NCBI GenBank assembly: GCA_018672055.1
Contig: JABHGM010000001.1
Location: forward strand, 890,093-946,732
Reading direction: 5' to 3'
DNA from: a bacterium
GTDB taxonomy: Bacteria > Patescibacteriota > Patescibacteriia > UBA1558 > UBA10009
DNA: 56,640 nucleotides
A model generated the notes under the pieces. It did no database searches. It saw only the letters and a list, made by a program, of their open reading frames with translations, and was not told the DNA's origin. Position numbers and translations under genes: made by a program. How positions within the stretch are numbered: position 1 is the first letter of the stretch; each line of letters opens with the position of its first letter. Shown in pieces: positions 1-56,640 of this stretch.

Positions 1-801
1 ATCAATATAACCATCATTATCACTGTCAGCTAATAATGGATTTGTCTCCCAAACATTCACTTCTTCACTATCTGTTAAATTATCATTATCACTGTCAGGA
101 TGATTTGGATCTGTGCCTATAGAAATTTCATAATCATCACTTAAACCATCGTTATCAGAATCTTGCACTTCTAAACTTTCCTCACTATCAATTGGTATCT
201 TACTTAAATCATCATTAGTTATACCAATACCTAAATATCTCATAATTTGATAAGCTGCTTCTCCGTCAGTCATATAGTGCCTCTTACTATCTTCTGTATT
301 TACATACCAAGCTTCACCATGTGATTCTACTTGTAAAAGTATCTTACCTTTTAAACTATTAACTAAACTATCATCATAACTAAGTTTAATAGAACTATTA
401 TCAAATAAACTGTAACCATTTCTTACTTCTTGACCATCGAGATATCCATCATAATCGGTATCAGGATTATTTGGATCAGAGCCCAAGGCTTCTTCTAACT
501 TATCACCTAAACCATCATTATCTGAATCTAATTCTTCAAACCTTTCTTCAATACCAATAGGTATTTTAGAAATATCATCATCAGTAATACCTAGACCTAA
601 GTCTCTCATCACAGAATAAGCTGTATCACCGTCTTTCATGTATATTCTCTGCCCATCCTCAGGATTTACATACCAAGCTTCACCATGTGATTCAACCTGT
701 AAAAATATTTTACCATATACATCTGCTGCTTCTACACTATTCCAAGAAAACATAAAAAGAAATAATATGGTAAAAAGTAATATTTTCTTTAAATTAGACA
801 T
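1..801 (-). CDS. Secreted repeat protein, N-terminal part (ORF runs off the window at position 1). It has a signal peptide and two ~120-aa LQVESHGEAWYVN modules, each followed by thrombospondin-type-3-like DxDxDG calcium-binding repeats
   Basis: Absent from the ORF track because it has no stop inside the window. Own translation of the minus strand from ATG at 799-801: MSNLKKILLFTILFLFMFSWNSVEAADVYGKIFLQVESHGEAWYVNPEDGQRIYMKDGDTAYSVMRDLGLGITDDDISKIPIG..DSDNDGLGDKLEEALGSDPNNPDTDYDG..GKILLQVESHGEAWYVNTEDSKRHYMTDGEAAYQIMRYLGIGITNDDLSKIPI..DSDNDGLSDDYEISIGTDPNHPDSDNDNL..DSDNDGYID. The start lies 1 nt after the pheS stop. Confidence 0.7.
   Translation of the reverse strand, partial: MSNLKKILLFTILFLFMFSWNSVEAADVYGKIFLQVESHGEAWYVNPEDGQRIYMKDGDTAYSVMRDLGLGITDDDISKIPIGIEERFEELDSDNDGLGDKLEEALGSDPNNPDTDYDGYLDGQEVRNGYSLFDNSSIKLSYDDSLVNSLKGKILLQVESHGEAWYVNTEDSKRHYMTDGEAAYQIMRYLGIGITNDDLSKIPIDSEESLEVQDSDNDGLSDDYEISIGTDPNHPDSDNDNLTDSEEVNVWETNPLLADSDNDGYID
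298..693 (-). repeat. Intragenic direct repeat: exact 30-nt copies at 298-327 and 664-693, 366 nt (122 codons) apart
   Basis: atttacataccaagcttcaccatgtgattc occurs at both positions. It encodes the ESHGEAWYVN core of the two protein modules. Confidence 0.9.
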
Positions 802-802
802 A

Positions 803-1822
803 TTAAAATTGATTTAAAAATCTTAAATCACCGCTTAGTAATAAACGAATATCGTCTATTTCGTATTTCATCATAACCAGACGTGTTAAACCAAGACCAA
901 AAGCAAAACCAGAATATTCATTTGGATCTAAGCCTCCTGCTCTTAAAACATTAGGGTGAACTAAACCACAAGGAAGTAATTCTACCCAACCAGTTCTTTT
1001 ACAAACTGAACATCCTTTACCAGAACATATTAAACAAGAAACATCTAATTCAAAACCTGGTTCAACAAATGGAAAGTAACCAGGTCTCATTCTAACTTTA
1101 ACATCTTTTTGTAATACTTCTTTAAGTAAAGATTTCATAACAGCAATAATATTAGCAATTGATATATCCTTATCAATCATTAAACCTTCTAACTGATTAA
1201 AAGTAGTATCATGTGAAGCGTCAGTAGCTTCGTATCTAAAACATCTGCCAGGAAATACAGCGCGTAATGGAGCACCATACTTTTCAATAGCTCTTACTTG
1301 CTGAGAAGAAGTATGAGTTCTTAAAACCCAATTTTCTTTATTCTTAATATAGTAAGTATCCATAGTATCTCTAGCCGGATGTGAATCTGGAATATTTAAA
1401 GCTTCAAAATTATAGTGTTCTGATTCTAATTCAGGACCTTCCAAAACCATAAAGCCCATTCTTTCAAATATTTGTTCTAACTGTTTCTGAACTAAAGTTA
1501 ATGGATGATAATGACCAGATTTAAAATCCATACCTGGTAATGTAACATCAATATTATTACCAGTAACAGAATCAACTGCTTCGCCTAATTCATGTTTAAC
1601 GCTATTTACTGCTTTTGCTAATTCAATTTTAATTTCATTAGCTAATTTCCCTACCTTAGGCTTTTCTTGAGCTGATAAATCTTTTACTTTTCTAAGTAAA
1701 TTAGTTAATTCGCCTTTTCTACCTAAATACTTAGTCTCAAGATTTCTTAATTCTTCAGATTCTTTTACCTTCTTAAATTCACGTATAGCATCGTCTTTTA
1801 ATTTTTTTAAATCATTAAGCAT
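803..1822 (-). CDS. pheS: Phenylalanine--tRNA ligase alpha subunit
   Basis: 339-aa ORF with class II aaRS core strings typical of PheRS-alpha (FPGRCFRYEATDASHDTTFNQLEGL, GFAFGLGLTRLVM). ATG confirmed at 1820-1822. Confidence 0.93.
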   Translation of the reverse strand: MLNDLKKLKDDAIREFKKVKESEELRNLETKYLGRKGELTNLLRKVKDLSAQEKPKVGKLANEIKIELAKAVNSVKHELGEAVDSVTGNNIDVTLPGMDFKSGHYHPLTLVQKQLEQIFERMGFMVLEGPELESEHYNFEALNIPDSHPARDTMDTYYIKNKENWVLRTHTSSQQVRAIEKYGAPLRAVFPGRCFRYEATDASHDTTFNQLEGLMIDKDISIANIIAVMKSLLKEVLQKDVKVRMRPGYFPFVEPGFELDVSCLICSGKGCSVCKRTGWVELLPCGLVHPNVLRAGGLDPNEYSGFAFGLGLTRLVMMKYEIDDIRLLLSGDLRFLNQF

Positions 1823-1823
1823 A

Positions 1824-2201
1824 TTAAGCTTTTTTAAGTGAAATTATTAAAAATTCAATAACTGTTAATAATATTACAAGAAGTATAGCATTTACCCAAG
1901 TAAGTAATCTATTTGCTTGCATAAACATAGAACCAGCTAAAATTATACCAAAGAATATACCCTGACGGAAAGATATTTGAGCTTGTTCAAATACTTCAAA
2001 TTTACGTGTAAATAGTGACCTAGACAAAAAACCAAGTAAACTCATAATACCAGCTATACCAAAGAATAAGGAGAAGTAAAAGAGTAAATAGCCCAAACCG
2101 CCAGTAGTTTCAGGATTAATAAAAAAGAGGACCATTATAAAGGCTCCAAAACAAATTAAAGTAATAATACCCATTAATATAGCGAATTGTTTAGTAGTCA
2201 T
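1824..2201 (-). CDS. Small integral membrane protein, about 4 hydrophobic helices, function unknown
   Basis: 125-aa ORF with four long hydrophobic stretches. Its stop is 1 nt from the pheS start, so the two are probably co-transcribed. Confidence 0.55.
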   Translation of the reverse strand: MTTKQFAILMGIITLICFGAFIMVLFFINPETTGGLGYLLFYFSLFFGIAGIMSLLGFLSRSLFTRKFEVFEQAQISFRQGIFFGIILAGSMFMQANRLLTWVNAILLVILLTVIEFLIISLKKA

Positions 2202-2244
2202 AAGTGTATATTAAAACGTCCAGGACCTACCTAAATACCCATAT

Positions 2245-2273
2245 ATTTTACTATTTTTAGCTACTTTTGGCAA
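2245..2273 (-). promoter_or_regulatory. Candidate sigma70-type promoter for the membrane protein/pheS unit
   Basis: Minus strand: TTGCCA (2268-2273), 17-nt spacer, TAAAAT (2245-2250). Hexamers like these also arise by chance in AT-rich DNA. Confidence 0.3.
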
Positions 2274-5207
2274 TTATAGTATATCGCTGCAAGATCTGCA
2301 CTTTTCATGATTCTTAATATATTTTTCAAAGTCAAAATCTTTAATTTCATCAATAGTTTTTACTATCTTATCTGTTAATTTCTTTTTTTGAGCATCAGTA
2401 CCTTTAAAAGACATTAAACTATCATCTTCTAAATAATAATATACTAACTCTTCTATTTTCATATCTTGCCAACTTTCTAAAGCCATTTGATAAATTAAAA
2501 GCTGTTCTTTATCTTGAGCATCAAGCTTAATTTTAGGCTTTCCTGTCTTATAATCTATTATTCTAAAACTATCTCCTAAATCATCTATTCTGTCTATTTT
2601 ACCCCCTAATGAATAATTACCTACTTTAATACTAAAACCTTTTTCTAAATAATTAGGCATAGTATCCGGATAATTAGGACTAACATGAAACTTTTTTAAA
2701 ATATCTTTACCATTTTTAAAGTAATCTTCTTTTTGCTTTTTATTCTGATACCAATCATCTATCCATGAATTTTCATAGATTTTAATAAGTTCAGCCTGAC
2801 TTACAAGTTCTCTAGGCTTTTTATTTAAATTATCATTTGTTTTTTTAGAAAATAAATCGCCTTGATTAGTCCCCTGTCTTTTTTTAGCTTCTTCAAAAAA
2901 TCTTTGCAAAGCTAAATGAACTGTAGTACCAAAACTAAAATAATGATTACCTTGAGTAGGTATTTTCAAAATATATCTGTAGTAATATAGTCTAGGGCAA
3001 CTTTGAAAATCTTTAATCTGGGTAAATGAAAATCTCTTAGGTAATAAGTCTTGATAATTTGTTTTTTTAGTTTTAATAGCTTTAACTTTCTCTAACTCTG
3101 TAACCTTCATATTCTTTTTCTTTAAGTCAGTTTGTTTAAAACCCAGATCAGTCATAAATACAGATAACTTCTTTTTACGAACTCCACCATAATCTTCACC
3201 AGATGTTAAAAATAAACCTTTTTTAGCACGAGTCATAGCTACATAAAAAAGCCTTCTTTCCTCTTGCATATGAATATCACCTTCTGGTACAGATTCTTTT
3301 ACTAGTTCTTCAGGAAGTTCGATACCTTCTCTTCTTTCACTTGAGGGAAACCGTCTATCAACCATATTAACTAAAAAAACATATTTAAATTCTAAACCTT
3401 TAGCTGCGTGAATTGTCATAACCTTAACCATTTCAGGTCCTTCGTCTTCACCAAGAGGCTGCATACTTCCCTGCTCTCCAGACTCTAATTCTAAACCAAG
3501 CTGCTTTAAAAAATTCTTAACTGTTTTATCATCATTTAATTCTTCAAACACTTTAATCTTTTTATAGAATTGTCCAAGATAAGAAAAGTCTTGCCTTTTA
3601 TCTAATTCTTCTTCATTATCAATATATTTTAAATAACCAGAATCATTTAAAAAGTCAAAAACTATTTTACTCACTTTCTCTGTTTTAGTTAAAGAAGCAT
3701 AATTCTTTATTATATCAATTATCATATTTATCTGACTCTGAACACCAGTAGGTAACCTTAATTCATATTTTGATTGATTAACAGCAGACCATAAGGACCA
3801 GGCTTTTTTACGAGCTAAATAAGTAAGTTGAGCTATTTCTAATGTACTTAGATTCCACATAGGCATAGTAAGCACCCTATACATAGCGTCAGATTCATGA
3901 TAATCATCAAGTAGCTTTAAAAAAGCAATTAAATTTAAAACAACTGGTTTAGCAAATAATCCTTTAGAAGCTACATATTGATATGGCAAATTAGCTTGTT
4001 CTAAGCCTTGAACAAATAGATTAGCTTGATTATTTGCTCTTACTAAAATAGCAAAGTCATTCCAACTTATGCCTTTTTCGTGAGATCCAATTTCCTGTAT
4101 CTTATTAATAACAGCAGCCATTTCATCATCAAGTGTTTCTGCATGAATATGTTCAATTACACCCTTGCCCTCTGAAGCTGAATTTAATTTTTTAGATAAC
4201 TTTTTATTAGCAACTTTTAATTTAACTTCTAGCCTATTTGGATTATTAAGCTGTATAAAATTATATGCTAAGTCTAGAATATTTTGTTTAGATCTATAAT
4301 TAGTATTTAATAATATATCTTTTGCTTTAGGATAATCTTTTTTAAATTCTAATATATTACTAACAGATGCACCTCTAAATTTATATACACTCTGATCATC
4401 ATCACCTACAACTGTTATATTATTACGTGGTTTACCTAATAACTTAATTAATTGATACTGAGCATAATTAGTATCTTGAAATTCATCAATTAAAATATAT
4501 TGAAATTGTTTTTGATATTTTTTTATAATAGTAGGTCTTTTTTCAAATAACTCTAAACAATAGTTTATTAAATCACCAAAATCTAATAAATCATTATCTA
4601 AGAGTAATTGTTGATATGTATGATAGGCATTAGCTACTTCTTCTAAGCGTCTTACTTCTAAAGCAGCCTCTTCATCTTTTCTTAAATCATTATCTAATCT
4701 AAATTTCTCAGCATGTTTTAAATAATCCTGAGGTGTAATAAGCTCATCTTTACATCTAGAAAAATGTTTTATCAAAGCATGTATAAATTTAGTGGGATTA
4801 CCTCTTGGTTTATAATAATCTAAATCAAATTTATCTAAATTATTTCTTATTAAAAGCCAACTTTCAGTTTGATCAACTAATTTAAAATCTGTAGTTAAAC
4901 CTATTTCTAATCCATGCTCTTCTAAAATACGTTGAGCAAAAGAATGAAACGTAGAAATCCACAAATCAAAATAGCCAAGGGGTAATGCTTTATCCACTCT
5001 TTCTTCCATTTCAGCAGCAGCTTTTTCAGTAAAAGTAAGTGCTAGTATTTCTTCAGGATTTATTTTTTTCTCAGTAATCAAATAATTTATTCTTTCAGTA
5101 ATTACCGTTGTTTTACCTGTGCCTGCTCCAGCCACAATTAAAAGCGGACCCTCTTTAAACTGGACCGCCTTTTTTTGCTGCGCGTTTAGTTTATCCTTAT
5201 ATGTCAT
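2274..5207 (-). CDS. UvrD/PcrA-family superfamily-1 helicase fused to a C-terminal PD-(D/E)XK (AddB/Cas4-like) nuclease domain
   Basis: 977 aa. Walker A AGAGTGKT, motif II DEFQDT, and YRS..NIL and TIHAAKGLEF helicase motifs. The C-terminal ~240 aa carry GKIDRIDD..FRIIDYKTGK (D..D/ExK-like) plus cysteines SCPRLYYYRY and a terminal CRSC. Confidence 0.85.
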   Translation of the reverse strand: MTYKDKLNAQQKKAVQFKEGPLLIVAGAGTGKTTVITERINYLITEKKINPEEILALTFTEKAAAEMEERVDKALPLGYFDLWISTFHSFAQRILEEHGLEIGLTTDFKLVDQTESWLLIRNNLDKFDLDYYKPRGNPTKFIHALIKHFSRCKDELITPQDYLKHAEKFRLDNDLRKDEEAALEVRRLEEVANAYHTYQQLLLDNDLLDFGDLINYCLELFEKRPTIIKKYQKQFQYILIDEFQDTNYAQYQLIKLLGKPRNNITVVGDDDQSVYKFRGASVSNILEFKKDYPKAKDILLNTNYRSKQNILDLAYNFIQLNNPNRLEVKLKVANKKLSKKLNSASEGKGVIEHIHAETLDDEMAAVINKIQEIGSHEKGISWNDFAILVRANNQANLFVQGLEQANLPYQYVASKGLFAKPVVLNLIAFLKLLDDYHESDAMYRVLTMPMWNLSTLEIAQLTYLARKKAWSLWSAVNQSKYELRLPTGVQSQINMIIDIIKNYASLTKTEKVSKIVFDFLNDSGYLKYIDNEEELDKRQDFSYLGQFYKKIKVFEELNDDKTVKNFLKQLGLELESGEQGSMQPLGEDEGPEMVKVMTIHAAKGLEFKYVFLVNMVDRRFPSSERREGIELPEELVKESVPEGDIHMQEERRLFYVAMTRAKKGLFLTSGEDYGGVRKKKLSVFMTDLGFKQTDLKKKNMKVTELEKVKAIKTKKTNYQDLLPKRFSFTQIKDFQSCPRLYYYRYILKIPTQGNHYFSFGTTVHLALQRFFEEAKKRQGTNQGDLFSKKTNDNLNKKPRELVSQAELIKIYENSWIDDWYQNKKQKEDYFKNGKDILKKFHVSPNYPDTMPNYLEKGFSIKVGNYSLGGKIDRIDDLGDSFRIIDYKTGKPKIKLDAQDKEQLLIYQMALESWQDMKIEELVYYYLEDDSLMSFKGTDAQKKKLTDKIVKTIDEIKDFDFEKYIKNHEKCRSCSDIL

Positions 5208-5239
5208 AGCTCTATTTTAACACAAGATTAATATATTTA

Positions 5240-5266
5240 AAAACCCCCAAATTTTGGGGGTTTTTT
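5240..5266. terminator. Bidirectional rho-independent terminator (aaaaCCCCCAAAATTTTGGGGGtttttt)
   Basis: Perfect palindrome cccccaaaattttggggg (5244-5260) flanked by an A-run and a T-run. It sits between the antiporter stop (5284) and the helicase start (5207). Confidence 0.75.
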
Positions 5267-5283
5267 ATACTATTTTATATATA

Positions 5284-6855
5284 TTAACTAGAAAATCCAC
5301 TAACTAAAGAAACTGATTTATTTTGAGCTTCAGTAACTAATTGTTCAACATCATCTTTAGCAGCCTGTGAACAATCAATTGTTAATTTCTTATCTTCTCT
5401 TCTTAGAGTTGCTATCTTATCCTTCTCGTCTTCATGAGCAAGTTCAAATATTCTATCTTCTGATTCATGTCTAAGTAATAGATAACCTTTAGCTTTAAAG
5501 ACATCTACTAAATTTTCTTGGAATAAATCTAATACATTCTCAGTATTACCCCAAGTAAAAGCAGGTTCTATCATAGGAATTGAAGCTGTTACTGTTTCAC
5601 CAGCGGCACTCTTTAAACCAGATTTAGGATTTTTAAATAATGGTACTAAAACAAGTGGTGCCATTAAAGTAGTAATTACTGTCATCATAATTGAAACACC
5701 AAATATTTCTTGATTAATAACCCCAGCAGCAAGTCCAACACCAGCAATAATTAAAGCAACTTCACCACGAGGTAACATACCAAAAGCAATTCTCATACTT
5801 CCTAAGAAATTAAAACCAGAAAAATATGCAGGAACACCACAACCAACCACTTTACCAAAGATAGCGAATAGAGTAATAACTAAACCAAAAGTAAGAGCTG
5901 ACATCATAGCATGAAAATCAACTAACATTCCCATTACAGCAAAAAATACTGGAACAATAATATGTGCAGCCCAAACTAATTTTTCTTCAACTTGATGTCC
6001 AAGTTCAGTAACTGATAATATAATACCAGCAAGGTAAGCACCAATAATCATAGCTAAGCCAAATTGTTCAGCAAGTGCTGCTACTAAGAAACAAAGTCCA
6101 GTAGCTACAGCTACGTAAGTTTTACCTTCTAGTTTAAGTAAAAAATTTGATAATTTTTTAGCAAAGAGATAACCAAGTAATATAATAACCGCAATAAAGC
6201 CTAAAGCTTTAGTAGCAATCATACCAATTTCACCCCATGATACTTCTCCACCGCTAGCACCCATAGAAAGAACTAAGGCTAAAACTAAAATTCCAAGCAC
6301 ATCATCAATAACAGCAGCTGCAAGTATAGAAACACCTTCTGAAGTATCTAATTTATATATATCAGATAACACACGTGCTGTAATACCAACAGATGTAGCT
6401 ACCATAATTGCCCCCATAAACATAGCAGGAACATCAAATAGTGAATCAGCAAAGCCAAACATAACTGTACCCCAAGCACCTAAGAAAAATGGTAAGATTA
6501 CCCCACCAATAGCAGCGCCTAAAGCCTTTAAGCCATATTTCATAAACATCTTAGCGTCTGTTTCAAGACCAACTAAGAATAAAAGTATAACTGCTCCAAT
6601 TTGAGCAAAAACATATAATTCAGAAGAAACAGGTAATGTAGATACGTGTTCTCCTACTGTTTCGGCAATTGGAAATAGTTTACCTAAAAAAGGTAATTCA
6701 ATTGATCCTAGTGCATATGGTCCAATAACCATACCAGCAATTAGCTCCCCTAAGACTGATGACTGGCCCATGCGTTCAAATAATTCTCCGAAAATCTTAG
6801 CTACCAGTAAAATAATAGCAATCTGGAGAGTAAATTCCATCAAAATATGAGTCAT
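5284..6855 (-). CDS. CPA2-family cation/proton antiporter (Kef/NapA-like) with a ~110-aa soluble C-terminal tail
   Basis: 523 aa, mostly hydrophobic helices. The N-terminus LLVAKIFGELFERMGQSSVLGELIAGMVIGP is typical of the Na_H_Exchanger family. Only 31 nt, with no hairpin, separate it from atpC. Confidence 0.85.
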   Translation of the reverse strand: MTHILMEFTLQIAIILLVAKIFGELFERMGQSSVLGELIAGMVIGPYALGSIELPFLGKLFPIAETVGEHVSTLPVSSELYVFAQIGAVILLFLVGLETDAKMFMKYGLKALGAAIGGVILPFFLGAWGTVMFGFADSLFDVPAMFMGAIMVATSVGITARVLSDIYKLDTSEGVSILAAAVIDDVLGILVLALVLSMGASGGEVSWGEIGMIATKALGFIAVIILLGYLFAKKLSNFLLKLEGKTYVAVATGLCFLVAALAEQFGLAMIIGAYLAGIILSVTELGHQVEEKLVWAAHIIVPVFFAVMGMLVDFHAMMSALTFGLVITLFAIFGKVVGCGVPAYFSGFNFLGSMRIAFGMLPRGEVALIIAGVGLAAGVINQEIFGVSIMMTVITTLMAPLVLVPLFKNPKSGLKSAAGETVTASIPMIEPAFTWGNTENVLDLFQENLVDVFKAKGYLLLRHESEDRIFELAHEDEKDKIATLRREDKKLTIDCSQAAKDDVEQLVTEAQNKSVSLVSGFSS

Positions 6856-6886
6856 AGATTAAAATATTAATTATTAATTATATATA

Positions 6887-7341
6887 TTAGTTATTATCTT
6901 CTTCACGTTTAATTTCAAGTCTAGGCTTTAATTTTTTATACTTACGAATTACTCTTAAACGAGCTAATTCTTTTTCCATTTGAGAACTAAGAGCAACAAA
7001 ATCAACTTCAGCCATATCTTGTTTTTTATCTAATAACTCTTTAGCTTTTTGTCTACCCTCTTCTGCTCTTTTCTCATCAATCTCTTCTACTTTTTCTGCA
7101 GTATCTGCTAAAATAGTTAATGTATTATTATTGAATTCAACAAAGCCGCCAGATACAACCATTGGAATTTCTTCTTTATCTATTTTAAATAATATTTCAC
7201 CAGGAATCAAAGTACTTACCAAAGGTAAGTGATTTGGTAATAAAGTAATCTCACCCATTTTAGTAGGCAAGGTTATTTGATCAATCTTTTCTTCAAAAAC
7301 TATTCTTTCTGGAGTAGCAATTTTAAATAAAATCTTAGACA

Positions 7342-7342
<1 letters not shown>
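6887..7342 (-). CDS. atpC: F1 ATP synthase subunit epsilon
   Basis: 151-aa ORF with a TAATG overlap with atpD. Operon position, size and the beta-sandwich plus charged helical tail pattern all fit. Confidence 0.88.
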
Positions 7343-9655
<2,313 letters not shown>

Positions 9656-9660
9656 ATATA

Positions 9661-11187
9661 TTATTTACTTTCTTCTTTGTTTATATAATTAGATGTCTTA
9701 TTGAAATCATCTATGGCATTCTTTAAATCATTTTCTAACTTTTCATCAAGGTCTTTAGTTTTTTTAATTCCATCTAATACTTTTTGTCCTGAAGTAGTCA
9801 TATATTTAATAAAATCTTTTTCATATTTAACAACATCTTCAACCTTAACATCAGCTAAATAACCATTATTAGCAGCATAGAGTATAGCTACTTCTAATTC
9901 CACTACTACTGGTTCATATTGACCTTGCTTCAAAATTTCAGTTAAACGTCTACCTAAATCTAATTGTTTTTGAGTTTCTGCATCTAAATCAGAACCAAAC
10001 TGAGCAAAAGCTTCAAGTTCTCTAAACTGTCCCATGGCTAATTTCATTTTACCGGCTACCTTTTTCATAGCTTTAATTTGAGCAGCACTACCTACACGAG
10101 AAACTGAAAGCCCTGTATTTAACGCTGGACGTATTCCTTTATTAAATAAATCTGATTCTAAATATATTTGTCCATCAGTAATTGAAATAACATTTGTTGG
10201 AATATATGCAGATACATCTCCAGCTTGAGTTTCAATAACAGGTAAAGCAGTAATTGATCCACCACCGTAATCCTTATTTAATTTAGCTGAACGTTCAAGT
10301 AATCTTGAATGTAAATAAAAGATATCACCTGGATATGCTTCTCTGCCTGGAGGTCTTTTAAGTAATAATGAAATTTCACGATAAGCTACAGCATGTTTTG
10401 AAAGATCATCATAAACAATTAAAACATCTTGGCCTTTGTCCATAAAATATTCACCCATAGCGCATCCAGAATATGGAGCAATGAATGAGAGTGAAGCAGG
10501 ATCAGAAGCACCAGCTAAAACAACCGTAGTATATTTCATAGCACCATGCTCTTCTAATTTAGCTACTATTTTAGCAATTTTAGATTCTTTCTGAGCAATA
10601 GCTACATAAATACATATAACATCTTGTCCTTTTTGATTAATAATAGTATCAATAGCTACAGCAGTTTTACCAGTCTGTCTATCACCAATAATAAGTTCAC
10701 GTTGACCACGACCAATAGGAATCATAGAATCAATAGCTTTAATACCAGTTTGAATTGGTTCGTTAACACCAGCTCTTGTAATAACACGAGGAGCAATTTT
10801 CTCAACAGGATTAAACTTATCACTCTTAATTTCGCCTTTACCATCAATTGCTTTACCTAGTGCATCAACTACCCTGCCAATAACAGCTTCACCAACAGGA
10901 ACTTCTAAAATTCTACCAGTAGTTTTAACCTTATCACCTTCTTTAATATCAATGTATTCACCTAGAACCATAGCACCGACATTGTCTTCTTCTAAATTAA
11001 GAGCTACACCAAATTGACCATTTTCAAATTCAATCATTTCTTGAGACATGCAGTCACTTAGTCCTGATATCTTAGCAATACCATCACCAACTTCAATAAC
11101 AGTACCAACTTTTTCAGTAGTAGCCTCTGTTTTAAAATCAGTTATTTGTTTTTTTAATTCATCAATAATTTGATCTTTACTAGACAT
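9661..11187 (-). CDS. atpA: F1 ATP synthase subunit alpha
   Basis: 508 aa. P-loop GDRQTGKT, plus [23 protein letters not shown] and [14 protein letters not shown]. Confidence 0.95.
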
Positions 11188-11198
11188 ATAATTTTAAT

Positions 11199-11603
11199 TT
11201 AATATTTAATTAATGTATTTTTTAAATTCTTTAAACTATTTTTTAAACTTGCATCCAGTATAGTATCTGAATACTTAATAACTACACCACCAAGTAATGA
11301 AGGATCAATCTTTTCTTCAATTTCAGCAACTTTACCTGTTTCTTGTTTTAACCAATTCTTAATCTCATTTTCAATAGCATTACTTAATTTATGTGAAGAA
11401 GTAACTTCTGCTTTTAAAATACCTTTTCTTTCATAATATACTTCTTGAAAACTATCAAATATTTTACTTAACAATTTCAAATCTTTTCTTTTTTTAACCA
11501 CATTCAAAAAATTACGAATTTGTTTTTTAATATCATCGCCTTTTGATTCAGCTATTACTTCATATAGTGAAACAGCGTATTGTTTTGCAGTTAATTTCTT
11601 CAT
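11199..11603 (-). CDS. atpH: F1 ATP synthase subunit delta (OSCP), short form
   Basis: 134 aa, sitting between atpF and atpA. The C-terminal PSLLGGVVIKYSDTILDASLKNSL is delta-like. It is shorter than the usual ~180 aa. Confidence 0.75.
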   Translation of the reverse strand: MKKLTAKQYAVSLYEVIAESKGDDIKKQIRNFLNVVKKRKDLKLLSKIFDSFQEVYYERKGILKAEVTSSHKLSNAIENEIKNWLKQETGKVAEIEEKIDPSLLGGVVIKYSDTILDASLKNSLKNLKNTLIKY

Positions 11604-12100
11604 TACTTTATTTCTTTTAAAGTTTCTTTAACAATTTTTTCATTTATCTCTGATTTACCAGTTTTTTCTAACATCTTTGTAGTAGCAATAACTACTAAAT
11701 CAGCTAAATCATCTTTAACATCTTTAACCATCTTATTCTTTTCATTAGCTATTTGCTCTTTAGCAGCAGCAATTACAGTTTGAACTTCATGTTTTGCATC
11801 AGCAACCATTTTTTGACCTTGCTCATTACCCTGCTTTCTTGAATCTTCAATGATAGCTTGAGCTTCTTGTTTAGCTTTTACAATTTTATCAGCATTTTCT
11901 TTTTCAACCTTCATTAGATTCTCTTCAATTTTTTTAGCATCATCTAAACTCTTTGAAATATCCTCAGTTCTTTGATCCATAACTTTAGATAATGGTTTTA
12001 TAGCAAATTTCCATAAGACAAAAAGAACAATAGCAAAATTAACAAGCTGAGCTATTATTAGTTTCCAATCGATATGAAACGTATTTATTAATTCTTCCAT
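11603..12100 (-). CDS. atpF: Fo ATP synthase subunit b
   Basis: 165 aa with one N-terminal TM helix and then a long charged helix. Operon position fits. Confidence 0.8.
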   Translation of the reverse strand: MEELINTFHIDWKLIIAQLVNFAIVLFVLWKFAIKPLSKVMDQRTEDISKSLDDAKKIEENLMKVEKENADKIVKAKQEAQAIIEDSRKQGNEQGQKMVADAKHEVQTVIAAAKEQIANEKNKMVKDVKDDLADLVVIATTKMLEKTGKSEINEKIVKETLKEIK

Positions 12101-12166
12101 ATAATTTAATATTATCTATTAACTCCAGAAGATCAAATTGTTGATCCCCTGAGTGTCAAAAGACAA

Positions 12167-12421
<255 letters not shown>

Positions 12422-12454
12422 TTATTTAACGTCGCCTAGTAATTTAATAATTAA

Positions 12455-13363
12455 TTAATGTTCTTCAGAGCTAGCAATAGTAAAATATACTAAAGTTAGC
12501 ATAGCAAATATCAAAGCCTGAATTATTCCAACTATTACTTCTAAAAACATAAAAGGAATAGGTAGAATAAATGCAAAAATGGTAGCCATGGCTCCAAGCA
12601 ATACTTCCCCTGCAAAAATATTACCGAATAACCTAAATGATAGTGAGGCTACTTTAGCAATTTCTCCAATTATTTCAATAATACCAACAAAAGCTTTAAT
12701 TGGGTTAACTATTATAATAGAGGGGTCTTTCTTAAACTTTTTAGGAATTTCTAAAAATGCTTTAATATTTACAAACTTATTAAAATACTTCCAACCTCCT
12801 ACCATTATTATACCAAATATATTAGTAGCAATTACAGTAAATAGAGCTAAAGCTAAAGTAGTATTTAAATCAGCAGTACCACCTCTAAAAAAAGGTACAA
12901 ATGTTTCATGTCCATTGTGAAGTTCTATAAAACCAATTGAACCAATACCTGGTACTAAGCCTAACCAATTATTAATAAGGATAAACATGAATATAGAAAA
13001 AACAATAGGAAATACTTTCTTAGTTTTATCACGAGATCCTGTAACTGAATCAGCTAAATTATATGCACCTTCTAAAATAACTTCAAAATAATTCTGAATA
13101 CCTTGTGGTATACGTTTTATCTTTTTACTAATTACAGTAGCTAAAACAACAATAATCAAAACTGCTATCCATGAATTAAGAAGCGCATTAGTAACAGTAA
13201 AATTTCCTAAATTAAAAACCGGCTCTGCAAATAAAGTCGGCTCATGTGAGATTTGTTCAGTTGTTTCATGTTGTTCTATTTCATTATGTGACTCAACATT
13301 TACTAAAACCTCCTGATTAATATCAGTTATTTCATTATCGTATTGTTCTACTGTTTGACTCAT
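12455..13363 (-). CDS. atpB: Fo ATP synthase subunit a
   Basis: 302 aa and polytopic. It carries the essential-arginine motif LSFRLFGNIFAGEVLL. Confidence 0.9.
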   Translation of the reverse strand: MSQTVEQYDNEITDINQEVLVNVESHNEIEQHETTEQISHEPTLFAEPVFNLGNFTVTNALLNSWIAVLIIVVLATVISKKIKRIPQGIQNYFEVILEGAYNLADSVTGSRDKTKKVFPIVFSIFMFILINNWLGLVPGIGSIGFIELHNGHETFVPFFRGGTADLNTTLALALFTVIATNIFGIIMVGGWKYFNKFVNIKAFLEIPKKFKKDPSIIIVNPIKAFVGIIEIIGEIAKVASLSFRLFGNIFAGEVLLGAMATIFAFILPIPFMFLEVIVGIIQALIFAMLTLVYFTIASSEEH

Positions 13364-13634
13364 TATTTTGATTTCTATCTTTTTCTTTAAGTTCTCTTTC
13401 TATTTTATTAGTATAGTCTATAGCTATTCTTACTATCCCCCAACAGGAAATAGTAAAGGCTATAGCTGTTAAACCTAGAAAAATCCAAGGCTCGGAATTA
13501 TACTTCTCATCCAGATATTTACCTAGATATAAAGCAATTATTATAGGACCTGCAATATATCCAGTTACTTGAGTAAATATAGCAATTGCAGGTTGCCACC
13601 ATGCATTATTCTGCTGATTATCTAAGTTATTCAT
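13335..13634 (-). CDS. AtpZ/AtpI-like small membrane protein at the head of the atp operon
   Basis: 99 aa with two TM helices. LGKYLDEKYNSEPWIFLGLTAIAF resembles the ATPase_gene1 (AtpZ/AtpI) family. It overlaps the atpB start by 29 nt. Confidence 0.6.
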   Translation of the reverse strand: MNNLDNQQNNAWWQPAIAIFTQVTGYIAGPIIIALYLGKYLDEKYNSEPWIFLGLTAIAFTISCWGIVRIAIDYTNKIERELKEKDRNQNNESNSRTIR

Positions 13635-13684
13635 ATAACTTATATTATACCCTAAAATTAAGTAAATCTGAATTTTTCGCCATA

Positions 13685-13713
13685 ATTATACATGAAATAA
13701 GCGAATAAATCAA
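13685..13713 (-). promoter_or_regulatory. Candidate atp operon promoter
   Basis: Minus strand: TTGATT (13708-13713), 17 nt, TATAAT (13685-13690). It lies directly downstream of the orf92 terminator. Confidence 0.4.
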
Positions 13714-13763
13714 GGGTTTTTAGTTTTTTTTATCCCCAAAAATACATATTTGGCTAATATTAG

Positions 13764-13790
13764 ATAAAAAAAGGCTCTATAAAGAACCTT
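13764..13790 (-). terminator. Rho-independent terminator ending the phd-relE-rmuC-orf92 unit
   Basis: Minus strand: aaggttct-ttat-agagcctt followed by tttttt. The single non-Watson-Crick pair is G-U on the minus strand but C-A on the plus strand, which supports minus-strand function. The orf92 stop codon lies in the loop. Confidence 0.5.
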
Positions 13791-14055
13791 TTAATTTAAT
13801 TTGAAGAAAACTTAATTTATGTTTTACAACACTATCTTCTTTAGCTTCTAAATAATGTTCTGAGCTTTTGGTATTAGGGTTTTTCTGCCCAGCTATAGCT
13901 TGAATAGCCTCATGTCTAGTCAACCATGCCATGAATACCTGTTTCCTGCTTTTAATCTTACTTGTGATCTTCTTAGTATCTATTCCTATTGTTAGAAAAT
14001 TCTCTCCACCATGTTTTTTATTAGATGATTTTGCATAAGATATCTTTTTTGACAT
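13777..14055 (-). CDS. Hypothetical basic 92-aa protein
   Basis: ORF preceded by a strong SD (GGAGGGAC, about 6 nt upstream of the ATG). It starts 21 nt downstream of rmuC. I recognise no family. Confidence 0.5.
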   Translation of the reverse strand: MSKKISYAKSSNKKHGGENFLTIGIDTKKITSKIKSRKQVFMAWLTRHEAIQAIAGQKNPNTKSSEHYLEAKEDSVVKHKLSFLQIKLKGSL

Positions 14056-14076
14056 CCTGTCCCTCCTTTTTATGTA

Positions 14077-15108
14077 TTATTCATTTTTTGGTTTATCAAT
14101 TATTTCAGGTTCAATCTTAGATTCAGCACCTGTTATTTTAACTACATCTTTATCAATTTTTTTAAATTCTTTATACGCTGTATTATATGTATTTACTGTA
14201 GTACCTAAATGTCCGCCTAGCTTTCTTAAAAATTCATCATAATTTACTATATGCTTACTTAACTTCTCTACTCTTTCCATTATCTCTTTGGCTGACTCTT
14301 CTATTTGTAAAGCACGAAGCCCTTGTAAAACAGTTTGTAAGTAAGCCAGGAATGATGTAGGTGAAACTATAATAACATGTTTATCTTTAAAAGCATATTC
14401 AATTAAATCACGAGTTGTAACTTTAACTGCACCAACCTTGTTAACCAGTAAATCATAATATATTGCTTCTGATGGTATAAACATAAAAGCAAAGTCCATA
14501 GTTTTCTCGCCAGGTCTTACATATTTAGAAGTTTCATCTATTCTATTTTTTAAATCTAATTTAAATTGCTTTTCTAATTTTAATCTCTCTTCCTTATTAT
14601 TCTCATTTAATATACGTTCATAATTTTCTAAAGAAAATTTTGAATCAACTGGTATTATTTTATCCTTAACAAATACTACAGCATCAACAATATCTCCATT
14701 TTTAAACTTATATTGCATTTGATACGCATTAGGTGGTAATACATTTTTTAAAGTTTCTTCTAGAAAGTACTCGCCTAATACTCCACGCTGTTTAGGATTT
14801 TTTAAAATATCTTGTAAATTCTTTAATTGATCAGAGAAATTTAATACTTGCTTATTTGTTTCATCAAGCTTAGTTAATTTTTCAGTAACATCTCTTACTA
14901 TCTTAGTAGATTCAGAAAGTTGTCCTTGCATCATTTTATTTGAATCACCTAACTTTTGATCTAACGATCTACTAATTTCTGAAATTTGATTTTGAAGCAT
15001 TACTAAAGATTGATCATCTTTATTACTGCCTTTTTTATTCAAAAACCAAAAAATAGTAGCAAAGCCAATTACCACGACAATTAATAGTATTATTGAAAAT
15101 ATATCCAT
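14077..15108 (-). CDS. rmuC: DNA recombination protein RmuC (membrane anchor + coiled coil + nuclease-like domain)
   Basis: 343 aa with an N-terminal TM helix and a coiled coil. RGVLGEYFLEETLKNVLP..DAVVFVKDKIIPVDSKFSLENY and MFIPSEAIYY are typical of the RmuC family. Confidence 0.85.
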   Translation of the reverse strand: MDIFSIILLIVVVIGFATIFWFLNKKGSNKDDQSLVMLQNQISEISRSLDQKLGDSNKMMQGQLSESTKIVRDVTEKLTKLDETNKQVLNFSDQLKNLQDILKNPKQRGVLGEYFLEETLKNVLPPNAYQMQYKFKNGDIVDAVVFVKDKIIPVDSKFSLENYERILNENNKEERLKLEKQFKLDLKNRIDETSKYVRPGEKTMDFAFMFIPSEAIYYDLLVNKVGAVKVTTRDLIEYAFKDKHVIIVSPTSFLAYLQTVLQGLRALQIEESAKEIMERVEKLSKHIVNYDEFLRKLGGHLGTTVNTYNTAYKEFKKIDKDVVKITGAESKIEPEIIDKPKNE

Positions 15109-15111
15109 TAT

Positions 15112-15351
15112 TTAGAAATTATATGTTTTATCATTTCTTCTCCCAAGTGTTACCAAACTAATATCATCATCTAAAATTCTAATTATAACTCTTATTTTAC
15201 CTTTCTTTATTCTGTAAATGTCATTATAGCCTCTTAGCTTCTTTACGTCCAAATCAGTCAGATCCTCATTTTCGATTTTAGACATTATATTAATAGCTAT
15301 ATTTCTCTCAATAATAGATAACTTTTTCAAAGCTTTTGTTATCTTATCCAT
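15112..15351 (-). CDS. RelE/ParE-family type II toxin
   Basis: 79 aa. LRGYNDIYRIKKGKIRVIIRILDDDISLVTLGRRNDKTY matches the L.G....yR.r.G.yRiiy.i.d....i..i.hR...Y pattern. Its start lies 2 nt after the antitoxin stop. Confidence 0.65.
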   Translation of the reverse strand: MDKITKALKKLSIIERNIAINIMSKIENEDLTDLDVKKLRGYNDIYRIKKGKIRVIIRILDDDISLVTLGRRNDKTYNF

Positions 15352-15353
15352 AA

Positions 15354-15584
15354 TTATAGCTTTTTCAACTTTTCTAAAACTTCACTAACACTAACCCCGC
15401 CTTTTTTGATTTTAGTAAAGTCTATTACCTCTTCCCAGTCCCCTTCATCTTCAAAATCTAATGGCACTATTTTAAAGACAGGACTAGATTTTTTTACAAC
15501 AACAAACTCTTCACCTTTTTTAATCTTTCGAATATAATTCTCCATATTTTGTCTCAAATCCTTAAGACCTATAATATTTTCCAT
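15354..15584 (-). CDS. Phd/YefM-type antitoxin
   Basis: 76 aa. The N-terminus GLKDLRQNMENYIRKIKKGEEFVVVKKSSPVFKIVPL fits the Phd/YefM fold pattern, followed by an acidic tail. It lies upstream of the toxin. Confidence 0.6.
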   Translation of the reverse strand: MENIIGLKDLRQNMENYIRKIKKGEEFVVVKKSSPVFKIVPLDFEDEGDWEEVIDFTKIKKGGVSVSEVLEKLKKL

Positions 15585-15612
15585 ATTTTTACAAATAATT
15601 AATTATATTATA

Positions 15613-15641
15613 AGTTTACCTTAAGTTTAACTTAAAGTCAA
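15613..15641 (-). promoter_or_regulatory. Candidate toxin-antitoxin promoter with a palindromic operator in the spacer
   Basis: Minus strand: TTGACT (15636-15641), 17 nt, TAAACT (15613-15618). The perfect 7-1-7 palindrome TTAAGTTtAACTTAA (15621-15635) fills the spacer, as expected for TA autoregulation. Confidence 0.45.
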
Positions 15642-15645
15642 CTTA

Positions 15646-16455
15646 TTAATCTAATCTAAACAGATTTTTAGCATTTTGCCAAGTCTGCTCTATTACTTCG
15701 TCCTTTGAAATGCCTCTTAACTCAGCAATTTTTTCTGCCACATGCTCCACATATATTGATTCATTTCTCTCGCCTCTATGTGGTTCTGGGGTTAAATAAG
15801 GGCTATCTGTTTCTATAAGTATCTTATCTAAAGGTATTAACTTAGCTATTTCTTGTAATTCTTCCACATTCTTTTTAAATGTAACTGGACCATCAATACC
15901 TATATAATAACCTGCTTCTGTAATCTTTTTACCTATTTCTAAGCTTCCGCTATAGAAATGAAAAACAGCTCTCTTAATTCCTTTTTCTTTTACTATATCT
16001 AACATCTCTGAATACACTTCCCTGCCTTCAATACCATTCCTGCCATGCAATATAACAGCTAGATCATTTTCTAAAGCTAAATCTAAATGTTTTAAAAATA
16101 CTTCTTTTTGTTTAGCTATTATTTCATCTTGAGGCTTATCCTTAAAATTATCTCGCTTTAAAGTAATATGATAAAAATCATAACCTGTTTCACCCACAGC
16201 TACTACCCTATCATCTATTAAAGCTTGATAATCTTTAATTTCAAAATCTTCATCATACACATGTATTGGATGAAGACCAACTGAAGCATAAAAATTATTA
16301 TAATCATCACATAATTCTATAGCTGTTCTACTTGTTTGAAACTGGGCTCCAACATTAATAACAGCCATGCCTTTTTCCTGACATCTAGCTATAACCTGAT
16401 CTCTGTCTTTATCATAAGCTTTAAAATTTAAATGAGAGTGAGTATCTATTAACAT
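15646..16455 (-). CDS. tatD: TatD-family metal-dependent hydrolase/DNase
   Basis: 269 aa. MLIDTHSHLNF, GETGYDF, ILHGR and LIETDSPYLTP are TatD motifs. Confidence 0.9.
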   Translation of the reverse strand: MLIDTHSHLNFKAYDKDRDQVIARCQEKGMAVINVGAQFQTSRTAIELCDDYNNFYASVGLHPIHVYDEDFEIKDYQALIDDRVVAVGETGYDFYHITLKRDNFKDKPQDEIIAKQKEVFLKHLDLALENDLAVILHGRNGIEGREVYSEMLDIVKEKGIKRAVFHFYSGSLEIGKKITEAGYYIGIDGPVTFKKNVEELQEIAKLIPLDKILIETDSPYLTPEPHRGERNESIYVEHVAEKIAELRGISKDEVIEQTWQNAKNLFRLD

Positions 16456-16460
16456 TAGTT

Positions 16461-17048
16461 TTAATCAAAAAAATTAAGATCACCTGGTATTTCACCGAAT
16501 GGTATATCAGGAATTCCTGGTAAGTCATCTAAGCTTGGTAAACTAGATTTCCAATCTTTTAAATTATCAGGAATAAATGGATCACTTACTTTACCAACAG
16601 TTTCTAAAATAGGAGCAAATTTAGAATCACTTACCTTGTCACTTAACATATCAGTTATTGGAAAAAATGATGATACATAAACTATAATACCAATAAAGAT
16701 AAGACCTTCAATTAAACCAAATATTCCACCCAATAATCCATTTAAACTTTTAAGACCTGGTATAATAGCAATAATATTAAATATCTTATCTACTAACCAG
16801 AATATAAGAGCAATGCCTCTATTTACTAAAATAAAGACTAATAAGAAGCCAAGTATAGTAGCTAAGATCTCAGAATCAAATAAAAGTCCTTGCAGCATAT
16901 CACCTGCTTCTTCATAATAAAGGCCTGCTAAATATACGCCTACAAATAAACCAATAATACCACCGATTACTTCAATAAGACCTAGTCTTACGCCTTTCCA
17001 AATAAAACCAGCTAAGACTACTAAAATTATAATGTCGATTAATGTCAT
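16461..17048 (-). CDS. cvpA: CvpA-family membrane protein
   Basis: 195 aa. The N-terminus IDIIILVVLAGFIWKGVRLGLI and four TM helices are typical of the Colicin_V family. Confidence 0.7.
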   Translation of the reverse strand: MTLIDIIILVVLAGFIWKGVRLGLIEVIGGIIGLFVGVYLAGLYYEEAGDMLQGLLFDSEILATILGFLLVFILVNRGIALIFWLVDKIFNIIAIIPGLKSLNGLLGGIFGLIEGLIFIGIIVYVSSFFPITDMLSDKVSDSKFAPILETVGKVSDPFIPDNLKDWKSSLPSLDDLPGIPDIPFGEIPGDLNFFD

Positions 17049-17063
17049 ATTTTTATATGTTAA

Positions 17064-18512
17064 TTATATTCTTTGAAATAATGCCTCTTTAGGTTTCTCT
17101 ATTTTACCAGCTTTGAATATTTTTTCAATTTTATCTGCTGTTTCTGGCATAAATGGCTTTAAATGCTTGGCGATAAATAATAAATTAGAAGCCAACTCAC
17201 TTAATACATCATAAGCCTTTTTCTCTTCACTCTTTACTAATTCCCAAACTTTTTCTTTATCAATCAACTGATTACTTTCTGCTACTAATTTATTAATTTC
17301 TTTTAAAGCTTCATTAAATTTATATTTCTCAATATTCTCAGAAATGTTTGTTTTAATATTTATTTCCTTTAACTCTGTCTTACCACTAAAATTCTTTTCA
17401 ATTAAATTACTTACTCTAGCAACTAGATTACCTAAACCATTAGCAAGGTCTGCATTATACTTCTCATCAAATAATTCTACTTTAATATCAGATTCTAAAC
17501 CAAAAGAGAACTGTGCTAACAACAAGTAACGTGTAGCATCAGTGCCATATCTAGTAACTAACTCTGCAGGAGATATAACATTGCCTACAGACTTAGACAT
17601 TTTTTTACCATCTATAGTAAAAAATCCATGTATAAATTCACGTTTAGGAAGTTCTAAGCCCAGAGCCATTAAAATAGCAGGCCAATAGAAAGCATGAAAT
17701 TTTAAAATATCCTGTGCCATTAAATGTAAATCAGCAGGCCACCATTTATTAAAATTATCTAAATCATCTGGGTAACCAAGAGCTGTAATATAGTTAGAAA
17801 GCGCATCTACCCAAACATATGATTTTTGTTCACTATCAAATGGTAATTCAATACCCCATTTAACAGACTCACGTGAAATACTAAAATCCCCTACTCCTTG
17901 CTTAATAAGACCTAATGTTTCATTTTTACGTGACTCAGGTAATATTTCAAATTCACCTGATAATATCTTAGCTTCTAAATCTTTAATATAATCGGATAAT
18001 CTAAAAAACCAATTCTTTTCCTTAACTATTTCTGGCTCTTTTTGATGATCAGGACACATACCATCTTCTAAATCTCTTTCAGTTAAAAACTTTTCGCAAC
18101 CTGTACAATATAATCCTTCATATTCATCTTGATAAATAACATCATTACCTTTAGGGGTTTTAGCATTTTTTAGTTTAGTAAAAATTTCTTTAACACGTTT
18201 CTCATGATCTTTATCTGTAGTACGTATAAAATAATCATTAGATATATTTAAAAGACTCCATGCTTCTTTATATTCAGCAGAAATCTCATCACAAAATTCT
18301 TGAGGACTTAAGTTTTTAGCTTCAGCAGATTGCGCTACCTTATCACCATGTTCATCAGTACCCGTTAAAAAAAATACGTTTTCTTTACCTAGCTTAATTC
18401 TAAAATATCTAGCTAATGTGTCAGCTACAATAGTAGTATACGAATGACCAATGTGTGGTACATCATTTACATAGTATATGGGAGTTGTAATATAATATTT
18501 ATCTATTGACAT
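17064..18512 (-). CDS. metG: Methionine--tRNA ligase, short form without a C-terminal tRNA-binding domain
   Basis: HIGH-type PHIGH, KMSKS, and a zinc knuckle CTGCEKF..CPDH. I place the start at ATG 18510-18512 (MSIDKYYITTPIYY). The track's start at 18524 is a TTG that overlaps rsmI. Confidence 0.93.
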   Translation of the reverse strand: MSIDKYYITTPIYYVNDVPHIGHSYTTIVADTLARYFRIKLGKENVFFLTGTDEHGDKVAQSAEAKNLSPQEFCDEISAEYKEAWSLLNISNDYFIRTTDKDHEKRVKEIFTKLKNAKTPKGNDVIYQDEYEGLYCTGCEKFLTERDLEDGMCPDHQKEPEIVKEKNWFFRLSDYIKDLEAKILSGEFEILPESRKNETLGLIKQGVGDFSISRESVKWGIELPFDSEQKSYVWVDALSNYITALGYPDDLDNFNKWWPADLHLMAQDILKFHAFYWPAILMALGLELPKREFIHGFFTIDGKKMSKSVGNVISPAELVTRYGTDATRYLLLAQFSFGLESDIKVELFDEKYNADLANGLGNLVARVSNLIEKNFSGKTELKEINIKTNISENIEKYKFNEALKEINKLVAESNQLIDKEKVWELVKSEEKKAYDVLSELASNLLFIAKHLKPFMPETADKIEKIFKAGKIEKPKEALFQRI

Positions 18513-18513
18513 T

Positions 18514-19167
18514 TTATTTATCAATTATCACTACAAATTCACCTTTTACTTTATCTTCATTTAACTTAATAATCACTTCAGATACCTTACCCCTATATAT
18601 AGTTTCAAACTTTTTGGTAAGTTCCCTACCTAGTATTATATATCTATCTTGATCTAACGAATCAAGTAACTTATTTATCCTATGAACTGATTCATATAAT
18701 ATAACAGGTATTTTACTTTCGTTAATCTCATTTAATAAGGTAGCTCTACCTTTTTTATGTGGCAAAAAACCTAAAAATAGAAACTTATCTAAATATATTC
18801 CAGCCACAGAAATTAAAGTAGCTAAAGCGCTTACTCCAGGCACAGCTTCAACTTGATGATTATTTTCAATAACAATTTTTACTAATTTATTACCTGGATC
18901 AGATATACCTGGTGTACCAGCGTCAGTAACTAAAGCTAGAGTATTTCCTTCATTTAATCTATCTAAAACTTTATTCTCTTTTAATTTACCAGAATGAGCA
19001 TGGTATGAAAGAGTCTTAGTTTTAATTTCATAATGATTTAATAACTTCTGAGTTACTCTAGTATCTTCACATAATATTAAATCTACTTCTTTTAAAGTTT
19101 CAAGTGCTCTTAAAGTAATATCTGCTAGATTACCAATCGGTGTTGCTACAATATATAGTTTAGACAT
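18514..19167 (-). CDS. rsmI: 16S rRNA (cytidine1402-2'-O)-methyltransferase
   Basis: 217 aa. LYIVATPIGNLADITLRALETLKEVDLILCEDTR and TDAGTPGISDPG are RsmI-family hallmarks. Confidence 0.9.
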   Translation of the reverse strand: MSKLYIVATPIGNLADITLRALETLKEVDLILCEDTRVTQKLLNHYEIKTKTLSYHAHSGKLKENKVLDRLNEGNTLALVTDAGTPGISDPGNKLVKIVIENNHQVEAVPGVSALATLISVAGIYLDKFLFLGFLPHKKGRATLLNEINESKIPVILYESVHRINKLLDSLDQDRYIILGRELTKKFETIYRGKVSEVIIKLNEDKVKGEFVVIIDK

Positions 19168-20222
19168 TATTTAGCAAGTTTAACTTCTTTTTCAATTCTC
19201 TTCTCAAAGAAATCACTTAAAAATACTGATATAGCAGTAGCTACAGGCACAGCAAGTAACACACCAATAAATCCACCAATTTTAGCACCTACTAAGAAAG
19301 CTACAATAACAATCAAAGGATTTAAACCAACAGACTTACTCATTACTTTAGGAACAATAACATGATTTTCTAATTGTTGAATCAAAACATATAAAGCAAT
19401 TACTAGCAAACCCAGTACAGGTGATTGAGTAAAACCAAAGAAAGCAGCTGGTATAGCAGCTAGTGTTGGCCCTAAGAATGGAATAATTTCAAATACACCA
19501 GCAACAAAAGCAAGCAGTAAAGCATATTCAACTCCAATGATAGATAAGCCAATAAAGACTAGCCCGAATATTATAAGTGAGAGTATCAGCTGACCTTTAA
19601 GCCATAAGCCTAATTTATGTTGTATTCTAGTAATTAATCTAAATAAGTAAGGATGCATTCTAGAAGGACTAACTGATTTTAAGAAGTTTTTTAAACCTTC
19701 CTCTTCTACTGTAAAATAAAAGGTAATAACTAATACTAAGAAAAATGAAATCACTCCACCAAAAATACTAAATATAGTATTAAATACCTTGGTAGTAGCA
19801 CCAGTTAAAGTAGCACTTAGAGTATCTAGACTATCTTGAAAAGAGGTCTCAGATCCTTGCTCTATAGCAACACCTTTAAAATAATCAATACTACTTTCTA
19901 TTCTTTCATAATAATTAGGTAAATTACTAGATAACTGCCCTACTTCTTGTGATATAGGTGGTACTAATAACCAAATAGCTGTACCAATTATAGATATTAA
20001 AATTAGATAAATAAAAATGATTGATAAACCACGAGGTATTCTCTTTTTCTGAAACCAGTCAACCCATGGATCAAAAGCAGAAGCTAAAATTAAAGCAACA
20101 AAAATTAAAACAATAACTTCTTTGATTAAATAAAGAAAAACTATTACTAAAAATATTAATAATAATTTTAAAAATGTTCCCATTGAAATGCTAACATTAT
20201 AATTTACGTTTTTTGTAGGCAT
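19167..20222 (-). CDS. AI-2E family (UPF0118/PerM-like) transporter
   Basis: 351 aa and polytopic. The C-terminal EIIPFLGPTLAAIPA..LIQQLENHVIVPKVM is typical of the family. Confidence 0.8.
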   Translation of the reverse strand: MPTKNVNYNVSISMGTFLKLLLIFLVIVFLYLIKEVIVLIFVALILASAFDPWVDWFQKKRIPRGLSIIFIYLILISIIGTAIWLLVPPISQEVGQLSSNLPNYYERIESSIDYFKGVAIEQGSETSFQDSLDTLSATLTGATTKVFNTIFSIFGGVISFFLVLVITFYFTVEEEGLKNFLKSVSPSRMHPYLFRLITRIQHKLGLWLKGQLILSLIIFGLVFIGLSIIGVEYALLLAFVAGVFEIIPFLGPTLAAIPAAFFGFTQSPVLGLLVIALYVLIQQLENHVIVPKVMSKSVGLNPLIVIVAFLVGAKIGGFIGVLLAVPVATAISVFLSDFFEKRIEKEVKLAK

Positions 20223-20233
20223 ATTTTTTTATT

Positions 20234-21502
20234 TTATTTTTTTAAATATTTAAAAAATATATTTTTATCTTTAAATGGTCCAATAACACTCAAATTTAAT
20301 TTATTTAAATTTATTATTTCTTTAGCTACACCTTGTATTTGATTAATTGTTACTTTATCAATTTTTTTAAGTTGCTCTTCTAAAGTATCAACTTTATTCT
20401 TAAACAATCTTTGAGTAGCTAAATATTGTATTAAATTAGAACTATCTTCTAACTTTAAAATTAATTTACCTCTTATAAAATCCTTAGCTCTAGTTAATTC
20501 ATCTGATGTTACTTTACTATCAACAACTTTTTTTAACTCATTATTTATTGTTGTAAGAGCTAATTCTATTTTACTTTTATCAAGCCCAGCAAAAACTACA
20601 AAAGCACCAATATCTTCATGAGCTTCTAAAGCAGTACGTATTGAATAAGCAAGTCCCCTTTTCTCACGAATCTCCATAAATAATCTAGAACTCATATTAC
20701 CACCTAAAATCATAGAAAGAAGTAATAATGGATATGTTTTAGGATCATTTATCTTATATGCAGGAAAACCTAATGCTACTTGTACTTGTTCAGTATTCTT
20801 ATATTTTAAATTTACTCTTAACTTATTTTGTTTAGAAACAAACTTATCTATTTTTAAATTATTTTTCTTTTTCTTAAACTCTTTAAAATATTTATTAGTT
20901 AACTTATTTACACGTTGTTTGTTAAATTTACCACCAACCCCAACTACTACATTACTGGAAATATAATATTTATTATAATAATTTAATATTTCTTTTCTAG
21001 TAATTTTTCTAATATTCTTCTTAGGTCCAGCAATATCACGTTCTAAAGAATGCCCTTTAAAAACTATTTTTTCAAATAAATTATCAATACTAAGTAAAGG
21101 ATTATCATCATACATATTAATCTCTTCAATAATAACTCCTCTTTCTTTATCAATCTCTTTACTCTTAAATGATGAATTAAGTAACATGTCAGATACAATA
21201 TCAAAAGCTAGTTCTATTTTATCAGCAGCTACTTTTACATAATAACCAGTTTGATCTTTGCCAGTAAATGCATTGTAATCAGCACCAACACCATCTAGTT
21301 CTTTAGTAATATCTAAGCTAGTTGGTCTTTTTTTAGTGCCTTTGAATAACAAGTGTTCAATAAAATGAGATATACCATTTATATCCTTCTCTTCATTACG
21401 AGAACCAACTTTAACTAATACTAAAACAGTAACTGATTTAGTGTCTTTTAAAGGTGCAGTTAATAATTTAATACCATTATTTAAGGTTTCTATTTTATAC
21501 AT
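20234..21502 (-). CDS. M16-family zinc peptidase (pitrilysin-like)
   Basis: 422 aa with the inverted zincin motif HFIEH (HxxEH), followed by LLFKGT..R. Confidence 0.85.
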   Translation of the reverse strand: MYKIETLNNGIKLLTAPLKDTKSVTVLVLVKVGSRNEEKDINGISHFIEHLLFKGTKKRPTSLDITKELDGVGADYNAFTGKDQTGYYVKVAADKIELAFDIVSDMLLNSSFKSKEIDKERGVIIEEINMYDDNPLLSIDNLFEKIVFKGHSLERDIAGPKKNIRKITRKEILNYYNKYYISSNVVVGVGGKFNKQRVNKLTNKYFKEFKKKKNNLKIDKFVSKQNKLRVNLKYKNTEQVQVALGFPAYKINDPKTYPLLLLSMILGGNMSSRLFMEIREKRGLAYSIRTALEAHEDIGAFVVFAGLDKSKIELALTTINNELKKVVDSKVTSDELTRAKDFIRGKLILKLEDSSNLIQYLATQRLFKNKVDTLEEQLKKIDKVTINQIQGVAKEIINLNKLNLSVIGPFKDKNIFFKYLKK

Positions 21503-21505
21503 TAA

Positions 21506-22486
21506 TTAATCACTAAGTTTAAAGCTGTTATAAAACTTTTCAAATGAATCATCTTCTACTGCCCCATTGGATATATGGAAAATATAATCTCCATATTCAA
21601 TTATAATACTTTCAAAATACCAATCAATCATTCTTGATGTGGTAACTATAACTCGAGTAGCAGACACTCCATTAATTATTAATTCATTTGTAACTACTTC
21701 CCTATCTGGACTAAATTGACTACCTAAGCTTGAAATTATATCTTGTTTAGTCCTTACGCTCTTATCATACGCTAAAACACCCCATTTGTAGTCACTCTGC
21801 ATGCTAGTAGGTCTAAAACCAGTTGCAAAGTCAGTTGTATTACCAAACTCCCAATCTTTAGGATAATCAATTGAATAATTATACGTTGTGTTTGTGTAAG
21901 TTAACCAATTAGTAGATTCAATCAATTCAAAAGTTTTAATTATTTGATTAACTATTTCAATATTATTATTGTTGGTAACCGTAATATATACATCACTAGT
22001 CTGCAGAGCTATATTCGGATCACAATAGCCTTGACAATTACTTTCAAATTGATTTCCATCTTCCCATGCTTGTACTACCATATCGTATGATTGCCCATTA
22101 CCACAATTTAATAAAAGAATTGTAGAATCTGGCCATCCATATATTGGGTTTCCATTCTCTTTTTCTACAATAGAATTACATTCATTATTATCATGGTCAA
22201 ATTCAAAACCATATTCTTCATTAGTATAAGTGATCATATCTTCTTCAATATCTTCAACTTCTAAAATAATCTCTTTTTCAAGATTAGGATCTACTCTATT
22301 GAATACCTTATACCAAGCAAAAGTAGCTCCACCAATAATAAAAACACCTACTAAAGTAACGATTAAAGTTGCCCAAAATCTATTTATCTTTGGAGATCTT
22401 TCTTCTAAAGGAAAATGTTCTAAGAATTCATTCTCTTCTTCAACATTTTCTTCATGATTTATAAAATCTTGTTTTTGATCTTCCAT
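21506..22486 (-). CDS. Membrane-anchored hypothetical protein: acidic N-terminus, one TM helix, extracytoplasmic domain
   Basis: 326-aa ORF with a TM segment FWATLIVTLVGVFIIGGATFAWY. I recognise no family. Confidence 0.5.
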   Translation of the reverse strand: MEDQKQDFINHEENVEEENEFLEHFPLEERSPKINRFWATLIVTLVGVFIIGGATFAWYKVFNRVDPNLEKEIILEVEDIEEDMITYTNEEYGFEFDHDNNECNSIVEKENGNPIYGWPDSTILLLNCGNGQSYDMVVQAWEDGNQFESNCQGYCDPNIALQTSDVYITVTNNNNIEIVNQIIKTFELIESTNWLTYTNTTYNYSIDYPKDWEFGNTTDFATGFRPTSMQSDYKWGVLAYDKSVRTKQDIISSLGSQFSPDREVVTNELIINGVSATRVIVTTSRMIDWYFESIIIEYGDYIFHISNGAVEDDSFEKFYNSFKLSD

Positions 22487-22524
22487 GGTTTTATGGATTA
22501 ATAATTATACTTAATCCGACGTAA

Positions 22525-23913
22525 TTATTGATTAAATCTTTCTCTAAAGTAATCACTTAATTCTTCAATAGCTACTCTATCTTGCTTCATTGTATCTCTA
22601 TCCCTTACTGTAACCTTTTTATCTTCTAATGAATCAAAATCAAAAGTTAAACAATATGGTGTACCAATTTCATCATGTCTTCTATATCTTTTACCAATAC
22701 TACCAGTAACATCATAATCACACATCCTTTCAGTCTTAAGCATGTCATAAACCTGACGCGCTTCTTTATCTAATTTCTTAGATAAAGGAAGTATGGCTAC
22801 TTTAATTGGAGCTAAATCTTTATGTAGCTTTAAAACTACTTCAGTTTCATGTTTTGCATCTTTGTCACCACTTCTAGTTTCAACTTCTGTATAAGCATCA
22901 ATTAAGAAAGCTAGAGTTGCTCTATCACAACCACCTGATGTTTCAATAATATATGGAATATATTTCTCTTTAGCTTCTAAATCATTTACTTTTAAATCTT
23001 GCTTTGAATGTTTTTCATGCTGTGTTAAATCAAAATCAGATCTATTATGTATACCTTCAAGCTCTCTGTCTTGGAAAGGAAAATCATATTCAATATCTGT
23101 TGCTTGCTTAGCATAATGAACAAGTTCATCTTTTTTATGATCTCTAAACTTTAATTTCTTCTTATCCATGCCTAAACTTAAATACCAAGCCATTCTTCTT
23201 TCTTGCCATGTTTTAAACCATTTATCAGCATCTTTTGGATGAACAAAAAATTGCATTTCCATTTGTTCAAACTCTCTCATTCTAAATACAAAATTACCTG
23301 GAGTTATTTCATTTCTAAAAGCTTTACCAATTTGAGCTACACCAAAAGGTATCTTAACTTTCATGGAATTAAAAACATTTTGAAAATTAACATAAATACC
23401 TTGAGCTGTTTCAGGACGAAGATATATTTCTGATGTTTTACTCTCTAAAGCACCCATAAATGTTTTAAACATTAAATTAAAATCTCTAACATCAGTTAAT
23501 TCTCCATCACACTCAGGACACTTTAAATCATGTTTCTTAAATTCAGAGGGTCTAAAATCAGGTTTTAAGCCTTCTGCTTCTAATAGATGATCAGCTCTAA
23601 ATCTTTTTTTACAAGACTTGCAATCTACTAAAGGATCAGAAAAACCTTCTAAATGACCAGAAGCTTCCCATATCTTTGGATGCATGAGTATTCCGCTATC
23701 CAATCCAACTACATTATCATTTAATTGAACCATTTCTTTTAACCATGCTTTTTTAAGGTTATTCTTTAAAAGAACACCTAAAGGACCGTAATCATAGATT
23801 GAATTAATACCTCCATAGATTTCAGATGATTGAAAAATAAAGCCCCTTCGCTTTGCTAAAGAGACTATTTTCTCCATAAAATTATCATCGTTTTTACTTT
23901 CTTTTTTAGTCAT
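22525..23913 (-). CDS. glyQS: Glycine--tRNA ligase, homodimeric class II type
   Basis: 462 aa. RGFIFQSSEIYGG, LRPETAQGIYVNF and FRNEITPGNFVFRMREFEQMEMQFF are typical GlyQS motifs. Confidence 0.93.
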   Translation of the reverse strand: MTKKESKNDDNFMEKIVSLAKRRGFIFQSSEIYGGINSIYDYGPLGVLLKNNLKKAWLKEMVQLNDNVVGLDSGILMHPKIWEASGHLEGFSDPLVDCKSCKKRFRADHLLEAEGLKPDFRPSEFKKHDLKCPECDGELTDVRDFNLMFKTFMGALESKTSEIYLRPETAQGIYVNFQNVFNSMKVKIPFGVAQIGKAFRNEITPGNFVFRMREFEQMEMQFFVHPKDADKWFKTWQERRMAWYLSLGMDKKKLKFRDHKKDELVHYAKQATDIEYDFPFQDRELEGIHNRSDFDLTQHEKHSKQDLKVNDLEAKEKYIPYIIETSGGCDRATLAFLIDAYTEVETRSGDKDAKHETEVVLKLHKDLAPIKVAILPLSKKLDKEARQVYDMLKTERMCDYDVTGSIGKRYRRHDEIGTPYCLTFDFDSLEDKKVTVRDRDTMKQDRVAIEELSDYFRERFNQ

Positions 23914-23947
23914 AAATAAAATTAATAATCATTAAAAGATTTACTTA

Positions 23948-23976
23948 ATTATAATAAAATAAGGTGTTTTTGGCAA
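23948..23976 (-). promoter_or_regulatory. Candidate glyQS promoter
   Basis: Minus strand: TTGCCA (23971-23976), 17 nt, TATAAT (23948-23953). It leaves only a ~30-nt leader. Confidence 0.4.
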
Positions 23977-23987
23977 ATAGTTAATTA

Positions 23988-24016
23988 TTGACAAAATAGT
24001 ATATATCTGTTATTCT
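23988..24016 (+). promoter_or_regulatory. Candidate promoter of the orphan plus-strand gene, back to back with the glyQS promoter
   Basis: TTGACA (23988-23993), 17 nt, TATTCT (24011-24016). The same TTGACAAAATA string occurs at the RHS promoter (35099). Confidence 0.4.
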
Positions 24017-24022
24017 ACTTTG

Positions 24023-24100
24023 AAGATTAGAGATGCTTTAATAAATAAGGAAGTATCTTACTCTATCAATTATAGAGTAGTCATTTACTGAACTAATCTT
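24023..24100 (+). promoter_or_regulatory. Candidate structured 5' leader: 78-nt three-way junction made of three nested, abutting 8-bp stems
   Basis: P1 aagattag (24023-24030) pairs with ctaatctt (24093-24100). P2 agatgctt (24031-24038) pairs with aagtatct (24051-24058), with one G-U. P3 tactctat (24059-24066) pairs with atagagta (24072-24079). A 13-nt single strand gtcatttactgaa follows. P1 starts about 7 nt after the predicted -10. The G-U becomes C-A on the minus strand, favouring the plus strand. Confidence 0.3.
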
Positions 24101-24145
24101 AAACGAACCTTAACACTCCAAATCAAATCAAACCAAGGAGATCAA

Positions 24146-24592
24146 ATGTTAAAATCCTATAGAATAAATAGTTATCGCCATATTATGAATTATGGTTGGG
24201 ATATCGAAAAATATAGATACATTGTAATATCAATATACAGTTATATCTGTAATCATGAAAAAGTAATAAAACATACTTGTGTTTCCATTACTGTTTCGGA
24301 TGAAAAAGAAGACAAGAGCATAACCGTCAACTTTGACAGAGAAATGCTTATCCAAAATTTTATAGAAAAAAAAGGAGATATGAGTCAACCGGACTACTTT
24401 CCTTCACAATATGCTGATGAAGAATCTGATATGAAATTAGATAATCATCGTAAAGGTCAATTCCAACTGAAAAATAATAATAAAATTGAGATACAAGCTA
24501 TTAATGTGAAACCTGGCACCAATCGTATACTCATAGCAGTTGTTAATTTTAACGAATTCATGGATGCCTTAGATAACTTAAGATCTATTTAA
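24146..24592 (+). CDS. Orphan hypothetical protein; the only plus-strand gene in the 35-kb housekeeping block
   Basis: 148-aa ORF with a strong SD (AAGGAG, 6 nt upstream of the ATG). It has no signal peptide and no family I recognise. Own promoter and terminator. Confidence 0.55.
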   Translation: MLKSYRINSYRHIMNYGWDIEKYRYIVISIYSYICNHEKVIKHTCVSITVSDEKEDKSITVNFDREMLIQNFIEKKGDMSQPDYFPSQYADEESDMKLDNHRKGQFQLKNNNKIEIQAINVKPGTNRILIAVVNFNEFMDALDNLRSI

Positions 24593-24606
24593 TTAATTCA
24601 ATCAAA

Positions 24607-24634
24607 AAAAGCCCTCAACTTACCGAGGGCTTTT
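24607..24634. terminator. Bidirectional terminator shared by the orphan gene (+) and gpsA (-)
   Basis: aaaagccctc-aacttacc-gagggctttt, with an A-run on one side and a T-run on the other. Confidence 0.7.
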
Positions 24635-24648
24635 CATTTTAAATAAAA

Positions 24649-25578
24649 TTATTTACTAATCAATACTTTAACTAATTCATTAGGGTCCATGCCTTCATAT
24701 AAAATATCGTAAACCATTTCACAGATAGGCATTTTAAGATCATATTTTTCTTTAATTGGATGTATAGCTTTAGCTGTGGGTACTCCTTCTGCTCCTTCAT
24801 CTAATTTTTTTTCTTTAACCCATTTTTCACCAGCTGCCCTATTTCTACTAAACTCAGAAAATACTGTAGCTCCATAATCACCAAGATGTGATAAACCATA
24901 AGCTGTTTCTTTCTTACCACCCATAGCTTGAATTAAGTTACCAACTTCACGTGGTCCTTTAACAATTAATATATCTTTCAAAGTTGTTTTATTAAGTCCA
25001 TCTAAAATACCAGCAGCTATACCTATTACATTCTTTAAAGCACCACCTATTTCTACACCTATTAAATCTTCATCTTTTTCTATAGCTACTAAATCTGTAT
25101 GACATACTTTACTAAGTTCATCTAAGATAAATGAATTACTACAAGCTAAAGAAAAAACAGTTGGTACATTTTTAGCAATTCCTTGAGGATGTCCAGGGCC
25201 TAGTAAAACAGCTACATCAACCTTTCCTAATATTTCATGAGTGACTTGTGATAAGGTTTTTCTAGTTTTAACTTCTATGCCTTTCATAGCTAAGATTAAA
25301 ACTTTATTCTCTAAGTTATATTCTTTAAGCTTTGAACAAAAATCTCTGTAGTATTGGGCACTTATAGCAATGAAAATATAATCATTTTTTAAAGCCTCAT
25401 CTAAATCACTAGTTATATTAATTTCCGAAGATAACTCTAAAAAGTCGTTTTTACGACTTTTTTTTATATCTTTAATGTCTTCTTCTCTACCCCATAGGGT
25501 TACTTGGTTACCGTAGTTATTATGTAACCAAGCTAACGTTGATCCCCAACGTCCAGGGCCAATTACTGTTATCTTCAT
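24649..25578 (-). CDS. gpsA: NAD(P)H-dependent glycerol-3-phosphate dehydrogenase
   Basis: 309 aa. N-terminal Rossmann motif VIGPGRWGS, plus GALKNVIGIAAGI and GLSHLGD. Confidence 0.88.
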   Translation of the reverse strand: MKITVIGPGRWGSTLAWLHNNYGNQVTLWGREEDIKDIKKSRKNDFLELSSEINITSDLDEALKNDYIFIAISAQYYRDFCSKLKEYNLENKVLILAMKGIEVKTRKTLSQVTHEILGKVDVAVLLGPGHPQGIAKNVPTVFSLACSNSFILDELSKVCHTDLVAIEKDEDLIGVEIGGALKNVIGIAAGILDGLNKTTLKDILIVKGPREVGNLIQAMGGKKETAYGLSHLGDYGATVFSEFSRNRAAGEKWVKEKKLDEGAEGVPTAKAIHPIKEKYDLKMPICEMVYDILYEGMDPNELVKVLISK

Positions 25579-25581
25579 AAT

Positions 25582-28194
25582 TTAAAATCTTTTAGCTCTA
25601 TTAACTCTTAATTCTCCTCCTTTATCTAAAATAACTTTGTCTCTTCTATTAATTTTACCTTTCAATAAATAATTAGCTAAAGCATTATCAACTCTTTCTT
25701 GAATAACTCTTCTTAAAGGTCTAGCTCCAAAAACAGGATCAAAACCAGCTTCAGCTATTTCACTTATTGCTTCATCTGTTATTTCTAAATAAATACCTTT
25801 GGACTTTAATCTTTTTACTACTTTATTTAAAAGTAAAACTGTAATTTTTTGAATATCTTCTGGACTTAGAGGTTTAAATACTACTACACCATCAAAACGA
25901 TTTAAAAATTCTGGCTTATAATATTCTTTTAATTCATTATTTATTAAATCTTCTTTTATTTCATCAATATTTTTACCTGCTTGTATATTATCTTGTATAA
26001 ACTGAGTACCAGCATTTGAAGTAGCGATTATAATACAATTAGTAAAATCAACAGTTCTGCCTTTACCATCAGTTAATCTACCATCATCCATTACTTGTAA
26101 AAATATATTTAATATATCAGGATGAGCTTTTTCAATTTCATCAAGTAAAAGTAAAGAAAATGGTTTCTGACGTATACTTTCTGTTAAATAACCACTCTCC
26201 CCGCTTCTCCCAATTAATTTATCTAAATCATTCTTATTCTGATACTCACTCATATCAAGCCTAACCATTTTATCTTCACTACCAAAATATATTTGAGATA
26301 CAGTTTTAGCAAGTTCAGTTTTACCTACACCTGTTGGACCTAAGAATAATAAATTTACTATTGGTTTACTAGTATCCCTGAGTTCAGTTCTAGCTCTTCT
26401 TAAAGCTGAAGAAACAAATTCAACAGCTTCGTTCTGATCAACCATTCTTTGATGTATTTTATCTTCAAGATTTAATAATTTTTCTGATTCTTCCTGACTT
26501 ATCTCAGTTAAAGGAATATCAGTATGGCTTGATATAATTTTAGCAATATCTTCACCAGTTATCATAGCTCTTTTACCTTTTTCTTGTTTAACCATACCAA
26601 CAACCTCTTCTAAAACATGAATTGCTTTATCTGGTAAGTAATGATCAGGAATATATCTACGTGATAAGGCAACTGCTTTAGCAATAGCATTATATGAAAA
26701 ATAGACACTATTTTTACTTTCCAAAGCACCTACTTTAGATTCAATCATTTGAATAGCTTCATTGTCTTCAGGCTCTTTAACTTCAATTCTCTGAAGTATT
26801 TGACCTAAAGTTGAATCTTCTAAATAAGTCTTGAAATCTTGAGGATGTGTTGTGGCTATAGTAATAACACTCTTACGATTTAAAAACTTAGAAAATATTT
26901 CAGCTAAATCAACATTTTCTGTACCTTGCGAGGTTACCCCAACTAAATCATGTATATTTTCTATATGTAATATAATATTACCAGCTCTTACTATTTCTTT
27001 AATAATAATCATTACTTTTTGTTCAAGTTCGTTAGGATGCGTTGCCCCAGCAATTAAATGAGCTACAGATAATGATACTAAACGTTTATCTTGTAAAATC
27101 TTAGGCACTTCTTCAGCAACCATACGATTAGCTAAACCTTCAATTATATTAGTAGCCCCAACCCCAGGTAAACCAACTAAAACTACACTATTTCTACCAC
27201 CTTGAATAATATTGAATATTTCACTATATTCTTTTTCACGAGCTACACATATTGGTAAATAACCAGATTTGGCTAAAGCTGTTAAGTCTTCACTAAAACT
27301 ATCAAGTACAGGTGTTGCCATAGCTGTCATAGCCCTATCCATAGTACCCTTAGGTTTAAAATATGATTTTGACCTATATCTCTTGTATCTAGCACTTAAC
27401 ATTTTTTGCATGTTAGCCCATTTAATAACATTAGATACTGCATCTGGAGTTATTTTTAAATCAAGTAAAATATCTTGAATAACCTCATCATTTGTAATAA
27501 GTGCTTCAAGTAAATCTGTTACTTCTACATTAGTACGTGATTCTTGATAAGCTAGAATATAGGCGTCATGTAATATATTATTTATTTTCTCATCTACTTC
27601 TGTCTTATCTACAGCTAAATTATCTATAATCCTGCCAGATATTGCTTTCAAATCATTTATACCAACACCTAAACGGCTAAATACAATATTAATTGTTTTA
27701 ACTTTAAGTATCCCATCAAATAAATATGAAGAGTTAAATAAATGTTTTCTCTTAAAAGCATTTAAATATGATTTATCTATTATCCTTAGAGCTTCTAAAG
27801 TAAAAGAATCGGCCATATCAATACGTTTTAAATTCTTTTTACTTGTTAACTTCTCAAAACTCTTTTTTAAAACAGAAAATGATTTTTTTGATTCCAATCC
27901 TATGTTATATATTAAATACATTAGGATTATAATAGACCACCAGAATCTAATTAAATATTCTCCTTTATATGATTCTAAACTAAATATTGGCAAACCAGTC
28001 CTAAAAGCTACTACTATCCAATATATAAATGAAATAAAACCAAGTAAAACTAAAACAGAAAAAACAAGCCTAACTATTTTATTAATTACATATTTAAATT
28101 GTCTTAAGCGTATATCTTGATAACTAAAAACTCTACCCCAATACAATTGTTTATTCTCAAGTTCTAAATATTCTTTTTTAATATTATCTTCCAT
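25582..28194 (-). CDS. Membrane-anchored Clp/Hsp100-family AAA+ protein with a degenerate first nucleotide-binding module and an intact second one
   Basis: 870 aa. Two N-terminal TM helices (res ~40-100) are followed by Clp_N-like repeats. NBD1 reads GLPGVGAT (27151-27174, verified on DNA) where Clp proteins have GEPGVGKT, ILHIENIH in place of ILFIDELH, and AGATHPNELE in place of AGAKYRGEFE. NBD2 is canonical: GPTGVGKT and LLLDEIEKAHPDI. Confidence 0.85.
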   Translation of the reverse strand: MEDNIKKEYLELENKQLYWGRVFSYQDIRLRQFKYVINKIVRLVFSVLVLLGFISFIYWIVVAFRTGLPIFSLESYKGEYLIRFWWSIIILMYLIYNIGLESKKSFSVLKKSFEKLTSKKNLKRIDMADSFTLEALRIIDKSYLNAFKRKHLFNSSYLFDGILKVKTINIVFSRLGVGINDLKAISGRIIDNLAVDKTEVDEKINNILHDAYILAYQESRTNVEVTDLLEALITNDEVIQDILLDLKITPDAVSNVIKWANMQKMLSARYKRYRSKSYFKPKGTMDRAMTAMATPVLDSFSEDLTALAKSGYLPICVAREKEYSEIFNIIQGGRNSVVLVGLPGVGATNIIEGLANRMVAEEVPKILQDKRLVSLSVAHLIAGATHPNELEQKVMIIIKEIVRAGNIILHIENIHDLVGVTSQGTENVDLAEIFSKFLNRKSVITIATTHPQDFKTYLEDSTLGQILQRIEVKEPEDNEAIQMIESKVGALESKNSVYFSYNAIAKAVALSRRYIPDHYLPDKAIHVLEEVVGMVKQEKGKRAMITGEDIAKIISSHTDIPLTEISQEESEKLLNLEDKIHQRMVDQNEAVEFVSSALRRARTELRDTSKPIVNLLFLGPTGVGKTELAKTVSQIYFGSEDKMVRLDMSEYQNKNDLDKLIGRSGESGYLTESIRQKPFSLLLLDEIEKAHPDILNIFLQVMDDGRLTDGKGRTVDFTNCIIIATSNAGTQFIQDNIQAGKNIDEIKEDLINNELKEYYKPEFLNRFDGVVVFKPLSPEDIQKITVLLLNKVVKRLKSKGIYLEITDEAISEIAEAGFDPVFGARPLRRVIQERVDNALANYLLKGKINRRDKVILDKGGELRVNRAKRF

Positions 28195-28555
28195 ATGAAT
28201 TATATAACATCCAAATAGTAAAAATTGGTAAAATTAAATATATAACGATTAGAGATGATAAAAATATAGTAATAGTAATCATAATAGCGAGTCTAAATAA
28301 AATCTGAATAACTCTCATAAAAAATGATATTATACGAGAGCCTGCATCGTATTGCCCATACATAGGTCTAAATATATTTTTAAACCAAACATCAAGGGCT
28401 AAACTATGCCAAGCAATTAGAATACGTTTACCTATTATTTTTAAGGTAATTAAAAAACCGTTAGTATACCACCAAAACGGCCAATACAATAAATGTTTAA
28501 TTAAATCAATTATAGTATATTTAACTAAGTTTAAAGGGAAATTATTAGTTTTCAT
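28184..28555 (-). CDS. Small membrane protein, function unknown; overlaps the clp-like gene by 11 nt
   Basis: 123-aa ORF rich in hydrophobic and aromatic residues. Translationally coupled with the downstream AAA+ gene. Confidence 0.5.
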   Translation of the reverse strand: MKTNNFPLNLVKYTIIDLIKHLLYWPFWWYTNGFLITLKIIGKRILIAWHSLALDVWFKNIFRPMYGQYDAGSRIISFFMRVIQILFRLAIMITITIFLSSLIVIYLILPIFTIWMLYNSYGR

Positions 28556-28587
28556 ACTCTAATTTTAGCATAAATACTAATATCTAG

Positions 28588-29667
28588 CTATAATTTATTA
28601 TTTTTAATAGCTAGTCTTATTTCTTTCATTAAGTTTAAATAAAACTCAATATTATTTAAAGTTGCTAGTCTTAAAGCTAAAGGTTCTTTAACTGAGAATA
28701 AATGTCTTAAATAACCTTTAGTATACTCTCTAAGTTCTAGAATGTTTGATTTAGAGTTAATAGCACTTAAAGCATTTTTAAATTTAGCATTATTAATATT
28801 AATAGTTGAATTATTTTTTAAATTACCAAAATATAATCTACCATGTCTGGCTTCACGTGTTGGAATCACGCAATCAAACATATCTACTCCCCTTTTAACT
28901 GCTTCTATTATTTGTTTTGGGTAACCAACGCCCATTAAATAGTGTGGCTTGTCTTCAGGAAGTTCTGGGATGGTATAATCTAAAACTGATAACATATCTT
29001 TAACGGTTTCACCAACAGCAAGTCCACCAATAGCATACCCATCAAAACCTATTTTACTTAGATCTTGAGCACATTTAATTCTTAAATCTTTATATAATGA
29101 ACCTTGAACAATGCAAAATAATAATTGCTTATTTTTTTTCTTAACTTTTTTACATTTACTTGCCCATTTAACAGACTTAAGCACTGCACTAGCTGCAGTA
29201 TCTTTAGAACATGGATTTTTAACACACTCATCTAAAACCATCATAATATCTGAATTAAATGTTTCCTGCATTCTAATAACACGTGTTGGTGTAAACAAAT
29301 GTTTTGAACCATCATAAACTGATTTAAAGGTAACTCCATTTTCTTTAACCTTTACCATGCCATTATGATTTAATGAAAAAACCTGAAAACCACCAGAATC
29401 AGTAAGTATTGGTTTAGACCAATTAACAAACTTATGCAAACCTTTAAACTTTTTAATAACACTAAGCCCTGGTTTTAAATATAGATGATAAGTATTACCT
29501 AAAATAATTTGAGAATTTAATTTAGTTAAATCATCTGTAGTTAACGCTTTAACGCTACCACGTGTTGCAATAGGCATAAAAAAAGGAGTCTCAATGAGAC
29601 CATGTTTTGTTTTAAGCTTACCTAACCTTGCTTTAGATTTTTTGCTTTTTTTTATTATTTTAAACAT
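28588..29667 (-). CDS. tgt: tRNA-guanine transglycosylase (queuine tRNA-ribosyltransferase)
   Basis: 359 aa. LTDSGGFQVFSL, GGLAVGE, YLMGVGYP and VDMFDCVIPTR are Tgt active-site strings. The usual CxCxxC zinc motif is replaced (see findings). Confidence 0.9.
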   Translation of the reverse strand: MFKIIKKSKKSKARLGKLKTKHGLIETPFFMPIATRGSVKALTTDDLTKLNSQIILGNTYHLYLKPGLSVIKKFKGLHKFVNWSKPILTDSGGFQVFSLNHNGMVKVKENGVTFKSVYDGSKHLFTPTRVIRMQETFNSDIMMVLDECVKNPCSKDTAASAVLKSVKWASKCKKVKKKNKQLLFCIVQGSLYKDLRIKCAQDLSKIGFDGYAIGGLAVGETVKDMLSVLDYTIPELPEDKPHYLMGVGYPKQIIEAVKRGVDMFDCVIPTREARHGRLYFGNLKNNSTININNAKFKNALSAINSKSNILELREYTKGYLRHLFSVKEPLALRLATLNNIEFYLNLMKEIRLAIKNNKL

Positions 29668-29670
29668 AAA

Positions 29671-31533
29671 TTAGGGAGCGATTACTTTACCCTGCTTCTC
29701 TACTCTAGGATCACCAAGTAATTCAGAGGTAAGTAAATTACTATTCTTTGATATAGGTGAATCTGTTTCTTTTTCCACACCAGTTAACTGTGTTGGATTT
29801 GTTAAAATAAGTAGTTGATTAATTTGATTACCTTCTGGTATTACACCTACTTCAAAACTAGCCATTATCTGAGTACGAGCTGATATATCATCTAAAGTCC
29901 ATTTAATTTCCCTAGATGTTTCATCATAATTTAAACTACCAGCAGTTGTACTTCCGTCACCACCTTTATATGTAATATATGGTGGTAGAGAAGTTTTAAC
30001 TTCAAAATCATTTAAACCATGTGGTCCAGAAAATACTTTCCAATAAATCATATATTCTGTTTCTTCTCCCACAGTTGGTGGTATTGGTCCAGAACCTACT
30101 ACAGTATATTGATCTAAATAATATCTAGCTTCAGTAATAAGTTCAGTATCTACTATTATGTAACCTGTTTCTAAAGAACTAATTACTTTTTCATTTTTAG
30201 TTGCAAAGTTAAAACTAAGTGTAGCTATTGCTTCAATCATTAATTCTTCAGGTGAGATTAAATTAAAATCATCTCCTTGAGAAAGAAGTGGTAAAGAAAA
30301 AGTTAATTCATAACTATCATCTTCTTTAATTTCTTTTAAATTATTACCAAAGCCACCAATGTCTGGAGAAAAAACTAATGTTTTAATTTGTAAATCAGAA
30401 TTAGCAACATTTACTCTATCATAATCAATAACAAAAGAATTAGTATCAATTGTTAATAAAGCATTATTAATTGTAGTTTTTCCAAGATTTTCTAAATTTA
30501 ATTTAAATTCAGCATTACCACCCCAAACTAAGTTATCTTTATTTAACATTTCTAAAATTAAACTAATTTCAGGAGAATTTATTTTAATTATTCGTTCTTC
30601 TATATATATTAATCTTTGTTCAGTAACATTATCTTTTACTAAATCTTGTTTTATATTAAATTGCCAATTTACTTCATTCCTAGCTTCTTTACTAAAGACA
30701 CCTTTTAAATATATTTCACCTGACTCATGAGCAGGTATTTTTTCTAAATCAAATACTAAACTAGAAGTTGAAGTAGATTCAATGATCTCAAAGTAATCAC
30801 CTAATAAAAATTCAAATTGAATACCGTTCATTTCTTGAGCTGTTGTATTTTTATAATTTACTTTAAATTCTACTTCATCTCCTTTATTAATATCACTTGG
30901 AGCTTCTATATCAACCTCAAATAAAACATCATTTATTTCTATATTTGAACTAAGATCAGCTTTAAATGTAGAATTAAAATTAAGAGGCATATAATAAAGA
31001 GTTACTAAAAATTCCTTATTATCATTCTTTTTACCAATTAATTGTCCATTAATTTCAAGACTAGCGCTTTCTCCAGGACCAATACTATTAAGTTGCCAAA
31101 CATTTTTTTCCTGACCTATTGGATCGAGTGTTGCTGAATTAAAAAAGAAACCTTCAGGATATTGAATTACCACCTCTATATCTTTTAAAGCTACTTTATC
31201 AATATTTTCATAATTTAAAACTAATTTTACTTCTTCACCAGAAGCTACAGCTTTAGGAGAACTTAATGATACTTTAACAGACTCAGATGTAAAATCACCA
31301 TTATTTGACATAAACATACTAGAAATAATAGCAATTAAAAGAATTAGTATTAAAAATACTAAAGTATAGAAAGGTTTCTTACTTTTTCTCTTAGGAGATC
31401 TATTCATCCTTGAATAATTTTTTTTATTTGATCTTTTCTTTTTAGGTTTGGAAATAGTAGTTTTTACTCTTCTACTTTGTCTTAAATCAACTACTTTTTG
31501 TGAACCTCTTCTTAAATCAAGAGATCTTGCCAT
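29671..31533 (-). CDS. Membrane-anchored surface protein: Lys/Arg-rich cytoplasmic head, one TM helix, repeated beta-sandwich-like (CARDB/DUF11-like) segments
   Basis: 620 aa. The basic N-terminus (KPKKKRSNKK..KRKSKK) is followed by the TM segment FYTLVFLILILLIAIISSMF. Recurrent strings such as SGEEVKLVLNYENI, KGDEVEFKVNYKNT and GGNAEFKLNLENLG suggest repeated Ig-like modules. No family assigned. Confidence 0.55.
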   Translation of the reverse strand: MARSLDLRRGSQKVVDLRQSRRVKTTISKPKKKRSNKKNYSRMNRSPKRKSKKPFYTLVFLILILLIAIISSMFMSNNGDFTSESVKVSLSSPKAVASGEEVKLVLNYENIDKVALKDIEVVIQYPEGFFFNSATLDPIGQEKNVWQLNSIGPGESASLEINGQLIGKKNDNKEFLVTLYYMPLNFNSTFKADLSSNIEINDVLFEVDIEAPSDINKGDEVEFKVNYKNTTAQEMNGIQFEFLLGDYFEIIESTSTSSLVFDLEKIPAHESGEIYLKGVFSKEARNEVNWQFNIKQDLVKDNVTEQRLIYIEERIIKINSPEISLILEMLNKDNLVWGGNAEFKLNLENLGKTTINNALLTIDTNSFVIDYDRVNVANSDLQIKTLVFSPDIGGFGNNLKEIKEDDSYELTFSLPLLSQGDDFNLISPEELMIEAIATLSFNFATKNEKVISSLETGYIIVDTELITEARYYLDQYTVVGSGPIPPTVGEETEYMIYWKVFSGPHGLNDFEVKTSLPPYITYKGGDGSTTAGSLNYDETSREIKWTLDDISARTQIMASFEVGVIPEGNQINQLLILTNPTQLTGVEKETDSPISKNSNLLTSELLGDPRVEKQGKVIAP

Positions 31534-41378: not shown

Positions 41379-41522
41379 ATAACGTTAATAAAGAACTTTG
41401 AAAATTGAATAAGTAAACAAATAACACATAAAAACAAGGAGAAAGTTATGTGTACCAAGAAAAACAGATATCAATATTTTGTAAGTAATGAAAAAGTAAA
41501 TAAAACCCGAAAAGGAGAAATC

Positions 41523-44500
41523 ATGAAGAACTTAGTTGTTTCTATCATAACAGTAATTATAATTACTGTTTCACTCAGCATCACTTTTGCTAACGAAATG
41601 AATGTATTGCCAACATTCAAAGAACATCGTCATATGTTAAACTCAGATATGGATTCAGTAAGAACAATCATTCACCAGGAAATACATCCATCTGGTTTAA
41701 TTGCTGAATTAGCTATAATATCACTTCGTGATGGTGATGACTATCAAGACTTTGTAGAAACAAGTCTTTATTCACCATTCACAGATAGCTATACTGGACT
41801 CTATCTTGATCAGAGTTATCCAGATGCACCAGAATATGACTATAATGCTCTTGATATTGTACATTACAATAACTGTGAAGAAGCTGATATCTACTGGTGG
41901 GGAGATAATATCTATCATAGTAGCGGATCACAGATTGATGCTGATTATCCCTTGGTAAGTGCCTGGAGAGAAGGCGTTGTCGAAGGAGTAACTTACTACT
42001 TAAAGACGGAAATAAATCTAGATTTTGATTTTCAAGATGAATTTGAGGTTCAATGGCGATTTACACAAACCTATGATGGTGACGTAGTCTACATAATTCC
42101 AGATTCTAGTAATAATCATGATTATGATCAACAAGGCTGGCCGATTTGGGTCGAAACTTGGGATCTCCGACCAAACATCTATCCGCATAATGTTGTTATA
42201 GAAACTAACGGGGACCCTATCAGTGGTGACAACCCTGCTTATGTAGGTCAGAATCTTCGAATCAACGTTGAAATAACTGAGAATGAAGGTTTTTGGGCTG
42301 GAAACGACATAGAAATACGATACTATGTTGATGGAAATTACGATAACAACGACGATGAAACAGAAGAAATAGATGCCTGGGAGACTGATGATGAAAGAAG
42401 TGATAATTTCACTGTTTCAACGGAAGGTACACACTGCATTAGTATTACTATTGACTATTATGATGATGTTAATGAAACAAATGAAAATGATAGCGAAACA
42501 GAACATTGTTTCCAAGTCAACGAAGCTCCAATTCCCCCAACAGTTACAATAGATGACCCAGAATACTATGGTTATAATGACCTAGTATTCGGATGGACTG
42601 TCTATGACGAAAATGGTGGAACTCCACAAAGTCGAGATAGACTCGATAGTGATAGCTGGTCTAACTGGGGTTATCATACTTCAAGAAACTTAATGAATAT
42701 TTCATCTACATCTCACACATTCTATGTTGAAGTTAAAGATCAGACTAATTTGACAGGTTCTGATAATTATTCATTTACAATAGATGCTTCTGTCGATATA
42801 CAGTCAATTCCTAATCAATCAGTGATATATGGAGAAACTCTTGAATTAGATATATCTGCTTCAGGAGGTTCTGGATCGTACGTATATGGTGCAGGCCCTG
42901 GGGTTATAAATTCAAATGGCCATTATTCATGGACACCAGAAATATATAACCCAAACCCAACACCAGTATCAGTGTCAGCAACTTGTACAGATCATGATGA
43001 TAACTCTGATATTGAGAATTTCAATGTTACTATGATCTTGTCTCCAGTTGAAATATCTGGTCTGGAAACAAGCTATACTATCGAAGAAGGAAGTCAATTC
43101 AGTGATTCCGAAATCATAGCAAGTGGTGGTGATCTAGTAAACTACTCATGGAACAATGTACCAACTTTAAACAATGGCTTTTGGGTAACTCTTGGTAGTT
43201 TAGATGGATCTTCAACTTCATTACAAGGACAAGCTCCTTATGTTAATGAAGATACTGATTTTGGTTATGACCTAGCATGTAATTCACAAAGTGAATTGGA
43301 AACTCAAAGCTATATCATCACTGTTACTAATATTGAGATACTAGTTGAACCTGAGATTGAAACTCTTTGGAGTATCATGAATCAAGAAATTGATGAATTC
43401 ACTGTTACAGCTACTGGTCTTGAAGATGGTCAATGTGTTTGGAGTTTACAATACCAGCCTTCCTCAAATAATGGTAACCCATATGCTTATGGATTATCTA
43501 TAAATGCAGAAGACAATAACTGTACAGCTACAATATCTGGCGCTCCAACAGCACTTGTTGACTTACCAATTTACGTCGGTAAGTATGATGCCTGGCAAAT
43601 ACAAGGTGTGACTAATGTTATGATAAATGCTTTTCCTCCTGTTATCTACTACCCACAACCTCCATACACGTTCTTCCAGTATCAAGATGCCCAAATTCAG
43701 CTAAATGCAAGTGGTGGAGATAACATTGAATACACGTGGATAGTTGAAGATGATTGCTTAATGAACCTAGAATCTGCAGAAGGACATGAAGCAATATTCA
43801 GTGTTAACACTGAAACAGTTGGCTCTTTCACATGTAACGTAACTTGTCAGCAAGCTAACTTCCTAGATAATGATCATTCTGAGCAAATTAATATTAATAT
43901 TGAAGGCTCATTCTGGTCTGTTGATACGCTAGAACTCATATTCCCACCTATTCAAGATACTCAAACAGTTACTTTAACTAATACTACAATTAATGGTTCG
44001 CCATTCAACTATACGTTAAGTCTAAGTAGCCCAGCATATTACGAGATCCTTTCTCTATTATCTGGCAGTTTAAGTTCTGGAGAACAAGCTGTAATTGAGA
44101 TAATGAGCTATGATAACAATAATCCATATGAACTATCGGCACAACTCCTAATCAATATCAATGGCGGAGCCTTCACTTCAATTGTTGAACTAACTACTCT
44201 TCAGGAATGCAATCTTGCTCTTGGTGATGTAAATGGAGATGAAACGCTGGATGTTCTGGATATTGTAGCTATCGTTGCTTATGTTCTAGGTACTGCTGAA
44301 ACTGAATTTGATGAGTGTCAAATAGAAGCTGGTGATTACAATAATGATGGCGATATTGATGTTCTGGATATAATTGCTCTGCTCGTTCCAATTATTGGAG
44401 AGACAGCAAGATCAGGTACAGCAACTGAAGCTAAAATTGTTAAATACAATGATGGTATTATCCTAGAAGCTAATGGATATGTTAATGGTATTCAAATGGT

Positions 44501-44969
44501 ACTATCGCACAGTGATGGATTCAATATTCAATTGAGTAATGCTTTCATAGCTGATTATGTAACAGAAGGTACCTTAACTAAAGTTATCATAATAAATCCT
44601 GAAGGAACTCGATTATTCAGTACATCTGAAAAATTCGAGGTTGTCAGCATTCTTGCTGCAACTACTTCCGGATATATTGATGCAGAAGTTGTAGGACCAA
44701 CTGAATTCATATTAAATGCAGCATACCCTAACCCATTCAATCCAACGACTACTGTAAGTTATAATCTACCTGAGATGAGCCAAGTTAAATTAACTGTCTA
44801 TACTCTTAATGGAAAAAAAGTTATGACTATGGTAAATGGAATCGAAAATGCTGGTTACCACGAGGTAACCCTGAACTTTAATGAGTTCAGCACTGCAAGT
44901 GGTGTTTATTTTATGAAGCTAGAAATACCAAGTAATCACTTGGTACAAAAGCTCTTATATATTAAATAA
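41523..44969 (+). CDS. Secreted multidomain surface protein (paralog 1): signal peptide, novel N-domain, CARDB-like, FN3-like, several He_PIG/Ig-like modules, dockerin pair, ~95-aa beta module, T9SS-type C-terminal sorting domain
   Basis: I prefer the start at ATG 41523 (AAAGGAG SD; MKNLVVSIITVIIITVSLSITFA signal), which aligns with the paralog 2 N-terminus. An in-frame ATG at 41448 also has an SD. CARDB-like end ..ITIDYYDDVNETNENDSE. Ig-like ISASGGSGSYVY, ASGGDLVNYSW and ASGGDNIEYTW. Dockerin and CTD are listed separately. Confidence 0.85.
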   Translation: MKNLVVSIITVIIITVSLSITFANEMNVLPTFKEHRHMLNSDMDSVRTIIHQEIHPSGLIAELAIISLRDGDDYQDFVETSLYSPFTDSYTGLYLDQSYPDAPEYDYNALDIVHYNNCEEADIYWWGDNIYHSSGSQIDADYPLVSAWREGVVEGVTYYLKTEINLDFDFQDEFEVQWRFTQTYDGDVVYIIPDSSNNHDYDQQGWPIWVETWDLRPNIYPHNVVIETNGDPISGDNPAYVGQNLRINVEITENEGFWAGNDIEIRYYVDGNYDNNDDETEEIDAWETDDERSDNFTVSTEGTHCISITIDYYDDVNETNENDSETEHCFQVNEAPIPPTVTIDDPEYYGYNDLVFGWTVYDENGGTPQSRDRLDSDSWSNWGYHTSRNLMNISSTSHTFYVEVKDQTNLTGSDNYSFTIDASVDIQSIPNQSVIYGETLELDISASGGSGSYVYGAGPGVINSNGHYSWTPEIYNPNPTPVSVSATCTDHDDNSDIENFNVTMILSPVEISGLETSYTIEEGSQFSDSEIIASGGDLVNYSWNNVPTLNNGFWVTLGSLDGSSTSLQGQAPYVNEDTDFGYDLACNSQSELETQSYIITVTNIEILVEPEIETLWSIMNQEIDEFTVTATGLEDGQCVWSLQYQPSSNNGNPYAYGLSINAEDNNCTATISGAPTALVDLPIYVGKYDAWQIQGVTNVMINAFPPVIYYPQPPYTFFQYQDAQIQLNASGGDNIEYTWIVEDDCLMNLESAEGHEAIFSVNTETVGSFTCNVTCQQANFLDNDHSEQININIEGSFWSVDTLELIFPPIQDTQTVTLTNTTINGSPFNYTLSLSSPAYYEILSLLSGSLSSGEQAVIEIMSYDNNNPYELSAQLLININGGAFTSIVELTTLQECNLALGDVNGDETLDVLDIVAIVAYVLGTAETEFDECQIEAGDYNNDGDIDVLDIIALLVPIIGETARSGTATEAKIVKYNDGIILEANGYVNGIQMVLSHSDGFNIQLSNAFIADYVTEGTLTKVIIINPEGTRLFSTSEKFEVVSILAATTSGYIDAEVVGPTEFILNAAYPNPFNPTTTVSYNLPEMSQVKLTVYTLNGKKVMTMVNGIENAGYHEVTLNFNEFSTASGVYFMKLEIPSNHLVQKLLYIK
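44208..44396 (+). other. Type I dockerin-like duplicated EF-hand calcium-binding segment (paralog 1)
   Basis: CNLALGDVNGDETLDVLDIVAIVAYVLG...EAGDYNNDGDIDVLDIIALL: two D.N.DG..D..D repeats, each followed by a hydrophobic helix. Confidence 0.75.
44709..44966 (+). other. T9SS (Por) type A C-terminal sorting domain
   Basis: ILNAAYPNPFNPTTTVSYNLPEMSQVKLTVYTLNGKKVMTMVNGIENAGYHEVTLNFNEFSTASGVYFMKLEIPSNHLVQKLLYIK matches the YPNPFNP.T.I.Y.LP....V.L.iY...G..V..L.....AG.H.v.......ASGVYF..L........K.l.lK pattern at the extreme C-terminus. Confidence 0.8.
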
Positions 44970-44984
44970 TAAATAAAATAACCG

Positions 44985-45018
44985 AAGGCGTTGATTTTTT
45001 AAATCAACGCCTTTTTTA
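44985..45018 (+). terminator. Rho-independent terminator of paralog 1
   Basis: aaggcgttgattt-ttt-aaatcaacgcctt followed by tttt. Confidence 0.8.
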
Positions 45019-45036
45019 ATAGAATCAAAGCATAAC

Positions 45037-45065
45037 TTTACAAATTAGAAAATATTTGTTATTAT
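45037..45065 (+). promoter_or_regulatory. Candidate promoter of dockerin paralog 2
   Basis: TTTACA (45037-45042), 17 nt, TATTAT (45060-45065). The ~100-nt upstream region is homologous to that of paralog 1, including GAACTTTAAAAATTAATA versus GAACTTTGAAAATTGAATA. Confidence 0.45.
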
Positions 45066-45132
45066 GATATATTAAAAATCGAACTTTAAAAATTAATACA
45101 CTTCACAAAAAACACAAAAAAAGGAATATGCC

Positions 45133-47151
45133 ATGAATAGAATATTCTGCAACCTATTAATAGTTACAATATTTGTTTCTATTACGATCAACCAAGAGAA
45201 AGTATTATCTAATACTAACCTCTTCCCTACAATCAAAGAACACCGTGCTTTTCTTAAAGCAACAGGCAAAGAAAGCATAACTACTATCATCCAAACAACT
45301 GAGTGGGCAGAAGCTGAAGCAACTATTACAGCTAGCTTAACTACAAACCGTGATAATTGGGCAAATACATTTCGTACTACAATGGAACTAACTGGAGGTG
45401 AATGCCCTGAATGTGAAATATACATGAATCAAGGCCACCCAGGAAATCCTGAAGAATATGAAAATGATGCCCTTTATATTAGTGAGACAAACATGAATGA
45501 TTGCGTCATATATGAACGAGGCGAAGAAATCGATCATCGTTTTAATAGTGAAATAAATGCTACATACCCACTGATGGAAGGCTATGAACTTGGAGTTACT
45601 GGTGGTGATTCATACTACATAGAATCAGGTATTATGATCCAAGAAGATTACCAAGATGTATATTGGGTTGAATGGAGATGCGCTTTAATCTTACCTGATG
45701 GTAGTAGCTATATTTCACCTAACGATGACGAAGTAAATGATGATAGTTATGACCAACAAGGATGGCCAGTTGAACAAGGCTATTGGGACCTACGTCCTGA
45801 TTTATGTCCAACGAACGTTCAAATCAAAAGAATCAGCGATGATAGTATTATTGATGTTGATAATCCAGCATATGTTGATGAGCAACTTTATGCTAGTTAC
45901 TGTGTAACTGAGAACGAAGGCTTCTGGGTTGGTGATGTTTATAGTTATTACTATTTAGATGACTTAAATTTCGATAGTGGCACGATATATAATTTATCTG
46001 CCAACAATATCGATTGTGAAAATAGTAATAACTTCACTGTTTCATACACGGGTCAACATTCGCTTAGTATTGATAGTGATCCTAATTATGAAATCAATGA
46101 AACGAATGAAGACAATAATGGAATGACTAGTTACTTCAGTGTTATAGAAGCTCCAATGGCACCAACAGTTACTATCGATGATCCTATACACATAGACTGG
46201 AACACTGTTCTAATCAACTGGACCGGAAATGATATCAACAATGATATACTAGAATTTCGATGGAAAATCGTCAACGGTGGATTTTGGACATTATGGGGAG
46301 ATGATACATCAAGAATCTTACATAATTTATCGCCTGGTAACCATTACTTCTACGTAGAAGCAAGAGATCCAACTAATCTGATAGGTACTGATAATATTAT
46401 CTACACCATTGATTCTCCAATAACCATTACTGCCATACCCGATCAAAGTATTATTTATGAATTAAGTTTAGAATTCGATATCTTTGCTTCAGGTGGTTCG
46501 GGGCTATACAATTACAGTGCCGTCTACGGAAATATTGATTCAAACGGTCATTATAGCTGGATACCTTATAATCCTGTTTCATATAATGAGTTGATTACAG
46601 TCACCTGTTCTGAATTTGAGTCTAATTCAAATTCAGAAGATTTGTTGATTACAGTAATATCGCCTTCGTCTATTGAACCATTGGAGTTATTATTTCCATC
46701 TATTGAAACTACTCTGGAAGTAACCATCACAAACACGACTGTAAACGGTTCATCATTCAACTACGCACTAAGCTTAAGTAACGAGACTTACTATGACATT
46801 CTGTCTGAATTGTCCGGCAACCTAAGCTCTGGAGAACAAGCAATTGTAGAAGTTATGAGTTATGTTAACAATAACCCATATGAACTCTCTGCCTTACTTC
46901 AGATCAGTATAAATAGCGGAATCTTTAATTCCGTTGTAGAGCTTACAACTCAAACAGATTGCAATTTAGCTTCTGGTGATGTTAATGGAGATGAAATCGT
47001 TGATATTCTAGACATTATTACTACTGTATCATTTGTGTTAGAAAATCTTGAACTAGATCCATGTCAGTATGAAGTAGCAGAAATTAATGGTGATGGTCAA
47101 ATTGATATTCTAGACATTATCATGATAATTGATATTGTTATAGAAAATTAA
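45133..47151 (+). CDS. Secreted surface protein (paralog 2): same N-domain, CARDB-like, FN3-like and Ig-like modules, ending directly after the dockerin pair with no sorting domain
   Basis: 672 aa. N-terminal hydrophobic signal MNRIFCNLLIVTIFVSITI. FPTIKEHRAFL aligns with LPTFKEHRHML. DQQGWP..WDLRP, NPAYV, TENEGFW and INETNEDNNG are shared. The C-terminal block is about 70% identical by eye to paralog 1 (LELLFPSIETTLEVTITNTTVNGSSFNYALSLS..SGEQAIVEVMSYVNNNPYELSA..). Confidence 0.85.
   Translation: MNRIFCNLLIVTIFVSITINQEKVLSNTNLFPTIKEHRAFLKATGKESITTIIQTTEWAEAEATITASLTTNRDNWANTFRTTMELTGGECPECEIYMNQGHPGNPEEYENDALYISETNMNDCVIYERGEEIDHRFNSEINATYPLMEGYELGVTGGDSYYIESGIMIQEDYQDVYWVEWRCALILPDGSSYISPNDDEVNDDSYDQQGWPVEQGYWDLRPDLCPTNVQIKRISDDSIIDVDNPAYVDEQLYASYCVTENEGFWVGDVYSYYYLDDLNFDSGTIYNLSANNIDCENSNNFTVSYTGQHSLSIDSDPNYEINETNEDNNGMTSYFSVIEAPMAPTVTIDDPIHIDWNTVLINWTGNDINNDILEFRWKIVNGGFWTLWGDDTSRILHNLSPGNHYFYVEARDPTNLIGTDNIIYTIDSPITITAIPDQSIIYELSLEFDIFASGGSGLYNYSAVYGNIDSNGHYSWIPYNPVSYNELITVTCSEFESNSNSEDLLITVISPSSIEPLELLFPSIETTLEVTITNTTVNGSSFNYALSLSNETYYDILSELSGNLSSGEQAIVEVMSYVNNNPYELSALLQISINSGIFNSVVELTTQTDCNLASGDVNGDEIVDILDIITTVSFVLENLELDPCQYEVAEINGDGQIDILDIIMIIDIVIEN
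46960..47148 (+). other. Type I dockerin-like duplicated segment at the extreme C-terminus of paralog 2
   Basis: CNLASGDVNGDEIVDILDIITTVSFVLENLELDPCQYEVAEINGDGQIDILDIIMIIDIVIEN followed by the stop. Confidence 0.75.
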
Positions 47152-47217
47152 AGATCCAATTAGGCTAGCCAGGATATAAGAAAGTAAAAAAAGTAATGTA
47201 TATCAAATAATGATATT

Positions 47218-47248
47218 AGGCGCTGACACCTTATTCAGCGCCTTTTTT
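47218..47248 (+). terminator. Rho-independent terminator of paralog 2, same sequence family as 44985-45018
   Basis: aggcgctga-caccttat-tcagcgcct followed by ttttt. Both terminators read AGGCG(Y)TGA...TCA(R)CGCCTTTTTTAATA. Confidence 0.8.
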
Positions 47249-47254
47249 AATACA

Positions 47255-47284
47255 AAAAGACCCCTGCATGGAGAGGGATCTTTT
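47255..47284 (-). terminator. Possible minus-strand terminator for the merR/micro-ORF unit
   Basis: Minus strand: aaaagatccct-ctccatgc-aggggtctttt followed by t. The one non-canonical pair is G-U on the minus strand and C-A on the plus strand. A second hairpin, tcatttac/gtaaatga, lies at 47300-47324. Confidence 0.35.
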
Positions 47285-47334
47285 AAAAAAAGGTACAAAT
47301 CATTTACATAATTTAAGTAAATGAGGGTATTAAA

Positions 47335-47472
47335 TTAAAATAATAATGCTTTCAAAGATTTCAAAAAACTTTTCTTTTCTTCGTGCTTATACCTAGGCCA
47401 ACCAACAACTATTGTACGTTGATCCTGAAGTCGTGCCTTATATAATTTCTTATGTTCTTTCTTTTTTATCAT
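47335..47472 (-). CDS. Possible 45-aa basic micro-protein downstream of merR (below the ORF-track cutoff)
   Basis: Own translation: MIKKKEHKKLYKARLQDQRTIVVGWPRYKHEEKKSFLKSLKALLF, stop TAA. It starts 50 nt after the merR stop and is followed by hairpins. The SD is weak (GAGTGG). No family recognised. Confidence 0.3.
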   Translation of the reverse strand: MIKKKEHKKLYKARLQDQRTIVVGWPRYKHEEKKSFLKSLKALLF

Positions 47473-47522
47473 AGCCACTCTAAATATGTAATTATAAAGT
47501 TAATTAACTGGATTATCATATA

Positions 47523-47753
47523 CTATCTCTTAATAACTTTTTTAATCTCATCTATTCTTAACCTTTTCTTATCTTTTAAAAATTGTATTCTCTTGATCTG
47601 CTTAATTGCCTTAACCTTCTTATATAATCTATAGCCTCCTTGAGATCTGCCATCTGATTTTAATAAGCCTTCATTAGTATAATAATTTATTGTAGAAGGT
47701 AAAACTCCAACAATTTGCGCTAATTGACCTATTTTTAATAAATCATTTTTCAT
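47523..47753 (-). CDS. Small MerR-family helix-turn-helix transcriptional regulator
   Basis: 76 aa. LKIGQLAQIVGVLPSTINYYTNEGLL...GGYRLY fits the MerR N-terminal HTH pattern (iGelA...gvs..tlRyYe..GLl.p.R...gyR.Y). There is no effector domain. Confidence 0.7.
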   Translation of the reverse strand: MKNDLLKIGQLAQIVGVLPSTINYYTNEGLLKSDGRSQGGYRLYKKVKAIKQIKRIQFLKDKKRLRIDEIKKVIKR

Positions 47754-47842
47754 TTTTGTTTTTATTTTTCGCTTTTTTTAGCCAAATTCTATTTGAATGT
47801 AAACTTATCCACATTCCCCTGTCTCTATATATATGATAACAC

Positions 47843-47887
47843 ATAAACCATAAAGTGTAAAGTACTACTTCCTACTTCATGGTTTAT
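47843..47887. promoter_or_regulatory. Inverted repeat ATAAACCAT-N27-ATGGTTTAT in the merR upstream region
   Basis: The arms lie at 47843-47851 and 47879-47887. On the minus strand one arm sits inside a TTTACA-17-TATCAT promoter-like spacer. Possible operator or hairpin. Confidence 0.25.
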
Positions 47888-47900
47888 ATTTAAGATAACT

Positions 47901-47928
47901 AAAAACTCCGGAGTTATCCGGAGTTTTT
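47901..47928. terminator. Bidirectional terminator after the 173-aa membrane protein gene
   Basis: aaaaactccgga-gtta-tccggagttttt, a perfect 12-bp stem that includes the A and T runs. Confidence 0.75.
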
Positions 47929-47946
47929 ATCTTAAACTTTTATTTC

Positions 47947-48468
47947 TTATTCAACTGGTGCTTCTAAATAATCTTTAATTGCACTTACTACACTTGAATC
48001 TGCTTTTAACTCTTCTGTAAATAATACGTGATCCATGTTAATCTGCATTTTATCTTTAGGACCATGTAATTCATTGCCAAGTTTTACTAAAGATAGATTC
48101 TGTTGTGCCTCTTGTGGCTGTTGTCCTTCTGGTGCTGGTTGAATCTGTTGAGTAACTTGTAAATAGTATATTTCTTCTAAAACTAACTTATCATTACTTT
48201 GATTTACTATCTGTCCAAAATAGACTTGTCCGTTAGAAAGAAATACTGCTTGCCAACCAGTTGTTTTAACTGTAGCTGTTTTATTTACATTTAAAACATT
48301 CCAGTCAGTATATTTGGAAACTAAGTATAATCCGATCAATATTACCACTATTACGATAATAATGACTAAAATTTTAGTTCCCCAACCCCCTTTTTTCTTT
48401 GTAGTAGGTTGATCAATTGTATCAACCTCGTCTACCATTCCCATGATAGGTTTCTTAATGTCTGACAT
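47947..48468 (-). CDS. Single-pass membrane protein with a conserved-looking extracytoplasmic domain, function unknown
   Basis: 173 aa. TM segment ILVIIIVIVVILIGLYLV, then GWQAVFLSNGQVYFGQI..LVLEEIYYLQ..LVKLGNELHGPKDKMQINMDHVLFTEELK. Confidence 0.6.
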   Translation of the reverse strand: MSDIKKPIMGMVDEVDTIDQPTTKKKGGWGTKILVIIIVIVVILIGLYLVSKYTDWNVLNVNKTATVKTTGWQAVFLSNGQVYFGQIVNQSNDKLVLEEIYYLQVTQQIQPAPEGQQPQEAQQNLSLVKLGNELHGPKDKMQINMDHVLFTEELKADSSVVSAIKDYLEAPVE

Positions 48469-48594
48469 AAATTTACTTAATTTAAGTTGTTAAAAATATC
48501 TATTAGCCTGATTATTTTAACATATTTCGACCTTTTTGCAAGTGGATAAATCCACCTTTAATATATATAAATTATTAGCTAATGTTAGCATAGT

Positions 48595-51500
48595 TTATCG
48601 CCCTTTGAAGTATAACATTTCTGCTTCTTCAGCACTTAATTCTCGATTATAAATTCTAATATTTGATACATCTCCGTTTATATAATTTACCCCATCAGGA
48701 GCATCGCGTCCTATAACCATGGCATCTGTATTAGCAGCAGGATTAGTGCTATCAGTTAACGTACCATCAGATTTTCCATCATAGTAAATCACAAAAGAAT
48801 TAACACCATCATAAGTACCTACTAAATGATGCCATTCATTCGCAGGAAGAGCAGTATCACCAGTAACTATTATATTTGATCCTGTTGTTTCTTCTTCAAA
48901 ACCAAAAGCAGTTGATGTAGAACCATTAAACCAAATATTTCTATCTTGCAAATCACCCTTAAAAATGAAACAACCTTGACTCCCTGTATCTCTTCTACAC
49001 CATGCCGATACAGAAAAAGCTCCACCATTAAAATTTAAATTTGAAGAATCAGCTATACTTATATAATCATCAGTGCCACCAAAATTAGTAGAATCACTAT
49101 TAACTGTTGCCCCATAGATAATGCCATGATTTGAATAAGGAGTTAGGTCTGATTGTAAAATTGATTTTACAGTAACATTGTCTAAATCAAATGTTACTTC
49201 AGTACCATTACCCGAAACTCTACCAGCATCTATAACATGTGATCCTGAATTAGCCTTTAAATCTACGCTAAAATCTCCATCCTCTAAAGACTGAGTATAA
49301 TCTCCATTATCAGAAGTATGTAAATTATTAAATTGCATATTAGTAGTAGCACTTCCAGCATTTAAATTGGAGACAGACCATGAAATCCTATACCATTCAC
49401 CAACATTTAAACCACTTAAAGTAAGTCTAACCATATCCGGAATTGTGGTTAATGCACTTACAGCTAAATGATTAGTAGTCCATGTGCCAACTCCATTTTG
49501 ATAATCTGACCAATCACCTTTTCCAGAATCAAATGTAGAGCTATCACCTGTTACCGAGCTAGTATCAACTTTTTCACGTTGATCAGTTAAATCCCACTGC
49601 CCTATTAATCCTTTAGATAATGAACCAGATGAAATATTCGATTTATATGAATCATATAATGAAGTAACTTCAGTTTGAGATAATGATCTATTATACATAC
49701 GAACATCATTTAAACTACCATCAAAATACTTTGGAGAACTTGGATAAAATCTTCGTCCAATACCCATAGCATCTAGATTGTTAAGATTTAAAAAACAATC
49801 TTGAGTTGTTGATGAACCAATAGCATAAGTTATGCTTTGCTTAACACCATCTACATATATTGTATTTTCAATACCATCTACTACTGTAACCACGTTATGC
49901 CAGTTACCATCAACATAATAATCTTCACCATTCCTAACATACATTTGTAAACAATACGTATCTACACTAGCTATAAAAAGCAAACTCTCATCAGCATAAC
50001 TACCAGTTAAATCACCTCCAATAGCTATTCCACCCCAATCGGCAGTATCGTCACCCATGCCAAACATATACTGTGACGTAGAATTATTAGTTGAATTAAA
50101 CCACATTGAAATCGCACCAGATGTTAAATTTAAAGAAGAAGCATAGCTTGATAAATCAATATATTCACCATTACCATTAAAACTCATAGCCTTATTACTC
50201 TGATTTCTACGATCAGTTGTATATATTCCATCTATAGAAGTAGAGGTAGCATGAAGAAAGCCATGATTAGAATTAGGAGTACTATCATTAACCTGAATCT
50301 CTTTTATTGAAATATCATCAAGATAAATAATTTCACCAGCACCCATAGAAGTAGCATAAAGAAAATCACCAGTAGTTTTACCAGCTGTAAAATCAAACTG
50401 GTTTTTTACAAAAGTTTCACTAGTGATTACTTTAATATGACCATAATCATCAGCATTAGTGTTAACATTTACGGAAGATCCAGAGTTTACAGCTGCCCAA
50501 TAAGTTACTCTATACCTTTTACCAATAACTAAATCTGTATTTAAATCAGATGCATCTCTAAAATACATATAAGCACCATTTGCTGAATCAACATAAGTAA
50601 TCTTTAAAGAGCTTGAACCTTTTTGAGCAATATCTGTAGAAGATTCTATGGTATTACTAGAATATGCTGTCCAAGCACCAGTGTCTGTTTCAAAATCACC
50701 AGCACCGCTATCAAATAAATCAGCACTTACTTTATCAGAATCTTCCCCTAAATCCCAATGCCCCATTAGACCCTTATTTGAACTACTAAACTTAGTTACT
50801 TTGTCACCACTAGTTTCATATAAAGCAGTAACTTCTGCTTGAGATAAAGCTCTATCATATATCTTAACGTCATCAATAATTCCGTCAAAAAACTGATCGG
50901 TTGTATCAAGATGTGGTCTGCCAATAAATAAATCATAATTAGTACCGCCAGTTACTGAAGCGCTACTAACAGTATGAACAATTTGACCATCTAGATATAA
51001 GTCAGCTTGCTGGGTACTTTCACTATAGATAAAATTTAAAAAATGCCATTCATTCAAAGGTAAAGGTGTATCCCGAGTACCATTACAAACATGGCCTGAG
51101 CCAGTCCCAACACAACCATATAAAAAATTATCTTGACTACTTGTACAATCTGTAGCTAAAAAATAATTTTCCCATTTTGATACAATTTTTGAATAACCAC
51201 CAGAATCACATGTTCCCTGCCTATAAACCCAAGCACTAATAGACCAAGCTGTTTCTAAATCTAAACTACTATCATCAGGAATTAATATATACTCATCAAT
51301 TCCGTTAAAATCCATAGTACTTGATGAAGTTCCAAGTCTATCTGACCCATACACTTCATCTATGGCAGTAGAAGTAGCATAAACTGTGCCGTGATTAGAA
51401 TATGAAGTAAAATCCTTAGATTGAGTTTCTTTAAAAGAAGCATCATCCCAATAGAAATATTGACCTGTAGGATCTGCAATTGCACCTCCACTATCACCTG

Positions 51501-52110
51501 TTGCCCTAACAGCAAAAAAGAAATCATTAGCAGCTGATACAGTATCTAATACTAGAGTACCTGATAATCTAACCCATTGATCAGTAAGAGTCGTAGAATC
51601 AATATGTACTTCCGAACCAGCATTAGTTTTATATATTAAATGTATTTCAGTGAATCCTGTTTGACCACTTGGTAAATAAACCCAAACAGTATTTCTATAT
51701 AATATAACAGTATTATTTTTTAAATTAGATGTGCCATTAGTAGAATAACGAGTATAGAAATTATTACTAGCTGTGCCATCACTTACTACTTTTACAGATT
51801 GAGAACCATTATTTGCTTGTTCTGTACTTACAGCTGAAGTTGCTCTTGCGTTGAAAATAGATGTACCATCTAATGTTGGTAAAGCACTTTCTGCATCACC
51901 GTTAGTAAAAAAATTACTTCCTACTTTTTCATCAGCTTCACCTAAGCCCCAATGCCCAACTAACCCCTTATCAAGCTGCACGCTACTTGCACTGCCACCT
52001 GAACCAAAGCCAAAACCACCAGTAGCAAAACCAATACCAGTTGTAATACCTATTATTACAATAGCTACTACTACTACTTGTATTAAATTGTCTTTTAATT
52101 TCAAAATCAT
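48595..52110 (-). CDS. Membrane-anchored giant surface protein made of three tandem [CBM4/9-like + LamG/concanavalin-like] units
   Basis: 1,171 aa with an N-terminal TM helix (VVVVAIVIIGITTGIGFA). Three unit starts: KGLVGHWGLGE, KGLMGHWDLGE, KGLIGQWDLTD. Three LamG starts: YSNHGTVYATS, NSNHGFLHATS, YSNHGIIYGAT. Three LamG ends: DDVKIYDRALSQAEVTALY, NDVRMYNRSLSQTEVTSLY, SNIRIYNRELSAEEAEMLY. Units are approx 50815-51975, 49651-50778 and 48607-49617. Confidence 0.85.
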   Translation of the reverse strand: MILKLKDNLIQVVVVAIVIIGITTGIGFATGGFGFGSGGSASSVQLDKGLVGHWGLGEADEKVGSNFFTNGDAESALPTLDGTSIFNARATSAVSTEQANNGSQSVKVVSDGTASNNFYTRYSTNGTSNLKNNTVILYRNTVWVYLPSGQTGFTEIHLIYKTNAGSEVHIDSTTLTDQWVRLSGTLVLDTVSAANDFFFAVRATGDSGGAIADPTGQYFYWDDASFKETQSKDFTSYSNHGTVYATSTAIDEVYGSDRLGTSSSTMDFNGIDEYILIPDDSSLDLETAWSISAWVYRQGTCDSGGYSKIVSKWENYFLATDCTSSQDNFLYGCVGTGSGHVCNGTRDTPLPLNEWHFLNFIYSESTQQADLYLDGQIVHTVSSASVTGGTNYDLFIGRPHLDTTDQFFDGIIDDVKIYDRALSQAEVTALYETSGDKVTKFSSSNKGLMGHWDLGEDSDKVSADLFDSGAGDFETDTGAWTAYSSNTIESSTDIAQKGSSSLKITYVDSANGAYMYFRDASDLNTDLVIGKRYRVTYWAAVNSGSSVNVNTNADDYGHIKVITSETFVKNQFDFTAGKTTGDFLYATSMGAGEIIYLDDISIKEIQVNDSTPNSNHGFLHATSTSIDGIYTTDRRNQSNKAMSFNGNGEYIDLSSYASSLNLTSGAISMWFNSTNNSTSQYMFGMGDDTADWGGIAIGGDLTGSYADESLLFIASVDTYCLQMYVRNGEDYYVDGNWHNVVTVVDGIENTIYVDGVKQSITYAIGSSTTQDCFLNLNNLDAMGIGRRFYPSSPKYFDGSLNDVRMYNRSLSQTEVTSLYDSYKSNISSGSLSKGLIGQWDLTDQREKVDTSSVTGDSSTFDSGKGDWSDYQNGVGTWTTNHLAVSALTTIPDMVRLTLSGLNVGEWYRISWSVSNLNAGSATTNMQFNNLHTSDNGDYTQSLEDGDFSVDLKANSGSHVIDAGRVSGNGTEVTFDLDNVTVKSILQSDLTPYSNHGIIYGATVNSDSTNFGGTDDYISIADSSNLNFNGGAFSVSAWCRRDTGSQGCFIFKGDLQDRNIWFNGSTSTAFGFEEETTGSNIIVTGDTALPANEWHHLVGTYDGVNSFVIYYDGKSDGTLTDSTNPAANTDAMVIGRDAPDGVNYINGDVSNIRIYNRELSAEEAEMLYFKGR

Positions 52111-52136
52111 ATATTAATATTAATTAATTTGTCCCA

Positions 52137-52166
52137 TACCTTCCCCCAATAAATTGGGGGAAGGTA
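52137..52166. other. Strong GC-cored hairpin between the two giant genes, without a U-tract
   Basis: taccttcccccaat-aa-attgggggaaggta, 14-nt perfect arms. Neither strand has a flanking T-run, so it is not a canonical intrinsic terminator. Confidence 0.5.
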
Positions 52167-52259
52167 AGATAATAAATTTATTGTCGATTTGGTAAAGAAC
52201 GATTTAAATCAACTTCTAACGATTGGATAGTCGTATATATTAAATTTATTATTGGTAAA

Positions 52260-55200
52260 TTATTCATTATCATACACATATTCTATTGTTACTGTTACAT
52301 TTGTTATAGCTTCTGATGAAGCTTGTACCTCTAGATACATACCGTTATCTGAGGTTAAATAATATTCTAGCTCTTCTACTACATTTGAGTAGCCAGAGCA
52401 AGTATAGCCATTAATCTGCTTTATTACATTACCATTCTTGTCTTTCAAGGCCATTTGTAATAAACCCTCTGTACATTGATACTGAACCTTAATAGCCTTA
52501 ATAGTTACATTCTCAGATGGTGACCATGATTGCGTACCACTACCCCAAACTCTATCACCTATACTTGGGCTATCTAAATAAACAGATAAAGTATTTCTTC
52601 TAACATTTTCTTTAAAATTATATATTACACCGTCTAAATTTAAATTAATTGTATCACCAGGTTTACCAATATTTAATTGACCACCACCAGATGACAAAGA
52701 AACAGGTATAGTAGATGTAGCAGAAGTAATTACTAAATCACCCACTACTGTTAAGGCAGTACCACCGTTACTATTTACAACTCTTAAAGTAGATGATGAA
52801 GTAGCAGAGGTTATAGTAAAGCTATCACCTGTTGTATTTTGTGGATTAACAGATACTGTACCAGAAGCATTAATACCGAATAGATCTAAGCCTGCATTTT
52901 GAATGTTGAATAAGCTACCACCTACTTGATTTCTAAAGTAATCATTTTGTTTAAAAGTACCAGTACCTTCATATGAAAGATATGTATCATGAGCTGAAGA
53001 AATAACAGTGTTTAGAGCAACTGAGAAACTCTTACCACTACCAGTTAATATATTATATGAAGAAGTAATGTTATTTAATGTATTATTTACATCAAATACT
53101 GTATCTTCATTACACTCTTCACCTGTTTCAACATCTATACATACTGTCCTAATATCATTTACAACTGAAGCTATACTAGAATACATTATATCTATAGTAG
53201 AAGTAGCACTGTTATCGCTTAAATATTCATGAGTAACACCATAAGCTACATCATTAATATTAATATCTTTCAGAATAATACTAGAATCACCTGTTACTTT
53301 TACACCATCTCCAAATATACCATTACTACCAGACCATTTAACTTCTACATCTTCTAAAGTTAAATTAGTAGTAGAAGCAGATACTACAGCTTGACCAAGT
53401 ACATCACCCGACATGGATAAAGTAATATCTTTAACTTTAACATCCCCTATTTCAGTGCTAGTAGCATTATTTAGAACTTCAGTAGAACTAATAATAACTG
53501 GCTTATTTAAACTCATAATAGTAGTTAAACCTTGACCTGCACCAATAATATCAACATATGGCTTTAAACTAACTTGTTCATTATATATTCCAGGCTTAAC
53601 TAATAAGGTCCATCTATTACCCAAAGTATTGCTAGTAATTGATTCTAAAGCTTCATTTATGGTCCTATACTGTCCACCTTCTTTAGCTACAACAATCTCA
53701 TTAGTTCTTTCATTAATTATGTCAGTAATACCTGATAGATTAGTTTGGACTTGAGCTATTAAAACAACGGAAGTTGATGTAGAAATATTTGATGTGGAAG
53801 TAGCTACAGTAATATCACCATACTCAGTCATAAATATATAGTTAGTAGAAGAAGCAAACATACCAATATTATTAATAGCAGCAGTGTTTACTTTAACTCC
53901 AGAGATAAAGCCTGAACCAGAACCAATATTTACGGTTAAAGTAGAAGAAGCTGCATTGTTACTTACTAACCAACCATAATCAATATATTCATGAGGTATC
54001 TTATGTCTATTTGTAACATCTAAGAAAATACCAAAGTTAGTTACTTGATCATAATAATCACCACTAGATTCAATATAGGCTAAAGATGAAACATAATAAT
54101 CACCAAGCATACCATCTATTTGATTATTAAATGATTTAATTATACCGTTCTGAGCTACTATAGCTGTACCAGAAACTTCAGTTAAATCATTATTCATGAT
54201 AACTAAAGTAGTTGAAGCTAATTGAGATATAGCTTGATAGAAATTATATGAGAATATTGAATTAGTTAAACTTACTTTAGAAGCACTACCTATTACACTT
54301 AAACCAATAGCTGGATAATCTGTATCAGCATCAAGATTTAAATTAGTAAGTATAGGACGTGTAGTAGTTCCCAGACCATTAATACCTATTAAAACAGGAT
54401 CAGTAGAAGTAGAAGTTGATTTAATAGTCATAGCTTCTAGTCTTGAATTAGTATCAATATTTACAACAGGTGAATTATCTGATGAAATAATAGTCTGACC
54501 TTGTCCTTGACCTACTACATCAACATATTGCTTTAAAGTAATACTTTCTTCATAGAAACCGCTACCTACTTCAATAATATATCTATTTTGAGCTGTATTA
54601 TCATTAATTGATTCTAAAGCTTGAGTAATAGTCTTAAAGTCACCGCCTTGTGAAGCAACTTTAATCTTTTGAGCTATTGGTTCAAAATATGTACCAAGCT
54701 CAACTAATATAGATATAGTACCTTCACCTTCTTCTAGACTAGCTAAAGCCATGCCAATAACTCCAGCTCCAGGTTTAGTAGCCAGCATTGCATAACCAGG
54801 AGTATGAGCTGAAGTTAACATATCACCTCTATTAATCGAACCATTCTCTGTAGTAACCTTAACTTGAGTTCTGCCAGAAGTAACGATTGGTAGACTACTA
54901 GTAGCCATATCCTGAGCATTAAATCTTAAAGTAGAACTTGTAGCTACTACACCTAAAATATTAGTTGCATTAGCATATTCAGAAATAATAGCTTCAGAAG
55001 TAGTACTAGTAGAAACAGTTACTAATGTACCAGATTCAATAGTAGAGGTAGATGTATTTTGAACTGTAAAGTAATGAGCAATACCATTTCCACCAAATTC
55101 CATTACTCCAGCAATACGTAGATTACCCTGAACATAGAGATCACCAGCTACACCTAGATCATCCATAACTAAAAGATCCGAACCATCTAAGACAAATTCA

Positions 55201-56640
55201 GGAAATTCTACCAAAGCTACTTCCAAAGTATCATTATCACCTATTATTACATTACTACCAAAGTAAGCAGGACCAGAAGAAGCAGTTAAGTAGAAACCGT
55301 AATCTGAAATATTGATATCTTGTAAATTATCATTATCTGATTTAATAACTAATTTATCTGAATATATATTATCTGAGTATAAATTAGCTAAGCTATTATC
55401 AGAACTACCAATATCATATATTCCATCAGCTTCAAATTCTAAATTAGAAGCAATTCTTGAATTAAATACTACTAAGCTTGTACTCTCTGAATCTTCACCA
55501 AATACTATATTATTTTCAAATGTTTGAGTATCACCTTGTAACATAGCAACATGTGTAGGTAAAGCTGAAGTTGCAATCTTACCTGGAGTTGAAATAACAG
55601 CTAATTTTAAATCACTAATCTCGGCACCTTCCATTATTTGACCATCACCTATCATAACTAAAGCATTATCAATGTAATTAGTCTTGTAATCAGGATTTAC
55701 ATACATTGAAACCTGACCTGATACTTCTTCAAATGTTTCTAAAGCAGTACCAATTACTATACCTTCTGTACCAGTTTGTAATTTCATAGCAAAACCTGGT
55801 ATAGGAGCTGGAGTTAAAGTATCACCAGGATAAATATTACCATTTACATTAGATATCTTAACAGGAACCCTGCCTAACATAGCAACAGGATAACCATTAT
55901 CAACGTCATTACCCATTAAAAGACCAGGCTCACCCGAAACAATACCAAGTATATTATTATCACTCTCACCAGTAGTTTTAACAATATATCCAGAATTATT
56001 TGGATCAGCCATTACTAAGTCACCCACCTCAAGTTCTTCTAAGGAAGGATATTTTTCAGCAATATCAGCACCAGTTGAAATAAAGTCAGTAGCTATTACT
56101 GAACCACTAAATGTAGCATCTCCAGATTCGTTAACAACTAAGGTTGGCGTAGTAGTTGGTGCATTTACTACATCTAATACAGTAATAACATCTTGTACAC
56201 CACGCAGTGCTACACCAGCAACATCTATACCAGATATTTGATTTTCAGAAGCACCTAAACCAAAAGTATCAAAGAAATAGTCAGCAAAAGGATACAGATG
56301 TCTAGTATAATCATTATTAGTTAAAGCAATTTCATCTTTGTATTGCCATTCATAAATAGCCATATCTTGAATACCAGATAAGACATTTACATCTTCCCAT
56401 CTATCTTTTAATACGGAACGTGAAGCACTATTTATATATGCGCCAAAACCACGAACTGCTCCACTAGCTACTTCTAATGGATGTGTAGAAGGACTAGTAG
56501 TACCAATACCAACTTTACCATCACCGGCTACTACTAACCTAGCCGTAGTATTATTCTCAACAGTTAAGATTAAATCATCATCAGCTATACTACCAGATAA
56601 CTCATTTTTAGCTTGCAAAACTATATGTCCTCTACCAGCG
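52260..56640 (-). CDS. Tail-fibre/tailspike-like giant protein (N-terminus beyond the window): S74-like chaperone segment, two IMC-like modules, two right-handed parallel beta-helix modules, C-terminal beta-sandwich
   Basis: The reading frame is open to position 56640; the track start at 56618 is only an internal TTG. Fibre-type GKVGIGTTSPSTHPLEV, then SASRSVLKDRWEDV..IYEWQYKDE. Two homologous ~125-aa modules (55695-56072 and 54699-55079). Two pectin-lyase-fold starts: GGDFKTITQALESINDNTAQNRYIIEVGSGFYEESITLKQYVDVVGQGQGQTII (about 54009-54665) and GGQYRTINEALESITSNTLGNRWTLLVKPGIYNEQVSLKPYVDIIGAGQGLTTI (about 52974-53699). Confidence 0.85.
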   Translation of the reverse strand, partial: AGRGHIVLQAKNELSGSIADDDLILTVENNTTARLVVAGDGKVGIGTTSPSTHPLEVASGAVRGFGAYINSASRSVLKDRWEDVNVLSGIQDMAIYEWQYKDEIALTNNDYTRHLYPFADYFFDTFGLGASENQISGIDVAGVALRGVQDVITVLDVVNAPTTTPTLVVNESGDATFSGSVIATDFISTGADIAEKYPSLEELEVGDLVMADPNNSGYIVKTTGESDNNILGIVSGEPGLLMGNDVDNGYPVAMLGRVPVKISNVNGNIYPGDTLTPAPIPGFAMKLQTGTEGIVIGTALETFEEVSGQVSMYVNPDYKTNYIDNALVMIGDGQIMEGAEISDLKLAVISTPGKIATSALPTHVAMLQGDTQTFENNIVFGEDSESTSLVVFNSRIASNLEFEADGIYDIGSSDNSLANLYSDNIYSDKLVIKSDNDNLQDINISDYGFYLTASSGPAYFGSNVIIGDNDTLEVALVEFPEFVLDGSDLLVMDDLGVAGDLYVQGNLRIAGVMEFGGNGIAHYFTVQNTSTSTIESGTLVTVSTSTTSEAIISEYANATNILGVVATSSTLRFNAQDMATSSLPIVTSGRTQVKVTTENGSINRGDMLTSAHTPGYAMLATKPGAGVIGMALASLEEGEGTISILVELGTYFEPIAQKIKVASQGGDFKTITQALESINDNTAQNRYIIEVGSGFYEESITLKQYVDVVGQGQGQTIISSDNSPVVNIDTNSRLEAMTIKSTSTSTDPVLIGINGLGTTTRPILTNLNLDADTDYPAIGLSVIGSASKVSLTNSIFSYNFYQAISQLASTTLVIMNNDLTEVSGTAIVAQNGIIKSFNNQIDGMLGDYYVSSLAYIESSGDYYDQVTNFGIFLDVTNRHKIPHEYIDYGWLVSNNAASSTLTVNIGSGSGFISGVKVNTAAINNIGMFASSTNYIFMTEYGDITVATSTSNISTSTSVVLIAQVQTNLSGITDIINERTNEIVVAKEGGQYRTINEALESITSNTLGNRWTLLVKPGIYNEQVSLKPYVDIIGAGQGLTTIMSLNKPVIISSTEVLNNATSTEIGDVKVKDITLSMSGDVLGQAVVSASTTNLTLEDVEVKWSGSNGIFGDGVKVTGDSSIILKDININDVAYGVTHEYLSDNSATSTIDIMYSSIASVVNDIRTVCIDVETGEECNEDTVFDVNNTLNNITSSYNILTGSGKSFSVALNTVISSAHDTYLSYEGTGTFKQNDYFRNQVGGSLFNIQNAGLDLFGINASGTVSVNPQNTTGDSFTITSATSSSTLRVVNSNGGTALTVVGDLVITSATSTIPVSLSSGGGQLNIGKPGDTINLNLDGVIYNFKENVRRNTLSVYLDSPSIGDRVWGSGTQSWSPSENVTIKAIKVQYQCTEGLLQMALKDKNGNVIKQINGYTCSGYSNVVEELEYYLTSDNGMYLEVQASSEAITNVTVTIEYVYDNE

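Follow-up and report, generated by a model that had tools for sequence, protein, structure and literature searches.

The last 86 residues of a large, predicted secreted protein, encoded on a contig that is by its sequence affinities Patescibacterial, are genuinely homologous to the type A sorting domain, or C-terminal domain (CTD), of type IX secretion systems (T9SS). The protein, paralog 1, lies in a 56.6-kb stretch of DNA that was analysed as a whole and is called the window here. In genomes, T9SS sorting domains are taken as the mark of type IX secretion and hence of diderm FCB bacteria. Here, a small family of Patescibacteria proteins has diverged, been duplicated and had cassettes replaced while keeping the canonical CTD, and the cells are believed to lack an outer membrane. 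As a whole, it appears probable, if well short of certain, that paralog 1 descends from an FCB-derived cargo gene, that it would be exported by Sec only, and that its CTD is kept by selection as an extracellular end-module.

Identity and fold of the C-terminal domain

The first-pass annotation of this DNA had read the last ~86 residues of paralog 1 as a type A T9SS CTD, and the translation of positions 44709-44969 gives exactly the 86 residues quoted there, followed by a stop codon. Profile searches agree with that reading. TIGR04183 (Por_Secre_tail) matches the whole protein with 37.1 bits (E 2.3e-9) and the isolated 86 residues with 43.6 bits (E 2.2e-11), the cutoff being 23, and PF18962, whose gathering score is 27, matches paralog 1 with 34.7 bits. 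Both scores exceed the curated cutoffs, which places the domain in the TIGR04183/PF18962 family. The HMM envelope covers residues 1093-1169 (window positions 44724-44954). The domain ends at the final residue of the protein, whose N-terminus is, by inspection, a Sec signal peptide.

The AF2 model of the CTD (pLDDT 90.2) is a beta-sandwich of seven strands. Foldseek returned the RemA CTD (8gl6_D, TM 0.70, rmsd 3.0), the RemZ CTD (8gl8_D, at rank 3, TM 0.63 normalised to the target) and also the mirolase CTD (8qb1). Comparable scores were reached by many Ig-like domains of no relation, and for that reason the fold cannot by itself separate T9SS CTDs from other Ig-like domains. A further feature is the lysine at position -6 from the C-terminus, which is invariant in all five family CTDs, at least 90% conserved among 99 CTDs, and present in the distant relatives P0288, P0329, P0374 and P0398. 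The near-invariant Lys of type A CTDs is known to be functionally important, being unneeded for the fold while it matters for T9SS transport (PMC10994853).

The protein that carries the domain

The features of paralog 1 and its surroundings are collected in Table 1. A hydrophobic N-terminus equivalent to its signal peptide was seen in all homologues. The N-terminal family module begins with a novel domain of ~150 aa with a DQQGWP motif, which is followed by CARDB (aa 260-351, a Pfam match) and then by an Fn3/Y_Y_Y-like domain. Further along, the dockerin-like segment matches PF00404 with 29.1 bits (gathering score 22.9), and with 32.7 bits when excised. No significant Pfam match was obtained for the N-terminal domain, the 561-aa middle (aa 361-921) or the segment between dockerin and CTD. 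An AF2 model of the full-length protein was discarded as too poor (pLDDT 47.5). The NCBI copy of the protein, MBT6067637.1, is annotated as 'T9SS type A sorting domain-containing protein [bacterium]'.

The hairpin and T-run behind the stop codon likely end a transcription unit made up of the RHS gene and paralog 1. The terminator scan reported none in the 108-bp gap between the two genes, and the gap holds no small immunity ORF.

Table 1. Features of paralog 1 and of the insert around it, in window coordinates
Feature	Positions	Strand	Description	Basis
Accessory insert	35091..47252	.	12.16 kb; RHS toxin, paralog 1, paralog 2	
RHS/YD-shell toxin gene	35200..41340	+	2046 aa; FG-GAP, TcdB_toxin_midN, RHS repeats	Pfam
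Paralog 1 (CTD carrier)	41448..44969	+	1173-aa secreted multidomain protein	ORF list
Probable true start of paralog 1	41523		ATG (M26), AAGGAG upstream	M26 invariant in family alignment
Signal peptide of paralog 1, Sec-type	41523..41591	+	MKNLVVSIITVIIITVSLSITFA/NE	inspection of sequence
N-terminal family module of paralog 1	41733..42782	+	aa 96-445	
Dockerin type I-like Ca-binding module of paralog 1	44220..44375	+	aa 925-976	PF00404
Type A T9SS-family CTD	44709..44966	+	aa 1088-1173 of paralog 1; motifs YPNPFNP, SGVYF, K-LLYIK	
Lys1168 codon	44949..44951	+	position -6 from C-terminus	matches near-invariant Lys of type A CTDs
Likely intrinsic terminator	44985..45013	+	hairpin then T-run, just 3' of paralog 1 stop	sequence and scan
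Paralog 2	45133..47151	+	672 aa; N-terminal module as in paralog 1, C-terminal dockerin (aa 615-666)	
Terminator of paralog 2	47218-47243			terminator scan

Host lineage and the DNA inspected

The IleS encoded in the window shares 51-79% identity with records from Patescibacteria or Parcubacteria. Its best match, in locus L001, is labelled Gammaproteobacteria, yet the synteny of that locus is of the CPR type. The GC is 0.30, and the longest contigs with this locus measure 947-963 kb, which is consistent with a CPR-sized genome. These affinities place the contig in the Patescibacteria (Parcubacteria-type CPR).

The Pfam scans took in 33 other gene-like ORFs of at least 100 aa, the antisense ORF 12579-12920 being left out. 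They showed housekeeping genes and giant surface proteins, and no outer-membrane or T9SS family was found among these 33 ORFs of the window, nor in the 10 kb past its left end. This negative covers ~66 kb of a roughly 0.95-Mb genome. An HMM built here from CTDs was used for searches of six frames; it found no second CTD in any frame of the window, and none at E <= 10 in the Patescibacteria loci L001-L008. The 56.6 kb thus contain a single CTD, and the related CPR-like loci, ~300 kb taken together, contain one each. Scans of the window for tRNA genes and Rfam families gave no matches. The CPR-like genome context proposed earlier is borne out by the IleS and RHS relatives and the GC, and the accompanying statements that the window holds no other CTD protein and no outer-membrane gene stand as well.

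A strain-variable insert with an RHS gene and a second paralog

The gene for paralog 1 lies in a strain-variable insert, bordered on one side by the ileS promoter region and on the other by a 47-aa ORF/MerR gene. The closest relative, L001, does not have the insert; its flanks are contiguous and the junctions base-precise, as the intergenic alignment runs to about 47253 and restarts from about 35090. None of the loci L001-L008 has an RHS gene adjoining ileS. A target-site duplication was considered and found unconvincing, the only candidate being the 6-bp GTATTA, which is present at each junction amid AT-rich sequence.

The RHS protein also contains a TEN_YD-shell and a signal-like N-terminal helix. 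Its C-terminal domain, for which no significant Pfam match was obtained, has TM helices and an HExxH motif (HEFQH), and is conserved in those orthologues that were inspected (with L018, 46% identity across some 400 aa). The named RHS homologues are mostly from Patescibacteria (Paceibacterota, Adlerbacteria, Magasanikbacteria, Patescibacteria). The GC3 of the gene, 0.127, is like that of native genes; the annotated native genes range over 0.09-0.19, and the values are 0.239 for paralog 1 and 0.269 for paralog 2. RHS orthologues with 46-53% identity lie directly upstream of the homologues P0002, P0003 and P0004.

Paralog 2 is 44% identical to paralog 1 in the family alignment. It has no CTD, and no remnant of one was detected in any frame by the HMM built here. 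Thus, the CTD is not essential to the protein body that the two paralogs share.

Retention of the domain among homologues

Four full-length homologues (P0002-P0005) were found, and each of them has a terminal CTD, for which TIGR04183 gives 42.6-50.2 bits; four FCB CTDs taken as comparators score 45-55.8 bits. The family members are 33-47% identical overall to the window protein and 35-66% pairwise over the protein body. In the homologues the CTD is complete and terminal, with neither truncations nor frameshifts, and it stays terminal where the segments just upstream of it have been reshuffled. Pairing with RHS holds for four of the five family members, since an orthologous RHS gene precedes three of the four full-length homologues. 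Gene content, low GC and synteny were the grounds for the putative taxonomy of the contigs with homologues (L011, L012, L014, L018, L020, L022 and L023).

A profile search with the N-terminal module also brought up distant relatives (P0288, P0303, P0329, P0374 and P0398), which have this module in common and each end in a Por_Secre_tail. By BLASTP, the module is 31% identical to that of P0288 over 354 aa (E 8e-27), 25% identical to that of P0398 (E 8e-19), and 25% identical to that of P0303 (E 1e-9), which is the Draconibacterium protein WP_321369874.1. Four of these relatives are found on low-GC contigs, read as CPR-like, and keep the CTD including Lys -6.

At one locus, two nearly identical genomes have alternative cassettes: L012 has the RHS gene and P0002, L020 has P0288, and the flanks are 96-98% identical. 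Homology between them restarts at the first CTD codon. The idea that CTD-coding DNA acts as the recombination anchor is unsupported; the CTD region is ~78% identical as against ~97% for the flanks, so the exchange probably took place in the flanks.

Nearest-neighbour identities were compared to see whether the CTD was captured once or several times. The closest neighbours of the family CTDs lie outside the family, but the comparison set was preselected by their own profile and is consensus-like, so this result favours neither case. A scan of metagenome contigs with the family alignment returned only an unrelated CTD protein (L015, on a contig with many long overlapping ORFs, read as high-GC) and an Fn3-like match (L016). 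No description of a T9SS CTD in CPR, Patescibacteria or DPANN was found in the literature searched.

Probable origin by transfer

Thirteen of the best 120 CTD profile matches are named proteins, and all 13 come from FCB phyla (Bacteroidota, Cloacimonadota, KSB1, Zixibacteria, Marinimicrobia), which fits the earlier statement that its occurrence is essentially limited to FCB. These 13 share 35-51% identity with the window CTD and as much as 72% with the CTD of P0003; a close donor (>72% CTD identity) was not found among the best 120 matches. The suggestion of horizontal arrival gains support from the location of the gene in an insert absent from the nearest relative and from its atypical GC3, and likewise from the joint presence of N-terminal module and CTD in the Draconibacterium (Bacteroidota) protein. 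Because module and CTD occur together in that relative, it was probably an entire cargo gene that an FCB bacterium passed on. Most likely, the family began in the CPR clade with a T9SS-cargo gene acquired complete from the FCB group, a direction of transfer that we infer. Of the donors outside the CPR from which Patescibacteria have received genes, Bacteroidota belong to the more frequent ones (PMC12455944).

Proposed role of the domain

According to the explanation favoured here, paralog 1 would be exported by Sec from a Parcubacteria-type CPR bacterium, as an Ig/CARDB-rich protein that either stays on the surface or is secreted. A T9SS-cargo gene would have passed from an FCB donor to the CPR clade, diversified and duplicated there, and in most family members have been joined with an RHS toxin gene of the CPR type. 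An outer membrane is held to be missing in Patescibacteria, as proposed in work cited in PMC12102498, and the signal peptide alone should therefore carry paralog 1 outside the cell. If it suffices for export, the CTD would be no outer-membrane translocation signal here. Instead, it would be kept by selection as a compact C-terminal beta-sandwich that the extracellular protein needs, for folding or stability or for attachment to a surface or partner, while paralog 1 and the RHS toxin together would serve cell-cell contact or antagonism. Four points weigh on the other side. The exclusion of T9SS and outer-membrane genes extends over the ~66 kb inspected, and their absence from the rest of the genome is presumed; paralog 2 has no CTD; the homologue contigs are placed by gene content, low GC and synteny; and a purely structural CTD is hard to reconcile with the retention of Lys -6, which is unneeded for the fold and matters for T9SS transport.

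The last of these points would favour a different and unlikely explanation, in which the authentic CTD of a CPR epibiont or parasite is mimicry. The surface-exposed PorV/PorU/PorZ/PorQ attachment complex of an FCB host would bind it or attach it covalently, PorV/PorU/PorZ capturing the adhesin and so docking the symbiont with its RHS toxin. The CTDs of the family are, by the TIGR04183 scores, as model-like as those of FCB bacteria, and those of P0003 and P0004 are as near to the FCB consensus (65% and 64% identity) as FCB members are (median 64%). Toxin pairing and strain-variable cassettes suit a host-interaction protein, and Bacteroidota co-occur and exchange genes with Patescibacteria (PMC12455944). 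However, recognition of CTDs is known from the periplasmic side of the SprA-PorV translocon and not for a CTD offered from outside, and the conservation of CTD motifs is largely due to fold requirements (PMC10994853). The window CTD is, moreover, among the more diverged ones, with 46% identity to the consensus.

It is similarly improbable that the CTD is an inert relic of the transferred cargo gene, undecayed so far and without benefit to the CPR cell, which was one of the options raised in the first-pass annotation. The insert looks recent, as it is missing in L001 and atypical in GC3, paralog 2 functions without a CTD, and small beta-sandwiches are robust. Against this, family members as diverged as 33-47% all have a full-scoring, complete CTD with Lys -6 (four of four full-length homologues, and the four CPR-like distant relatives), its position is terminal throughout despite the reshuffling upstream, and both alternative cassettes at one locus retain it. 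The inert option is thus disfavoured.

A dedicated CTD-handling pathway of the CPR clade, for example a PorU- or sortase-like peptidase/transpeptidase that removes the CTD and joins the protein to the wall or S-layer, is improbable too. It would account for a CTD conserved across the family and on both cassettes, and for more than one CTD protein type in apparently one population (P0002 and P0288); a link to the conserved HExxH domain of the adjoining RHS protein would be pure speculation. Candidate machinery is absent from the window and from every locus inspected, though, and the neighbourhoods of P0005, P0288, P0329 and P0398 have no accessory gene in common. A single CTD in each locus, and a single one in the 56 kb, would make a very small substrate pool for a dedicated pathway.

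It is very improbable that the organism is a diderm with a T9SS elsewhere in its genome and that the CTD is an ordinary secretion signal. The canonical CTD and the extent of the DNA inspected, only ~66 kb, leave room for such a case, but the IleS and RHS affinities are with Patescibacteria, the contigs of ~0.95 Mb suit a CPR-sized genome, no outer-membrane or T9SS family was found in those ~66 kb, a published statement restricts the T9SS to Bacteroidota/FCB, and Patescibacteria are proposed to have no outer membrane. Secretion by a T9SS, cleavage and A-LPS attachment are implausible for paralog 1.

Finally, an assembly chimera or a contaminating FCB fragment, to which the GC and GC3 of paralogs 1 and 2, higher than those of their neighbours, might point, is effectively refuted: the gene order RHS-par1-par2-MerR-orf173-LamG is identical in the NCBI MAG contig and many independent ENA/Logan/JGI assemblies, paralog 2 is indexed in 123 blocks (51 of them with contigs of 0.2-1 Mb), the locus is not a chimera given that it was re-assembled in more than 100 sample blocks, both insert junctions are clean against L001, and the adjoining RHS gene is CPR-type with native GC3.

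Implications

If the genome has no T9SS, the use of the CTD would be T9SS-independent or aimed at another cell, and CTD counts in metagenome bins would be no evidence of a T9SS. The CTD would then be a sign that genes have moved between these CPR bacteria and FCB bacteria, and that the two perhaps associate physically. The tight pairing of RHS toxin and paralog 1 offers a concrete two-gene module that may act in symbiont-host contact. Were mimicry true, the CTD cassettes would be host-range determinants swapped between strains.

Comparison with known systems

The domain resembles the CTDs of F. johnsoniae RemA, RemZ and NucA (PDB 8GL6, 8GL8, 8GLK) in its above-cutoff HMM score and seven-stranded beta-sandwich, and type A T9SS CTDs in general in its extreme C-terminal position behind a Sec signal peptide, its YPNPFNP and SG(V/I)YF motifs and its Lys at -6. 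It differs from them in its host, a member of the Patescibacteria, with no T9SS component in ~66 kb. T9SS organisms typically carry tens of CTD proteins per genome (twenty or more on average for TIGR04183), whereas one per locus is seen here.

Cloacimonadota, KSB1, Zixibacteria and Marinimicrobia have the closest sequence subtype, the 'NPFNP'-type CTDs (which FlgD_ig, PF13860, matches as well), though the proteins of those phyla are unrelated to paralog 1 upstream of the CTD. WP_321369874.1, an Ig-like domain-containing protein of an uncultured Draconibacterium sp., is like paralog 1 in having a signal peptide, the DQQGW module, Fn3/Y_Y_Y-like repeats and a terminal Por_Secre_tail. Nevertheless, the two are only 25% identical over 460 aa; the Draconibacterium protein has 2098 aa with many Big_7 repeats, and its CTD, encoded on a 4.6-Mb Bacteroidota contig, is Bacteroidota-style without NPFNP.

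The neighbouring gene product, with its FG-GAP, TcdB_toxin_midN, RHS repeats and TEN_YD-shell, is like the Patescibacteria RHS/YD-shell (TcB-TcC-like) toxins. Unlike polymorphic RHS toxins, it has a conserved C-terminal domain, and it is followed by the gene for a 1173-aa secreted CTD protein in place of a small immunity gene.

Monoderm surface proteins use C-terminal sorting modules such as LPXTG/sortase signals and SLH domains. Although paralog 1 has no LPXTG motif, TM tail or SLH domain, it would be functionally analogous to these proteins, as a Sec-exported multi-Ig protein with a C-terminal module in a cell with no outer membrane.

Identity and setting of the terminal domain

Translation of 44709-44969 returns the 86 residues quoted in the first-pass annotation, followed by a stop codon, and places them at the end of an 1173-aa protein, here termed paralog 1. 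They had been read as a type A C-terminal sorting domain (CTD) of the T9SS (type IX secretion system), and the profile searches bear this out. With the NCBIfam model TIGR04183, whose curated cutoff is 23, the whole protein scored 37.1 bits and the 86 residues by themselves 43.6 bits (E 2.2e-11). The Pfam model PF18962 (Por_Secre_tail) scored 34.7 bits on paralog 1, its gathering score being 27. MBT6067637.1, the public copy of paralog 1, already bears the name "T9SS type A sorting domain-containing protein [bacterium]". The terminal domain is clearly a member of the type A CTD family.

Paralog 1 probably starts at M26, which has AAGGAG ahead of it and does not vary across the family alignment. 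What appears by inspection to be a Sec-type signal peptide is followed by a novel domain of ~150 aa with a DQQGWP motif, a CARDB domain, an Fn3/Y_Y_Y-like domain, He_PIG-like Ig domains, a dockerin, a segment of ~110 aa with no assigned domain and finally the CTD. Dockerin type I-like modules occur in both paralogs, and PF00404 is also present on some Patescibacteria-type RHS homologues (P0205, P0245); no cohesin was detected in the window.

Features discussed in the text (window positions)
Feature	Position	Strand	Description
Antisense ORF	12579-12920	+	113 aa, within an atpB-type gene
Small ORF	24146-24592	+	148 aa, no Pfam match
ClpB	25582-28194	-	870 aa, no Clp_N match
Accessory insert	35091-47252		12.16 kb
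Left junction hexamer	35091-35100		GTATTA
RHS gene	35200-41340	+	RHS/YD-shell toxin, 2046 aa
RHS C-terminal domain	40560-41340	+	~260 aa, after ...NPVKYIDPDGQ
Paralog 1	41448-44969	+	1173-aa ORF, CTD-bearing
Likely start of paralog 1	41523	+	M26
Dockerin of paralog 1	44220-44375	+	aa 925-976
CTD	44709-44969	+	residues 1088-1173
Paralog 2	45133-47151	+	672 aa, dockerin at end, no CTD
Dockerin of paralog 2	46975-47130	+
Right junction hexamer	47244-47253		GTATTA
orf173-MerR interval	47754-47946		AbiEii pair in L001 only
Giant ORF	52260-56618	-	1452 aa in window, no Pfam match

The scanned ORFs include the housekeeping genes pheS, an AddA-like helicase-nuclease, the F-type ATP synthase operon, rmuC, tatD, metG, a glyS-type gene, clpB, tgt, recO and ileS, as well as giant surface proteins (a triple-LamG and a DUF11 protein). 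The giant ORF at the right end is called as 1574 aa in locus L010; a 947-kb ENA contig stops within or beside it, suggestive of a repeat or assembly-breaking region. The genome had been described as CPR-like (Patescibacteria), a view upheld by the IleS affinities (51-79% identity to Patescibacteria or Parcubacteria records), the GC of ~0.30, the gene content and the recurrence of the gene order in other assemblies. The absence of outer-membrane genes and of any other CTD also held within the window. None of its other scanned ORFs matched outer-membrane or T9SS families in Pfam, and a custom CTD HMM, run over all frames of the window and of eight Patescibacteria loci, detected no second CTD.

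An accessory insert beside ileS

The closest relative, L001 (IleS 79% and orf173 84% identical), has the gene order LamG, orf173, an AbiEii toxin-antitoxin pair, MerR, a 45-aa ORF and ileS. There, ~140 bp separate the 45-aa ORF from ileS, whereas in the window 12.16 kb are found at precisely this place; intergenic DNA matches L001 up to ~47253 and again from ~35090. The insert consists of three plus-strand genes in a mostly minus-strand region, namely the RHS gene, paralog 1 and paralog 2, which shares the N-terminal module of paralog 1. No RHS gene adjoins ileS in any of L001-L008, and neither the insert nor its immediate surroundings contain an integrase or transposase gene. The hexamer found at both junctions may be due to chance in AT-rich DNA. 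The GC3 of annotated native genes is 0.09-0.19, that of the RHS gene 0.127, and those of paralogs 1 and 2 are 0.239 and 0.269. As the scan reported no terminator-like site in the gap between the RHS gene and paralog 1, and a hairpin with a T-run lies directly 3' of the latter, the two are probably co-transcribed.

The deposited MAG to which L001 (CAZSGB010000026.1, an 8.76-kb contig) belongs is labelled 'uncultured Gammaproteobacteria'. The contig shows synteny with the window and 75-84% protein identity (orf173, IleS, RecO), and its remaining relatives are Patescibacteria; an error of binning or labelling is probable. Its 190-aa ORF and AbiEii nucleotidyltransferase toxin (L001:1782-3054), a type IV toxin-antitoxin pair between orf173 and MerR, are both missing from the window. 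Thus, the orf173-MerR-ileS region has received two independent accessory insertions in two close relatives. Elsewhere, the 148-aa ORF is the sole gene-like plus-strand ORF in the left 35 kb; its GC3 (0.248) is as atypical as that of the paralogs, and it may be another acquired gene.

Relatives, RHS linkage and cassette turnover

Among 5.8 billion proteins, full-length homologues of paralog 1 formed only four clusters (P0002-P0005, 33-47% identical). A complete CTD is terminal in all four, scoring 42.6-50.2 bits with TIGR04183, a range similar to the 45-55.8 of four comparators from FCB, the superphylum that includes Bacteroidota. The region before the CTD is reshuffled among members (a dockerin or a different 200-aa domain), with the CTD terminal in each. 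An RHS gene 46-53% identical to that of the window stands immediately upstream of each of P0002, P0003 and P0004; none adjoins P0005. The taxonomy of homologue contigs was taken from gene content, low GC and synteny. As the named RHS homologues are mostly Patescibacteria (Paceibacterota, Adlerbacteria, Magasanikbacteria, Falkowbacteria and others), the toxin gene is of CPR type and not imported from FCB.

The RHS similarity reaches into the C-terminal domain for the orthologue on L018, with TM helices and an HExxH motif. In the window, this domain has two or three hydrophobic helices and HEFQH; L018:2-1237 has HEAIH, and the 46% identity over ~400 aa marks the domain as conserved, not polymorphic. 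It has no Pfam match, and no small immunity ORF was seen 3' of the RHS gene.

When the first 510 residues, CTD excluded, served as query in an exhaustive profile search, more distant relatives with a common N-terminal module emerged (P0288, P0303, P0329, P0374 and P0398), all five with a signal peptide and a terminal Por_Secre_tail. By BLASTP against paralog 1, P0288 is 31% identical over 354 aa (E 8e-27), P0398 25% over 442 aa (8e-19) and P0303 25% over 460 aa (1e-9). P0288, a beta-helix/NosD protein, occurs on a 212-kb and also on a 443-kb contig, at a GC of 0.33. In its neighbourhood lie a VirB4-like ATPase gene and TraC-like and PrgI genes, a T4SS type reported as characteristic of Patescibacteria (PMC12102498), with ClpB, ComF, PPDK, a sigma factor and DUF5667 nearby.

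The loci of P0002 (L012) and P0288 (L020) are one site in near-identical genomes, between a DNA methyltransferase gene and clpB (L012:1-10514; L020:9810-14424). L012:1-78 is 96% identical to L020:9810-9887, and L012:10003-10514 is 87.7% identical to L020:13914-14424. The second block starts exactly at the first CTD codons in both genes, with ~78% identity across the CTD and ~97% from the last ~ten codons into clpB. These shared flanks reveal alternative cassettes, RHS with P0002 (9.9 kb) or P0288 (3.9 kb), both bearing the CTD. Exchange of this kind is how strain-variable genes for the cell surface or host interaction behave, and the keeping of the CTD on both is further evidence against its decay. 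The window ClpB is ~33% identical to the Clp_N-bearing ClpBs beside CTD genes (L011:1-2240, L020:14280-16784), so L011 and L020 belong to a different lineage.

What the domain may do

We consider it probable that paralog 1 is exported by Sec alone, and that its CTD is selected as an end-module without a role in translocation, acting with the RHS toxin. Patescibacteria are proposed to have no outer membrane (PMC12102498); with none to cross, the protein would reach the outside directly, and the CTD would not serve as an outer-membrane translocation signal. Selection would instead keep it as the beta-sandwich that ends an adhesin-like extracellular protein, which with the probably co-transcribed toxin would serve cell-cell contact or antagonism.

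The conserved motifs of type A CTDs specify fold rather than translocon contacts (Lauber et al., PMC10994853), and the conserved YPNPFNP and SGxYF here thus show only selection for fold. One residue may be an exception, a near-invariant and functionally important Lys close to the C-terminus that makes contact with PorV (PMC10994853). The Lys at -6 (K1168) is invariant in the five family CTDs and in four distant relatives read as CPR-like, which is suggestive without being decisive. It is unlikely that the CTD mimics the T9SS cargo of an FCB host so that the attachment complex on that host's surface captures the protein. The window CTD is among the more diverged, with 46% identity to the FCB-set consensus (median of FCB members 64%; P0003 65%, P0004 64%). 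An inert relic is likewise improbable, given the retention of the CTD on both alternative cassettes. A CTD-processing pathway of the CPR cell itself is doubtful. A T9SS hidden elsewhere in the genome is very improbable; the 10 kb past the left end of the window hold pheT, gyrB, corA and secE and nothing outer-membrane-like, and the exclusion covers ~66 kb of roughly 0.95 Mb. An assembly artefact has a negligible chance: identical proteins recur on contigs of up to 947-963 kb, paralog 2 is indexed in 123 blocks of the collection (51 with contigs of 0.2-1 Mb; the 23 with the longest were read) and pheS in 146, and the gene order was the same wherever shown, which rules out a chimera.

Sec export with a selected end-module is our preferred reading. 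Should a genome-wide T9SS scan prove negative and a link to an FCB host be found, the interest of the finding would rise sharply.

Origin and comparison with known T9SS cargo

A profile of the five family CTDs retrieved 7872 proteins. Of the best 120, 13 are named, and every one of these belongs to an FCB-group phylum: mostly Cloacimonadota, with KSB1, Zixibacteria, Marinimicrobia and Bacteroidota. This overwhelming FCB distribution points to transfer from FCB to CPR, and for Patescibacteria, Paceibacteria included, Bacteroidota are reported to be one of the more frequent non-CPR sources of genes (PMC12455944). The CTDs of the family are not one another's nearest neighbours; the comparison set was picked by resemblance to their profile, so that single capture and repeated capture are not separable in it. 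The open-access literature searched contained no account of a T9SS CTD in CPR, Patescibacteria or DPANN.

The AlphaFold2 model of the CTD (pLDDT 90.2, from an alignment of 99 CTDs) has seven beta strands. Its best Foldseek matches in the PDB include substrate CTDs of Flavobacterium johnsoniae translocon structures (8gl8_D at rank 3; 8gl6_D with TM 0.70, rmsd 3.0). As many unrelated Ig-like domains score alike, the fold is consistent with T9SS CTDs, not diagnostic. P0303, which is WP_321369874.1, comes from a 4.6-Mb contig of an uncultured Draconibacterium (Bacteroidota) and has the same order of signal peptide, N-terminal module, Ig repeats and CTD as paralog 1. Since Bacteroidota thus have a member with this architecture, it is parsimonious to suppose that the CPR clade acquired an entire T9SS cargo gene, rather than that a CTD was grafted onto a CPR protein. 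What is unusual here is that a Patescibacteria clade stably harbours the CTD, that the domain is coupled to an RHS toxin and that it is retained when cassettes are replaced.
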